A stretch of 64,000 nt of DNA from Podarcis vaucheri (taxonomy: Eukaryota): assembly GCA_965113315.1 (NCBI GenBank), contig OZ220363.1, one strand, 5' to 3'. This document shows, one piece after another, positions 1-64,000 of the stretch; within the stretch, counting starts at the first letter, position 1, and each line of letters begins with the position of its first letter. The notes below the pieces were generated by a model. That model saw nothing but the letters and a program-made list of their open reading frames with translations. It searched no databases and was not told the origin of the DNA. Both the position numbers and the translations under genes were made by a program.

Positions 1-542
1 GGCCTGTTCGGCTCCGGATGTAATTTATTGAATCCTAAAATTATCTGTATATGCTTGGAGTTACTATTTTTTATTGGGAGTGTGTATGTTACTCACCCTC
101 CAATTTAGGTTTAAGGATGGTGCTCAGAAGATGAAAATATTTTCTCCTGGGGGTTTCATAGACAGATATTCTTTTTTCACAGAGCTCTTGCATGCACATC
201 CCCAATGAATGTCAGAAGGGCATGTGATCCACATGATCCGCTGTGGTTGTGGATCACCATTCTGTGCTGAGATAATGGGAACTCCATGCCTATAACAAAG
301 GAACCCCTTGAGCCCACTAGCAATTGTGTTGGCATTGGCAATGCCTAGCCAATCCCCTCACTATCCAATTCCATATCAGGGGGTGAATGTTGGTATGTTT
401 TGTTTTCCTTTGTACTTTAGTAGTCTGTCTTTCTTACTTGAACCAACTAGTTGCACATCGCTGAAAAGTTCCTTATTGTAGAACCCTTTTTGACCTGCTT
501 TATCTAGACTTCATGGTACACTATGAGCCTGGAGATTTAGGC

Positions 543-685
543 CAGGGGTAGAGGAAACCTGTGGCCTTTCAGATATTGCTGGACTCCACCTTCCATCATT
601 CCTGACTCTTAGCCAGGCTGGCTGGGGCTGAGGATAAGAGCTGGAGTCCAACAACATCTGAAGGGCCACAGGGACCCCATCCCTT
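543..685. mobile_element. Palindromic hAT MITE, same family (further copies ~6027-6160, 14397-14510, 35480-35572, 54448-54582)
   Basis: Arms resemble CAGATGTTGCTGGACTCCAACTCCCATCA / TGATGGGAGTTGGAGTCCAGCAACATCTG. Confidence 0.7.
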
Positions 686-1946
686 TATAAAGACTGAAGT
701 GATAAGGGTGATAAATGCTGAGGATTATGCTTCATAGCCTGGTAGCTTAGGGTAGCTGTTGATGGACACAGGTGGTTCTGACGTCTGCCTCTGTAAAGCA
801 ACAACTGCTGCATCAGATCTTTCCTTCTCAAACTCCCACCTCTTCCTGACAGTCCTTTCCTCTCCATACTGTGTAGGCACCAAGTTGTATTATCCATGAT
901 GGAAGCAGGGCCCCCTCAACCTCCTTTGTCTGTTTGATTTTGTAGAAATGTGGAAAGTGTTTAGCAGAGTTCTGACTACTTACAGCTTTTGTGCTTAAAT
1001 GGTTTTTTAGATGCAGTTTAACTCAAAACAGAATGTTCACATGCAATCAAATATTGCATTGGGCAGAACAAGGATAGGTTGTTTTGGGGATAATCTGTCT
1101 ATATAGGGACCCAAGTATTAATAGAAACTGTTCCCAGCCTTTGAAAAATGCCAGCCCATTTGCAGAATTGTCTCCAACTAATTCACTGTCTCCAACTAAT
1201 GGATGTGCAATATAAATTTTCAGGCATGGAGAAACAGCAAGGCCTATTTTATGCATCTGTGCAGCACAGTCCCCACAATATCACCCTGGAATGTTCCTAA
1301 GCTTCACTGCCCATCTTCCATGTAGAACCCCATTCCATTTCCTTGTAAGGTTAGCAAAGGTTTCCATTCCTGGAGTCATTAGCATTCAAAGCACTTCATC
1401 CCATGTGCAAGGAAACATTAATGATAATGGATGGGTTGTGAAAATCTCAAAGGAGTCCTTGCTTCATCTTTGGTATTTATGGCTTCCCCCTGCTCGTCAC
1501 ACATTCTGTAGTTTCAGAAGGTGGAAGATGTGCAGAAAGGAGGGAACTGGGATTGCATTTGCTAATGCTGAGCCTTTCATTGTTGGCCAAAGTCCCTGCG
1601 TGGCAGCCACATGGAAAATACTCAGGTGAATTGAGCCAAGGCTTGGCTCATCTTCCAGTTGGGTTTGGTATTCAGAATTGTTCTTGCTCCTCTCTCCTCC
1701 CCCACTCCCCTTTTTCTCACAGCTGGAGAACTTCTACTTCATACCTCAAGGAGTTCTTCATTTTGAAAAAAATTGGAAGGAGAGAACAGGATTTCTTCTC
1801 TGCAGTAAGGCTATACCCATCCACCTTAGATCTAGGCTAGCATTGCCATAGCAGTATCATTGTTAGGGACGCTAACAGTGCATAGATTCAGGTTGCAGTT
1901 CTGTACACACTTTAGAGGAGGCAGGATAGAATTGCACCTGTCAGAA

Positions 1947-2308
1947 CAGGAGTGAGGAACCCTGTTCAGCCAGAGGGCCACATTCCCTTATGGGCAGCCT
2001 TTCAAGGGCCACATGCCAGGGGTGGGCAAAGCAGAGAAAAAAGTGGGCAGAAGAAAGAATGTGAATTTTATTTTTGTACATTAGGCTAATTTCTACTCAC
2101 ACTCACACACCCCTCTCTAACCTCCATCCAGACCAGTGAGAGGTGTCAAGGACAAATTCCAGCCAGGCCAAAACACTCAAGGAGGGTGTGAAGCCAGTGA
2201 GGGGTGTAGCCTGGGAAAAGGGGGGGCAGATGGGCAGAGCTCTGAGGGTTAAATAGAGAGGCCCAAAGGACTGTGTTTGTCCCATGGGCATGAGGTGACT
2301 CACCTGTG
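1947..2308. mobile_element. Degenerate non-autonomous hAT-like element (related copy ~58878-59277)
   Basis: CAGG-type terminus followed by GAGGGCCACATTCCC; a similar start occurs at 58878 and the complementary end near 59235-59275. Confidence 0.45.
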
Positions 2309-3698
2309 CATTTGGCTGTACATAACCCTGCAGAAACTAACTGCACAAGGATCTGCTCACCACTTTTGGCTGCAGAGGCCAGTGGCAGGAGAACAATGAC
2401 AATTAATTTCTTCCTAGGGATAGAAGCACTTTCCAGTTGCAGGAAATTTCACTTCAGGTAATCTCTCTCAAAGCCTCCATCCCCCGAAGTATTTGGTTGT
2501 TCTTGCTGCAATATGTTTTTGTTATCTGGCTGTAGACTACCCAGATGTGCTTTGGTGCAAAGTGGCAGGGTATAAATATTGAAATACACAAATTTTAAAC
2601 CATCAGTTGTGATACTTGTAATTCCCCAGGGCGATTCCATGAGCAGATGCCCATGCAAGTTCATGCTCAGGTTACCGAAAGTCTCAGTACTTTATTTTGC
2701 TTTGCTTACTTTCTTTCCATCTGGGACTTCCCTCCCTGTTCTCAACATCTCCTTTTTCCGTAACATGGGAGACGAGAGGGATAGGATGAGAGAAATGGTC
2801 AAGTTTTCTCTTCATACACTATAAGCAAGCACAAAGAGCAGGAAGTGCAAATCTACTACTGCTTCCTGTTGCACATTTATTAAGTAATGTCTGAAGTACT
2901 CCAGGATATACAGAGATACAAGCTGGGATGTAGGCAGATATTTGTTCAGTCTGCTTTTATCAGCTGTTGTAGCAGAGTGACGAAGGGCCAGGTGTGCAAT
3001 GTATTTGTATGCATCCTGTTAATTTAGGGGGGGGGGGGGTTGAGGAATACACAACCAAACCCTTTGGGAATTCTGCCTAGCTGGAGTTTTTGTCAGAAAG
3101 AAGGAAAAAAACATGGCCAGCACAGAGCAGTAGGTGGGTGTGGGACTGGAACGAAGGCAGAATATTCCTTATTTACAGATTTTCTTGCCATATTTGGCAA
3201 TGGAGCTGCATGCAGAGTTTCTGGCACAGCAGTAATAAGTGTGTGCCTAGTGGTCAGGAGAAGCTGGCATGAAGTTGAGGCAGTCAGAACAAGGCAGGAC
3301 AGATGGTAGCTTCATCGCCATAATGCTAACCCGAGAGACACAGACAGAGAGGGTTGAGCGGTTTTTCCAGACAATGATGGTTCAGTTCTCAGTGATGTGC
3401 AATATCTTCCTTTTCAAGGGGGTGGGGGTAGATAAATAAGAAAAAGACTCTAATTCCCTTCCTGACTGCCACAAGAAAAGTGTGCCAGTTGGTTGCTAGA
3501 GCAGCTTCCTTCTTTTGTAAAGTAGCTGGGGATGTTGTGTCGCAGTCTGGATTTGATCTTTTATTAACTGGATTAACAGATGTAGTAGGTAAGGAGCCAG
3601 CTACACAGCTGAAATGGCTGAGCTGTTGATCTTGGATGGTCATGTGAGCACATCTAAAGTTTACTCCCTTATCACCACCCCCCACCCGGCCTGCTGCC

Positions 3699-4299
3699 TG
3701 TCCTGCCACTTGCTGGATGAAGAACTTGACTTACGGTTTCTGCTGTGGCATGGGTTCAATGGCATAGCAGGTGGTATGCATGGCTAAGCAAGAGAAGATT
3801 GGGAGGGTTGGACTAGATGACTCTCTGGATCCCTCCCAACTCTACAATTTTATGATTTTACGTTGAGCCAGCCCCTGACCTTTTTAAAGAGTAGAGCAGG
3901 TACCACTTTAGTGCAGCAAGCAAGAGGCATCTTTGGACTGGGCGAGCAAACGGGCACGCCTTCAAGAGGCTAGCAATTGAGCAGTCTCTTTGTACCATCA
4001 TTTGGCACCTTCTCTGCGAGTGCAGACTCCTGGGCAGGGGGATGGTTCCTGCATGGAAGGGGACTGGTTGGAAGCATCTGATGACACGAGGGTGGGTACC
4101 TGCTCTGACAACCTGCCTGGTCCTTCCCTGGGATCCAACTCTGCACCTGTGGCTTCTTCCTTGGCTGATTCCAAGGTTTCAGATCCTGACCTGCTAGGAC
4201 CCTCCCCAAGGTCATTGGGCTTCAGGTCTTTGAGCTCATCTTCCCCTTCTGCCTGATCTGACCACCCCCTCCTGGAAAATCTCCACATGGCTTATGACA
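3699..4299 (-). mobile_element. Older solo LTR, interrupted by a CR1 tail
   Basis: Ends TGTC...GACA; flanks CTGCC/CTGTC (4 of 5 match); minus-strand E/S/G/P-rich ORF 3998-4288 similar in composition to that of the 33773 LTR. Confidence 0.6.
3801..3859 (+). mobile_element. CR1 LINE 3' end fragment
   Basis: GGGTTGGACTAGATGAC...CCCTCCCAACTCTACAATTTTATGATTT resembles the CR1 3' hairpin and (ATTCTATG)n tail. Confidence 0.7.
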
Positions 4300-6799
4300 C
4301 TGTCCTTCCCTGGTGTACAAGCACATTGGAAGGGCTGAAACTCTGAAAGCAGCTTGTCTTTACAATGTGCTTCTGCTGTCTCCATCCCCATCCCCGAATG
4401 AAGTAGCAGGATATGAGGGTGTGAGAAGGAACAGCCCACCTGAACCTGTGCTGTTTTTCCAAAGCAGAATTAGCATGTTTCTCTACTGATACTATAGCTG
4501 CAGCCAGAAACTGTGTCTGGTCATGTGTTGCCTTCTCTGGAAAATGTCAGGCTGCAGGTGGTGCGCTGCATGTATGCCAATCTTGTCTGGAACTAGAGTT
4601 TTGCAGAGTTCCTCATCCATCTAGTTCCAAATAGCACAAATCTAATCACTCCTCTTGGCAGTGGTTTTCCAATGTCTCACATAGAAACTTTCCCAACCCT
4701 GTGACCTAAGATTGCTAGAGATGATTAAACCTGGGTCTTTTTGCATGTGAAGTATGTGCTCTATTACTGATCCCATCATTTGTGCGACGATCATCTTTAC
4801 CATGAGTTATTTTGCCCACAAAGACAGTGACTAACATGTCAGCAGAGAAACCAGGCAATAGCAGAACTCACTGCATGAAGGGATTCCCCCAGTTCAAGTC
4901 TGTCTTTAAAACTATGAGAGAGGAGATACCCTTCCATCTTTTATTGCTAAAATGAAAGCTGGTATGTACAAAGGAGAATTTTAGCAGTGGATACCACTTC
5001 TAATATTCAGGTACATAAAACTCATATGAAATTTGTGGCAAAATCTCAATATTTTGCAAGTGAAAATCAAGCAAATGGAGATATTAGATCTTGCCACCAA
5101 TGAAAATTCAGGGCTTGTGTTTAGAGTTTGTATCCTTTCGGAAATGCGTTGCCTTTAAGCGTAAGTCACTGCTTTGTTTTCTTTCAGCTGAGCCAAATAT
5201 CTTGGTCCACTCTGCCACTGGCAAATTGCTTCAGTACCCTTGCAAATGCATTTGGGCCAAGCTGAGGCTGGTCACATGGATGGGGCAATGCCAATGACTT
5301 TTCCAAAGATAGACTCTCTGTTACAGATGCTACATTGTTTGGCCAGAGCTTTGCCCCCACCCCCTTGAATTCCTGCCTCAGTGCTTCCTAGATGAGATGG
5401 GATTCAGAGTGGGGGGAGAGGGGTCCAATTCTGCTCAAGTGCTTCATTAAGAGTCCCTTTGGCCTGGCAATAGCATAACTGGGATATGATGTCTAACTAG
5501 GAGTCTGAAAGATGGTGGTGGGGTTTGGGAGCACTACAAGAAACATGCATACATACACACCATACCAACCTAGGAAAGAGCCAGTTCAATTGCATTGTAG
5601 CTGCATAGAACAGAGGCTGGCACTTGTCCAGAAAAGTGCCCTTTTATTCATCCTCTGCACTGAGAAGATGGTTCCCAGTACAGCGGTATGGTATGTGCTC
5701 TGCAAAATCTCAGCACAGCCTAGTGCTGCTAAGCATCTGTAAAAGTTATTCTCCAGGGCAGAGTTCAGATTTCACAAGGGGTCTACCAAGAAGTTGCAAT
5801 ACTTAATCACAGATTCCAAGGGGCCAGCCATGTTAATTTGCTCTAGTATACTAAGAAGAGCTCTGTGGCACATAAATACTTAAGATTAAAATGGTGCACA
5901 GAATACTATATTGCAGAGCCCAGTGTGAAAGAGTTATCTAAACATTGCCTAACTCACAAGAGTAATCACATTTATTATTATTATAAAAACACACAGTAGA
6001 ACTCTCTTTCCATCAAACGTTGATGGCAGGGATAGACAATGTAGACCCCCAGATGTTTCTAGATTGTAACTCCCATCATTCTTGACCTTTGCAATGATAG
6101 CTGGTGCTGATGGGAGTTGGAGTCCAGCAATATCTGGAGGGCAGCACACTGGTTCCCCTGGTTTATGTCCAGGTTTTGGTTTAACCACGAACTACCATAG
6201 CCTTCATATGCAAATGCTACCAGGGACTGGGGGAGGCATCCAACCAAGTATCTCTGTTAATGCTAGGATTTATATTTTTGCAACCAAACTTCTCCCTCTC
6301 TTCCCCATGCCCCCTGGCCCTCCCCAAATCTGCTCCAGATGGTTGGGGGACACCCACCCACACCCCGAGCAGACTGGGGGCTGCAGAGAGTGGAAAGGAA
6401 GCTGCAGTTCCATTGTGCAGCCAGAAAATTTTGTGCTAATGGAACTACCTCCCCACATGTTCTATTTACTTTTTGTCACATAGTTATCTGTAATCTATCC
6501 CCATCCTAAAGGCTAGTGATGGTTAATGCTTCATTTAAACTCCAGGTGTTTATCTATTTTATCCTGTGGTAGCAAATCAACAGAGTGTTTTGTCACAGGG
6601 TGCCAAGAGTATCTGTTGTTGTTTTTTGCGGCATAAGCTAGAGTGCACATCTACACTTAAGTTTACAAAAGCTTATGACATAATAAAACCGAAATGGAAC
6701 TCCCTTTACAGTGGGAGGGATTTACACCGAAAAATAAGTTATCCGGTTTGTATTCAAACTTCAATCCAATACCATCTTGATCAACAGGTCCAATAGCAT

Positions 6800-6845
6800 C
6801 TCCTCCTCCTCCTCCTTCTCCTCCTCCTCCTCCTCCTCCTCCTCC
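6800..6845. repeat. (CCT)n microsatellite
   Basis: Directly visible; source of the poly-Gly spurious ORF. Confidence 0.95.
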
Positions 6846-7536
6846 GTGCAAATGTCTTTTCAGTTTGCTTTAAAGTGGCTCTAAGTGGTCATTAGGACAG
6901 CAAATTCAGTGAGGAGAAAAGGTATAATTGGCGGGATGGTGAACTGCAATCCCCAAAAGGTCTTCCTAAGAGGAATGCAAAGCTTTCTGCAGGTGCAGCC
7001 GTTTGGCAGGGATGCCAGAGCCCCCGCCCCTGTTTCTCTGAAATGCTGGATTAGCAGCATGAAGGATGTATCTCCGCTATCCCTGCGACAGGCTGCCAGA
7101 AGCAATCACTCCTGCTGCACTCTAATTACCCTGTGGCCTGGTGCCAGCAGACGTTCCTACCAGGAGAGCTTGTTGTGAGGCAGGCAGCAGCACAGCTTCT
7201 TGCTGCGTTTGTGTGTAGAAGGTAATTGTTTTTCTGTGCTGGGATCATAAAGTAAAATCAGGGTGAGGGTAAATCCATTTGGTTCTGTGCATGGCGGGAT
7301 TCCCGGCAACTCTTTAGCATGCATTTATCTCCAACCGTCTGTTGCACGCAGTGAAGCTCAAATAGCTAAGAATAATAGTGGGAACAACAACAACACCTTC
7401 ATAATTCAGGCCTGCCACCTCATGGAAAATCACTTTGGATTTTGAAATCTGCTGTTTGTAAGGGCATGCCTTGGTTTAATTAGTTCTGCTTTCTTCCTCT
7501 GAATTACAGTTTCATTAGTTCTGCCATTCACTGGAG

Positions 7537-7700
7537 AACTAGCACAGTGTAGTGGATGGTGTGTCAGACTAGAACGGGAGTGGCACAGGTTCAAATCCCC
7601 ACTCAGCCTTGAAGCTCGCTGAGTGATCTTGGGCTGGTTGTTATCTTCCAGCATGACCTACCTGGCAGGGATGCTGAGAAGGTAAAGCAGGAGGCAGAGA
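7537..7700 (+). mobile_element. Degenerate MIR/Squam3-like SINE
   Basis: tRNA-like head with B box GGTTCAAATCC followed by GTGATCTTGGGC core. Confidence 0.55.
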
Positions 7701-8343
7701 TTTCCTTGGAGGAATGACTGGATAAAATTGTAAACAGTAGATTCAAAAAACTCTGTCAAATGCCTGGGAGAATTCCAAGGGCTGGCCAAAAGGAGAAGAG
7801 AGTGGAATTGCCCAACAGTGAGGGAAGGCATTGTGGTTTGCAAGGGGGATTCTTAATGCTGATTAAACTGCAAGGTAGATGATCAGGAGACAAGGTTCCC
7901 TGCCTAGAATTTGCACAACTAGTTTTCTTGCGCAGTTAATTGGTTTCAGGAATCAGGGGTTTGGGGAATCCTCGTCACATTTTTGGTCTTTGTTCTCGGT
8001 TCCTTGAGTAAAGGGGAGATGACCTCCAGAGAACACTTCATCTAAGAAGGGCAGTCCAACTTTTCATACGGGCCACAAGAGTGCTTTGAAATGGAACTCA
8101 TAGACCTCGCACTGCCTTGTTGCACAGGGTGTGGGGAGCAAAGCTAAAATTTGACACACGCAGCCCAGCCCTCACACTTCCTTCCCAAGGCCTTGAGGGC
8201 TGATTGAAGATCTTAAAAGTACCAAATATTCATTTGATGTGCTGGCTGAGCCTGATGGGAGTTATAGCCCCAAACACCAGGATGGTAAATGATGCTCTGT
8301 TGGAACATGATCTGCACTAAATCTCTTGATTCAAAAGGATCAG

Positions 8344-8344
<1 letters not shown>

Positions 8345-8392
<48 letters not shown>

Positions 8393-8516
8393 TTATTATT
8401 TATACCCCGTCCATCTGGCTGGGTTTCCCCAGCCACTCTGGGCGGCTTCCAAAAGAATATTAAAATACTATGATACATCAAACATTAAAAGCTTCCCTAA
8501 ACAGGGCTGCCTTCAA
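8345..8516 (-). mobile_element. L2-like LINE 3' end with (AAT)n tail
   Basis: (AAT)n 8345-8392 followed by TTTATACCCCGTCCATCTGGCTGGGTTTCCCCAGCCACTCTGGGCGGC, recalled as a common lacertid LINE terminus. Confidence 0.6.
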
Positions 8517-8529
8517 GTTTACACAAATA

Positions 8530-8752
8530 CAGTGGTATCTCGGGTTAAGTACTTAATTCGTTCCAGAGGTCCGTTCTTATCCTGAAACTGTTCGTAACCT
8601 AAAGGACCACTTTAGCTAATGGGTCCTTCTGCCGCCGTGCTGCCGGAGCACGATTTCTGTTCTCATCCTGAAGCAAAATTCTTAACCCGAGGTACGATTT
8701 CTGGGTTAGCGGAGTCTGTAACCTGAAGCGTATGTAACCTGAGGTACCACTG
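8530..8752. mobile_element. Tc1/mariner (Tigger-like) MITE
   Basis: Terminal inverted repeats CAGTGGTATCTC / GAGGTACCACTG; TA on the left flank, CA on the right. Confidence 0.8.
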
Positions 8753-8912
8753 CATAGACATTCCCAGAATAAATAGGATAACGTGGGGGAAATGTAATTA
8801 AAATGAAGCATACATTTTTTCTTCGGTGTATAATTTACAGAGATTGTGGCTGGAGAACTCAGAGGCATTTATAGTGTACAATTCTAAATCTTCATGGACT
8901 CTTCAGGATGAG

Positions 8913-8922
8913 TTAAAAATAG
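8913..8922. promoter_or_regulatory. MEF2 consensus site
   Basis: TTAAAAATAG fits YTA(A/T)4TAR; motif only. Confidence 0.25.
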
Positions 8923-10554
8923 CCCCTTTCGTGTATTTTGGAAAGCATGTTTGATCCGTGTATCTGTGTGTATATATGTTGGTTGCTGTACACATGCTTG
9001 TGCTATAAACTAATACAGTAGCTGTCTGTTGTCGTCAGTGCATGTATATGTTACACGAGGCTCTTTGCCTTCAGATGTTTGCCATGCTTTCCCCACTAAG
9101 TCCATATTGTTATTTACAGCCCACTACGTCGGTCCCTCCCCATCTTTGGTATCATTTTTTTATTCACGGAGTTGAGTGCTTGGAGCCCTTGTAAATCATC
9201 TGCCTTCACACCAGGGAGCAGAGCAGTAAAGGGGGGCGGGATATATCTAGTTTGCCAGTGAGGTCACTGCGGGTTGTGGCGCAGAAAAGGCTCGCAGCAG
9301 CTGCTTGTGGCACAAGTGTCTTGTCTCTCTGGCTTGTTAATACCCACAGGGCTATAAATATTGGTTTTAGGCAGGATTTCAGATATTCCTGTCACCTTTG
9401 TGTCACAGTGTGGATCAGGGCATGCCTAAACCCCAAGCTCCCTCTGTGGTTAAGTTCCCTCCATCAGGCAGAAACCTATCACAACACCCCATGTTTGTAC
9501 CCTACGCATATTCCCAGGATCACCTTGTGTCTCTTGCCCTCTATGTTTAACATTTGTCGCATCTATACCTTTTGGACAAGACTTTGTTTGTAACAGATTA
9601 AATCCAGGCTTGCTGCAAGAGCCCCCATCCAGTGCAATTACTGTCATGGCCCCAGCCTTGAGCTCAGACCCAGAGGAGGGTAAGCTAGGGCTGCTGTTCC
9701 ACCAGCTGATAACTGGACCGGGATCTCGACACCGAACTTGTGGTTAATGGTCAACAGCTGGTAGAAGCCAAGCCTGGACTCTAGTGAGCATTTTGTTCCA
9801 TGCCCTGAATCAAATGCCTCCCGCTACACTGTACCTGCCCAGCAGGAGGCTACAGAAAGAAAAAAGTGCTAGTCTGCAGGCCTAGTGGGTGACCCATTAA
9901 GGATTCACAGTCTTCAGGGAAGCAGGTGGAGCTTAGGAGGGGTGCATGGGATGGACAGACTCACAAGGCCTCTGTTCACCTCCAGCCTTGTTGGAGCAAT
10001 TTGCTCATTTGATCTTTCTATGATGCTGTCTTGTCAATCCATCAATCCATCAGTACAATTATTAGGATATGCTTTGCAAGAATCCATCTGCAAGAACACC
10101 GATTGAAATTTACGAAAACTGGAAAGACAGAATGAAACGTTCATTAAATCTATTGTTCAGCTCTAAAATGTAGCATCACTTTATATGTTTACTTCGAGCA
10201 ATAAATTTAGAGAAGTAATCCAGATTAATATACAGATATTATAAGAAATGATTACGGACCTTTTGAAAGTTGTTGACTTCCACCAGGATTTAAATTTCAG
10301 AGATAAAGCAAAGGAGCCAAAAATGCCTTATTTTTTATATACTTTTTTTAGTAGGCATTTTCCAAGGATCAGCAGAAAAAATTGGTTCTGCAGAAGTGTA
10401 TAGGATATATCTTCTTGCTGTTTGGTTGGGGGGGGGGCTAGGGTCTGAGATACAGACTGTGTCATGCCTGCCATAAATAAGCCACACTGGGTATATCAAT
10501 ATTAGTTATTTAGAATGCGCCACAAATCTTCCACACACTAACTGCTGCCTAACT

Positions 10555-10799
10555 GGAACCAACTTGGTGTAATGGTTAAGAGCGGTGGACTCATAATCTG
10601 GTGAAACGGGTTCGCTTCCCCACTCCTCTGCTGGGTGACCTTGGGCCAGTCACACTTCTCTGTAGTCTCTCAGCCTCACTCACCTCACAGAGTGTTAGTT
10701 GTGAGGGAGGAAGGGAAAGGAGATTGTTAGCCACTTTGAGACTCCTTAAGGGGAGTGAAAGGCAGGATATCAAATCCAAACTCCTCTTCCTCTTCTTCT
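10555..10799 (+). mobile_element. tRNA-derived SINE (Squam3-like), second copy
   Basis: Aligns along its length with 23148-23400, with a short internal deletion. Confidence 0.85.
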
Positions 10800-10840
10800 G
10801 CTCACTGACCCATCAAGTGGTCACTAACTTGATATTTCAC

Positions 10841-10841
10841 T

Positions 10842-10872
<31 letters not shown>

Positions 10873-10873
10873 T
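10841..10873. repeat. (TTTA)n microsatellite
   Basis: Directly visible; probably a retroelement tail. Confidence 0.9.
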
Positions 10874-12181
10874 TTTATATCCTGCTAAGCATAGCCTAGT
10901 GGAACCTTCAGGTAGGCTAACAACATGTACAAAAGAATGTGACAGAGAAGGAATTCCCCATCACCATTCATAGGACAGGTAAGAGGAGAACCAACAAACT
11001 GAGATCACACCAGCTCCCAACTTGGCAAGGTGACCCAGAAGGATACCATGGCTCATGGTACAAAAAGCAGCAGAGCAGTCCAAGGAAGTCAGCAGATTCA
11101 TACTTCCTCCACAATAGAGATCAAAACAAGGCCCAAAGCCAGATCAATACGAAACACAATGACCAGTATCAAACAGCACTCCCTGGAAATTAGTTATCAC
11201 TCCCATCTGACCATCTTGCTTGAGAATAGTATATTAGAAACTGGCCCCTAATTATTTTGCAACAGAAGGATAAAATGTGGGTACAGCATGTATTTGCTGA
11301 TGGTCAGGCTAAGTCCCTGGTAAGAACCCCTTTCACATTCATTCCCAAACTATCCTTAATTTAATAAGCTCTATGGACTTGAAAATTCATCTCAGTCTCT
11401 TCTGCTACAGAGACAGTAAATAAATCTGGGCCTATCCATGCAGGGCCAATAGAAATAGATCTCCCAGAGTGAGTTTATTTAAGGGACTGTATCTGTAAGG
11501 CACCATATTTATCCTGTTTGTCCAGGGTTTTGTGGCTGCCTCTTAAATAGCATTTAGGGTCGGAGAAGAGCAGCAGCGAATGTAACCAAGCTACTGTGGG
11601 TTCCTAAATCATCCTGGGATACTGAGAAAGAGAAATGATCAGGGGGCATTTGTGTGGGAAGGATGTGAATTTGAATATCAACAGACTGTCCTTGGCAGCC
11701 ACTTCCGTCTGTGTATTTGTGGCCACCCTGTGTTGTTGTGATGGCTGGCCATCTTGGGAAAGTGATGAGATCCTGATGTGCCTGTAGCATTTAAGGGCCA
11801 GTTGTGGTGGGGGGACGAGAGAGAATTGTACTTGCTACTCATTTTCACATGTCACTTTCTTGAAATATTGCAAATATAGAGCAGCAGTACTTCCTAGCAT
11901 TTGGTTTGGGCCATAGGTCTGCTGAGCATGGATCTACAGAACAAAGAGAATGTACTATTTAATACAGCCAAAGATGGCATTTATTTTCTACATTCAAATG
12001 AAGCTTTAAAGAGGGATAATGAAGTGGCATTCTCTACCTTCATAAGTGGTTTCTGCTGTGAAATTAACACAATGTGGATTTTTTTGAAGTAGAGCTCCAT
12101 TTTCCTCAATATGTTCTTCTTTCATATCATCCTGTGAGTTGCTTTCAGTGACAGGGAAGTGGCTCTCCTGATTCTCTAAAT

Positions 12182-12314
12182 CAGGCATAGGGAACCTTTG
12201 ACTCACCAGGTGTTGCTGAACTACAACTCCCACCATCCCTGGCCATGCTTGCTGGGGCTGATGGGAGTTGTAGTTCAGCAACATCTGGAGGACCAAAGGT
12301 CCCCCACACCCCTG
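12182..12314. mobile_element. Palindromic hAT MITE, same family
   Basis: CAGG...CCTG ends, 8-bp flanks CTCTAAAT / CTGTAAAT, internal ACTACAACTCCCA / TGGGAGTTGTAGT arms. Confidence 0.8.
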
Positions 12315-12451
12315 CTGTAAATGGTTTCCTGAAGCCCTTTGAAAGGACTATGAGCTGTTGGGATAACTAGTTTTTCACCCACGCCCCATTCAACAACTGC
12401 CAGGCCTTTACCTTTGGTTTCCCCACCTGCCTATTACTGCTGACAGACATA

Positions 12452-12832
12452 TAAAGATAAAGGGTCCCCTGACAGTTAAGTCCAGTCGTGAACAACTCTG
12501 GGGTTGCAGCCCTCATCTCACTTTACAGGCCGAGGGAGCCAGCGTTTGTACGCTCCGCAGACAGTTTTCCTGGGTCCTGTGGCCAGCATGACTAAGCCAC
12601 TTCTGGTGCAACAGAACACTGACACCGGAACAGCGCACGGAAATGCCGTTTACCTTCCCACCAGAGCGGTACCTGTTAATCTACTTGCACTTTTTGGTGT
12701 GCTTTCAAACTGCTAGGTTGGCAGGAGCTGGGACTGAGCCACTGGAGCTCACCCCATCGCAGGGATTTGAACCGCTGACCTTTTGATTGGCAAGCCCAAG
12801 CGGCTCAGTGGTTTAGACCACAACGCCACCCG
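12452..12832 (-). mobile_element. Sauria SINE (Squam1), near full length
   Basis: Minus-strand A box (TGGCGTTGTGG) and B box (GGTTCAAATCC); body GGAAATGCCGTTTACCTTCCC...GGTACCT typical of Sauria SINE; degenerate (ACCTTT)-type tail. Confidence 0.88.
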
Positions 12833-15329
12833 CTGACATATACTTTGAAACAAATGAGCAGAAATCCATCCCGGTGTTGATTTCAGGGCAGCTCAGCTCA
12901 AAAAGGCCTTAAGAGGCCCTATATGTTCCCATCTTGCCTCCCCCACTGACTCTTCTCTCTCTTTTCATCTTCTGAGTGCCTCTCCTTTCATGCCCACAAC
13001 ACTCATTTTGTTCTTGGGATGTTCCCAAACAAAAACTTCACAAACATGTGGTGGGAATTGTGGGCTTGATTCCAGTACTTCATAGTCCTGAAGGTGTGTG
13101 TTCTGAATTCTCTTCCGTAGCTTGTCCCCTTGCTCAGCTACTCTCAGGGGTTCAGCTGTAACTAGAAGGATACAGGAGTAGGAGAGGGATGTGGAAGAGT
13201 CATTTTTGTATGGAATTATGATTTATCATTTTATACTACTAATAAAAGGTGAAAAAAAATGGTGTGAAGTTGGCAGAAGGTAGGCTCAGTATCTCATTAG
13301 CATCTTTCTGTGTTGTTCGTTGAACACAAAGAGTTCTTTCTCTGTTTGAACAGTGACTCCTTTGCCCAAATCCATAGTCCATCACCTTCCATGTCTATCT
13401 TTTGATAGTGTTGTTGCTGTTGCTTAAATCTCAAGCCAGGGAAAATACATTATTTAGAACCTTTTCTTTTCTGAAAACTCTTAGGAAATGTTCTTTTCAA
13501 AACTTTAAATATTTAATTTGCACTTGGAACCTCAAGATCTTTTGGTTAGGACTGAGGCCACAAGTCATCCAAACTCTTTGTCTAAGAAAAACAAATGCTT
13601 GGTACGTATCTTTGTTTTTTGAGATTCCATAGTGCTGCTCTTTAAAAATGAGTCGATGGATGTTTCTTTATATGCTTGTTTCAGTGTTGTATAGATTTTG
13701 ATCTTAGCTGTTTAGCAGCTGACCTCTTGCAAAGCTTATCCTAATAGTTATAACAGTGAAGCTGAGCTCTTGTGATGACCTTGAGCTTACTCCAGTGCCA
13801 CACAACTTGTTCAAAGGATCAACGTGCAACAGAAAATAGCAAAACAGAAGTTATCCTGTGCATGGATCTCATAGGTTTTGGTAACAGCATTGTGTGGAGT
13901 GTACCACCCTGTTTTTCCCTTAGTGATCAATCCAGGGATCATCTTAGCACCTGCACAGTTTGTGAGCCTGAGCAATGCCACTTATGTGCCCAGAGTCTCC
14001 GTCCTGTTTACTAAATGGCAGCCATTTCCCTTTTTCAGAATGGGCTTTAATTTTACATTTAGTCTGTGGCTGCTGCGCCTTCACTCAACGACAGTCTGAC
14101 CTAATTTGGCACATATGACTAGGGGAATCTGCTCATCCATCTGGGTGAAGCAGATGGGTTGGCAAATATTGAAGTGCTGCTGGGAGCATGGGAATGAAAA
14201 TATCCCCTTCTACAACTCAGAAATGAGAAAAGCAGATAGTGCCGTGATGGTGAGCGCATGTGAAATACAAAGGATGCAAGCTGCCAGGCATACAGCTGTG
14301 CGCATGAGTTTGCCTCGTGGCCGAAAAGGAGGGATAAACTGTGCGTTCGACACTGCCCATTTGAAGGGAACGTTTCCTCAAGGGAATGTTTAATGCAGGG
14401 AACAACCAGTGCGGTGCCTTTCAGATGTGGTTGGTCTCCCAGTTCCAACTAGCATGACCAATAGCCAGGGACAGTGGGAGTTGTAGTTCAACAACATCTG
14501 GAGGGCACAGATTCTTACTGAAAACCTCTTGCCTTAGACTTCTCTCCTTCAGCTCACCTAAGTAGACTTGACAAAGAGTTCTCCTTTGGGAAACTTATCT
14601 ATTGTGCTTCTGTCCCATTTTCTGCTTTTTAGTTGTCTGCAGCTCTTATTGATCCTGTCACTTTATGTGGCTTTTGTTTAATAAGATAATAAAAGGGTCT
14701 TTTTGAAGGCAACCTGGGTCCTGTGGAGTACTATGGGTGCTGTCCTTTGATTTGCCACCCCAATGGGTATATGCGTCATTAGGAGCACAGCCCATTGCCC
14801 CAGCCCCCAACCCTAGGAACATTAAAATGAGAAGGGTGGTATTGGTCTCAAGCCCAGCATAAAGAAGGATGAACTCAAGAGTGAAAAGACCACAATAGTC
14901 AATAAACTTTCAAACCACAGAAAAGCTGGCGGAGGTGAGTGATTGACCGCCTTTCACATTGAGTTGTGCCTTCTGTCTGCCTGAACTGCTAAAGTTATCG
15001 ACAACCCACATGAAACTCCCATCAGCAGGCGTAAGGCTTTTGTTTTCACCGTTGTGTCTGGCTCCTTCACTCTCTCTCCCCTCCTCCCCCCCCCTCGCTC
15101 TTGCCTGTAGGGAGATGGAGGCCATTCCTTGCCTTTCAACAGCTGACTAAAGAAAGAGGAATCTACCTTCTCTGCTCCCTCCCCCTTTTGTTGGCATGGA
15201 CAGCCTCTACTGTGGTCTGAGTTTTCAAGGTGCAGGACTAGGAGCTGGCGGGAAGTCTTCTTGACTGCCGCAGTGCAGAAGCCTTTGCTGTGAAATAGGG
15301 ACAGCCCTGCTCTGAGATATGGTGCATTG

Positions 15330-15562
15330 CAGGGCTGGCCCACCCATGAGGCAAGGTGAGGCGGCTGCCTCAGGCAGCAGGATCCGCAGCCTCCAAGGAT
15401 TGCATTGCCCACTGCTACTGCATTCCCCCCTTGTCCCCATTGTAGATCTTCACCCCTCCCCCTTGTTTTTGATGTAGGTCTTCACTCACCCTTTCTTCCC
15501 TGGCGGGTGGGGAGGCATTCTGTGGTTTGTCTCAGGTGCCAAAATGTATTGGGCCGGCCCTG
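15330..15562. mobile_element. Non-autonomous hAT (Tip100-like) element
   Basis: Termini CAGGGCTGGCCC / GGGCCGGCCCTG; perfect 8-bp target duplication GTGCATTG. Confidence 0.85.
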
Positions 15563-16099
15563 GTGCATTGTGTGATATGATGTGGGAGCAACACCACCTC
15601 CTCTGAAAATACCTTCCAACTTTGGAGTTAAGCCTTGGACAATACATCTTTCCATATCTGCTCAGGCTGGACCATGCCCCCTGAATCTTTATGTCTTCTA
15701 TATAGGTACCCCACCTGCCCCACCACCATGGGTCATTGTTAGAAAACCTCCCCACCTTCCATTCTAGAAGCTCTGCAGTTGTGCTCCAGGTGTCATCCTG
15801 GAAAACACTAGTAGAACACTTCAAAGAAGGTGTCATTCCCATTGTGGGGTTTTAGTTTTAGAGTGATTTTGGCCCACTGGTACTTTGCCTATGCCAACCC
15901 AGTGGACTCACAACAAGTATCATCCTGAACAGCCCTGATTCACAGAACTGTGAAATGCAAATGGATAAAAGTAGGAAGCAGGCATTCTTCTGTGCAGAGT
16001 GAGAATGACACTGGTGTTTTATGGGCCTTTCCCCAATCTTGGGGCCTCAGCCAACGGCCAACAACACTCCCCTGAGGAGCCTGCCCTGGCAGATGTGGG

Positions 16100-16265
16100 G
16101 AACATAAGAAGCTCTGTTATGCGGACCTCTGATCCATCTAGCTCAGGCTTGTCTACACTGAATGGTAGTGACTCTCTCAGATTTCAGACTACCTCTCAGT
16201 CCTACTTGGAGATGCTGGGGATTGAACCTGGGACCTTCTGCAAGCAAAGCAGATCCTTGACCACT
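16100..16265 (-). mobile_element. tRNA-derived SINE (Squam2-like)
   Basis: GGGATTGAACCTGGGACCTTCTGCAAGCAAAGC (reverse B box); related copies near 4650-4770, 35580-35700, 59570-59705 (-) and 59985-60125 (+). Confidence 0.55.
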
Positions 16266-19200
16266 TAGTAAAGGGCCTTATAATGTCACCTTTCTTTTGC
16301 AGTTGCCAACACTCAGGAGAGCTCAAAATGTATTTAGAGTTGCATTCTGCAAGCTGGCTCCACCTCTCAGGGGCAGACCCTGGCACTGTCCATTTGTCAC
16401 CGAAGTGGTGAACGACATCATCAACCTTCCTCTGAAAGGAAAGGAGGCACTTTTTTTCTTGTTAGAACAAGGATATGAAAAACAAAACAAAACAAAGATG
16501 CTCTTTTTCACTTCCAAGATTCCCTTCAGTTGCAAGCCAGCCTGAGTAATAAGAGTGTATTTGGCTGGAATTGTTCTTGGGTTTTTTTTTGGGGGGGGGG
16601 CGAGAATGTGCACACTCTAGAGAGCTCCCTGTCTTGCATCTGACTGTGAATACAGCAGGAGCATCAAATGATTATATCACTCAGTGTGCAACACTACTTT
16701 TAAAGCTTCAGCCTCTGAACAGTCTTGGAGAAAAAAGTTTTAAAGCCCCACTAAGCTACATGATGATGACGACGATGGTGATGTATTAAATTTATATACT
16801 GCCCTTCATCCGAAGATGGCAGATTCTGCTCTGCCCACCATGGTGAATGATGAGGGCTTGGCTTCAAACTAAGATATCTTTTCTGATGCCTCCAATCCCC
16901 AGGAACTGCGGTGAGGAGAAAGAATACGATGGGAGCTTATAAGAGAAGCAGGGAAGCAGCGAAACAGTGCTGGTGTCAAGAAGTGTGAAGGATCAATTAC
17001 ATTCCCGACTTGATATTTAGTTTTCTGATGGTCTAAACCCATCAGTCCATTAGTTTCAACACAGCTAAAGGTGGGACTTGACCCAAACGGTGTTATTTAA
17101 ATGCCGTCTGCCCTTATTTAAAACCAAGACTGCTGGGGCGGGGGTGAGGAGAGGAATTATGCCTTTCTATGTCTTCATTGTTCAGCAGCTGGAAAAATGC
17201 TGCTGTGGTTGTGTGAGGTCCCTCTGGAAGAAAAAGAAAAGTTTTGGCGAGTATGGAATGGAAAGGAATGATCTGGCTGTGTCCCTGGTCTCCTCCCCTT
17301 TGGGCAGAACTGTCTCTTTTTCTCTCTCCCTCTCTCCCTCCAGCTGCACTCTTTTTCCACTCCCTTCTGTCATTCTGCCTCTTTCCCCACCTCTTTCCCT
17401 CCCTCCTGCTCCCCCCCACCACTCCCCAACTCTCTGTGCCTCTCAGTGACTTGTGTTGAGCATTTCAGTGGCTGGGAGCTCCCAGCAGCCCTCCTTCTTC
17501 CATGCTCCGGTCACTCAGCCTCTTCTGTGATGTCATTTCTGAAATCACATAACTACGGGATGATAAGTGGAGCCCTCGGGATCTGACTGGCTGAAATTAC
17601 AGACAGGGTTTTATCCCACTCGCTTCCTACAAGCCAGGGGGAAAATAAACCTCACTCCCATGCCTGACAGATGGAAAGGCAGTGTGCTCCAGCAGGGTCT
17701 TCCAGGAGCAGCCGCTGCAAACTTCAGCTCTGAAGAATAAATAGCCAAGCCCAGATTCTCTCCAGCTGCGGAGAGGCTTTCCTGTGCGGTGAGTTTACCT
17801 TCCCTGTCTTGGGGTTCAGTTTTTCTCTTGGGATGATCTGTGCTCAGAATGTTCAGTACTTCCCACCTGGGATGATGGTGCTGGGAGACAAGGAGCAGTT
17901 TCCTGGTATTGCAGCAGCCTCATAGCAGATGCTAGGCTGGCACTGAGGTTCAGAGTACAGAGTGCACACAGCTTTCCTGGTGGAACTGCGGCATAGCTTT
18001 GCCCCCTCAGGGTCTTTGCCTACCTACAAAGAGTGCATCTTGTGCAGGCCACTCTAACTGCAGGCAAACTGGAAATCTGCCAAGGGCAAGCCACTTTCTG
18101 ATTATAATTATCATTGTTTTTTTGTGTGTTTTTTTTTGCAACATACACAAATAGAAGCCTTGTAGCATTAACTTGATTGAACTTGTGTGAGTTAATCTTC
18201 ACAGCATGCCCACTCAAGGTGTTTTCATTATCTGCCATGTGTTAAGACTTGTCACACAGTTTCTTGGGATGGCACAAGGGTGACAGGATGCAAAAGCTTT
18301 ACCTAGAGGTTTCTGGGTGCAAATCAGTACTCTCTGGGGTCAGTGGGGGCTGGCGGGCTGAATCATACCAAACGTACCTTTCCGGGTACATACTACATAC
18401 AGGTTGAAAGCTGAACCCAGTGCTAACTGCAGTTCTCAGGGAATAGGAACTGAACTCTGAAGAATAAATCCAGCCTCCCCAATCCCAGCCCACCCAAAGC
18501 TGAATATTTGATCTTGTACTCTCTTGTCTTAGGGGTTGTTGTTTACTCCGACATGTAAACGATTCCTTCTCGTTCGTATTTTTACGCAGGGATGCAGCTG
18601 ACGCCACCCAGGCTTGCAAAAAGTATATTTGGAATTGACTTTCATTTCATTTTCATTTCCAGAAAGCTGGACTCTGTGCCAATTGGCACCACTGCCTTTC
18701 TTACTGCTGCTTCTTTTTATATCTTTTGTCTATCAGGACATGGACTTGTTCCTTTTTGTATGTGGGGTGAGGGGTGCAAGATATGTGGCCAAGGATGCAG
18801 AGAGACAGAAAACTGCTTGACTATACTGGTATATTATTTTCAATTTTGGTGAAAGAAGTGTGGCTTCAAAGGCTGGGTGTGGTATATGCCCACCTGGCTA
18901 GGCTGGTCAATATCCATCAGTGAAGCAGAGAGCGGGGGTGAGATCCGGAGGGGAAAGGGCTTGTTTTCTTCTGGTGTTGAGATCCCTGTTCTTGCATCTG
19001 AATCAATACAGATAGCTCCAGCTACTTCTTCCCCCTTTCATACCATCGCAGTATCAAATGCCTCTGACAGCTCTGGCAGCTGGGTCAATAAACAAATGGG
19101 TGTTCTTCCTCCTCCCTTCATGTCACTTGACTGAATAGCTCTGCTGGCACTCATTACCGTAACAGAGGAGATGGACAAGAGGGGCACCTGTTACTAGTAA

Positions 19201-19409
19201 GCTGGGCATCGCAACAGGTTTTTGTTGTTGTTTAGCTTCTGGGGAATTGGCCCTTGTGTTAGCTGGAAACAATCACTGAGTGCGTGCAGGAGAGAGAGAC
19301 AAACAAAATGTTAAAATAAATCTATTGACAGAGGGCATTTGAGGGTGGTTTCAACCTGTGGATTCCTGTTTGTGGCACATATGGTGATTCTCCATCATAA
19401 TAGGGTGCC

Positions 19410-19419
19410 CCTATTATGG
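19410..19419. promoter_or_regulatory. CArG box (SRF site) within an inverted repeat
   Basis: CCTATTATGG fits CC(A/T)6GG; near-CArG TCATAATAGG at 19395-19404. Confidence 0.35.
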
Positions 19420-22400
19420 CGGTAATGTTGATCTCTCTTTGAAGAGCTCACAGAGATAGCAAACAGAGGCAATGAGGAGCACTACAGTTGTTCACCTGCC
19501 TGGATCTTTCATTTCATTGTAGTTTCACAAGTCTGCTGACTGGTTTTTGCCTATTGGAAGCAAAACCTTATATTCAGGAGGCTCAAAAAGCATGAACTTT
19601 GGAGGTAAAACCCATGACTTATGCGGCAGCTGTTTACCTGTGAGAGCAGCCTGTGCAGAAAGACAGCGGGGGGGGGGGAGGAGAGAGAACACACAATGGC
19701 CTTTGTGCTGGGTTAGTAGTTGCCTCTAGGGAAGGAAGAGGGTGCCAGAGGTTTTTATGTGGCTGCGCCCCCATTGCTCGATGCACTGGACCTCTGTGTG
19801 GTCCAGTAGCCCCTCTGGATTAGGTTTGAAAATGCCAATGTGAAAGCAGACTTAAACTGCACATCGTTTCTGTACCATAATGCCACCTCTAAGGAGAAAC
19901 ATAGACAACCCAAATTTTGTTGATTTTATCTATAACTTTTGATAAAACACTTTACAGTATTTTATGTAAACTGCTAAGATGCTTTTCTTTTTCTTTTGAT
20001 CAAGTGGTCCATTGCATTTTGTTACGTAGAATAAACAGCCCCAACAGTTTCCCGCATCTGCTGCTGTTATGTAAAACAACAAAATGGTGGGCACTCCTGA
20101 TCATAGATGCTGAATTGCATCTGACTTGGCCATGATCTGTCATACCTTGATGTGAACTTCTCGCTTGCCACAAATATTGTTAGGCCCATTTTCATCCTCA
20201 ACAGTGAGGGTACACAGCAACGTAAGCCCTATGGAACCGAGGCACCCAGCACATCCTCAAGTCCCCCCACCCTTCTTTTGCTAAGTGGCCTGTGGCATGT
20301 TCAGACTGGCAGGATGGTGGTCGACTAAGTTCTACTCAAAGTAGACCAGTTGGTATTAATAAACATAACTTAGTGGTGCTAATTAATTTCAGTGAGCTGA
20401 CTTTGAGGAAAGCTTAACGGAATACCATCCTCAGTATTTTGTGGGAGGGATTCAAGTGTCTGCCGGAACTTTAGGTTTGCACAGTTAAAGTGGATTACAG
20501 GCTTCTGTCACCCTTGCATAGCAAATCCACTAAAAAGGGAAAAGAACCCCCCCCCCCAAAAAAAAACTTTTTGTGATTTGGAAAGTGATGGAGAAATGTG
20601 TTGAAAAATGCATGAACACATGTGAATCGGGTTGAATGCTCATTGCCATATAACTGTTCTGTAACACATTGGAACAAGTGCTGAATAAAGACCAGACATA
20701 GTCTAACGGCTGGGTAAGCTCCGTGCAAGCAGATCAGGGTGAATGGTAAATAAACAGATCCTCTTAATGTGCTCTTTCCCCTCTGAAAATGGCATTGCAG
20801 GGGAAAGGGATGAGTCTCTTTCCTCTGTGTCCCCTACTAATGTTACTGTGGGTCTTTCAAATAGGATGACACTCAGGGTGCATTCTGAGATGTTTTCTGG
20901 CTGTGTTTGCAATTTAAAAATAATCACTTGAGCTTGGCAGAAGGATAACTTTGAGAGGGTTCTACTGGCACCAATAGGAGAATGCTGGTCCCATTGACCA
21001 AATAAAGATACATGTGTCCCCCCCTTTTTCTTTTGTTCCTCTGTTTCCTATTGGTGCCTCCTGCCCCATGTGCTTAATACAGCAGCAACACGAAGAGACC
21101 TGGACAAATTCACCCATGGCCACAGTTCCATTTTTCTCCACACAAACTAGCTGAGGGAGGTAGTTAGAGATCTGGAGAGCTGGTGTTCCTTCAAGAAAAG
21201 TGAGGAGTGGAGTGAACTTTCTCCTCCAGTATTACTTTGTGGCTTCCCCACAAAGTTCACCAGTTGATTTGAGGGCTATGTGTGTGGTTGCCCAGCCCTT
21301 GGGAAGAATGTTAGAGCTTCGTCCCATCTTTTTTAAAGCGAAGTGGGAGGCATGCCAGCCGATGGGCAACCTGGGCTACAAATAACCATTGTGGGAAAAG
21401 GTCAGTTTAGAGAAGCTATGTGTGGAGAGCTGCTTCTCAAAAGGGGCCAGAAATTATTTGATAGTCTTGGGTCAGCTGGATACATAGAAAACACTGGGAA
21501 GTAAGCTAGTATATTTTATGGCTGCAGCTTGTGAATACATATGTCTGCGTTCTCTGGAAAACAGTTACTTTAAATAAATTTTGGAATGGTGCTGAATGTG
21601 TATCTGTACCACTGTCCCATAATTGCTGGTGTATGAAAGAATGTACGTTATTTGCCGCTGCTTCTCTGGGCATATACTGGTTAAGCACTACTGTCTCTGT
21701 GTGTATTTCTTGATGGTTACTCTGTGTATACACATATAAAAAGTGTGATTGTTGCTTTTGAGTAGTATTTTATATGCAATTGGTGGTGGTGGTGGTTATT
21801 CTGAGTCCATGTCTGTTCCCGTTTGCTGAATATCTGTGTGTGTCCACATGCACTGTTCTGCTACACCCACCCACACCCCTATAAACACCCAAGTTTGGTA
21901 TTCTCTTCTCTCTTTTTAAAGTATTCTACAGCTTTAGTACCTAAGAAAGAGGGGAACGAAGTAGGGCATGCTCTCAGTGAAGACAACACAACTTTACTTG
22001 GTTGTCTGCCTTGTGTGATGGTTGGTCTAAACCCATTTTCATTTTATGCCCCCTGCTTCTGTGTGTTTGTGTGCGCACATGCTTTTGCTTAGGTAGTGTT
22101 CTGTAGGAAAGAAATTGGGCTTCCTGCTGGCAGGTTAGAACTTCGAAGCAGTTACGGAAGTGCTTGCTGTTTGCAGATAGGAACCCTATGACTTCACACT
22201 CTTCCATTAGGCCATCCTCCGTTCCTGAAGTCAATCCTTGGCTTATGGCCAGATAGAAGTCACTTTTTCCCCCTAAATGAAAGCATTCCATATTGTGGTG
22301 CAACCAGTTCCAGGAAACCTCACAGGAGACCTAAGAAAAAGGCAGAACGTTTCTGCGTGAGAAAGAAAGGATCCTCCAGTATGAGCTGGAACTCATGTTG

Positions 22401-22611
22401 AAACAATCCTATATCCCAAATTGCTTTGTTTTCTGTGCAATTAAACATTGCCTTTTTTATGTTTCATGAGCCCACTTCATGCATGCTTAAAATCCCTACA
22501 TGGAGCAGTCCTGAAACCTCAGCTGCAAAGAGAAAGTTATGTGTGATCTAATGAGACCATATAGTTTTCCATTGATGACTACACAAGCACAAGAGTATAA
22601 TTAAAAATGTT

Positions 22612-22727
22612 AAAATAAAAAAATTCCTTCCAGTAGCACCTTAAAGACCAACTAAGTTAGTTCTTGGTATGAGCTTTCGTGTGCATGCACACTTCTTCAG
22701 ATACTTCTTCAGATACTTCTTCAGATA
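22612..22727. mobile_element. Penelope-like element terminal (pseudo-LTR) fragment containing the hammerhead
   Basis: CCAGTAGCACCTTAAAGACCAACTAAG is shared with the 50932-51066 insertion; flanked by AAAAATGTT direct repeats (22603-22611, 22728-22736); 12-mer ACTTCTTCAGAT x3 at 22691-22726. Confidence 0.7.
22667..22704 (-). ncRNA. Minimal type-I hammerhead ribozyme motif (Penelope-associated)
   Basis: Minus strand reads GUAU-CUGAAGA-A-GUGUG(CAUG)CACAC-GAAA-GC-UC-AUAC: stem I GUAU/AUAC, CUGANGA box, 5-bp stem II, GAAA box, palindromic AGCU in place of stem III, UC cleavage site. Confidence 0.75.
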
Positions 22728-23147
22728 AAAAATGTTGTTGTTGCTGCTACGTAATAATGTATTAGATGCCATGGTTTTAAGTCATGGCTTCTTAGAATGA
22801 TTAAAAACATATAAACAGCATAATCACAGTCATGGTAACAGCAGTAAAAGTATTGTAGATCAATAGTTCACAGCCAACTATTTAAATGTAAGGCCTTAAA
22901 ATCAAGTTTGCTATCTATAAAATCACCTTTTTAAAAGCAGTCCTGAACAAAGACCTTTTTAAGAACCCGGGGGGGGAGGGGGGCTCATCATTTATCTGGG
23001 GGTGGGTGGGAGAGTAATCCATAGTTTTTGGGCTGCCTCAGATAAGGTCTCATCTGCTGTACCAGCCAGGCAGCCTGACCTCCCTTCCTGGTGGGCACAT
23101 GAACAGAACTTTGGTGGCTGATCTCAAATCCTTGACAGGTTATCCTT

Positions 23148-23400
23148 GAGAGCCAGTGTGGTGTAGTGGTTAAGAGCGGTAGTCTCGTAATCTGGGAAAC
23201 CGGGTTCGTGTCTCCGCTCCTCCACATGCAGCTGCTGGGTGACCTTGGGCCAGTCACACTTCTCTGAAGTCTCTCAGCCCCACTCACCTCACAGAGTGTT
23301 TGTTGTGGGGGAGGAAGGGAAAGGAGATTGTTAGCCGCTTTGAGACTCCTGAAGGGGAGTGAAAGGCGGGATATCAAATCCAAACTCTTCTCTTCTTCTT
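23148..23400 (+). mobile_element. tRNA-derived SINE (Squam3-like)
   Basis: A box TGGTGTAGTGG, B-box-like GGTTCG, CORE-like GGGTGACCTTGGGCCAGTCAC, (CTT)n tail; highly similar to 10555-10799. Confidence 0.85.
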
Positions 23401-23783
23401 ACAGTACAGGTCACAGGTGCCCCTTTGATTTACTTGGTCCCAGATGTTTCAGGAGGACTTTAATGGTCACTATTAGGGCATATAGGCAGACAGTGCAGCT
23501 GAGGCAAAGTAGGTGGGTCCTCTGTGCCCACATGAACTGTCACCAGTGTCTTGACTATAATAGTATAATAGACTATAAGACTATAATAGATTGTCCAAAG
23601 AAGGCGGGGAAAACCTGTTGCTGCGTAATCCCATGACTGAGGAGATCAAATATCTCCTCAAAACATTGCTGCCTTACCTTGCAAACCACCTGCAGCATGA
23701 GGTTCATCTCTAGATCTGTCTATACAATTCTTTAGTGCCCATGATGCTAGTGAAAATTAGATGGACCTTCCGCTTGCTTGTTT

Positions 23784-23808
23784 ATTCATTCATTCATTCA
23801 TTCATTCA
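23784..23808. repeat. (ATTC)n microsatellite
   Basis: Directly visible. Confidence 0.9.
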
Positions 23809-25329
23809 TCCATTTAACATGATTTATATACCGCTTAATCTGAGAAACCTCCAAGTGGTTTATACAAAACAGTCTTACGGTGAGCAAAAAGTGTAAAATG
23901 TTCTCCGCCACAAACACACACATTTCTTAAAAGCATTCCCAGTGCTATTCATACCCATGTTTCTTTTCACTAGGTTGATATCATTTTATTTTATTTTATT
24001 TGGTTAGGTTCTCTTTTCTGAAGTGACCCCATCCAGTCAAGCATCACTATTAGTGAGTGCCAGGCTTGCCTAATTCCAACTGAATTCAGAGAGAAGGCAG
24101 TGCTTCCTGCATTGCATGACCCTCACTCTTAATGGGCATTTGTGGGGAAGGCAGAACACAGCAACCACTTAAATGGGTATGAAGAGGAAGGTAAATTCCT
24201 GCACTTGCAACTACAAACACTTTTTCTCCCTTTCAAGCTCCCTCTCTCATCACTGAAAAGAGGAGAAGAGGTGCCGATTATAGATTAAAGTGTTAGTGAG
24301 AAGTGCCCCCCTCCATTTTAACTTGGCCCTGGCCTTCAAAACATCTTAATCAAAAGCAGAATGAAATATTAGCAGGAGAGCTCTTTTTATCCCCATCAAG
24401 ACCATTTGTTTTATTTTGGACTGCAAAGTGAACACAATGCTTTTTTTAGTTGGTGGAATCAGATTGTTGTTGTTGTTGTTGTTTTGCTGTTTAAAAAAGC
24501 ATTGTTGCTTGAATTAAGGTAAAATGCCAGATGAATTTTCATGTTCCTCTGAGCAGGAACACTTGGGCTACTTTTGCTCTTACGGTAAAGTTCCAAACCT
24601 ATAGAATGGAAGCAGGTGGTTGGCTTCCCTCTTATGAGAAGGTTGCATGTTCTGAGCCTTTGGTTGGAGGATCCAGCCTTGGTGCTACGTCAGGGTTATA
24701 CAACATCAGGGCTGTACGACAGGTGACTCACCAAACCTAACACAACCCATCAGCTGCATATTGGGGCCTGCCTGTGCCTAAAAGCCCCCCTGGTCATGCA
24801 GCAAAAATAGGATTATTGAAGTCCTTTGTCTTGGTGGGTCACAACTTGTGCAGACTTGACTAGAGGATCTTCTGGTCTCAGCCTTTTCATGGTGTCCCAA
24901 CCATTCTCAACTTGCTTACCTCTTGCTAAAGAGGTTTCATGTATCCTGGGATCAATACAGGTACATTTGCTACAAAACATGCTGTGTTTTGTAATAGCAG
25001 GTCAAGAAGAAAATAGCCAGCAAATGTGTTTTACTCCAGTAGCCGCCAGCACTTCTCTGGCTGCGATTAGGTCCTGTGGGAGCAGAACATGGCAGGGGCT
25101 GTGCTACCATCAGAGAGACACACTGGCGTCTCTTGTCTTCAGAGGCCTGGAGGGCACAGGATGTGATAATGCTTGGCAGCTGGTTGGCAGGGTCGCAGTG
25201 TCCCTTCTCATTGTAGCTAAATGCAGACGACCAGCCCAGGTATTGTTTATGTCTTAATTGGAACACATAAGCTTTTGCAGCATAACAGCTATTGATTTTC
25301 CTGTCTCCCTTCTCTTTTCCTCCATGCAG

Positions 25330-27066
25330 AGGTTGGTCACACCCAAGGGCCTCTGGATGGCAGCCTATATGCCAAGGTGAAGAAGAAAGACTCACTCCAC
25401 GGCAGCACCGGCACCGTCAACACCAACCGCATCACGCTCTCGGCTGCCCCCAACCACATTGAGCACACACTCTCTGTTAGCAGTGATTCGGGCAACTCCA
25501 CCGCCTCCACCAAGACAGACAAGACTGACGAGCAAGCAGTGCCCACAGTCCCCGGCAGCAGCGGAGGAAGCAACCCTATACTAACCCCAGAGGAGAAGCG
25601 GGAGCTTGACAGCTTGCTCAGCGGCTTTGGCTTGGAGAACGAGGCCGCCATGCATAACCACAACCCCAGCGGGGGAGCAGTGGTTTCTTCCACCACCTCA
25701 GGCCGCCACATTGTTCCGGCTCAGGTGCATGTCAACGGGGAAGCTGCCAGCTTGGTGGCCGAGAGGGAAACAGACATTCTGGATGACGAGTTGCCCAACC
25801 AGGATGGGCACAGCGTGGGGAGCCTGGGCACCCTCTCGTCATTTGATGGCACCACCAACACCAGTGACATGGGCTACCACGAGGCTCCTCGGATGGAGAG
25901 CCTCAACTCCTTGCCCAATGGGTCGTCCAACTTCAACGGCATAGACAAGCTGCACGATTCAGAGACGGTGATCAATGGTGGCTACCCCTACAACAACCAG
26001 AACACCTTGCGGAGCATGATGGGACGTCACCCCCAGGACCCGTATGGGCACATCCGTCCTTCAGTGTCTGCCCAGGAGAATTTGGCCGACTACTACCAGC
26101 ATGGCTTCCCCACTCCTGGCTGGTTGCAACCCCAGCCACCAGCTGCCAGCCAGCAGTACCCTTACGGCTACGATCCAAATGGCATATACCGCTCACAGTC
26201 CTTCCCCACAGCGACTGCTGAGAGCCCCCAGCTGCCTCAGGCACCAGCCCGGAGCACGAGTAGCCGGGAAGCTGTCCAGAGGGGACTTAACTCTTGGCAG
26301 CAGCAAAGTGGAGGCAGCAGACCACCTTCCCGCCAACAGGATGGTGCCCGAGACAGCCAAAGTCCCAGTGTTTCCAGTGCAAGCCCTCAGCCCAGCCCTT
26401 CACAAGCAGCACCCCCTCAAAGCATCAGCATCCCTGAATTCCCCAGGGTGGCCTCCCAGAAGGAAATAGAGCAGTCCATTGAGGCCCTCAACATGCTCAT
26501 GCTTGACCTGGACCCTTCTGTCTCCATGATGCACAAGTCCCAGAGTGTCCCGGTGTCTTCCAGAGAAGATAAGCCACGCCCGGTGGCTCTCTCAGTATCT
26601 GCCCAGCCTGTGACTGGTCCTCAAGTGGTGCAGCCAAAGTCTACCAATCCTTTTGGCCCTATTCCAGGAAGCCCTTCCCACAACTCCATGGGCATCTCTG
26701 TGTCCCAGCTGCCTGACCACCAGGCGCCTAAAGCTCATCCCACAAAGCTATTGCTCCACAATGCTGCAGAGCCAGAGTACCCCGCGCAGGATGACCAGGA
26801 GGCTTATTTGTCCTATGGCTATCCAAACCAGCAAGCCAGGAGCTATGGCCAGGCTGCAGGAAGCCCTCCTACATCTCCCAGGCCTCACGCAATGGCATAT
26901 AAGCTCATGGAAGCTCAGCATCCCCTGCTGACCTCACCCCCATCCCCTGGGATGACAATTCAAGCCCAGGTACCAATAAAGAATGCGGAGAACAGTGAGG
27001 AAGCTTCTCGCCCCACAGAGGAAGAGCCTTTGCATCTTGAAGGTCTGGTGGCCCACAGGGTAGCAG
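25330..27066 (+). CDS. TNS1: Tensin-1 large coding exon (start of disordered middle region), phase 1 to 1
   Basis: Pyrimidine tract + CAG acceptor (25327-25329), donor G|GTAGGA at 27067, 1737 nt. Translation (E)[27 protein letters not shown]...[18 protein letters not shown]...[16 protein letters not shown]...[16 protein letters not shown] matches vertebrate tensin-1 as recalled. Confidence 0.97.
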
Positions 27067-27734
27067 GTAGGAAGCCTTATTCTCTGTTTTCTTATGAGTC
27101 AGGGGTTTTTATCCTTAGGGCTCAGAAGTCCCCCACCCCCACATAATATTTTAGGGCTGGGAAGAGAAGAATGCTGCTCAGGGCCCCAGTTTGTTTCATG
27201 TGGCTTAGTCCAAAATAGAATGGATAAACTGAACTGTTCCCACAGCAGTCCTGGGGGTGGTGTGTTGGGGGAATGCCTGGTAGGAGGGGCTCTCGCAACC
27301 ACACTTGCAAACAACATGCAAATGCCATAGGATCTATCTATGCCAGGAGTGGGTGGGTTTTTTGGGGAGGTAAACATGCCATACTTAGGCATGTTATACC
27401 TTTAAAGCACATTATTTCCCTCAAATAATTCTGTGCATTGAAGGTGGTTAAGAGTTGCTGGGAACTGCAACTCTTTAGTGCAACTGCTACACCCCATTCC
27501 AGATTATTTAACAAGAAGCATTTACCCTACTGTGAGGGGTAAACTGGTACCCAGAAATCTTTGGGGGGAAAGAATGTGCTTTAAATATATAGTGTGCACA
27601 TAGCCTTAGACACAAAGTATTTGTTAGTGCAAGTCTAGTGTGCAATATAGTCCTTATATAAAGTGTGTCATGCCCACCCTGATTGGCTTGGGGCAGTTTT
27701 GTCTCAAGAGAGGAGGGGCCACATGGAGGCCCAT

Positions 27735-27880
27735 TGCAATAATCCAGTCTTGAGGCTACCAGTGGATCAAAGTGGCTGCCTTGGTCCAGTAGCGGCTGTA
27801 GCTGTCTTACCAACCGAAGCTGGTAAAAGGCACTCCTAGCTGCCAGGGCAATTTGTGCCTCAAGTGACAGCCCTAGATCT
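27735..27880 (-). mobile_element. L2 LINE ORF2 fragment
   Basis: Minus-strand translation VRQLQPLL...LVASRLDYCN matches the L2 ORF2 motif L.RQLRPYL...LV.SRLDYCN. Confidence 0.7.
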
Positions 27881-30800
27881 CAGCCTCTCTCCCTGTTCCT
27901 TCAGAAGGTACAAGTAGGCTTCCCTTCTTCTTCTGTAAGAGAACGATAGTTGCTCTGGGGCAACTGAATGCACTTGTCTAGATTTAGATGTGTCTCCCCG
28001 AGTCCTAGTGGCTAGTGCCAGGTTTCTGCAGAGCTAACTGCAAACCTGCAGCTTGGAACAGATGAAAGCCATCATGCCTGATTTGTAACTTACTGGTATT
28101 TGGCATTAAGGCATGGGATGCAACATGCATGGCAGGGTTGGAACTTAGGAATGAATTGCTCAGCAACTGCTGGGGAGACGGCTGTAAACAAGGCAGGGCT
28201 CTGACTTGATTTTATGCTCACTGAATGAGCGGCACAAGAGCCTTTAATGATTCTGCTGCGAGATGTTGAGTCAGGAAGGAAATGTCCACCACACCCACAA
28301 AAGGGTAATATTCCATAGCCTTTGGTGCTTCTTTCATGCCCTTCCTCTGAAGCCCAGTGCTCTGGCAGTCTTGGGCAGGACTCTGTGTTCTCGGCACCAA
28401 GGGAGCTGAAATTTACTCAGAACAAGTTATGCACTTTTGCTTAAACGGGTGGGATTCATACAGTTCCTTCTGTGTATGGCTTTTGCAAGATTCAGGGCAT
28501 TTTGTAGGGGCTCGGACAATAATAAAAGGCAAGAAATGAGGGGAAGGCATGGAATGAAGAGGGCGGAGCAAGTGGAATTAGTCCTGGAAGCCACAGGGGG
28601 AGGCATAGGTGGGACACCCAATCATCATTCTTTGGGCCTAGGGGCCCAGTAGACATGATTGATACAGGAATTTCTTGCTTGGAGCTCCTAACACCTTAAT
28701 ATTTTGGGAAAAGTCAACACAGGGAAGGGGGCAATTTAAATTGAGATGATGCCATGGGGAAAATGAGGTAGTTTAACTATTTGCCTTCTCCACACCCCCA
28801 ATTCAAATTAGCCCTCCCCCAAAGTTGTTTTAATCCTCCGAGAGGAAAATATACAGGTTTTTTAAACCTGCGGGTTTTCCTCTTGATACTTAGTAAGCCA
28901 AATCCAAATCAGCCCTCCATTCCCCTCTGGTCACTTTTTCAGAAAGAAAAAGGATAGTAGCAGCTCCAAGCATGGAGCTCCCCTGTAACATCTGTTTGAC
29001 TCATCCCTTCAAGCAGACATTGCTTGGCTTTTGGGGGGAAACCTTTCTCTAAGACCCTGAGAGATAGAAGCTTGTTATTTGAAAATAAGCTTGTTATTTC
29101 ACAATAATCATAGACATATTTTTCTTTTTAAGCTGAGATTCTAGATTCTACCTCATGCTGTGTATGAGTATGAAGAGCGCACATACACAAATGCCTTTGT
29201 CTTGGGAACTTTCAGGGTCTTCTGATGTGTACAGCTGAGTCTCTTTTTTAATGGGTTCTAACTGGTTGTCCCAGAATGGAGTCTTTCCTCCATGTAATTC
29301 CCCTGGGCATCCTCACTAATTCTCCACAGGGCACACTGTAGACTGGGTTGCCCAAGCATGAATTATGGGCAGTGATGGGAGAGGGGCACACTTTGCAAAA
29401 TGATCAGTCTTTGGGAATGAGGCATTTGGGCTTTTTGATAAAAACAACATCCAGTGTTGCTTAAGGACTCTTGTGATGTCTTGTATCCGGTATGCAGCCT
29501 CAGCCCTGGCAGCTCCTGGGATTGTAATTACACATAAAAGTTTTTAATTGCAGAGCTCCTCAGAAATGTCCTGGACATAATCCAGCCTGCAATGCCAGGC
29601 TCAGCTGCTGGGCTCTGTCCAGTTCAGCTCCTGGACCGCAGGCATTAAAAGCATTTGGCCAAAGGGAAATGGCTTGGTTCTGGGATAAGGAGGGCTGGAG
29701 GATGGGAAACCAAGCTGGAGGCTGAGTCACTGTGGCATCTTAGGGTGTATACAGAGGTACACATAGCGTGAGGAGCAAACCTGCTATAGAAATGCACTCA
29801 CCACATTTTCTTTAGATGTACAATTTTCTTTTCCAGACTGGGCTCAGGGGAAATGAGTTCTTTGTGTCCATAGCAGAAGCTAGCTGTTAACAGCTCTGGT
29901 TTTCTGGAAGCTGGTGACATCATGTTTCCCATCCTCGCCAAACTAGCTTTTCAGCATTGTGCAAAATTGATTCCTCCTTTACTTATTTGTTTCTAAAATC
30001 TACACCTAGTGCTTTACAAGTAATACGAGAAAACAGGAAGACCACTTGAAGTGCAGAGGGGAGCACAAAGCAGACTGATGAATCAGTATTTGATTTAATG
30101 TCCATTTTACTTTGCATTGCAAAGGCAGGGGGCAGCTGGGCTCAACCCGTGGTAAAGCAATAACAACATACAGCAGTGTGTGAGTTGAACCTTGGAGCCC
30201 TGCTGGGTAAGACCAATGAATGGCCCAGCTAGATCAGCATCCTGCTTTCCACAGTGGTCATCCAAATGCTTCTGGGAAGTTCGCAAGCCACTGTATTTGC
30301 CATTTACACCAGCATTGAGCTGTCTCCCTCCCCCATGGCCATGCATGCACCCACACACTTCCATCACGTGGAGATGCTGATGCAGATGGAAGAGGACTAG
30401 ATTTTTACCCCATTGCATTACTACATAGCAACACTCTGGTAGGGAGAGAAAAGGTATGGTGGATGGGCATATGTGAATCAGAACCATGGGAGGAAACTGG
30501 TGCAGAATTTCCTGCTTACAGTGGCGTTTTCCAAATCACCTGTTCCTGATTTGGGGGGACATGGCAGCTTTTCCGAGTGTTGTTATACTGTGGCAACCTT
30601 CTACCTGAGCTGCACATGGACCAGTGTATAATCCCAAGGGGCACTATGTCCTGAGATCCTGGGGAAAGAATAGCTGCTGTGGAAGCATGAACCTGCACTC
30701 TAGGTTCACAGTAATAAGTGTCCCATGATCACAGAACATGGAGCGAAGCAAGAGATCTGGACGGTGCTAGAGAGAGAGGAGGAGGGGAGGGGAGCGAATG

Positions 30801-31857
30801 GAACTGGCCAGAACAAGCTGTGAGAGAGGGGTTGAGAGAGAGAGAGCTCAGGGGCCAGCATGTTATTTACAATGCATGCTACTATAAATTGCCTGTTTGT
30901 TCCAAGGCGAGTATGTGTGGAATTTCACAGATCATCATCCTCCCTGGTTCTCGCTATCATGAGAACTCAGATTTCCTATGCAGCAGGGTGGGAGCAGCCT
31001 GTAATGATTAAGGCAAAAGGCCTCTAGGAGGACACCCTTCCCAGGGAAAGCTCACCACCATCACCACCACCGCCCTCAACTGCTGCAAATCCTGCCTGGC
31101 GCAGAGACTCAGGGACCTGAAATGGAAGCTCTGAAACAATTAACATGAGCCAGCTGAGTCAGAGATGCCTCCACAAGTTGTTTCGTTACTATTTGTGTGT
31201 TTTGTTTACCCAGTCTTGGAAATCCCTGTCCAAGCGGCAAAACAGGGGTGTTCCAGGGCTGCCAGTTACATCTGTGCCCTGGTGCTGTGCAGGTGCATCG
31301 GTGGGAGGGCAGGAGTGGTTCGGCCAGTGCCTCCCACATTCTTGCAATATTTCAATTTCTACAGTCATTATGCTGCTGATTCTGCACATTAGACGAAGGA
31401 ATTTTTCCTCCAGTTTCCAGACTGATAACTGAATTCCAGAAACAGTATACAGGGTAGATATGATTCTCATATGATTTTCTAGCTCCTCTTGAATCCAAAG
31501 AAAGCCAGGGAACTACAAGGGATTTATTACCCCACAAAACATACTCCTGAGGTCAGCCTATTCACCCAAGATCTCATGAAGAGTCTGGTAATTGACTTGG
31601 TTCAGTGGTATCTCGTATTCTGATGTCGACCCAGCTTCACCCCAGATCACATTGTATTCAAGCCTGGGGTGTATTTCCAACTAATATTTTTTCTTGTATT
31701 TCCCCTCCCCTTTCTCCTTTGTCTGTTTGTGATGTTTGTTCTGTCTCTGACTACACACTCTCTTTCTCACTCTCCGTGACGGATTTTGTTTCATCCTTGG
31801 TTGACCTTCTCCTGCTGCTCTATTCCTACCCACCCTACCTCCGTCTCCCCCTGTCAG

Positions 31858-31944
31858 AATACAACGCCAAACTCCGGGACATCCGGAAGAGCATGAAAAG
31901 CCCCCATCCTCCTCTTCACCGACAGCGATCCTTCTCCTTTTCTG
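31858..31944 (+). CDS. TNS1: TNS1 87-nt symmetric cassette exon (EYNAKLRDIRKSMKSPHPPLHRQRSFSFS)
   Basis: CAG acceptor after a 193-nt AG-free pyrimidine tract, donor G|GTTTGT at 31945, phase 1 to 1, open and in frame with both neighbours. Not in the canonical human protein as recalled. Confidence 0.75.
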
Positions 31945-33772
31945 GTTTGTTCTGTTGCTGCTTCTCCTCCTTTCTCTTCAGCCTCCCCTGCCGTGGATCT
32001 CCCGCATGGTTGCTGTTTCCCTTGCTGTTGCATGGACACCAGGACAGAGAGCTGGGGTGGCTGTTGAGAGTCCATTCCAAAATGGTGCCAGAAAAAACCA
32101 AAATGGTGCCAGAGTAAGGTTGCCTCCTAATTTGTGTGCGGAAAGGCAAGAAAACGTGATTTCCTGCTTCTCACCCACATTAGCAATTACCTCCAATACT
32201 GCCAGGTCCTTTCCTCACATGTGACAGCTGTGCATTCCCAGTGGATAAAAAATGTGTCTGTTGGGAATTCTGGGAAGGATCTGACCTGGTTTTGGGGCCT
32301 GTCAGGTTTGGACTCTACAGCCTTGCTCTAACTCCAAAAGCTCCTTATTTATTTATCTTTTAATCATTGGTTGTGCTTCCTCCTCCTTTTCCCTTGCAGT
32401 GTGTGGATTCATTTGCTACGTGTGGTGCTCATCTGTGGTATAACCAGAAGTCACTTGCAAAAGGATTAGGGGATTAGGGGCTTGTTTATCTCAGTGGCCA
32501 CCACACTCACCGCTGCTTTGTTGTTGGTGCTATGTCAGGTGTCTCCATAACACCAAGGGGTGGTTTTTGCATGGGTGGAAGTTGGGGGAGAAAGGAAGGC
32601 CAGAATCCAGGAATGGGATGATCACTCACTGTAGTGCTTGGCCAGCACACCAAGGTCTGTTTAGGGGCTATGTGTGTTGTACAGGCATCGCTGGGGTGTT
32701 TTACTTCAGATCTTTCTGCTGTGGCTGGCGATATTGACTGGAAGCAGGAGAGGGGCTTCTAGCATGGCTAGCAGAAGGGGTGAAGTGTGTGTGTGTGTAA
32801 ATTCTTGGAATCTTACTCAGCAGGTTGCTCTGGAGAAAGGAGCCTCTTGATGGATTTCAAACACGTGGTTGTTCCAAAGCATCTCTCTTGCATGCTTGGT
32901 ATTTATGGAACATGAGCTCTTGGAGCCAGAAGAGGAGAGACAAGTTTTCACCGGAACCTCATATTCAACAAGGGCTCCTGGGTGCTTGTTTTGTTTTGTT
33001 TTCTGATCTCTTTCATTGGTGCAGGTAGCCTCAGTATATCAGAGTTAACAGTGGCCTTAGGACTACTTCCGAAATCATTGCAGATGTGTGACATCTCTAT
33101 ACCCCTGCAAAAAAAGTATGGGTTGCCATTCCAACAGAAGATGCTGTTTTTTATTATTATTCTATGTGTTTCATTTGCCCCAATACAGGATACTTGGCTC
33201 TTCTGAATCCACCCACCTCTCTCCCTACAGGTTTGGAATTTGTACTCCTGTAAAATTTCACAGTGCTTTGGTTGACTTGGTCACTGCCTTTTGCCACCCC
33301 CCACCCTGGCCCCCAAGAAAATATCCCATAGACATTGCCTCTAGCTCTCACACTGCTTCAGGATTAATGCAGCAGCATGGTGTATGCTTGATATCCTATT
33401 ACTCTGGCTTATAGTCCCCCCTTGAAACGGTGACCTGTGGTCTATGCATACAATGCCCAAATTCTAATGGAATGTCACATTTAAAAGAGAGCAGCAACTA
33501 GAAGGATGGGCTCCTGTGCACACATTCACTGCTTTGGGGTTGCATGGGATCCTCATGCTCACTTGCTTTATATAATGTTCCTACAGGAACGTAAAGTTGA
33601 AAGAGGTATTTATTTGTTTAGTTTAAATGAGAGAACTTACTAATATTGTTGGGGAGTTCCAAGAGACATGCTCTGGGCTGTCCTTGTAATAGGCCCAGAT
33701 GACATTCCACAAGTCCATTCTGATAAACCATGGTTTATTGCATTGAGAGCAAGTTGTGTGTTCTTACACTCC

Positions 33773-34528
33773 TGTCAGAGTTGCTCCCCGATCCTAGCTC
33801 ACAGAGGATCACGCTAGCCAGCGATCATTTAGTAAAAGTCTTTATTGAGTTACAGTTCCCATTCTCAAGCTGCTGCGTGCAACTCTACGTCTTATGGTTA
33901 GATCGGCGAAGCTCTGTCTGGGTCCCCGCCTCCTGTACACCAACTTAATATCCTAGCCTTACTCCACCTTTTCCGCCTGACTGTTCTTCTCTGGGTCCCT
34001 CTGCCCCCCGGGGTCTCTTCCTTCCGGGACTCTTCTGACGCTGACCCCCCGGACCCTTCTGTCTCCTTGCGCCGGGCTTTAGGACCTGGCTCCCTTTCCG
34101 GGCTGCTTACTGCGCCACCTTCCTGTGCATTTGAACTTGGCGCGCGCGCCCAACCTTCCACTTTCCGTCTGACCGTTTCTTCGCTCCCCGATGGAGGTGT
34201 GGCCACTCCTGACTCGTGCCCTCCCTCCTGTTGTGAGCTGCCAGCGCTTGATACCTGACTCCCTTCCTCTCCCCTGCTCTCTGCTGGTGACGCTGGTCCC
34301 GATTTCCAACTGCTCCCCTCTGAGCTCCCTCTGGCCCTTTCCTCCTGGGGTGTCCCCCTAAGCTCCCCCCTTGCCCTGGCCACTGGTGCTCCTTTCTGTG
34401 AATCTTCTGATTCACTGGAAAGACTCGGAGATCTCGGGTCGTCGTCATCACTCATCCTTTCTTCTGCCTCCTCCCCCTCGCTCTCTGTTTCCTCCCTTGC
34501 CCTTGCCTCTGCTCCTGAACCCCTGACA
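33773..34528 (-). mobile_element. Solo LTR (756 bp; Gypsy/BEL/ERV type)
   Basis: Ends TGTCAG...CTGACA; perfect 5-bp target duplication ACTCC (33768-33772, 34529-34533); minus-strand AATAAA at 33841-33846; CpG-rich compared with flanks, suggesting a young insertion. Confidence 0.88.
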
Positions 34529-37500
34529 ACTCCCTTCTCTCCTCCCTTCTTCTGTCCTCGTGCACCCAACTTCAGTGCTTCTACCCTGGCTTGACACTTT
34601 TCTGTGACATCAGAACCAGTTTTGTTTGCAGATGTTAAACTGAAGATATCACGGGAAACTGTGGAGTGTGAGGCCACGCAGCTCATTCTCAAGTCAATAA
34701 ACAATGGTTTACCAGGCCAAGATTGCTATCTCTGAACTTAGGCTATAAAGTTCCTCTGGATGTTAATCTATTAATAAGAAACCAGACTCTAAACTATTTT
34801 AATGAAAGAATGTTTCCTATGTGCACAAGAGTGGGCTTGTGAATTAAACCTCTGTGTTCTCATTTCTTGTGAATAATCTTTCAGTTTGAGAGTGGAGGAG
34901 TTGCTGTTGGAATATTCCTTTGGCATCTCCTCCAAAATGCCAGAGGAAGTTTTGATACAAGTATTGCCCACACAAAAGGAAAGATACAAATTGAAAAATA
35001 AAATATGCTGTCTGAATCCTTGCAGAGTCAAGTAATATAACATAAGATTCACTCAGTGATTGTTATTAGCCATGGTACAGCTACCTGGAAATGTCTAGAG
35101 GCAGCCTATGGCTGAATACCAGTTGTTGGGGGACCAAGAGTAGGGGAGAGTGGCTACCTTCATGTCCTACCTGGTGGCTTCCCAAAAGCACCTGCCCGAC
35201 TCCTATTGCAAACAATCAGTTAGATGGACCCTTGGCTAATGTAGCAGTGCTTTCCTTATGTACTATAGTGCATCAACCGACTATGCTTTCTTTGCAGTTG
35301 AATGGTAAAAAGAAAGTAAGGTATGGTTTTCCCCAGGCCATTGGGTGTAATAGTGTGCAGTTTACCCAGAATGCTTAATTAAGCAGCAGCAGAAGGAACT
35401 TGCCATGCATTCAAAAAGCAAAGCTATGAATTTACTTACATTTACATGTCTATAAATGCATATGTGAGTGTCTGCTGCTCAGATGTTGTTGGACTGCAAC
35501 CCCAGTCATTCCTGACCTTTTGCCATGCTGGCTGGAGCCGATGGGAGCTGTTGTCCAACAATACCTGGAAGGCTAGTCTGAGTGGCAGCAGCTATCCAGG
35601 GACTGAAGGAGCCTTTCCTATAACTCCTAACCTTATCCTTTTTATAATGGATATGCCCCGGATTGAACCTGGAATCTTCTGCATGCAAACCACATCCTTT
35701 ACCTTCCATTGCTTTCAGTAATTTTCCACCTGCCCAGTTTAATTCTAGTATCAGACCTGAGTGTAGTACATCAAGTGGGAAAACACAGCGAGGCAGAGAC
35801 AGAGAAGAGGGGAGATGGTTCAGCTCCCCTGCCCTCCCCTCCACTTCATATGAATAATAGATCCTTTCTCCCTAGAGTTGTAGGTGAACAGTGCTGGCAT
35901 GCCTAGCTTGGCCCCGGTAGGAAGGGTTTTCCAGTGCCATCTTGATGAGTCACCTTGAAGCTGTCCTCTGATCCAAAGTTTCATGATGGCACTTGCTTGT
36001 TGTTGGATTCCATTAATGCTGGGAAGGAACTAATCCTCCCCTGTGTGGCTGAAGAACTTGGCTGCAGGTTACAGAAGATGGTAGCCTCACTCTAGGGAAG
36101 GGACACTGTATCTTCTCAGCTTAGAGTTTTGCTAGTAAATATAGCACAGGAGGAGGAGAGTGCCAGAGAGATAATTTTGTTGAGCAGCGCTGTTGCTAAT
36201 GCCCAGCTTTTCCTGCTCCTCAGCCATTCCAGGGAGCCTGGTCACCCCGAGCCAAGGTGTCACCACTCTTGGCTCTGAAAACACTGGTCTCCTTCTTCCT
36301 CCCCTCCCTCTGTCTGCTTTAAAGAGAAGAAGGAAATAAGGCATATAATAAAAAGGCCAGAGGAAGTAGAGGGTTTCTAAAGTTTGGTGCAAAGGTTTTG
36401 AAGCCTAGGGCGGAATACGTTTGAAATGTGCGTGCAGCAGCAATACAGAGGGAACTATGGCAGCCATTCTCTGGGTGTGGGAGTCATATGGAATGCCTTG
36501 AATCAGAGGGCAATGGCTTCTTTCTCTGCACACATTAGCAGTATCAGTCTGAGTTTTGCCCACATTGCAATTGGCACTGACCTTTGCCCGTATCTCACTG
36601 CTTCCCAATGAGTTTCCCACTCAAGCATCCAGCAAGGCTGTTGCTTTCTTGCTCTCTTCCCCTCCTTCCCCTTCCTGTGTGCCATGCTCCTTTCGCTTCT
36701 CAGCAAACAGACTTGTGCCTTTCCTCAAGGTCTCCTGGTACTGACAGCTGGCATCTTGCTTGTATGTTGTGCTCATTGTGTTCGGGATAAAACTTAAAAG
36801 TTGCAAAGGGCTTGTGTTGGCCTTCAGGCTTATGCCAGCAACTGCAAGAAACTATGATTCAATAGGGATTAAGGGTTTTAGAAAGGAAGCCAACTTCTAT
36901 GCATCTCCTGCTTGTTGATGCCAAAGGATGGGAGTATGAACAGAAGGGGGTATTATCCCCGAAAATGCATTATCCCCAGCTTCAAACATTCAAGGAAGTT
37001 CAAGGAAGACAACACAGTGTGGCGATAACTGGAACCACCCACTTCCACTCCCAGAGGCCTGATAGATCTAGATCCAGATGCTGCTCATCGGATCCCTTCC
37101 ACTTCTGCAATTCTATAGGAGAAATATTGTGCCTCTCCAGTGACAAGGCTGCAGGGAGGGATAATATACACACTTTGCATATATTAGTTCACTGAAATGA
37201 GGATGATCTTGAAACTTAACTGCTGAAGCTTAACTTGAAAAATGACTGAAATATTTTTGGGTTTAAAACCAGACAGGTAACAATCCTTGCAGAAAGGGAT
37301 TTGTCTCCCTTAGAGGCACTACCTGCTTTGAGGTGCGGGGGCCCTCTGGGCACTCCACTTTTCTCCCTCCCTGGTGCTCTGCCTTGACTTCTTTTATTTT
37401 TTGTTGTCATGGTTGCCTTGGTGGCAGCCATACATTTCTCCCTCCCTGAGTGGCTGGATAGGTAGGAGGCAGATGAGGACAAAGTTGTTGGCTAGCACAT

Positions 37501-39053
37501 GCTACAAAGTGGTGCTGCACCAGCCAATTACTCTAAGGCTTAAACTGCCCACCATTATTATTTTTTAAGTACTAACCCCAGGGTGAGAGTGACAGGGAGC
37601 TTTTCTAGTCAGAGGCCAGCTTCATGGTCATATGGCCAATGAGAGCATCACTGTAGCAAGAGGATGAGCCAACTTCCCTTAGCCTACTAACCTTGCTTCT
37701 CTCATTGGTCCTGCACCCCCAATGGGGTGGCTTAGCTCCCTGCCACTACTGTCCTGGGGTTAGCAATTGTTAAAATCAAAATGGTGGGCTGCTAGAGCCT
37801 TGTCTGTCTGTGCAGCCATTCGCTTCCTATCTGGGGGGGGGAGTCTTTTGGAATGCTTGGGGGGCCAGTGAGCTGTGCAGTGGCGCAGTCTCTGGGCTTG
37901 AACCTGTTAGTTCAGCCTTAGCACCACTTTGTCCCTGTTTTCACACACACACAAAATGCTGCTGCTTTACTTTAAAGAGTTTTGTGTGTGGTGCTGCTTG
38001 AGCTCACTGCTCTTTTCATCAATGGATTTTCCTTAGTTCCGGATGTTGTATTGTGGTTGCTTCTGTTGCCATGGATTCTGGCTCCCTCCTCTTTCTCCTC
38101 CCAAGTGGGTTTCTGTTTTGGGAATCTCAGAACGCTGCCCAAAATCTGTGCATTCCTGTTCTTTCCCTCCTTTAAAGAAAAAGAAAAGAAACTTCCCTTT
38201 TCTTTCAGCTGTGTGAAAAGCAAGGCTCTCTGCAGCTGAGAAAATGGCATAGCTGTTACTAATCAGGGAGAGATCCAGATTAGCCAAGGGACTCAAAAGC
38301 AGCCCCAAAGCCCCATGAGTTTTAGAAACTTTTTAAGGACACTGGAACCAGTGCCTTAAAAAATAAATTAAAAATCATTCAAATGTGTTTGTGGGGTGGG
38401 TACAGGAAGGAGGGAATTCAGTCATTGCTGCTTATATAAAAGAAGTGGGCTCTTTTCCCTAGTTGGGGTTTGAATGTGCTGACATGTAGTGTCTCAAAAG
38501 CTTACATCTGCAAATCTTAAGTAAATGAGGTGGAGTGAGCTTACCCCATTTAGTGAATGAGACCCCTCCCTCTGGCAGGTTTCTTTCAGGAAAAGGAGAA
38601 AGAAAGAAAGAAGTCCAGGCACTGCAACAAACACATCATTATACAGCTTCACAACTGATGAGAGTTTGGTGTCTCTCGCTTGCTCTGACCGCCTCTGTTC
38701 CCTGGCACTGCTGTTCCGTTTCACAGCTGCAGGGCACAATTTGAAATGTTGCAGGTGCTGTTCCCAGCTACAAAGTTTTCATGTTAACAAAATCCATTGC
38801 TGCAGATGACTTTCAGGATTTCATTGTTATGCATCAGTTGAAATCAGAGACTCAGGTTGACATCAGGGCACAACTGCACCGCTAGACATCTTAAGGTGTT
38901 TATCTGTACCACAGACTTCAATCTCCGTTTGAAGCAGGCTCACCTAAAACAAGCTAATTTGGATTTGATTAGAACAGGTCCAAGCTGAGCTCATTCTTAG
39001 CTATAGCCCAGTCACAGTTCTGAGTCTTCTTGCACTCCCAGTGATGTCATTGG

Positions 39054-39453
39054 TAGGGATGGGAAAGAAATTTGATTCAGTTCACAATTTTCAAAACAAT
39101 GCGTGAAGCGAAACACAACCGTCTTTTGAAATAGGCACTTCCCTGAATTTTGCAATGTGCTTCTCCTGCCAAGTAATGTGTACAAAAATGCACATACTAA
39201 TGCAAAGTGTGCATATAAGTGCATATATTAGTGGAAAATAACATACAGAATGCATAATTTCAGGATAAATCGCTTTACAAAAAAAAAAAGTGTGTAAGAG
39301 GAGAAATTCACCCTAAAGTGCTGATGAATCTGCATGAGGACTTACAAAATAATAATAATCACAAACAGGCATGGAAAGGTGGAAAACCTGATGTCAAGCC
39401 TGGATAAATGAGAAACTGAGAGGAAGCAAAATTGACAGATTCGCCCATCCCTA
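39054..39453. mobile_element. Non-autonomous hAT element
   Basis: Termini TAGGGATGGG / CCCATCCCTA; 8-bp flanks GTCATTGG / ATCATTGG. Confidence 0.8.
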
Positions 39454-40030
39454 ATCATTGGGAACTCAGTGAAGCCTGAAGATCTCCCAACGAGCCCCCC
39501 CCCCCTGCTTGTTGCAGTAACCACTGCAGCAACCTTGAATAGGCTTTAAAAGGTTACAGCAACAAGTACCTGAGTTTTGCTTGGGCTTCTCAGTAACAGA
39601 ACTACATTTCCCAGGTGTCTTGGCACCCACAATGCTGCTGCCGTGCTCCAGGGCCCAATAATGGCTGCAGCAGCAAGTCTTCTCTATGCTGATGCTAACA
39701 AGTAAGTTTCAGCAGGAAAGGGGAGAGGCCTATGGTGGTGGCAGCCAGAGCAAAGCTCACTGTAAGCCAAGCCCAAAGTGTGGAAATGTTTGCGATTAGT
39801 TCAGAAATTCCAAATTAGGGAAGTTTGCACTCTGAACCCTCCGTTCCAATTTTTGGCAGCATCACGTTCATAAACAAGTTTAATAGACTAGGGATGGGTG
39901 TGGGTGTGTGGTGTGTATGCGCACTCCACAGACCACTAAGAGAAATTTATCAGCAGCACCCACATCAATCAACATTTCCCATAATTAATCCAGGGAGCGT
40001 ATACTGTTAGGGGGAATAAGAGCCAATTAA

Positions 40031-40233
40031 ATTATTATTTATTGTTACATTTATACCCTACCTTTCTTCCCAGGAGCTCAGGGTAGCATACATGGTTCTC
40101 CTAATTTACAACAACCCTGTGAAGTAGGTTAGGCTAAGAAACTGCTACTCACCCACCAAGACTCAAGGCTAAATGGAGATTTGAACCCTGGTCTCCCAGG
40201 TTCTATCCCAGTGCTCTAACCACTGCACCACAC
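40031..40233 (-). mobile_element. Older MIR/Squam3-like CORE SINE
   Basis: Minus-strand tRNA head (TGTGGTGCAGTGGTTAGAG...GGTTCAAATC), ACAACAACCCTGTGA core, AT-rich tail. Confidence 0.7.
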
Positions 40234-41253
40234 AAAAAGCATATATCTTCAGAGACTTGAACTTTCCTCTCTGTTGCCTTAGATTGACTCTGAAAGTTGA
40301 AGAGGACAAGAATAGCAAGCAGCCTTAGATCTCTTTTCTGGACCACGTTAGCCAGTGGCCTTGGGGTTTCCCCCCTTCCTTTCTCCTTCAGTGTGTGGCT
40401 TTGCTCAGTTGCTTGAGTCTCCTGGACCTATTCCCCCCTCCCAGCACACACACCCTGCTTCTGGCTCAGTGCAGTATGGAAAGGATTGTATATGAGGATC
40501 CCTTCCAATTCCTTGAGCTGGCTTTTCTCTTGACCTGTATCTGCCTTCTCCTGCCAACTGCTTCCTAGGTCATTGTATGGAAATGTTGGAGCAGGGAGAA
40601 GGCCTGAAGACAAGGAGGGGAATATATTACTGTGGTGGAGATGTCTTAAGTTGCCTAAGAATATGTGGTAATATTAGGTGAATGGAAGCTGATTACCAAA
40701 AAAGGAAAAGAAAGGAAAAAAGTAATCAGGCTGTTAAGTTTGCCTGCTCTAAGTACACCCTACTTAAATCAGTGCTTTGGTTCATGTTAATAAATCCTAC
40801 ACACAGATCACATGCATACACCTATTACAGCCAGGTAAGAGAAGTAAAATACAATGCAGGGCATCCACACCAACGTCTTATCCTCCAGAAGCCCAGCTCA
40901 GGAGGCGAGGAAGGAAATGAACAGGGCATCTTGGGGATTTTTGGCTTCAGCATGAACTCTATGCTTTCTCCAATGCAGCTGCTTCATTATGCAGGGATTT
41001 TTAAATGTATGAACCGGGGTGTCACAATTTTAAGTTGTGCTTGTTGGGTTGGGTTTGGTTTTCACTATAATCTGCTGGTGGAAAGTGATGGATTTGCCCA
41101 TTTCCCCTCTCCTGATTAATTGATTCAGTTTCTTTCCAAAGCCAAGACACAGCCCAAAGATCTGAATATTGGTTCGTAAAGACTTTCTAAATGTATTGAA
41201 GCTCTTCCTGTGCTTGGAACGCCACTTTTCTCACAGTTCAATTGAACTTTCAG

Positions 41254-41453
41254 GAGTACAGTCGCCACGGGAGAAGTCACCAGAAGAAGCCAAAGCCCCT
41301 GTACGGAGACGTACCACCAGTGAAGGCCAGTATGAGAACAGTCCCCAGGATCCTAGTTCACCACGAAGCCCCACAGTTCGTTCTCCAGTTCACTGTGTCT
41401 CACCGGAGGTGGTCAGCACCATCGCTGCCAACCCTGGAGGAAGGCCCAAGGAG
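41254..41453 (+). CDS. TNS1: TNS1 coding exon (GVQSPREK...NPGGRPKE), phase 1 to 0
   Basis: TTTCAG acceptor, GAG|GTGCTT donor; matches tensin-1 RRR..S.GQYEN...SPV.CVSPE...NPGGRPKE. Confidence 0.96.
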
Positions 41454-42370
41454 GTGCTTTTCTTTTTCTTATTAAAACACTATTTTCCCTTCCGGCCTTT
41501 CCATGCTTGCATGCATGGAAACACAGAAGGGGATATATGTCTCTTTGACCCCAGCGCTTGATAGTAGGTAGGGAAGGGCCAGGGTTGGGAATGGCAATGA
41601 ATTTAGTTTGGCAGTAGAATGGATAAAGTAAATGACACATGCATGGGTAGGCCTTCCTAAGTATTCCTTGGGTGGAAATTGCTTCTTCAGTTTTGGAAGA
41701 GGTTGCAATGGTTTGGGACTCAGAAATGTCCATGGTTGTTCTCATGTCCAACATGATGGAATACCAGTTGCAACCTGTGTTGCTGGAACTGGGAAGAGCC
41801 ACCATCAGTCCCTCCTATTTTGGCCACTTGCTGGAAGCCTCTGGACCGTCACTATATTCTGGTACAGATTCAAGTGCATGTTGGAAATTAAGACCTGTGC
41901 AATCAAAGTGGATGAAAGTCCTCTGTTGCTCTAGTGCCACAAACCCACTTTTTAATTTTGGGAATGGACTTTTGCAATTAGGAAAGTGACAGGGAAGTGC
42001 ACTGAAAATGTGGGATCAATGACTGATTGACAGGAAGATGCAAATGAATCAGAATGAATACTCAGTAAAGCAAATTATTATGAATGCTCAGTTAACGGGT
42101 CATCTGTAGGAGCTGTTTCTGACAGTATGGGGAATGGAACCCAACTACAGAAGCAGAATGTTTTCTGAAATTAGGAGTGGGAGAAAGGGTCATAAAGGCA
42201 AGAAAAGGAAGCATAGGAGCAAGCAGTTTAAAATTGCAACCAGACCAGGCGGGAGATGGGGGAAGCATCTGGCAAAGAGAAGGCAGGCATTTCTCCTGCC
42301 CCAATTTGTGGGGGAGAGGTCAGGAAGGTCCTGAATTTTGATAACTGATTCTGCTTTCCCTCTCTTACAG

Positions 42371-42446
42371 CCCCATCTCCACAGTTACAAAGAGGCCTTT
42401 GAAGAGATGCAGGGGACCTCTCCAAGCAGTCCACCTTCCAGTGGTG
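42371..42446 (+). CDS. TNS1: TNS1 coding exon ([25 protein letters not shown]), short-donor form; alternative donor extends it to 42509
   Basis: TTACAG acceptor; donors G|GTGAGA (42447) and C|GTAAGT (42510), both phase 1. Confidence 0.95.
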
Positions 42447-45400
42447 GTGAGACCTCTCCCCCAACCCCTGCCTTCCCTGTCTCACCACAAACCCCTTACA
42501 GTAACCTACGTAAGTTCCATGGCAGGGGATGGGAGAGGGGGCATTGATGGGTGGCTTGGGCAAAGCCAGACTTAAGAGGCAGTCGGTCAAACCGTTCTCA
42601 GCTTCCCAACACCCACCACCATTTTAATCACCCCTTCACTTTCTCGTTTCTCTCTGTCTGCCAGTCTTGGCTTCTTCCCCTTTCATCTCTGCTTGCTGTA
42701 AATTTCTCACAGTGTCATCAATAAGTATGCATTCGTCCATGATAATTATCATCACAACAGCAAAGTTTTGCAACTCTTGGGGGGATCGATTATGGTTAGA
42801 GCCATTAGCTACCAGCAAGTGGTGAAGAGGAGCCATAATTTCTGAATGTCAGCATAAACCATAGCAGCAGAGCCCTGTGCTGTCTTCTACACTCTCCTTC
42901 TCATTGTCTGCCAGACAAGGAGGTTCACAATTGTTCATAAATTGTTCACTTTCCAAAGTGTTGGCTGTGCTAGCTAGTTACAGGAAAAAACAGTAAAGAG
43001 CCTTGCAACTCCTTGAAGACTGTTTGCTGATTTTGAAGATGCCACAAGGCTCTGTTATTATTGTATAAAAGTTCTGCAGTTAAGATAGCAGAACTGCGCA
43101 ACTTACGGCCTGCTAAGCTTAGTGAAGCCCTCTAGCCGTGTAGGGCAGCCTACTTGGGGCTTGATAATACTTCTGTTCTTGCTGTCAACTAGCAATTGCA
43201 GGATTGGAGTTGGGTGTGGCTTGTTAAACCACAGCATATGCCTGGTGGGTTCATTTGGCTATGTAGGTCATCCATTCTGCAGGCCTATTTTAGAGAAACC
43301 CATCCAATGTTTTTGGTACACAATATCTGCCTTCCTAGATGTCAAGGGAAAAAAGTTAAATTAGCCTTGCTCTCCATAGCATGGACAAATACACAAAGTT
43401 GGATTAACAAGAATGTCACATGGCCCTGACAGTAGTTTCCCCATATCCATCAGCAACACTTAGTAGTTATGTATATGAGTTATGTAATGCACTTATAACA
43501 ATGACATGATTTATGAACCTCTATGAAAACACTTACATAGGCAAATTTGCTTCCCTGCTGGGGGAATTTTATACCACACTGTGAAGATTCCCAGTTCATA
43601 AATTCTAGATGGTACATAAGTTCAGGTCTTTGTTATTATGAATGAAGAATTCCCCATCCTGTGAAGCATCTGGCAGCATCATGGACTTAAATTAGTAATT
43701 ACATTTCCCTGGCTGACAGTTAAAAACATATCTGCAAGCCCTGGTGCATAAGCTGGAGAAATCCCTTTGGTCTGATCATTCAGAGATACTCTGAGCAGTG
43801 TAATGTTCCAGGGATTTTTTTTAAAAAAAGTATTTTTTTTAAAGGGGAAGCGGAATCACATACTGTACCTATAAACCTGCCTATCACATGTGTCAGTCAG
43901 TTTCAGCACTATTAACTGCTTTTCTAGACAGAAAAACCATACCCCAAATCTGCCAAAGTTGATGGGTTAGAAAAGGCAAACAGTCCTGGTTATGCCTAAC
44001 ACCTGAGCTGAGCTGTGGAATATCCCAAAGGAGAAGTATTTAAAGTTTAGGTTTTTGGCACACAGATCCTACTTTAGGCAATTTTTACATGGCTTCCTCT
44101 CTTTATGGGAGAGGGAGAGAGAGGCAGCTGTTTTCTGCAGGTGGGAGGAAATAAAAATTAACCCAAGCCCTAACGACACCCTTGAAATACCTCCACAACA
44201 GGACATGGGCTTATGCAGAACAGATGGAGGGATGCGTCAGCTCTTTCGCATGGAAAGGTCCACTGTTCTTCCATCCCAAGTGCCCAGCGTTCAAGGCCCT
44301 TTGCAAGTTCGTTCTGCCTTCTGTTTGCACTGACAAAAACTGATGGTTGTAAATTGGGACCAGATACTGCAGTGCACAAAATCTTTCAAAACTGATGTGT
44401 GCCATTTAAAGCAGGACCTATGGGCTGGATGCAACCCCTTGGCCTCTCCATCTGCCCTGCTGACCTCTCCTGTGCAGCCACATTTCTCCCATTGCTCAGC
44501 TGCTTCTGCCAGTCAGCTGAGTGGTGGCAAAGGAGGTGGGAAGTTGCAGGGAGGTTCAAACTTCATCTTCTCTAATCTATCCTATCCCACTCCCCTCCCA
44601 AAAATGCTGATCATGAGGAACAATGGAGCAATGAGGGAAGAGATGCAACGGCTGCAGAGTCCCACTGCTTCCACTGGCAGCTTGCTGCATTTCTGTGCTG
44701 AGAAAAAGGAAGCTCATTTCTCAGCATCCCAAAAGGAAATGTGACCCAGATGTATGGATATGTGTGAATCGTGGAGGGGTATGCGTATGAATGGAGGTGC
44801 AGGTGTGTGAATGGGTATAGTGTGGGGATAAGCGGATGGGTATGAATGGGGCATGCATATGTAGATAGCTGTGAATGGGGTGTGTATTTGTGTATATAGC
44901 TTTGGCCCACCCCTGGCATATGCCCCTCCCCCTAAGGAGTTACAAGGGAATGCAGTCCCTGGACTGAAAGAAGTCCCCAACCCTGGTATTGGGTAGAAAG
45001 TTCAGATACAAATTTAATGAATGATAGCTCCCACTCCCTTCTGGGCAGTTTTGTAAGGAAGGACAGGGTATACATTTCATACATAGAGTGCATATGCTTC
45101 AGAGGCCACAACTTATTCCATAGGTGTGTACATATGTGCACACGCCCAGACCAAATGAGGAATGAGTGGTTTCCATTCTACATAGATACAGCTTTAGGGC
45201 ATTTGCTGCCTTGCACACCTGTTCCTCCTTCAGTTCTCAAATAAAAGTGAACAACATGTAGATTTGCTTCTCTATCTTTTTTTTAAAACATGTAGTCTTC
45301 GCCATTTTAAGAAAGAAATGAAATTGAGGACAATAGCAAAAGCCCACACCAGCAGGGATTCCATTGCACTAATAGGTCCAAATGTGCCTTTTTAATCCAA

Positions 45401-45975
45401 AGCTAAGGGAACCACAGGCCAAAGAGGTGCATGTGCTCTTTGGTCTGTAGCTCTTCAGTGGAAGAGGTAAATCTAGCTGCAAATTGATTTGTGTTTCAAT
45501 GTAAGTATGTGTGTGTTTAGTTCTGTCAGAATTTGAAGGGGCAAATGGGGACTGAGAGTGTGTCTTCAGAGTTACAGTGAGACCCTTTGACATCCATTTG
45601 TAACCAATCAAAAGCTGTTTGCAGCTGATCTGTGCTGTCAGCAAAAAACAAACAACCCCTTGCAAAGGAAGAACCAGGAGTTCACTGAATGCTCCTGATT
45701 TTTCCTTTGTAGCCACATCCTTTCCTGCTTCACACCTGACATTATGTTACATTCAAATAGTTTATGTGTTTAGATAATACTGTATTTAATATTGTTGTTT
45801 CTCTTTGATAGAACACATTCAAAGTTGCATCAGGCCAATGCAGAGACACTGTGCAGTATACCATTTAGCTGAGTCAGTAGTTAACTTGATCTCAACAGAC
45901 AGGTGTTCCACCCACCAGACAGGGAAATTCCAAAGTAGTAATGCCCCCCACACTGCGGTGTGATAGTAGCTTGTA

Positions 45976-46225
45976 CAGTCGTACCTTGGCTCCCAAACGC
46001 CTTGGTACTCAGATGTTTTGGCTCCTGAACTCTGCAAACCAGGAAGTGAGTGTTCCGGTTTGCAAATGTTCTTTGGAACCCAAACGTCCAACAGGGCTTC
46101 TGTGGATTCCGATTGGCCACAGGAGCTTCCTGCAGCCAATCAGAAGCTGCGCTTGGGTTTCTGAACGTTTTGGAAATCGAACAGACTTCTGGAATGGATT
46201 CTGTTCAACTTCCAAGGTACGACTG
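45976..46225. mobile_element. Tc1/mariner MITE
   Basis: Perfect 14-bp inverted termini CAGTCGTACCTTGG / CCAAGGTACGACTG; TA on the left flank. Confidence 0.8.
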
Positions 46226-47056
46226 AGGCCGTGGGTGAATACCTGGTCTTTAACTTCCTCTTGCATGCTCTGTCTTCCTTACTTTTCTAGTCAAGCATGC
46301 CTCTGAATGACTAACCCCTTGATAACTTGGTGGTGGGTTTTTAAATGTAATTAATTTAGCTTTGAACAGTTCTGCCAATATTTCATCTGGCAGTGCTAAC
46401 ATGGCTAAGTGCATACCAACAGCAATGAGCCAGTGAGCAGCTGGGAAACAGCAAAAATCTCAAAAATAGCAGACCCAAAATTTCCAGAACATTCTGATTC
46501 CAAACTGGAAGCATCACTGTTGTCTTCCAGAAGAGGCTGGCTCTTATTTCAGAACAGAACTGGTACCCCCACTTATTAACACCCCAGTTTTTAATATCTA
46601 CTGTCAGTTATCATTCATAGATTTTTTAGCAGGGCCTTTAAAAATGCATCCACACTGGTCTTCTTCCCAATGCAGAGTGAATTGTGACAGATATGTTTAT
46701 GGAAAACTAAGGTGAATGAGATCCTGAGCAATAATAGCAAGAAGTAGCTTAATATAGGTCCCCAAAGAATAGGTAAAATGAAATCCTCCAGCTGAGCCTC
46801 ATTCACTGATGTTAATATTTAAAGGCCACATCCTCAATGTGCTTGTTTCAAGGGTTAGATGAAGAGTACTTCCAATCTTCACAATCCTCTCTTGGCTAAA
46901 TATAATTTGCTTGGGAAGCACATCACTGTCAGTGCAGAAAGTGTCTTGGGAGACCACTGCCAGGGACATTTTTGTACTTTTAGTTGCATAATACAAGAGC
47001 AATTAACACAATTTAGCCATGACTAAATGTCATCCCATTGATTTCATGGGAGCACA

Positions 47057-47146
47057 CAGCTCAATCCCATGCATATTCACTCAGAAGTAATTCATAGTGA
47101 TTTCAGTAGGATTTACTCCCAAATAAATGTGCATGGGATTACAGCC
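47057..47146. mobile_element. Short palindromic MITE (PIF/Harbinger-like); related copy ~53412-53500
   Basis: AATCCCATGCA...TGCATGGGATT inverted arms, ~90 bp. Confidence 0.5.
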
Positions 47147-49006
47147 TTCATCATGACTGACTCTTCCTTCACATGTACAGACATGCTGTGAGTTGCACAT
47201 TCATTCTGGTTCTGTTGAGCCAGAATGACATTTCAAATCCTTCCATAGACTTGACCTGCTACATATTCTTAGAGGGCTGAAGGTATCTCTATAGGAAAGC
47301 ATGTGACTCTATAGCTTTCTCCTACAGAACAGTTACAGATCCACTATGTGAACTGATTTGGTAACAATGCCTGTCATCTTTGCCAGCAAGCTGAACAAGG
47401 CACTTGAGGTGCTATCAGCAAAGCCCACAAAGAGCCTGCTGTACAGGCTCTTGAGGATGCAGGTTGAGCACTGAGCTATATGATATTCCAGACATGGACT
47501 AGCTGCTTTTGGAATTGCTTGTTTCCCAGTCATTCATTGGTACTGAGCCATTAATCCTAGCCAGCCTAGCTAATCCATGATGAAATATATGCTCTTGGTA
47601 ACTGGCTTTCCTTTAATGCTCCTCCCTCCCTCCCTCCTCCTGCTGTGTCCCCGGCAAGGGTGCCCATCTGAAGCTGTAAGTCAGAGGGTTGCAATGCAAG
47701 TAATGGAGAATGTGTCGAATTTTTCCTTAATGGACAATATAGTACTTCATTTGTCTGTGTACGCCCACTCTGCAAGAGAACTTGAGTTTCAAGTTAGAAA
47801 GCCTGAATTGTTTGGAGCTGGTGAAATATGATATCACTTGCAATGATAGCAGTACACTGAAAAAGGAGAAAAACCCACATTGGAGTTTTTGTGAGACTTG
47901 CTGTTTGGAACACATCTCACGTATACATCTACATCCATTGCTGCTTGCTGTATACATATATATATAAAGTGTATATATGCATGGCTATCCTAAATGTTGT
48001 TCTCCTTTTTGATTGGGTAGATATAAAATGAGATATATGTGGATGCAATCATTCAAATACTTTGTTGATATACAAGTTATACATATAGGCATCTACATAT
48101 ATGATGTATGTTATTTGTGATATACAATGCCATTCGAATGCAATGTTTCAAATCCTTCTTGTCTCATGATCACGATCTTTGCAGATGCCATCTCTACCTT
48201 GTGGCAAAACCTCTGACATAAGATGACATACATTATCTATTCATTCATTGCTGTTCTTCAGACATCCTGGTAATGGGATGGGGATGCTGCGGTCATTTGC
48301 TACCAAGGTTCTCTCTATTGGGTTGTTCTCTTGGGCTTGTAAAGAGAAAATGGGAAGTTGCTATGTTTCAGTTTCTGCACTAACCCTATACTCTCACAAA
48401 AAGCCATAAATGGGAAGGATGGTGATGATTTATTGAAGAAAAAAGGGAGATGGAAACATGGATATGTCATTCCTTTATATATTTTCTAAGGGATGTTCCA
48501 CAAAGAAGAAAAGAGGCAGAAAGATCATGGTCGCATGAAATTATCAGATGCATTCCAGAGACAGTTACCAGTCCTCCAGTCCTGCTATGTAACATAAGCA
48601 CCTAATTCCTTGCCAGTGGGACTTTGACTGGTTGCTGCTTCATCACAGGCTCAGTACAGCATCTGAATACACATCTGTAGTTATATCCTTGCTACTGGAG
48701 CAAACTTAATAGGCTAAATGTCAGGCCAAGATTTAAGCTGGAGAAGCTGGGGGCATGATTTTCTTGAAATATGGATCTGACCTGCTGAAAACATTATCAG
48801 TGTGAAGTAAGTTGTCCACAAAAGCTACTTAAAACAACAACAGCCAACCTTGCTTGCCACACACCTATTAGCTGTAGTCAATGCTGGGAACATTAATAAC
48901 TTGAGAGATAACAAATGTCTTTGACTAGTTGTGCTGAGTTTAGTAGTTTGGTGCAAACACAAAGCAAGGTGTTAGAGTTGGCTGTAGAGTTGCTGTAGCT
49001 CCAGCA

Positions 49007-49142
49007 CAGGCATGGGCAAACTCGGTCCTCCAGATGTTTTGGGACTGCAACTCCCATCATCCCTGACCACTGGTCCTGTTAGCTAGGGATGATGGGAGTT
49101 GTAGTCCCAAAACATCTGGAGGGCTGAGTTTGCCTGTGCCTG
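49007..49142. mobile_element. Palindromic hAT MITE (~135 bp)
   Basis: Termini CAGGCATGGGCAAACTC / GAGTTTGCCTGTGCCTG; 8-bp flanks CTCCAGCA / CTCTAGCA; whole element is a fold-back. Confidence 0.85.
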
Positions 49143-49780
49143 CTCTAGCAGGTGGTCCTGTTTGGGGATGGTGTAGAAGAGTCCTCTCAGCTACATGCAA
49201 ACCTTTGAGAGTTAACATTGTTGGAAGAGCTTGCCAAGCTTTCCCCTGAGGAAATCCAGTCTTTGCCACTGAATCAGAGCAAACATCAACCAGGTTTTCT
49301 CTGGATTGATGTTTCCTCTGATTTTTCACTAAAGAATGGGTTTTCTGGGGGAAAGTGGTAAGGCAAGGGGGAAAATGTTCAGACCCATGCTTTTCTAGAC
49401 ATGGGACAAGTGCAAGCCTGGATGGAGCCCTAAGTGCCTCAGCCTTCCATTTTGTAGATCCACTGCTCCACTTGCCTTAAGAAATCACACACTACTGAAG
49501 AGAGGGCAATCTTTGTCTCTTCTCAACAGAGAAGCTGTCTGAGACGGGGGGCCTGCTACTGGCAGCTACATTCCTGTGGTTTCAGCACACCAATCACCCT
49601 GAGTATTTCCAGCCATACATGTATATAGCTAGGATTCAGTTACAACCCTGTTTAGCTATAAACTGGTATTTAAAAACAAACCTGGAAATGCCTGGATTTC
49701 TTCTCCTTTACATTTAATCCACCCTTTTATGTTCTGTTTTGTTGATGCATTTCTTTCGCTCTCTGTATTTTTGATAACAG

Positions 49781-49873
49781 TGCGCTCTCCACCAGGACTG
49801 GCTAAAACTCCGCTTTCAGCACTGGGCCTGAAACCTCACAACCCAGCAGAGATCTTGTTGCAGCAAACAGGAG
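49781..49873 (+). CDS. TNS1: TNS1 coding exon ([31 protein letters not shown]), 93 nt, phase 1 to 1
   Basis: AACAG acceptor, G|GTAAGC donor; near-identical to tensin-1 [27 protein letters not shown]. Too short for the ORF track. Confidence 0.96.
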
Positions 49874-50931
49874 GTAAGCAAGAGTAGTATAGTGATGGAG
49901 AGACTGGTACTATGGAGAATAGCAGCATCGTCTTTTGTACAACCCACTGTCCTGTTGCCAAGATAGAAGGCCCATGAAGTTTGTATTAAGTAGTTTTAAA
50001 GATACCCACTGCACACAGACTTTAAAATAGATTTTAGCTCTGGAGTATAAGCATATATTTTATTCCTTCAGTTACACAGCAGCAGTTGTTTTAGCAAATG
50101 GCATTGCTGTTCTCACAATCACTTTTCAAATCTTACCAAGCCCAGACCTTGATATTGCCTTAAGGTGGTGATTTCCATCAGCCAGCATCATTTTCTGTGC
50201 TCTACAAAAGTGCTTCCTTTCCTCAGTTCTGCTCTTGCCAATTTTGTATTTTTAATGTACATCCTTAAGTTGCTTGCATAATGAGCCTCCTGTTCATTTT
50301 CATTCATCATTTTTAATTATGGATGACAAGGAGAGATAAATCTTATTTATAGAACTGAGGCAGATTTGAAAAAAAGTACAAATCTGATTTGAACTTCTTC
50401 TTTTTGTCTATCTTGGATTCCAAATGTCGCAGAAGTTGGATTTCAACCATAAGACTCAAATTTTGGAGTCACATTCTGCAGTTTGCACTGCATCTGAAAG
50501 TCTGGCTCCAGTTTTTCTGTACAAATTCAATCAAGTGTGAATCTTCTATGGCCCTTATCCAATTCAAATAATCTGCAACTAATTGCATGTAATAACTAGT
50601 GGTGTCTGGATAGGGAACCACATCCCAATATGCTTCAAAAGACACAAACAGATCATTCACTGTGGCTCAAATAAGTATTTCATTGGGGATACAGATGAAG
50701 ACACAAATGCAGTCTTCCATATGTAACTCTTCCTTGCAGATTTGAGGCACATATATTTAATTTTAAAAGGAATGGCATATCTCAAATTTCCATATCTGGG
50801 GATTTACACTTACACGCAGATTATAAATTGTAGGATTATTCAGTGTGACGCTGCATATAATATTCAGTGTTGTAACAGTCTTCGAAATTACACAGATCTT
50901 GAGTGCTTGTTGCAGTAACTGAAATATGCTG

Positions 50932-51066
50932 GATTCAGGTAGGTAGCCGTGTTGGTCTGATGCAGTCAAAAAAAATATAAAATTAAAAAAATTGTCCAGT
51001 AGCACCTTAGAGTTGGTCTCTTAGTTGGTCTCTAAGGTGCTACTGAACATTTTTTAAAATTTATTT
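50932..51066. mobile_element. Penelope-like inverted terminal fragment
   Basis: 12-bp direct repeat TGAAATATGCTG on both sides (50920-50931, 51067-51078); internal 16-bp perfect inverted repeat 50997-51012 / 51030-51045; homologous to 22631-22657. Confidence 0.7.
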
Positions 51067-52189
51067 TGAAATATGCTGCTTAGTTTAAATTGCTCCAGTG
51101 GAATATATGTCATCCCACTCTTTAACATAAAATGTTAAGGCCCCATAATGCTTCTACAGTTTTAAAATTGAGTAAGTTTTACACTTGCCACTGGCTGGAT
51201 AGAGGAGCTGCCTGCTGGGGTGGGGCAGCCATGTAAACTGAACTGGGATTCCTGAAGGGTAAGAATAATAAACATATTATGACAAACTGTCACAGGAATG
51301 ATAGTGATTGCAATCAAGAAGCAAACTAAGAGATGTGAGATAAACTCCCACAGCGGAAGGGTAGGGAGTGAGCCCCAATCATGACAGTTTACAGTCTAAA
51401 CCGAATATTCAGGTGTAGAGTCAATATTTGCAGAGGTTTACATAAGCATGTGAGCTGCCTGCTACAGATTTTTTCACAAGTATGAACTTGCTAACCTGGC
51501 TCAAGCTGAAGCTGATTAGGAAAAGTAGAAACTGAGTCCTAAGCAAGCCTGAAATGCATTTTTTCAAGATTATCCATCCATCAGTATAATCAGCCACTTT
51601 ATGGACAGTACTTCATGCCATAGAAGGCTATTGAACATATCAGTCCTTTTAAGAACAACAACTGCAGAGTAAGAGGCTTGTAGTTAATAGTAGAGACCAT
51701 GATCAGTGTATTGCATAATGGGAAGCTACCAGGCTTTGCACATGTCCAGTTTGAGGAGGCATGCGTTGGAGCAGATTGGACAGTTGTTTTCATGAATGTT
51801 GCATCTCAGAGCTTGCATGGGGTGGAGGTGGGGACTCTAGGCTAGAAGCCTTCCGTTTGACTCACAAATGTTCCATGTGTAGAGAGATCCTTGGCATCAG
51901 AACATTTTTAAACAAGTACTCTCCCCCATGAGGTGATATTGTTGCTCCCCCCCCCAGTCAGGATTCACTCACATGCCCATAAATTCAGGATGTGCAATTA
52001 TAGTTAATTGGGAGGTCTTGCACAATACACTCACTTCTCCAAAAGATTGGGCTGTATGTGATAAAGAAAGCGATGGAAAATTCACTGGAATGTGTGGAAT
52101 AACACTTGGTGTCATCTCACTTCCACCTCTCCTTGTATGTATTTTCTGTGATTTAAGCAACAAGGTCTCTTTCTCTAGCAATATCTTAA

Positions 52190-52430
52190 TAATAGCCTGC
52201 TGGATCAAATCAATAGCCCATCTAGTCTAGCATCCTGTTCTCACAGTGGCCAACCAGATGCTTGCTTGGAAAACAGGGAGCAGAACGTGAGCACAAGCGC
52301 ACTCTCCCCGCCCATGGTTTCCAACAGCTGGCTTGGAAGCGTTACTGCCTCCAACTGGGAAGGTTGGATTCCCTTCTCTTTGATAGCCTTCTCCATGAAT
52401 TTGACTAATCCTCTTTCAAAGCCAAATCTT
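52190..52430 (-). mobile_element. CR1-type LINE 3' fragment
   Basis: GCCTGCTGGATCA...GCCCATCTAGTCTAGCATCCTGTTCTCACAGTGGCCAACCAGATGC; related piece near 30200-30285. Confidence 0.55.
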
Positions 52431-52785
52431 CTGTGGTTATGCTTGTTGGTTTCCCAAATGTCTCTAAACATTTATTGCTTTTATCTGCAGAATATGAACA
52501 CTTGGTTGAAAGGGGGTATAGTGTAAAAATCTAGACATGTGCCATCTTAGAGACTAAATAGGCTCTTTATTTTCATTTTCTTCTGACTCCCAGGCTAAGC
52601 GCTAGGTCTCTGAGTTGATTGAAGAGTGGTACAGAGTTCCTTTTTTAAAAGGCCAGTTCCTAATAATGTTTTTCAGGCATTCGGGAACCTTAAACGTAGA
52701 TTTGTGGTGTTTATGGTCATGATTTAGACCAGAAACAACCTCTTCTGATATTTACAGTTGCTTAACATAAGAAATCCTGCTAATT

Positions 52786-52786
<1 letters not shown>

Positions 52787-52808
<22 letters not shown>
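52787..52808. repeat. (CT)n tract inside the microexon polypyrimidine tract
   Basis: Directly visible, immediately after CTAAT (52780-52784). Confidence 0.9.
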
Positions 52809-52816
<8 letters not shown>

Positions 52817-52905
52817 ATGTCTCCTCCTTCTCTCCATTTTCATTACCTTGCCATTGTCCATCTTTTCCTTCCCAAACACTTCTTTCTTCCATGCTTGCCC
52901 CTCAG

Positions 52906-52941
52906 AACTAGATGGGGAGACAGTAGTTGAATCTGATGAAG
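52906..52941 (+). CDS. TNS1: TNS1 36-nt microexon (ELDGETVVESDE), phase 1 to 1
   Basis: CTCAG acceptor after a long CT-rich tract, strong GAAG|GTAAGG donor; resembles chicken tensin ELEGEAGADSEE (recalled) at the same position. Confidence 0.88.
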
Positions 52942-55527
52942 GTAAGGAGGGAATTGTTTTCATTTTATATGAACTATTTGGCAAACAACAATATGCCAGC
53001 AGGCCACTGTTAGTCCCAGTGGCCACACGGAAGCTGCTGGGCTTGTGTGTGGTCAGAAGAGTTGAAGACCAAAACATTTCCCTCACAGAATTTTGCTGCA
53101 CCACAGATTGCCCAAGAGCTGCTGTACATGGAAACTGCAAATAAATGAGAGCAAAGACATTAGCAAGAAGTTGATTACTTTTTGAATAATAATAGTTTCA
53201 GCTTCCTTGATACAAGTGTGCTAATACAAAGACATTTCTCCTTTAGAATTTCTTGCAAAAAAAGCAGATTTCCTGAGCCACTTCTGCCAAACTATTTATA
53301 AGTTTCATTATTTTGTCATTTACTGGTGGCAGAGGTGGCATTTTTGGAGATTACATCAATCTTGGTGAATGTAAGATTCTGAGTATCATTTCTGAATAAC
53401 TTGTGAGATGAGCAGTGCATTCCTATGCAAGTATACATAGACGTAATCCCTGTTGAGTTCAAGGGGACATCTTTCCAAGTAACTGCATAGGACTGCAGCT
53501 GGATGCCTGATAGAAACGTTATCTGTCCAGCATGGGAACAAAATCCAGATAAATCAAATCTCAGGCTAATCTGTGGACATATGAAAACAGGAACCTTGAG
53601 GCATAGACACAATTACATGGTTGCTCCTCATGCTACTATCACCTGGCAGGTGGTACTAGGCATTTTCAGGTTGACATGGGACCAGAGGTATACATTTGCC
53701 ACAAAGGTAAAGTCTGAATTTTGCAATGGCATTTTGCTCCTTCTAGTCATACTTACATACTACATTACTTAGTGCCACAGAGGATCCCTTTCCTACTCTC
53801 CTTTCTTCCTTTTCTCCTTCTTTCCTTCTGATACAGAAGTGACTGGGTTGATGCTGGAATACTATTTAGTGCTCTTCATTTGTCTGTTTGTTAAATTTTG
53901 AACCTCACCATATCCCAGAGCTGGGTTTGAACCTCAAAAGAACTTTTTGAAGGTATGAGAAGGTATGAAAAGGTATGAGCTACAGGTGTATGTCACATCC
54001 TTGTAGGCAGCATTTTTAGGCAGCATTTTGTTGCATCACAAGCAAATTAGTGATCTCATTTACTTTCTGCCTAATCCCTACTTGTAGCAACAGCAACTAC
54101 TAGCAACAACAATCTATTGCTGCAAAGTGAGAACTAAACTATTCATGAAACTGAGTCCCTGAGATTTTAAGCACTATATGAAGCCGTAAATTCTGCAGTC
54201 TCAGCAGAAAACACATGTAAGGTGTGGGGGGAGAGTGGTTTTTTTAACCCTTTGATCTCTGATAGTTATATGTTGAAAATTTTACCCACCAGCTTTCCAA
54301 AAGTCATGAGTAAACTGGAAATGGTTAAACTGAAAGGCCCCCTGCTTTAATATGAGTCTTCTGCAGCCCCATTTTGTAGAAATATATTAAAACAGGAATG
54401 CAAGCACTGTACCACAACTCAACTTTGTGTGCCGTTTGCCCCTAAAGTAGGACTGGAGAATATGTAACCCTCAGATGTTGTTGGACTCCAACTCCCACAA
54501 TCCCTGACCCACTGGCCACACTGACTGGGGTTGATGGGAGCTGGAGTCCAGCAACATCTGGATGTTCATCATCTCTACCCCAGATAATTGTTTCCTGTTA
54601 CCCCAATAAGCATTTAGGCACTGCTCCATAACTGTTCAGAGGTCCTGCATTCCCAGTACTTCCCAAAATATGTGCTACTACTGACCTTTAGGGAGTGAAA
54701 ATAAGCAGAAAGCCAAGGAGAGAGTTCACAAGTTTAAAATGCTGCTTGGGACAGAACCCAGCTGGTATGAACCATAGCCTTTTGGAGGGCTGCTACATGT
54801 TTAGATATATCAAACAAACCCAACTGGAATCCAAAACATTATCTGAACAGGATGTACAGCTTTTTCTAGGTAGAATAGAGATGAAACTTGAGCAAGATGT
54901 TTATCGGGACTACCAGTCCTTGCTGGTCAGGAAATATTCACTTTGCACTGCTGGTCAGTGCACGCTCATCCCTATCCCCACCCCTACTAGTCTCTGTAAT
55001 ATCATCTCACCTTTGGAATTGTTTGTTATGTGTAGTTTTGCGCAGTTCAGTTTGGGAGGGCTGCTGTCACTTCCCCAGTACACTCTTCTTGTTAGTCTAA
55101 TCTGTTAGTCTAAAAGCACACAGCCTAAGATCACACTTTTCAGTTTATGCATTAAATCAGTTTCAGATTTTTTTTTTTAAAAAATACCCTCTACTTATAT
55201 CGAGGCAATTATTATTTTAATATACAGTTTATTGAAGATTTTGTTTCCCCCCCACAAACAAGGAATGCATCATACAAACAAGGAATGCATCCCTTGATAA
55301 AACCAACCTGTGCTTTGAGAACTGCTGCAAAGGTGGTGGGTGATGGTGGGTGGGCACTCTGCTCATGGTGCTACCAGTTGATGAGATCTTTGGTGCAAAT
55401 ATCATTTCTTGGTAATGGATCCCATACATTAAATAATGTATGTTAAGTCTGCATAGAGTCCTCATGTTCTTTAATCTACCACTGCTTCTTTTGGCTCTTA
55501 GACTCTTGTAACATAGTGTTAGCAAGA

Positions 55528-55529
<2 letters not shown>

Positions 55530-55559
<30 letters not shown>
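55530..55559. repeat. (TG)n microsatellite
   Basis: Directly visible. Confidence 0.95.
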
Positions 55560-55560
<1 letters not shown>

Positions 55561-56880
55561 ATCTGGAAATATGGGCTATAGGAGATTGTAACTTGTGACG
55601 TCAAAATGGTTGTTTCATGTCCCCCAGCCTCATAGGAGTGTCTCTTGAGACTCTCCCTGTTTATTTCCTACAGCAGAATGAAATGTTTGCTTGCTTCACA
55701 TAAATACAGAGAGGATATTTTTAGATTTTGTTTGATATGGCACAGGACTTGGAACTTTACCAAGTGATTCTTGCATGTCATCCAAGAGTTCCATTCTCTC
55801 CTAGGTTTAGCATTTACAAATGGTTTGTTAATGCTAATTTTTCAATATCACTCAGATAATTTGCACACAGCTGGGCTTGAGAATTTAGCATATGCATAGG
55901 CTTTTATGAAGTGTGAGCAAGACTATAGCAACAGAGGGGGATGCATTATACAGCAGAAGGAAAAAATATTCACAAAGGGAGACAATATCTTAAACTAAAG
56001 GCAGCCCACCCTTTATTCTTATATATGTGGAAGAAGACAAAGACATGAGATACAACAATTTTACAGTCCTTTATCCCTGAACTTCATGGTTTGGGGGGGG
56101 GAGAGATTCCCACAATTTAACAGAAATTCTTGGCTTTTTCGGGGAGCTTCCCATTAGCCTCTTGCAAGTTAACTTGTGGATACAGAGCCATGCCATTTTT
56201 AGTTAGGGAGGAGTGCATGAAATGTGTTATCTATAACAGATGAAATCAATTTAAGTAGCATAACAGCCTATTATGTGTTTTGCAAGTCTTTTGAGGCTGC
56301 AGTTCAGCCCAGTACCAAGACAGCCAAATGTCCATGGCCTCTCTTGGTTGGGTCAAGATTGTTGTTCTGGGCTTTTGCCTTGTGGAATGTTCAGTATGAA
56401 GAGGGCAGACCAGCCTTCTTTATCATCATTCCATTCCATTCCTTCCTGCCTTGGTGGGCTTGGTTAACTGGCAAACACTCCTTTGAACACAACAGATAGG
56501 GCTTGGCCACCGGATTTGTCTGGCCAGTTTAGAAATCCAACTTCCATCTTCATAAAACCTGGTCCATGTTTATCTGTTTTCCAGATTAGAAGGGTTAAAA
56601 GTAATCTCAAAGTCCTGTTTACATACGTTTTACTCCACCAATTACAAGGCTCAGAAGAAGATTGCCTAATTAATTACCTTGTATACCTTGCCCAACTGTG
56701 GAGCGGCTGCAACTTTGTTCCTAGTTTCCCCTCTGGTGTATCTTGGGGCATCTTTCATGCATTAAGGTGTTTGACAGCCTGTTGGAAGGAAAGTGAATGT
56801 TTTGACAGTAAGGGGTAGAATAAGCATTTCTATTTCCTGAGGCTACATGGATTTGAAAGTGAGTAAGTGGTGATAATATG

Positions 56881-56974
56881 GCCTTTTAAACTGGGGGTGG
56901 GTGTATTGTTTGCTATTATCGTATATAGTTTGTGTTTTTATGTTGTAAACCTTCCTGTGATCCTCTGATGAAGG

Positions 56975-57021
<47 letters not shown>
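56881..57021 (+). mobile_element. L2-like 3' end with (AAT)n tail
   Basis: TGTTGTAAACCTTCCTGTGATCCTCTGATGAAGG then (AAT)n 56975-57021. Confidence 0.55.
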
Positions 57022-58383
57022 TAATAATAGGATCCTTTTTATTACACATTCATAATGATCTGTGCTCCTGATGCTGTTGGGGGCAGTCATACACAATCAT
57101 GCTTTCAACTTGTTAAAACCCGCCCTGGGATCTGCTGGTGAAAGTCAGTTAATAATACTATTTGCACCTGCAAAATTTTGGAGTGATCGCACAGTTTCAT
57201 TTCCAATCAGTGCACATCTTGCAACTTGCTGCTGAAATCTCTTAACATTTTATGCCACAAATGTTCTGGTTTGTTTTTGTGCCTCTTTTGTTGAACTATA
57301 GCTCCTCCAGACAGCAATAATGTGTTGACATTGGGGAAGTATTGCAGAAGAAACTAAAGCAGAATAAAGCCACCAACATATTGCAGAATGCACCTACAAT
57401 GAAACACCAATCTGGAGGGGGCCCTCTCGCCAGTTTTAGCCTCACACAAGAAGAGAGGAATGATATTACTAAAGGATATGGAACTCAGTTGTTGTGTAAA
57501 GAAGCTGATGGAACCCAGTGTTCAGCATTAAGAAGAAATAGGAGATTGAAGTAGATGCCCATTCACAAATGCTATATATATATAGGTCATTGTGGGTAGG
57601 ACAAGAGGAAATGCTTCTAAATTGTATAGTAAGAGGTTGTAATTAAAAATCCAGGATGATTTCCACCCCATCCCTCATTATGTAAGTTCCCAGAGGAAGT
57701 TGCCCTACATGGTTTACATCTAGGAAGGTGGTGGTAGATGAGGAAGGAGAAAAGCTGAATTTGCAGTGCAAGAGTCTGTCAGAGATTATTGATATTTACT
57801 TAAGACCAAGTGTATGCATTGACATTCTTCTGCATGCAGTACATCCTGACCGGCTATCGTGTGCAATATTGTAATGACATGGAAGATGTGCCCACAGGTC
57901 AGCCACAGCAATTCTACATGTCAGTGATTTTGGAGGTTCTGCACTTTTATCAAGCCTCTATACTAACACAGATCCCTGCAGTTCTATCTCAGCATGGTTC
58001 AGGTCATCTGTTACATTCTCTCAACAATAGCATTGTGCACAGGGGGGCTTGGCCATGTGAATCCAGCCCTTGCATTGTAAGATCATGAACAGAAGGCCCC
58101 AATGGCCCTTCTATTCTCTGGTTTTCAGGAGGGGGAGAAATTACTCTGATTTGCTCTAGGGACCAAGATGGTGATTAACTTTGATTTTAGTAATTTGGAC
58201 TGCTACTAGCATGATGTATGTGTTTTATGAGCTTAGTTGTGACCTGCTTTGAGTTTTATCTTACAATACAAAACAATGTATACATATTCAAAATAAATTA
58301 TGCTAATTGGAAATATTGGTTGTAAAAGCCCCACACCTTGAGGCACCTCAGTCATCATCTTCTCTCTTTCCACCTCATTTCAG

Positions 58384-58579
58384 AGCCCCGGAGCTATGTG
58401 GAATCTGTGGCCCGTACAGCAACAAGTGGTGGCAGCGGCAGTTCTGTTGGGAAGCCCCAGGCACCCCTGGCTCCGCAGGCCTATAACACTGAGACACCAG
58501 TGAGGAATGGATCTTTCCCCAACTCCTTTGTTTCACCAAGCCCTGTCGCTGCCAGCAGTCCAATGCACAGCATGGATGG
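58384..58579 (+). CDS. TNS1: TNS1 coding exon (EPRSYVESVARTA...SSPMHSMDG), phase 1 to 2
   Basis: TTTCAG acceptor, GG|GTAAGG donor; EPRSYVESVARTA is a tensin-1 signature. Confidence 0.96.
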
Positions 58580-60671
58580 GTAAGGAAAGACAGCTGTAGT
58601 TTGCCATTCTCAACAGGCTGATGATGGCAGATGCTGCTGAACTATGCAGGACTTCACTGTGACAGCTAGCAATAGGACTGCAGCCCTTTTGCTTACATAT
58701 ATAGACTCTTTGATGCATGATCTTGGGAGGCTGCTTTCCCCAAATAGAAGACACAGGGCCATTCCAGCTCATACTTTTGGTGTCAACTGATCAGGAAAGC
58801 ATTTGTGCTGCAGGGAGATTTCATGTTCAGTCATTATAGGTTCTTCTGCCCTTTCTTGTATCACTCATGGATTTGAGCAGGGATGGGCAATCTTTTTTCC
58901 AATTGAGGGCCAGATTACCTCAAGAGTGATCTGTTGAGCACCACATGCTAGTGGCCAGAGTTTATTATGGGCCCAGAGACAAAAGTATTCTGTAATTAAG
59001 AAACTTCCCCACTTCAGTTTTCTCCATCATAGGGGAGAGGCACTTTATGATGGTTCTTCCACTTCCTTAAGTCACATCACATGGTTGTTCACCGTGATAA
59101 TTGCTTCTTGCAACCTCAGGCAGAGGAGAGCAAGACTGGGAGGAGATAAGAGGCTATGATTGTTGTTGGCAAAATACAAGAAGCCTGAATGTATGAAAGT
59201 GCCTTTAAAAGGCCCCCAGATGGTTATCCATTAGGGAATGTGCCCCTTGGCTTGGAAAAGGTTTTCCACCCCCCAGTGTAGATATACAACTTTGTACACT
59301 TATGTGTGGATGGTAAGATGTTTCTGTACGCATAGGTGAGATGTTTATCTTAATAGTCATTTGTCGACCTGGTATATAAGTGAACTTGGAAGAATTTATT
59401 GTGGATGGAATAAGGAAAGCTAAGATAAATAGAGTATGACACCAATTTTTCTTGTGGGGTGGACAGGCCATTCCTTTTAGGAAGGTGATCACAGAAGAGG
59501 TGCCATTGGTATATTAATAAAATTTTCAGAAATGCAACCGAATTTCAAATTCTTATCACATCTGGAAAAGCCACTATATTGAGTCAGATCATTGGTTCTT
59601 GCTGCTCATCACTGTCTGGACTGACTGGCTCAAAGCACAGAGGTATTTTCCAATCCTACTTGGAGGTGCTGGGAATTGAACCAGGAACCTTCTGCATTCA
59701 AAACCTGTAGGCGCTCAAAATAGTTTTATTTATTTTATCAGATTGCAGGCCAGACTTTCATGTTTTCTACTATGCTAGGTGCTCTTGTTTATGACAGTTC
59801 ATGCCACAATAAACCAATGCGCACAGAATATGTATGTTACCTTACTCTCTTTTCCTCAGGGAAAAAACCCAAACATTTCCTTTTACTGTATTCTCTGCAA
59901 ATGTTATGCATTGAATGATCTAGCTTACAAAGGACAAGTTTGCCATGGACTGCACTAAACAGTGTCATCACTCATTCTAGAGCAACTACTTTGCCTGCAG
60001 AAGGTCTCAGGTTCAGCATTTCCCCAGCATTTCTAGGTAGGGCTGGAAATACCTCTTGTCTGAAATCCTGGAGTTCTGAGCTAGATGAGCCAATAGTCTG
60101 TCTTGGCATAAACAGCTTCCTCTATTTCTATTATTAAATACAGTGCTGTTGTTTTCTTAGTAGGATTGCGGACAGAGGTTGCAAGTACTGGCTTTTTTGG
60201 GAGGAGGTGGAACAGCATGCTGACATACACATATTAACATTTGTCCATACAGAAAGGTCACATTCTCAGCTTCCTGTGAAATATTTTCCCCTCCGGAATG
60301 TTTTGCATGCATAGAATCACATAATGGATTGCAAACTGTGAACTTACAAGATGAAGCAAAAATGACAGCCTATTCGGAAATGACCCAAGTCCACTCAAAG
60401 TTTGTTTCAAGAATGTGAACATTCTTGTGAGCAAATAAATGCAGTCATTTATCTGAGTGGACATCAAAGTTTGTTTAAGGTCACTGTGACTTAGAGCTTC
60501 ATAAAGAGATCATGGGGAATTAGGAGAATCAAGAATTTGGGATAAGATGTTTGAACAAGGTGGGTTCTTCTGGTGCTTGAGTCTTAAGAGTACTGTTACC
60601 TCCAGCTCTATATCATGTCTTACAGGAATGGGTTAATAACGGATTCTGCTCTCTCCGATTGCTTCCCCCAG

Positions 60672-61549
60672 GTTCTCTATAGGTAGCTACCCATCAGAGA
60701 ACAATGCCAGCATAGCCATTTCATCCCAGCCATCAGCTGAGTCCAGCTTCCAATCCACCAACCTTTCTCAGGGGCCGTCGGCGAACAGCAGCTACCAAAA
60801 CACCTCTACATCAACTCAGGGCCTTCCAGCCTATATGAGTGCCGACTTCCCTGATGGCCGAGCCAGCACTCAACAAGATAGCCACCCAAGGCCTCAACCC
60901 CAAGCCAATGCAGTTGGGGTCCATGTCATGCCTGGAAGCCCCCACTCCCTCCACAGAACGGTAGCCACCAACACTCCCCCTAGCCCAGGATTTGGGCGAA
61001 GAGCTGTCAACGCTAACATGGGAGCCGTTCCAGGAAGCCCGAGCATGAGCAGGCACGTAATGGCTCCGTACGGCAACCTCGTTGCATCGCCTGGGAGTCC
61101 AAGCCTGACTCGGCAGCAGCCCATAATGGGAGGCAGCACATCCATGGTCTCTGGAAGTCCCAATTTAGATCGGCATATCATATATGGATACTCAGCTCCA
61201 GAGGAGAAGCGCCCAACGCTGTCCCGCCAAAGCAGTGCCTCAGGTTATCAGGCTCCCTCTACCCCATCTTTTCCTGTCTCCCCGGCCTACTACCATGGAG
61301 TCAGTAGCCCACATTCCTCGTCCCCTGACTCAGCAGTGTACCGGCAGGGAAGCCCCACCCCAACCCAACCACTGCTCCCTGAAAAGAGAAGGATGTCATC
61401 AGGGGATCGGTCAAACAGCCTGCCTAACTACGCCACAGTGAATGGCAAGACCTCTTCACCCATCTCCAGTGGCATGTCCAGTCCCAGCAGTGGGAGTGGC
61501 ATGGCCTTCCATCATACTCTGCCTGATTTCTCCAAGTTCTCAATGCCAG
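60672..61549 (+). CDS. TNS1: TNS1 coding exon (Ser/Pro-rich, PGSP repeats, ...[12 protein letters not shown]), phase 2 to 1
   Basis: CCCCAG acceptor, CCAG|GTAAAA donor; [51 protein letters not shown] and [11 protein letters not shown] match tensin-1. Confidence 0.96.
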
Positions 61550-62167
61550 GTAAAATCTCAGTTCTTGCTGCATCTCACTTGAGTAGTGGGCATCATGGGA
61601 ATTGGGGAGAGGGCATTTCTGGGTCTTTAGTCTTCCTATTTTACCCTGCTAATCAGTACTTGATAGATGAGAATCTGATCATCATCAAGGATTGTCCTGA
61701 AATGATCAGCATCCTGTAAGTGTTTTGCAGTGTGTCATGTAGGCACCACTACCCTGGAGTGCAAGGCTCTCCTCATTTTTTTGCTTGTGATACTCCATAT
61801 TTGGCATCATTTGGTTGAACACAAGTATTGTTCTTCATTGAGCATGGTATCAGATATGGAAGCACCTCTTCAGTTCTAACACTTCTTGGAGTTTTAACTA
61901 TTGTTTAGGAGGCCATCACTTTATCACAGAATGATAGAACCTCAAAAATATAGAATTGAAAGAGACCATCAAGAGTTATGACATGAGGTTGAGAAGGTGC
62001 TTTACAGGGTGGGATTCTCATTATTTTCCTTATTAGTAATCACAAAAGTACTATGGGGCATTACTGCAGATTAATCTGTTTGGAATAAAATTGTCTTATC
62101 TTGATGAGACCCCATAAAATTTTCTTTCCTTGAGTTCTCCCATTTTCATTCCTTCTTTGTCTCTTAG

Positions 62168-62254
62168 ACAGCAGCCCTGAGACCAGAGCTAACGTGAAGT
62201 TTGTTCAGGATACCTCCAAGTACTGGTACAAACCAGAGATCTCCAGGGAGCAAG
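62168..62254 (+). CDS. TNS1: TNS1 coding exon entering the SH2 domain ([29 protein letters not shown])
   Basis: CTTAG acceptor, CAAG|GTGGGT donor; [14 protein letters not shown] is the conserved start of the tensin SH2 region. Confidence 0.97.
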
Positions 62255-64000
62255 GTGGGTCTCTGCCCTAGCAGAACAGAGTGGCTCAGCAGACAACACT
62301 TGGCAGTCTTACACTCAAGCATTCGAGTGACTTGGGGCTCGTCCACACTCTGCTTGTCCCATGCCTAGAAAGCACAGATCTGAGAGGTTTTCTGCTTGTC
62401 CTGTGCTTTCTATGCACAGGTCTGAGAAGTTTTCCATTTGCTCTGCTTTCCCCAGGAAAACTCACTCTTTACTGCTGAATTGGAACAAATGTCAATCAGT
62501 GGAAAACCCAACTGCTGTTTGCTCCGATTCTGTGATAAAGAGCAGGTCTTCCCCAGGGAAAAGCAGCCAACTACAAGCTGAAGTGTGAACGAGCCATTGC
62601 TTTGGTCCTTGGCATTCAAAGAAATTGCAAAATCTGCAAGGACAAATCAAACACTTCCAGAACATTTTTCCTCCTCCAGGGGCTTCCATTATGTTAGAAC
62701 TTAAAGTACGTCCTCTTGGACTCCTATTCCTAACCACAGTGGTTCTGCACTAGCCATGGGTAGTTAACACTGGCCATTTTACAGCACATCTGTACCTAGT
62801 ATGATAACATTCCCATTGCCACTTGGCAAAATGATACAAATGACCAGACTATCTCAAGATGAGAGAGCTTGCCACAGGAATAGTTAGGCTGTTTGTATAT
62901 GGAATCATTGTCATCGGTGGCAGGAGGAACTTGGATACAGATTCCAGATTTGGTCTGTTTCAAGCTCCTAGACTGTGGTGGATGGTACAGTTATCGTGTG
63001 CCAATGTAACCAAGTATTCCTCTTGCCTTCAACCTGTTAGAACACACATTCTCTTTATAGATGCTTTTTAAGATGTATATTTGAAAAAAAATAGTAGCTT
63101 GACTTGCCTCACTGCCCCTCAGAAACCTTTACAACTTTAGTCTAAACAGTCCTGGTCCCTTCAACCATTCCCTCATAGACCTGGTATTCCAAAAGCCTAG
63201 CCTTCTTTGTGTCTCTCCTCTGAACCCTAGCCAGTTTGACAGTATTAAAAATAAAGCACAATTAAGTAGCTTAATCCTTTGAAGGCTATATCCTTTCACC
63301 CGTACATCACTGCTTTGATTCACTCAGTGGCCAGTTGTGTCTGATGGCTATTTTAAGTGGTGATGGGCATTTCCAAAGCTATTAGATGTTACCTGTTCCT
63401 ATACTCAGCAATGGAAAGTTTAGTTGTTCTCCTTTCCCTCCCCTAAATTAAATCCAAAGTGGAATACTTCTCTAATCTCAAGGGAAGTAGGAGTTGACTC
63501 TGAGACTTTTATAAGACCCAAAGAACTAAAATAGACTGGATAATAAAAGTGACTCTTTCTAGCCTAAAAGTGGAGTGGGTCTTTCTTTCTAACTTAACCT
63601 TTATCCTAAGGCAGGCTATCCTGTATCCCCAGCAGATGCTTGCCCAAATGTTTCTCACAATTTTCTCGGTAATATCCACTCCACAACAAGAACACACTCC
63701 TTGTTTAAACAATTGTAGTAATGGCAAGCTGGATAGGAAGATAGTGAACATGTCCCAACCCGGGGCCCTGAATGGCTGCTTTTGCTTCAAAATAAGAGGG
63801 GCCTACTTAAGCCCATTTTATAAAAAGTTGTGAGTAATGTGAGGGGTAGTTTGATCCTTAGAGGCTGGGCTCTGTTTGTTTCATCTGCTGTGCCACATTA
63901 CAGCTTCAAATTTTTCACAGATCACATTTGTACTAGAAATCCAGCGAATGACAACTGAAGAGTGATCAGTGCAGACTGACATTGCTTAGAAGTCTCTAAC

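Follow-up and report, generated by a model that had tools for sequence, protein, structure and literature searches.

The minus strand of a TNS1 intron in the lizard Podarcis vaucheri reads as a minimal hammerhead ribozyme (min-HHR) whose catalytic CUGAAGA box is repeated three times, which raises the question of whether the locus harbours a working intronic ribozyme with alternative folding registers or the residue of a mobile element. We analysed the motif within the 64,000-nucleotide stretch of contig OZ220363.1 that contains it (the window), and the features referred to below are collected in Table 1.

Table 1. Position, strand and basis of the features at the two repeat copies and the neighbouring host exon
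Feature	Position	Strand	Basis
Left copy of 9-bp target-site duplication (TSD), AAAAATGTT, AT-rich target	22603..22611		Direct repeat
116-bp insertion: pLTR stub, truncated at the 5' end and without tail, from a high-copy family, most likely Penelope-like	22612..22727	-	TSD, contigs
pLTR portion 3' of the hammerhead, with a U-rich tract at its end	22612..22666	-	Loose contig ends; tail at 50932-50967
min-HHR, type I, 38 nt	22667..22704	-	Direct reading; consensus and turtle row in Fig. S3 of PMC4209133
Predicted cleavage site UC^A	22670..22671	-	Sequence
GAAA box and palindromic AGCU (15.1-16.1) replacing helix III	22672..22678	-	Sequence
Helix II, 5 bp with CAUG loop; G10.1-C11.1 present	22679..22692	-	Sequence and folding
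CUGAAGA core box with extra A between positions 9 and 10.1	22693..22700	-	Sequence; extra-A trait in PMC4209133
Helix I, 4 bp	22704-22701 with 22670-22667	-	Sequence
Two extra 12-mers at the 5'-truncation junction, replacing family upstream sequence	22705..22727	-	Tandem-repeat analysis, contig depth
Right copy of 9-bp TSD	22728..22736		Direct repeat
Earliest coding exon of TNS1 within the window, encoding residues 475-1053	25330..27065	+	Protein comparison
Second family copy	50920..51078		12-bp TSD, one-arm tail, inverted arm; no hammerhead
12-bp TSD of second copy	50920-50931 / 51067-51078		Direct repeat
36-bp tail of second copy, one arm only	50932-50967		Sequence comparison
Fold-back of second copy	50968-51066		Inverted arm
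Period-12 duplication at the inversion point, 11 matching letters	51011-51033		Tandem-repeat analysis

Read from 22704 to 22667, the minus strand gives GUAU CUGAAGA A GUGUG CAUG CACAC GAAA GC UC AUAC, with C3 of the hammerhead at 22700. Both boxes, helices I and II and the UH site that a first-pass annotation had described as an intact minimal hammerhead can be read directly, and the predicted scissile bond, C22671/A22670, is the one that the annotation had proposed. Min-HHRs are defined by an extra nucleotide after A9, a G10.1-C11.1 pair and a palindrome replacing helix III (PMC4209133, in the portion available). The Podarcis motif has the CUGANGA box with one extra nucleotide and G10.1-C11.1, a helix II of at least 4 bp (here 5 bp) together with a short helix I (4 bp), and GAAA followed by a palindrome at positions 15-16 (AGCU) without helix III and then by U-H (UC). 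It thus matches the consensus of the same source, and the annotation's view of it as a Penelope-type hammerhead lacking helix III is upheld. Helix II and its loop (22679-22692) form a perfect 14-nt palindrome. A min-HHR descriptor, composed after the motif had already been seen, gave one match on the two strands of the 64-kb window and none in 150 first-order Markov resamples of the window, both strands included. The covariance-type hammerhead search that the annotation had suggested came back empty: Rfam reported no hammerhead in the whole window at the gathering score, and none at E<=10 on 351 bp, where four chance snoRNA/lncRNA rows appeared. The Rfam hammerhead-model match and helix III of the canonical or conserved intronic class are both absent from 22667-22704.

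The TNS1 exon at 25330..27065, 2.6 kb downstream of the insertion, fixes the identity and the strand of the host gene. It is 99% identical to Lacerta agilis tensin-1 and 89-90% identical to the next squamate matches; a protein-cluster search with this exon returned one chordate cluster and was uninformative. Tensin residues 1-474 are absent from positions 1-25300 among the 120 tensin proteins listed. Since the first TNS1 exon in the window starts at residue 475 and none precedes it, the insertion lies within a large intron, whose upstream exon may be located beyond the window; an alternative first exon in 1-25300 is also possible. The hammerhead strand is antisense to TNS1, as had been annotated.

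The insertion, put at about 115 bp by the annotation, measures 116 bp between 9-bp TSDs. Four of the 24 sequencing runs listed (X1, X4, X7 and X21) were compared with positions 22300-23050 at 82% likeness. In X4, the empty site is represented by one contig of 1116 nt (depth 17.9) that joins 22599 directly to 22725, its shorter side being 255 letters long, and that skips 125 bp, equal to the 116-bp insert plus one TSD copy; its flanks differ from the window at 3/300 and 8/326 letters. The left unique contig of X7 departs from the reference at 22611 and continues for 7 more letters, which suggests that X7 carries the empty site as well. The single-locus contigs of X1, which may be the window's own sample, enter the insert from both flanks with 0 differences, and no empty-site joint was listed for this run. 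An empty orthologous site in a close relative implies that the insertion is young or polymorphic and not a conserved host element. The orthologous conservation of conserved intronic hammerheads is absent here, and a conserved host ribozyme was rejected on the empty site in X4. The annotation had called the insertion a 'ribozyme cassette'; its small size stands, but the object is a pLTR stub with a truncated 5' end, the form in which the motif most often occurs according to the available part of PMC4209133. X4, labelled as the same species as X1, diverges in the flanks about as much as the differently labelled X7, which may reflect lineages that split deeply or a problem with the labels. The insertion could be used for presence/absence typing among lacertid lineages.

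Outside its unique flanks, the insert belongs to a repeat family that matched 8607, 8631 and 14582 contigs in three contig runs; summed depth reaches millions over 22612-22715 against 18-86 over most of the flank sequence, a figure that does not amount to a copy number. The family continues beyond both ends of the insert. Upstream of the hammerhead, loose ends unlike the extra 12-mers occur in 94-142 contigs per run and in 323 RNA reads; downstream, the family runs past 22612 into a tail (108-115 contigs and 198 RNA reads) that the insertion copy lacks. Both boxes are kept in most family copies, among the variants listed, bearing out the retention that the annotation had expected. At the cut site, C17 is replaced by U17, still a valid H, in 21-26% of the summed family depth, and among the core variants listed CpG-type changes at G12 and C11.1 make up 14-19%, as expected for decaying copies. 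Opposite-strand fold-back joints were present in all four runs, and several of them fall in or near the helix II palindrome. Together these data point to a recently active and very abundant family. Two copies of a SINE-like repeat, with ends in short TC-rich runs and similar translations, also lie in the window, at 23155-23400 and about 10560-10860.

Several features connect this family with EN+ Penelope-like elements (PLEs): a hammerhead in the terminal repeat; an optional tail of 30-40 bp at one end (36 bp at 50932-50967, absent at 22612), which recurs in the family loose ends; an adjacent inverted 5'-truncated copy, seen as the fold-back at 50968-51066; and short TSDs at AT-rich targets (9 bp and 12 bp), with the empty site in X4. 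An optional tail, an inverted truncated neighbour and a short TSD constitute PLE structure in the consulted portions of PMC3846280 and PMC8557442. Judged by its type of hammerhead, its tail and fold-back and its TSD, as read from sequence, the family is likely Penelope-like. A Pfam search of 144 of the 159 stop-to-stop open reading frames of at least 80 aa in the window, the 15 overlapping TNS1 exons being left out, matched 0/144, and neither RT nor GIY-YIG was seen among them. One minus-strand open frame at 27508-27879, without a Pfam match, we take to resemble a decayed LINE reverse-transcriptase C-terminal region. A degenerate hammerhead pattern found 0 viral contigs and 0 metagenome contigs. 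A matching family consensus was not found in the two published supplements searched, family motifs gave one unrelated match in the PMC8557442 supplement, and five family motifs retrieved unrelated papers only in a full-text search. The lacertid repeat sequence was likewise not found by motif and topical searches of published full text.

The second copy, which carries the tail and the inverted arm, is predicted to fold into a hairpin of -38.8 kcal/mol. It sits in another TNS1 intron and would form this hairpin in the pre-mRNA. Within the same pre-mRNA, 22612-22660 could pair across 28 kb with 51021-51066, at a predicted -40.8 kcal/mol, and the hairpin of the second copy would compete with this pairing.

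The 12-mer containing CUGAAGA, annotated as occurring three times, forms an array of 3.1 copies that are 100% identical (22691-22727). X1 short-read contigs run from the right flank into 22698-22727 without any difference; the array is therefore no assembly slip, and an assembly artefact as its source is ruled out. Depth past the first 12-mer relative to depth over it is 0.07%, 0.04% and 0.05% in the DNA runs and 0.3% in RNA, so low that the triplication must be nearly private to the insertion copy, although one paralogous X1 contig also reaches 22714. The array coincides exactly with the 5' truncation point, where helix I has its 5' edge. We considered and rejected a hotspot of truncation at 22703-22704: loose ends accumulate at this point because the window departs from family sequence, and those of X21 at 22703 resemble copies that continue with a one-base variant. 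The C at 22704 fits two readings, as a templated base or as the first base of the duplicated unit. Only the 12-mer is repeated and the window holds one hammerhead, whereas in a retrozyme the whole hammerhead unit stands in tandem; a non-LTR retrozyme tandem was rejected on these grounds. The triplication is likely a copying scar at the junction, devoid of ribozyme function of its own. With two junctions as the source of any statement on its origin, the sequence is compatible with re-copying by host repair, by slippage or by the element RT.

According to the annotation, the extra CUGAAGA copies might offer alternative folding registers. We examined this by constrained folding, in which both helices and an open core were imposed, using nearest-neighbour energies that leave out tertiary contacts and proteins. 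For the bare 38-mer, the predicted probability of the native register is 0.12; adding one 12-mer brings it to 0.007, and adding two to 0.11. It is predicted at 2.5e-3 in the insert minus the extra 12-mers versus 1.6e-4 in the whole insert, and, once 100 or 200 nt of flank are included, at 1.7e-4 or 7.5e-4, respectively; within the insert, the extra 12-mers would thus make the native fold about 15 times less likely. Their predicted pairing partners are one another or pLTR sequence further downstream. Registers built on the second or third box reach modelled probabilities of 2e-9 to 4e-8 in short constructs and 5e-14 to 2e-11 in longer ones, and are 9-14 kcal/mol worse than the native register, since G10.1-C11.1 would then close just 2 bp ahead of a bulge of 12 or 24 nt. 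The proposal of alternative registers, at predicted probabilities of 1e-8 to 1e-14 versus 1e-1 to 1e-4 for the native one, was rejected on these energies. Given the single GAAA box, the single cut site and these far worse registers, the extra boxes should add no ribozyme. The AGCU/AGCU helix is worth only -2.5 kcal/mol in the model. For the bare core, the dimer of lowest predicted energy is a 14-bp duplex formed through the helix II palindrome (-30.6 kcal/mol); since this dimer provides no helix III, it was not counted as a route to activity.

The annotation had further suggested that the hammerhead could cut an antisense transcript or pair in trans with other copies. In X21, a single-cell RNA run under another species label of which about 12% was examined, 1445 reads matched, all of them on the repeat and on both strands, with peaks of about 410 on the plus strand and 580-640 on the minus strand. 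X21 reads on the unique flanks were none. With no flank reads, another species label and a run read in part, these data say little about the 22612-22727 locus itself. Read ends in X21 do not pile up at the cut site, a weak test in a fragmented library; this agrees with the Anolis element PAc, whose RNA-seq ends were likewise absent at the cut site in the part of PMC11167929 available. With an empty site in a close relative, no RNA reads on the flanks and no pile-up at the cut site, the suggested antisense cutting or trans pairing is unsupported.

The same reads carry 15 rows of A>G or T>C changes, from which a genomic variant at 22644 and three rows with fewer than 40 reads were dropped. In 11/11 remaining rows the excess lies on the strand that A-to-I editing should affect (p<0.002 for 9 of them), at levels of 4.8-13.3% in X21 RNA versus 0.2-1.2% in DNA of X7, which bears the same species label but comes from another individual. 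The rows span 22641-22669, one being in the 3' arm of helix I. Strand-specific change of this kind resembles ADAR editing. In X21, however, strand differences are also seen at three non-editing variants, so a mix of expressed loci contributes to the signal. Heavy editing of lizard Penelope repeats has already been reported (PMC5625713, as far as available). If edited, some family RNA would be double-stranded and not hammerhead-folded.

In our judgement it is highly probable that 22612-22727 is a young, 5'-truncated and likely dead-on-arrival Penelope-like terminal-repeat stub with a standard min-HHR and a likely junction scar. What is observed is the TSD, the empty site and a high-copy family that runs on past either end of the insert and in which other copies almost entirely lack the triplication. 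The GIY-YIG endonuclease of the element would have nicked the AT-rich site, and its RT would have primed on uncut RNA at the inner of two start sites; the inner site is proposed because the tail is missing, and an uncut template because both sides of the cut site were copied. Reverse transcription may then have stopped early at the 5' edge of helix I, with the last 12 nt presumably re-copied via 1-2 nt of microhomology during 5'-end joining, and replication slippage perhaps added the third 12-mer afterwards. For activity in the parent element, the hammerhead would have needed a partner copy giving helix III via AGCU/AGCU, probably with protein assistance. At the TNS1 locus it is predicted to be inert, as TNS1 transcription reads the non-catalytic strand, the window is without a partner hammerhead and the extra boxes would act as decoys.

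Three other explanations were weighed against the stub. That the intron holds an active ribozyme, cutting an antisense transcript or pairing in trans and tuned by three registers, we regard as very improbable. It would agree with the intactness of every min-HHR element, with the presence, in a related species, of family RNA from the hammerhead strand (about 60% of matched reads) and with the predicted ready-fold probability of 0.12 for the bare 38-nt core. This probability is predicted to drop to between 2e-4 and 7e-4 in context, however, and the penalty on the extra registers, the single GAAA box and cut site, the missing read-end pile-up and the empty site in the close relative all count against activity. 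So do published min-HHRs: as far as PMC4209133 could be consulted, the Schistosoma monomer was uncleaved and dimer cleavage was low, and cleavage by the Anolis PAc hammerhead needed the element's protein (PMC11167929, in part). Unlikely, if less so, is a non-autonomous MITE- or SINE-like short unit moved by Penelope enzymes in trans. Very high copy number and the length of both window copies (<140 bp) would suit such a unit, and non-autonomous PLE derivatives with hammerheads are described in the accessible part of bioRxiv 10.64898/2026.07.22.740005; but the window copies end differently and the family continues past both insertion ends, a picture closer to variable truncation than to a fixed unit, and the repeat is not tandem like a retrozyme. 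A short unit would leave the verdict on function unchanged.

The third explanation concerns the array and not the stub as a whole: a telomerase-related RT would habitually realign its cDNA end by 2 nt at the template boundary and re-copy 12 nt. PLE RTs are the sister group of telomerase (PMC8557442, consulted in part), both window copies show a period-12 duplication exactly at the 5' junction, the array begins at the helix I 5' edge, and the paralogous X1 contig extends to 22714. Yet only two junctions are at hand, the same 12-mer duplication accounts for at most 0.04-0.07% of family depth, and the C at 22704 suits a templated base as well as the start of a duplicated unit. Short junction duplications also arise by host end-joining or slippage, which counts against re-copying by the RT, and no report of telomerase-like 12-nt re-copying by a PLE RT appeared among the literature search listings. 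We therefore hold such a habit to be improbable, and it is similarly doubtful that the array is a fossil of telomerase-style repeat addition with the period-12 duplication of the second copy as another product. Were it true, thousands of genomic junctions would be a record of synthesis by realigning and re-copying in telomerase's sister group; an excess of 5'-junction tandem duplications traced to the element enzyme is the only such result that would surprise a specialist. The truncated stub remains our preferred reading. The hammerhead type was described in 2014, reptiles included, and the 116-bp copy would be one among thousands of stubs; depletion of intact hammerheads on the intron sense strand, if found, would show in vivo activity.

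Among known systems, the amniote intronic hammerheads of RECK, CTCL and DTNB (PMC6155905, in part) are also of type I and located in vertebrate gene introns. They are conserved across species and similar to the canonical hammerheads of retroelements, whereas the TNS1 copy is without helix III, antisense and missing in a close relative. The EN+ PLE insertions with inverted pLTRs (Arkhipova et al. 2013, PMC3846280; Craig et al. 2021, PMC8557442) have, in the parts consulted, a 30-40 bp tail at one end, an inverted 5'-truncated copy and a TSD of 8-10 bp, to which 50920-51078 corresponds with a TSD of 12 bp; unlike them, the Podarcis copies are ORF-less stubs of 116 and 135 bp. Poseidon PAc of Anolis carolinensis (Frangieh et al. 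2024, PMC11167929) likewise combines a lizard host, a pLTR hammerhead and AT-rich targets. In the accessible portion of that paper, PAc uses an uncut RNA template and two RT start sites, to which the optional tail, called unique to PLEs, is traced. Its ORF starts where stem II begins, while the Podarcis copy has the CUGAAGA box and is ORF-less, the two being likened here by description only.

The closest counterparts are the min-HHRs of PMC4209133, which in the part available are reported in turtle and snakes, most genomic examples being single and probably derived from truncated PLEs. Compared with these, the Podarcis motif is distinguished by a 4-nt loop II, a helix II that forms a 14-nt palindrome, the private triplication and its lacertid host. 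The row for the turtle Chrysemys picta bellii in Fig. S3, which stands outside those marked as PLE-ORF-linked, is identical to it in the box, in GAAA-GC-U and in helix lengths. Compared by eye, the two differ by a C-G to U-A change in helix I and a G-C to U-A change in helix II, both compensatory, and by the cut-site base, C17 in the lizard copy versus U17 in Chrysemys.
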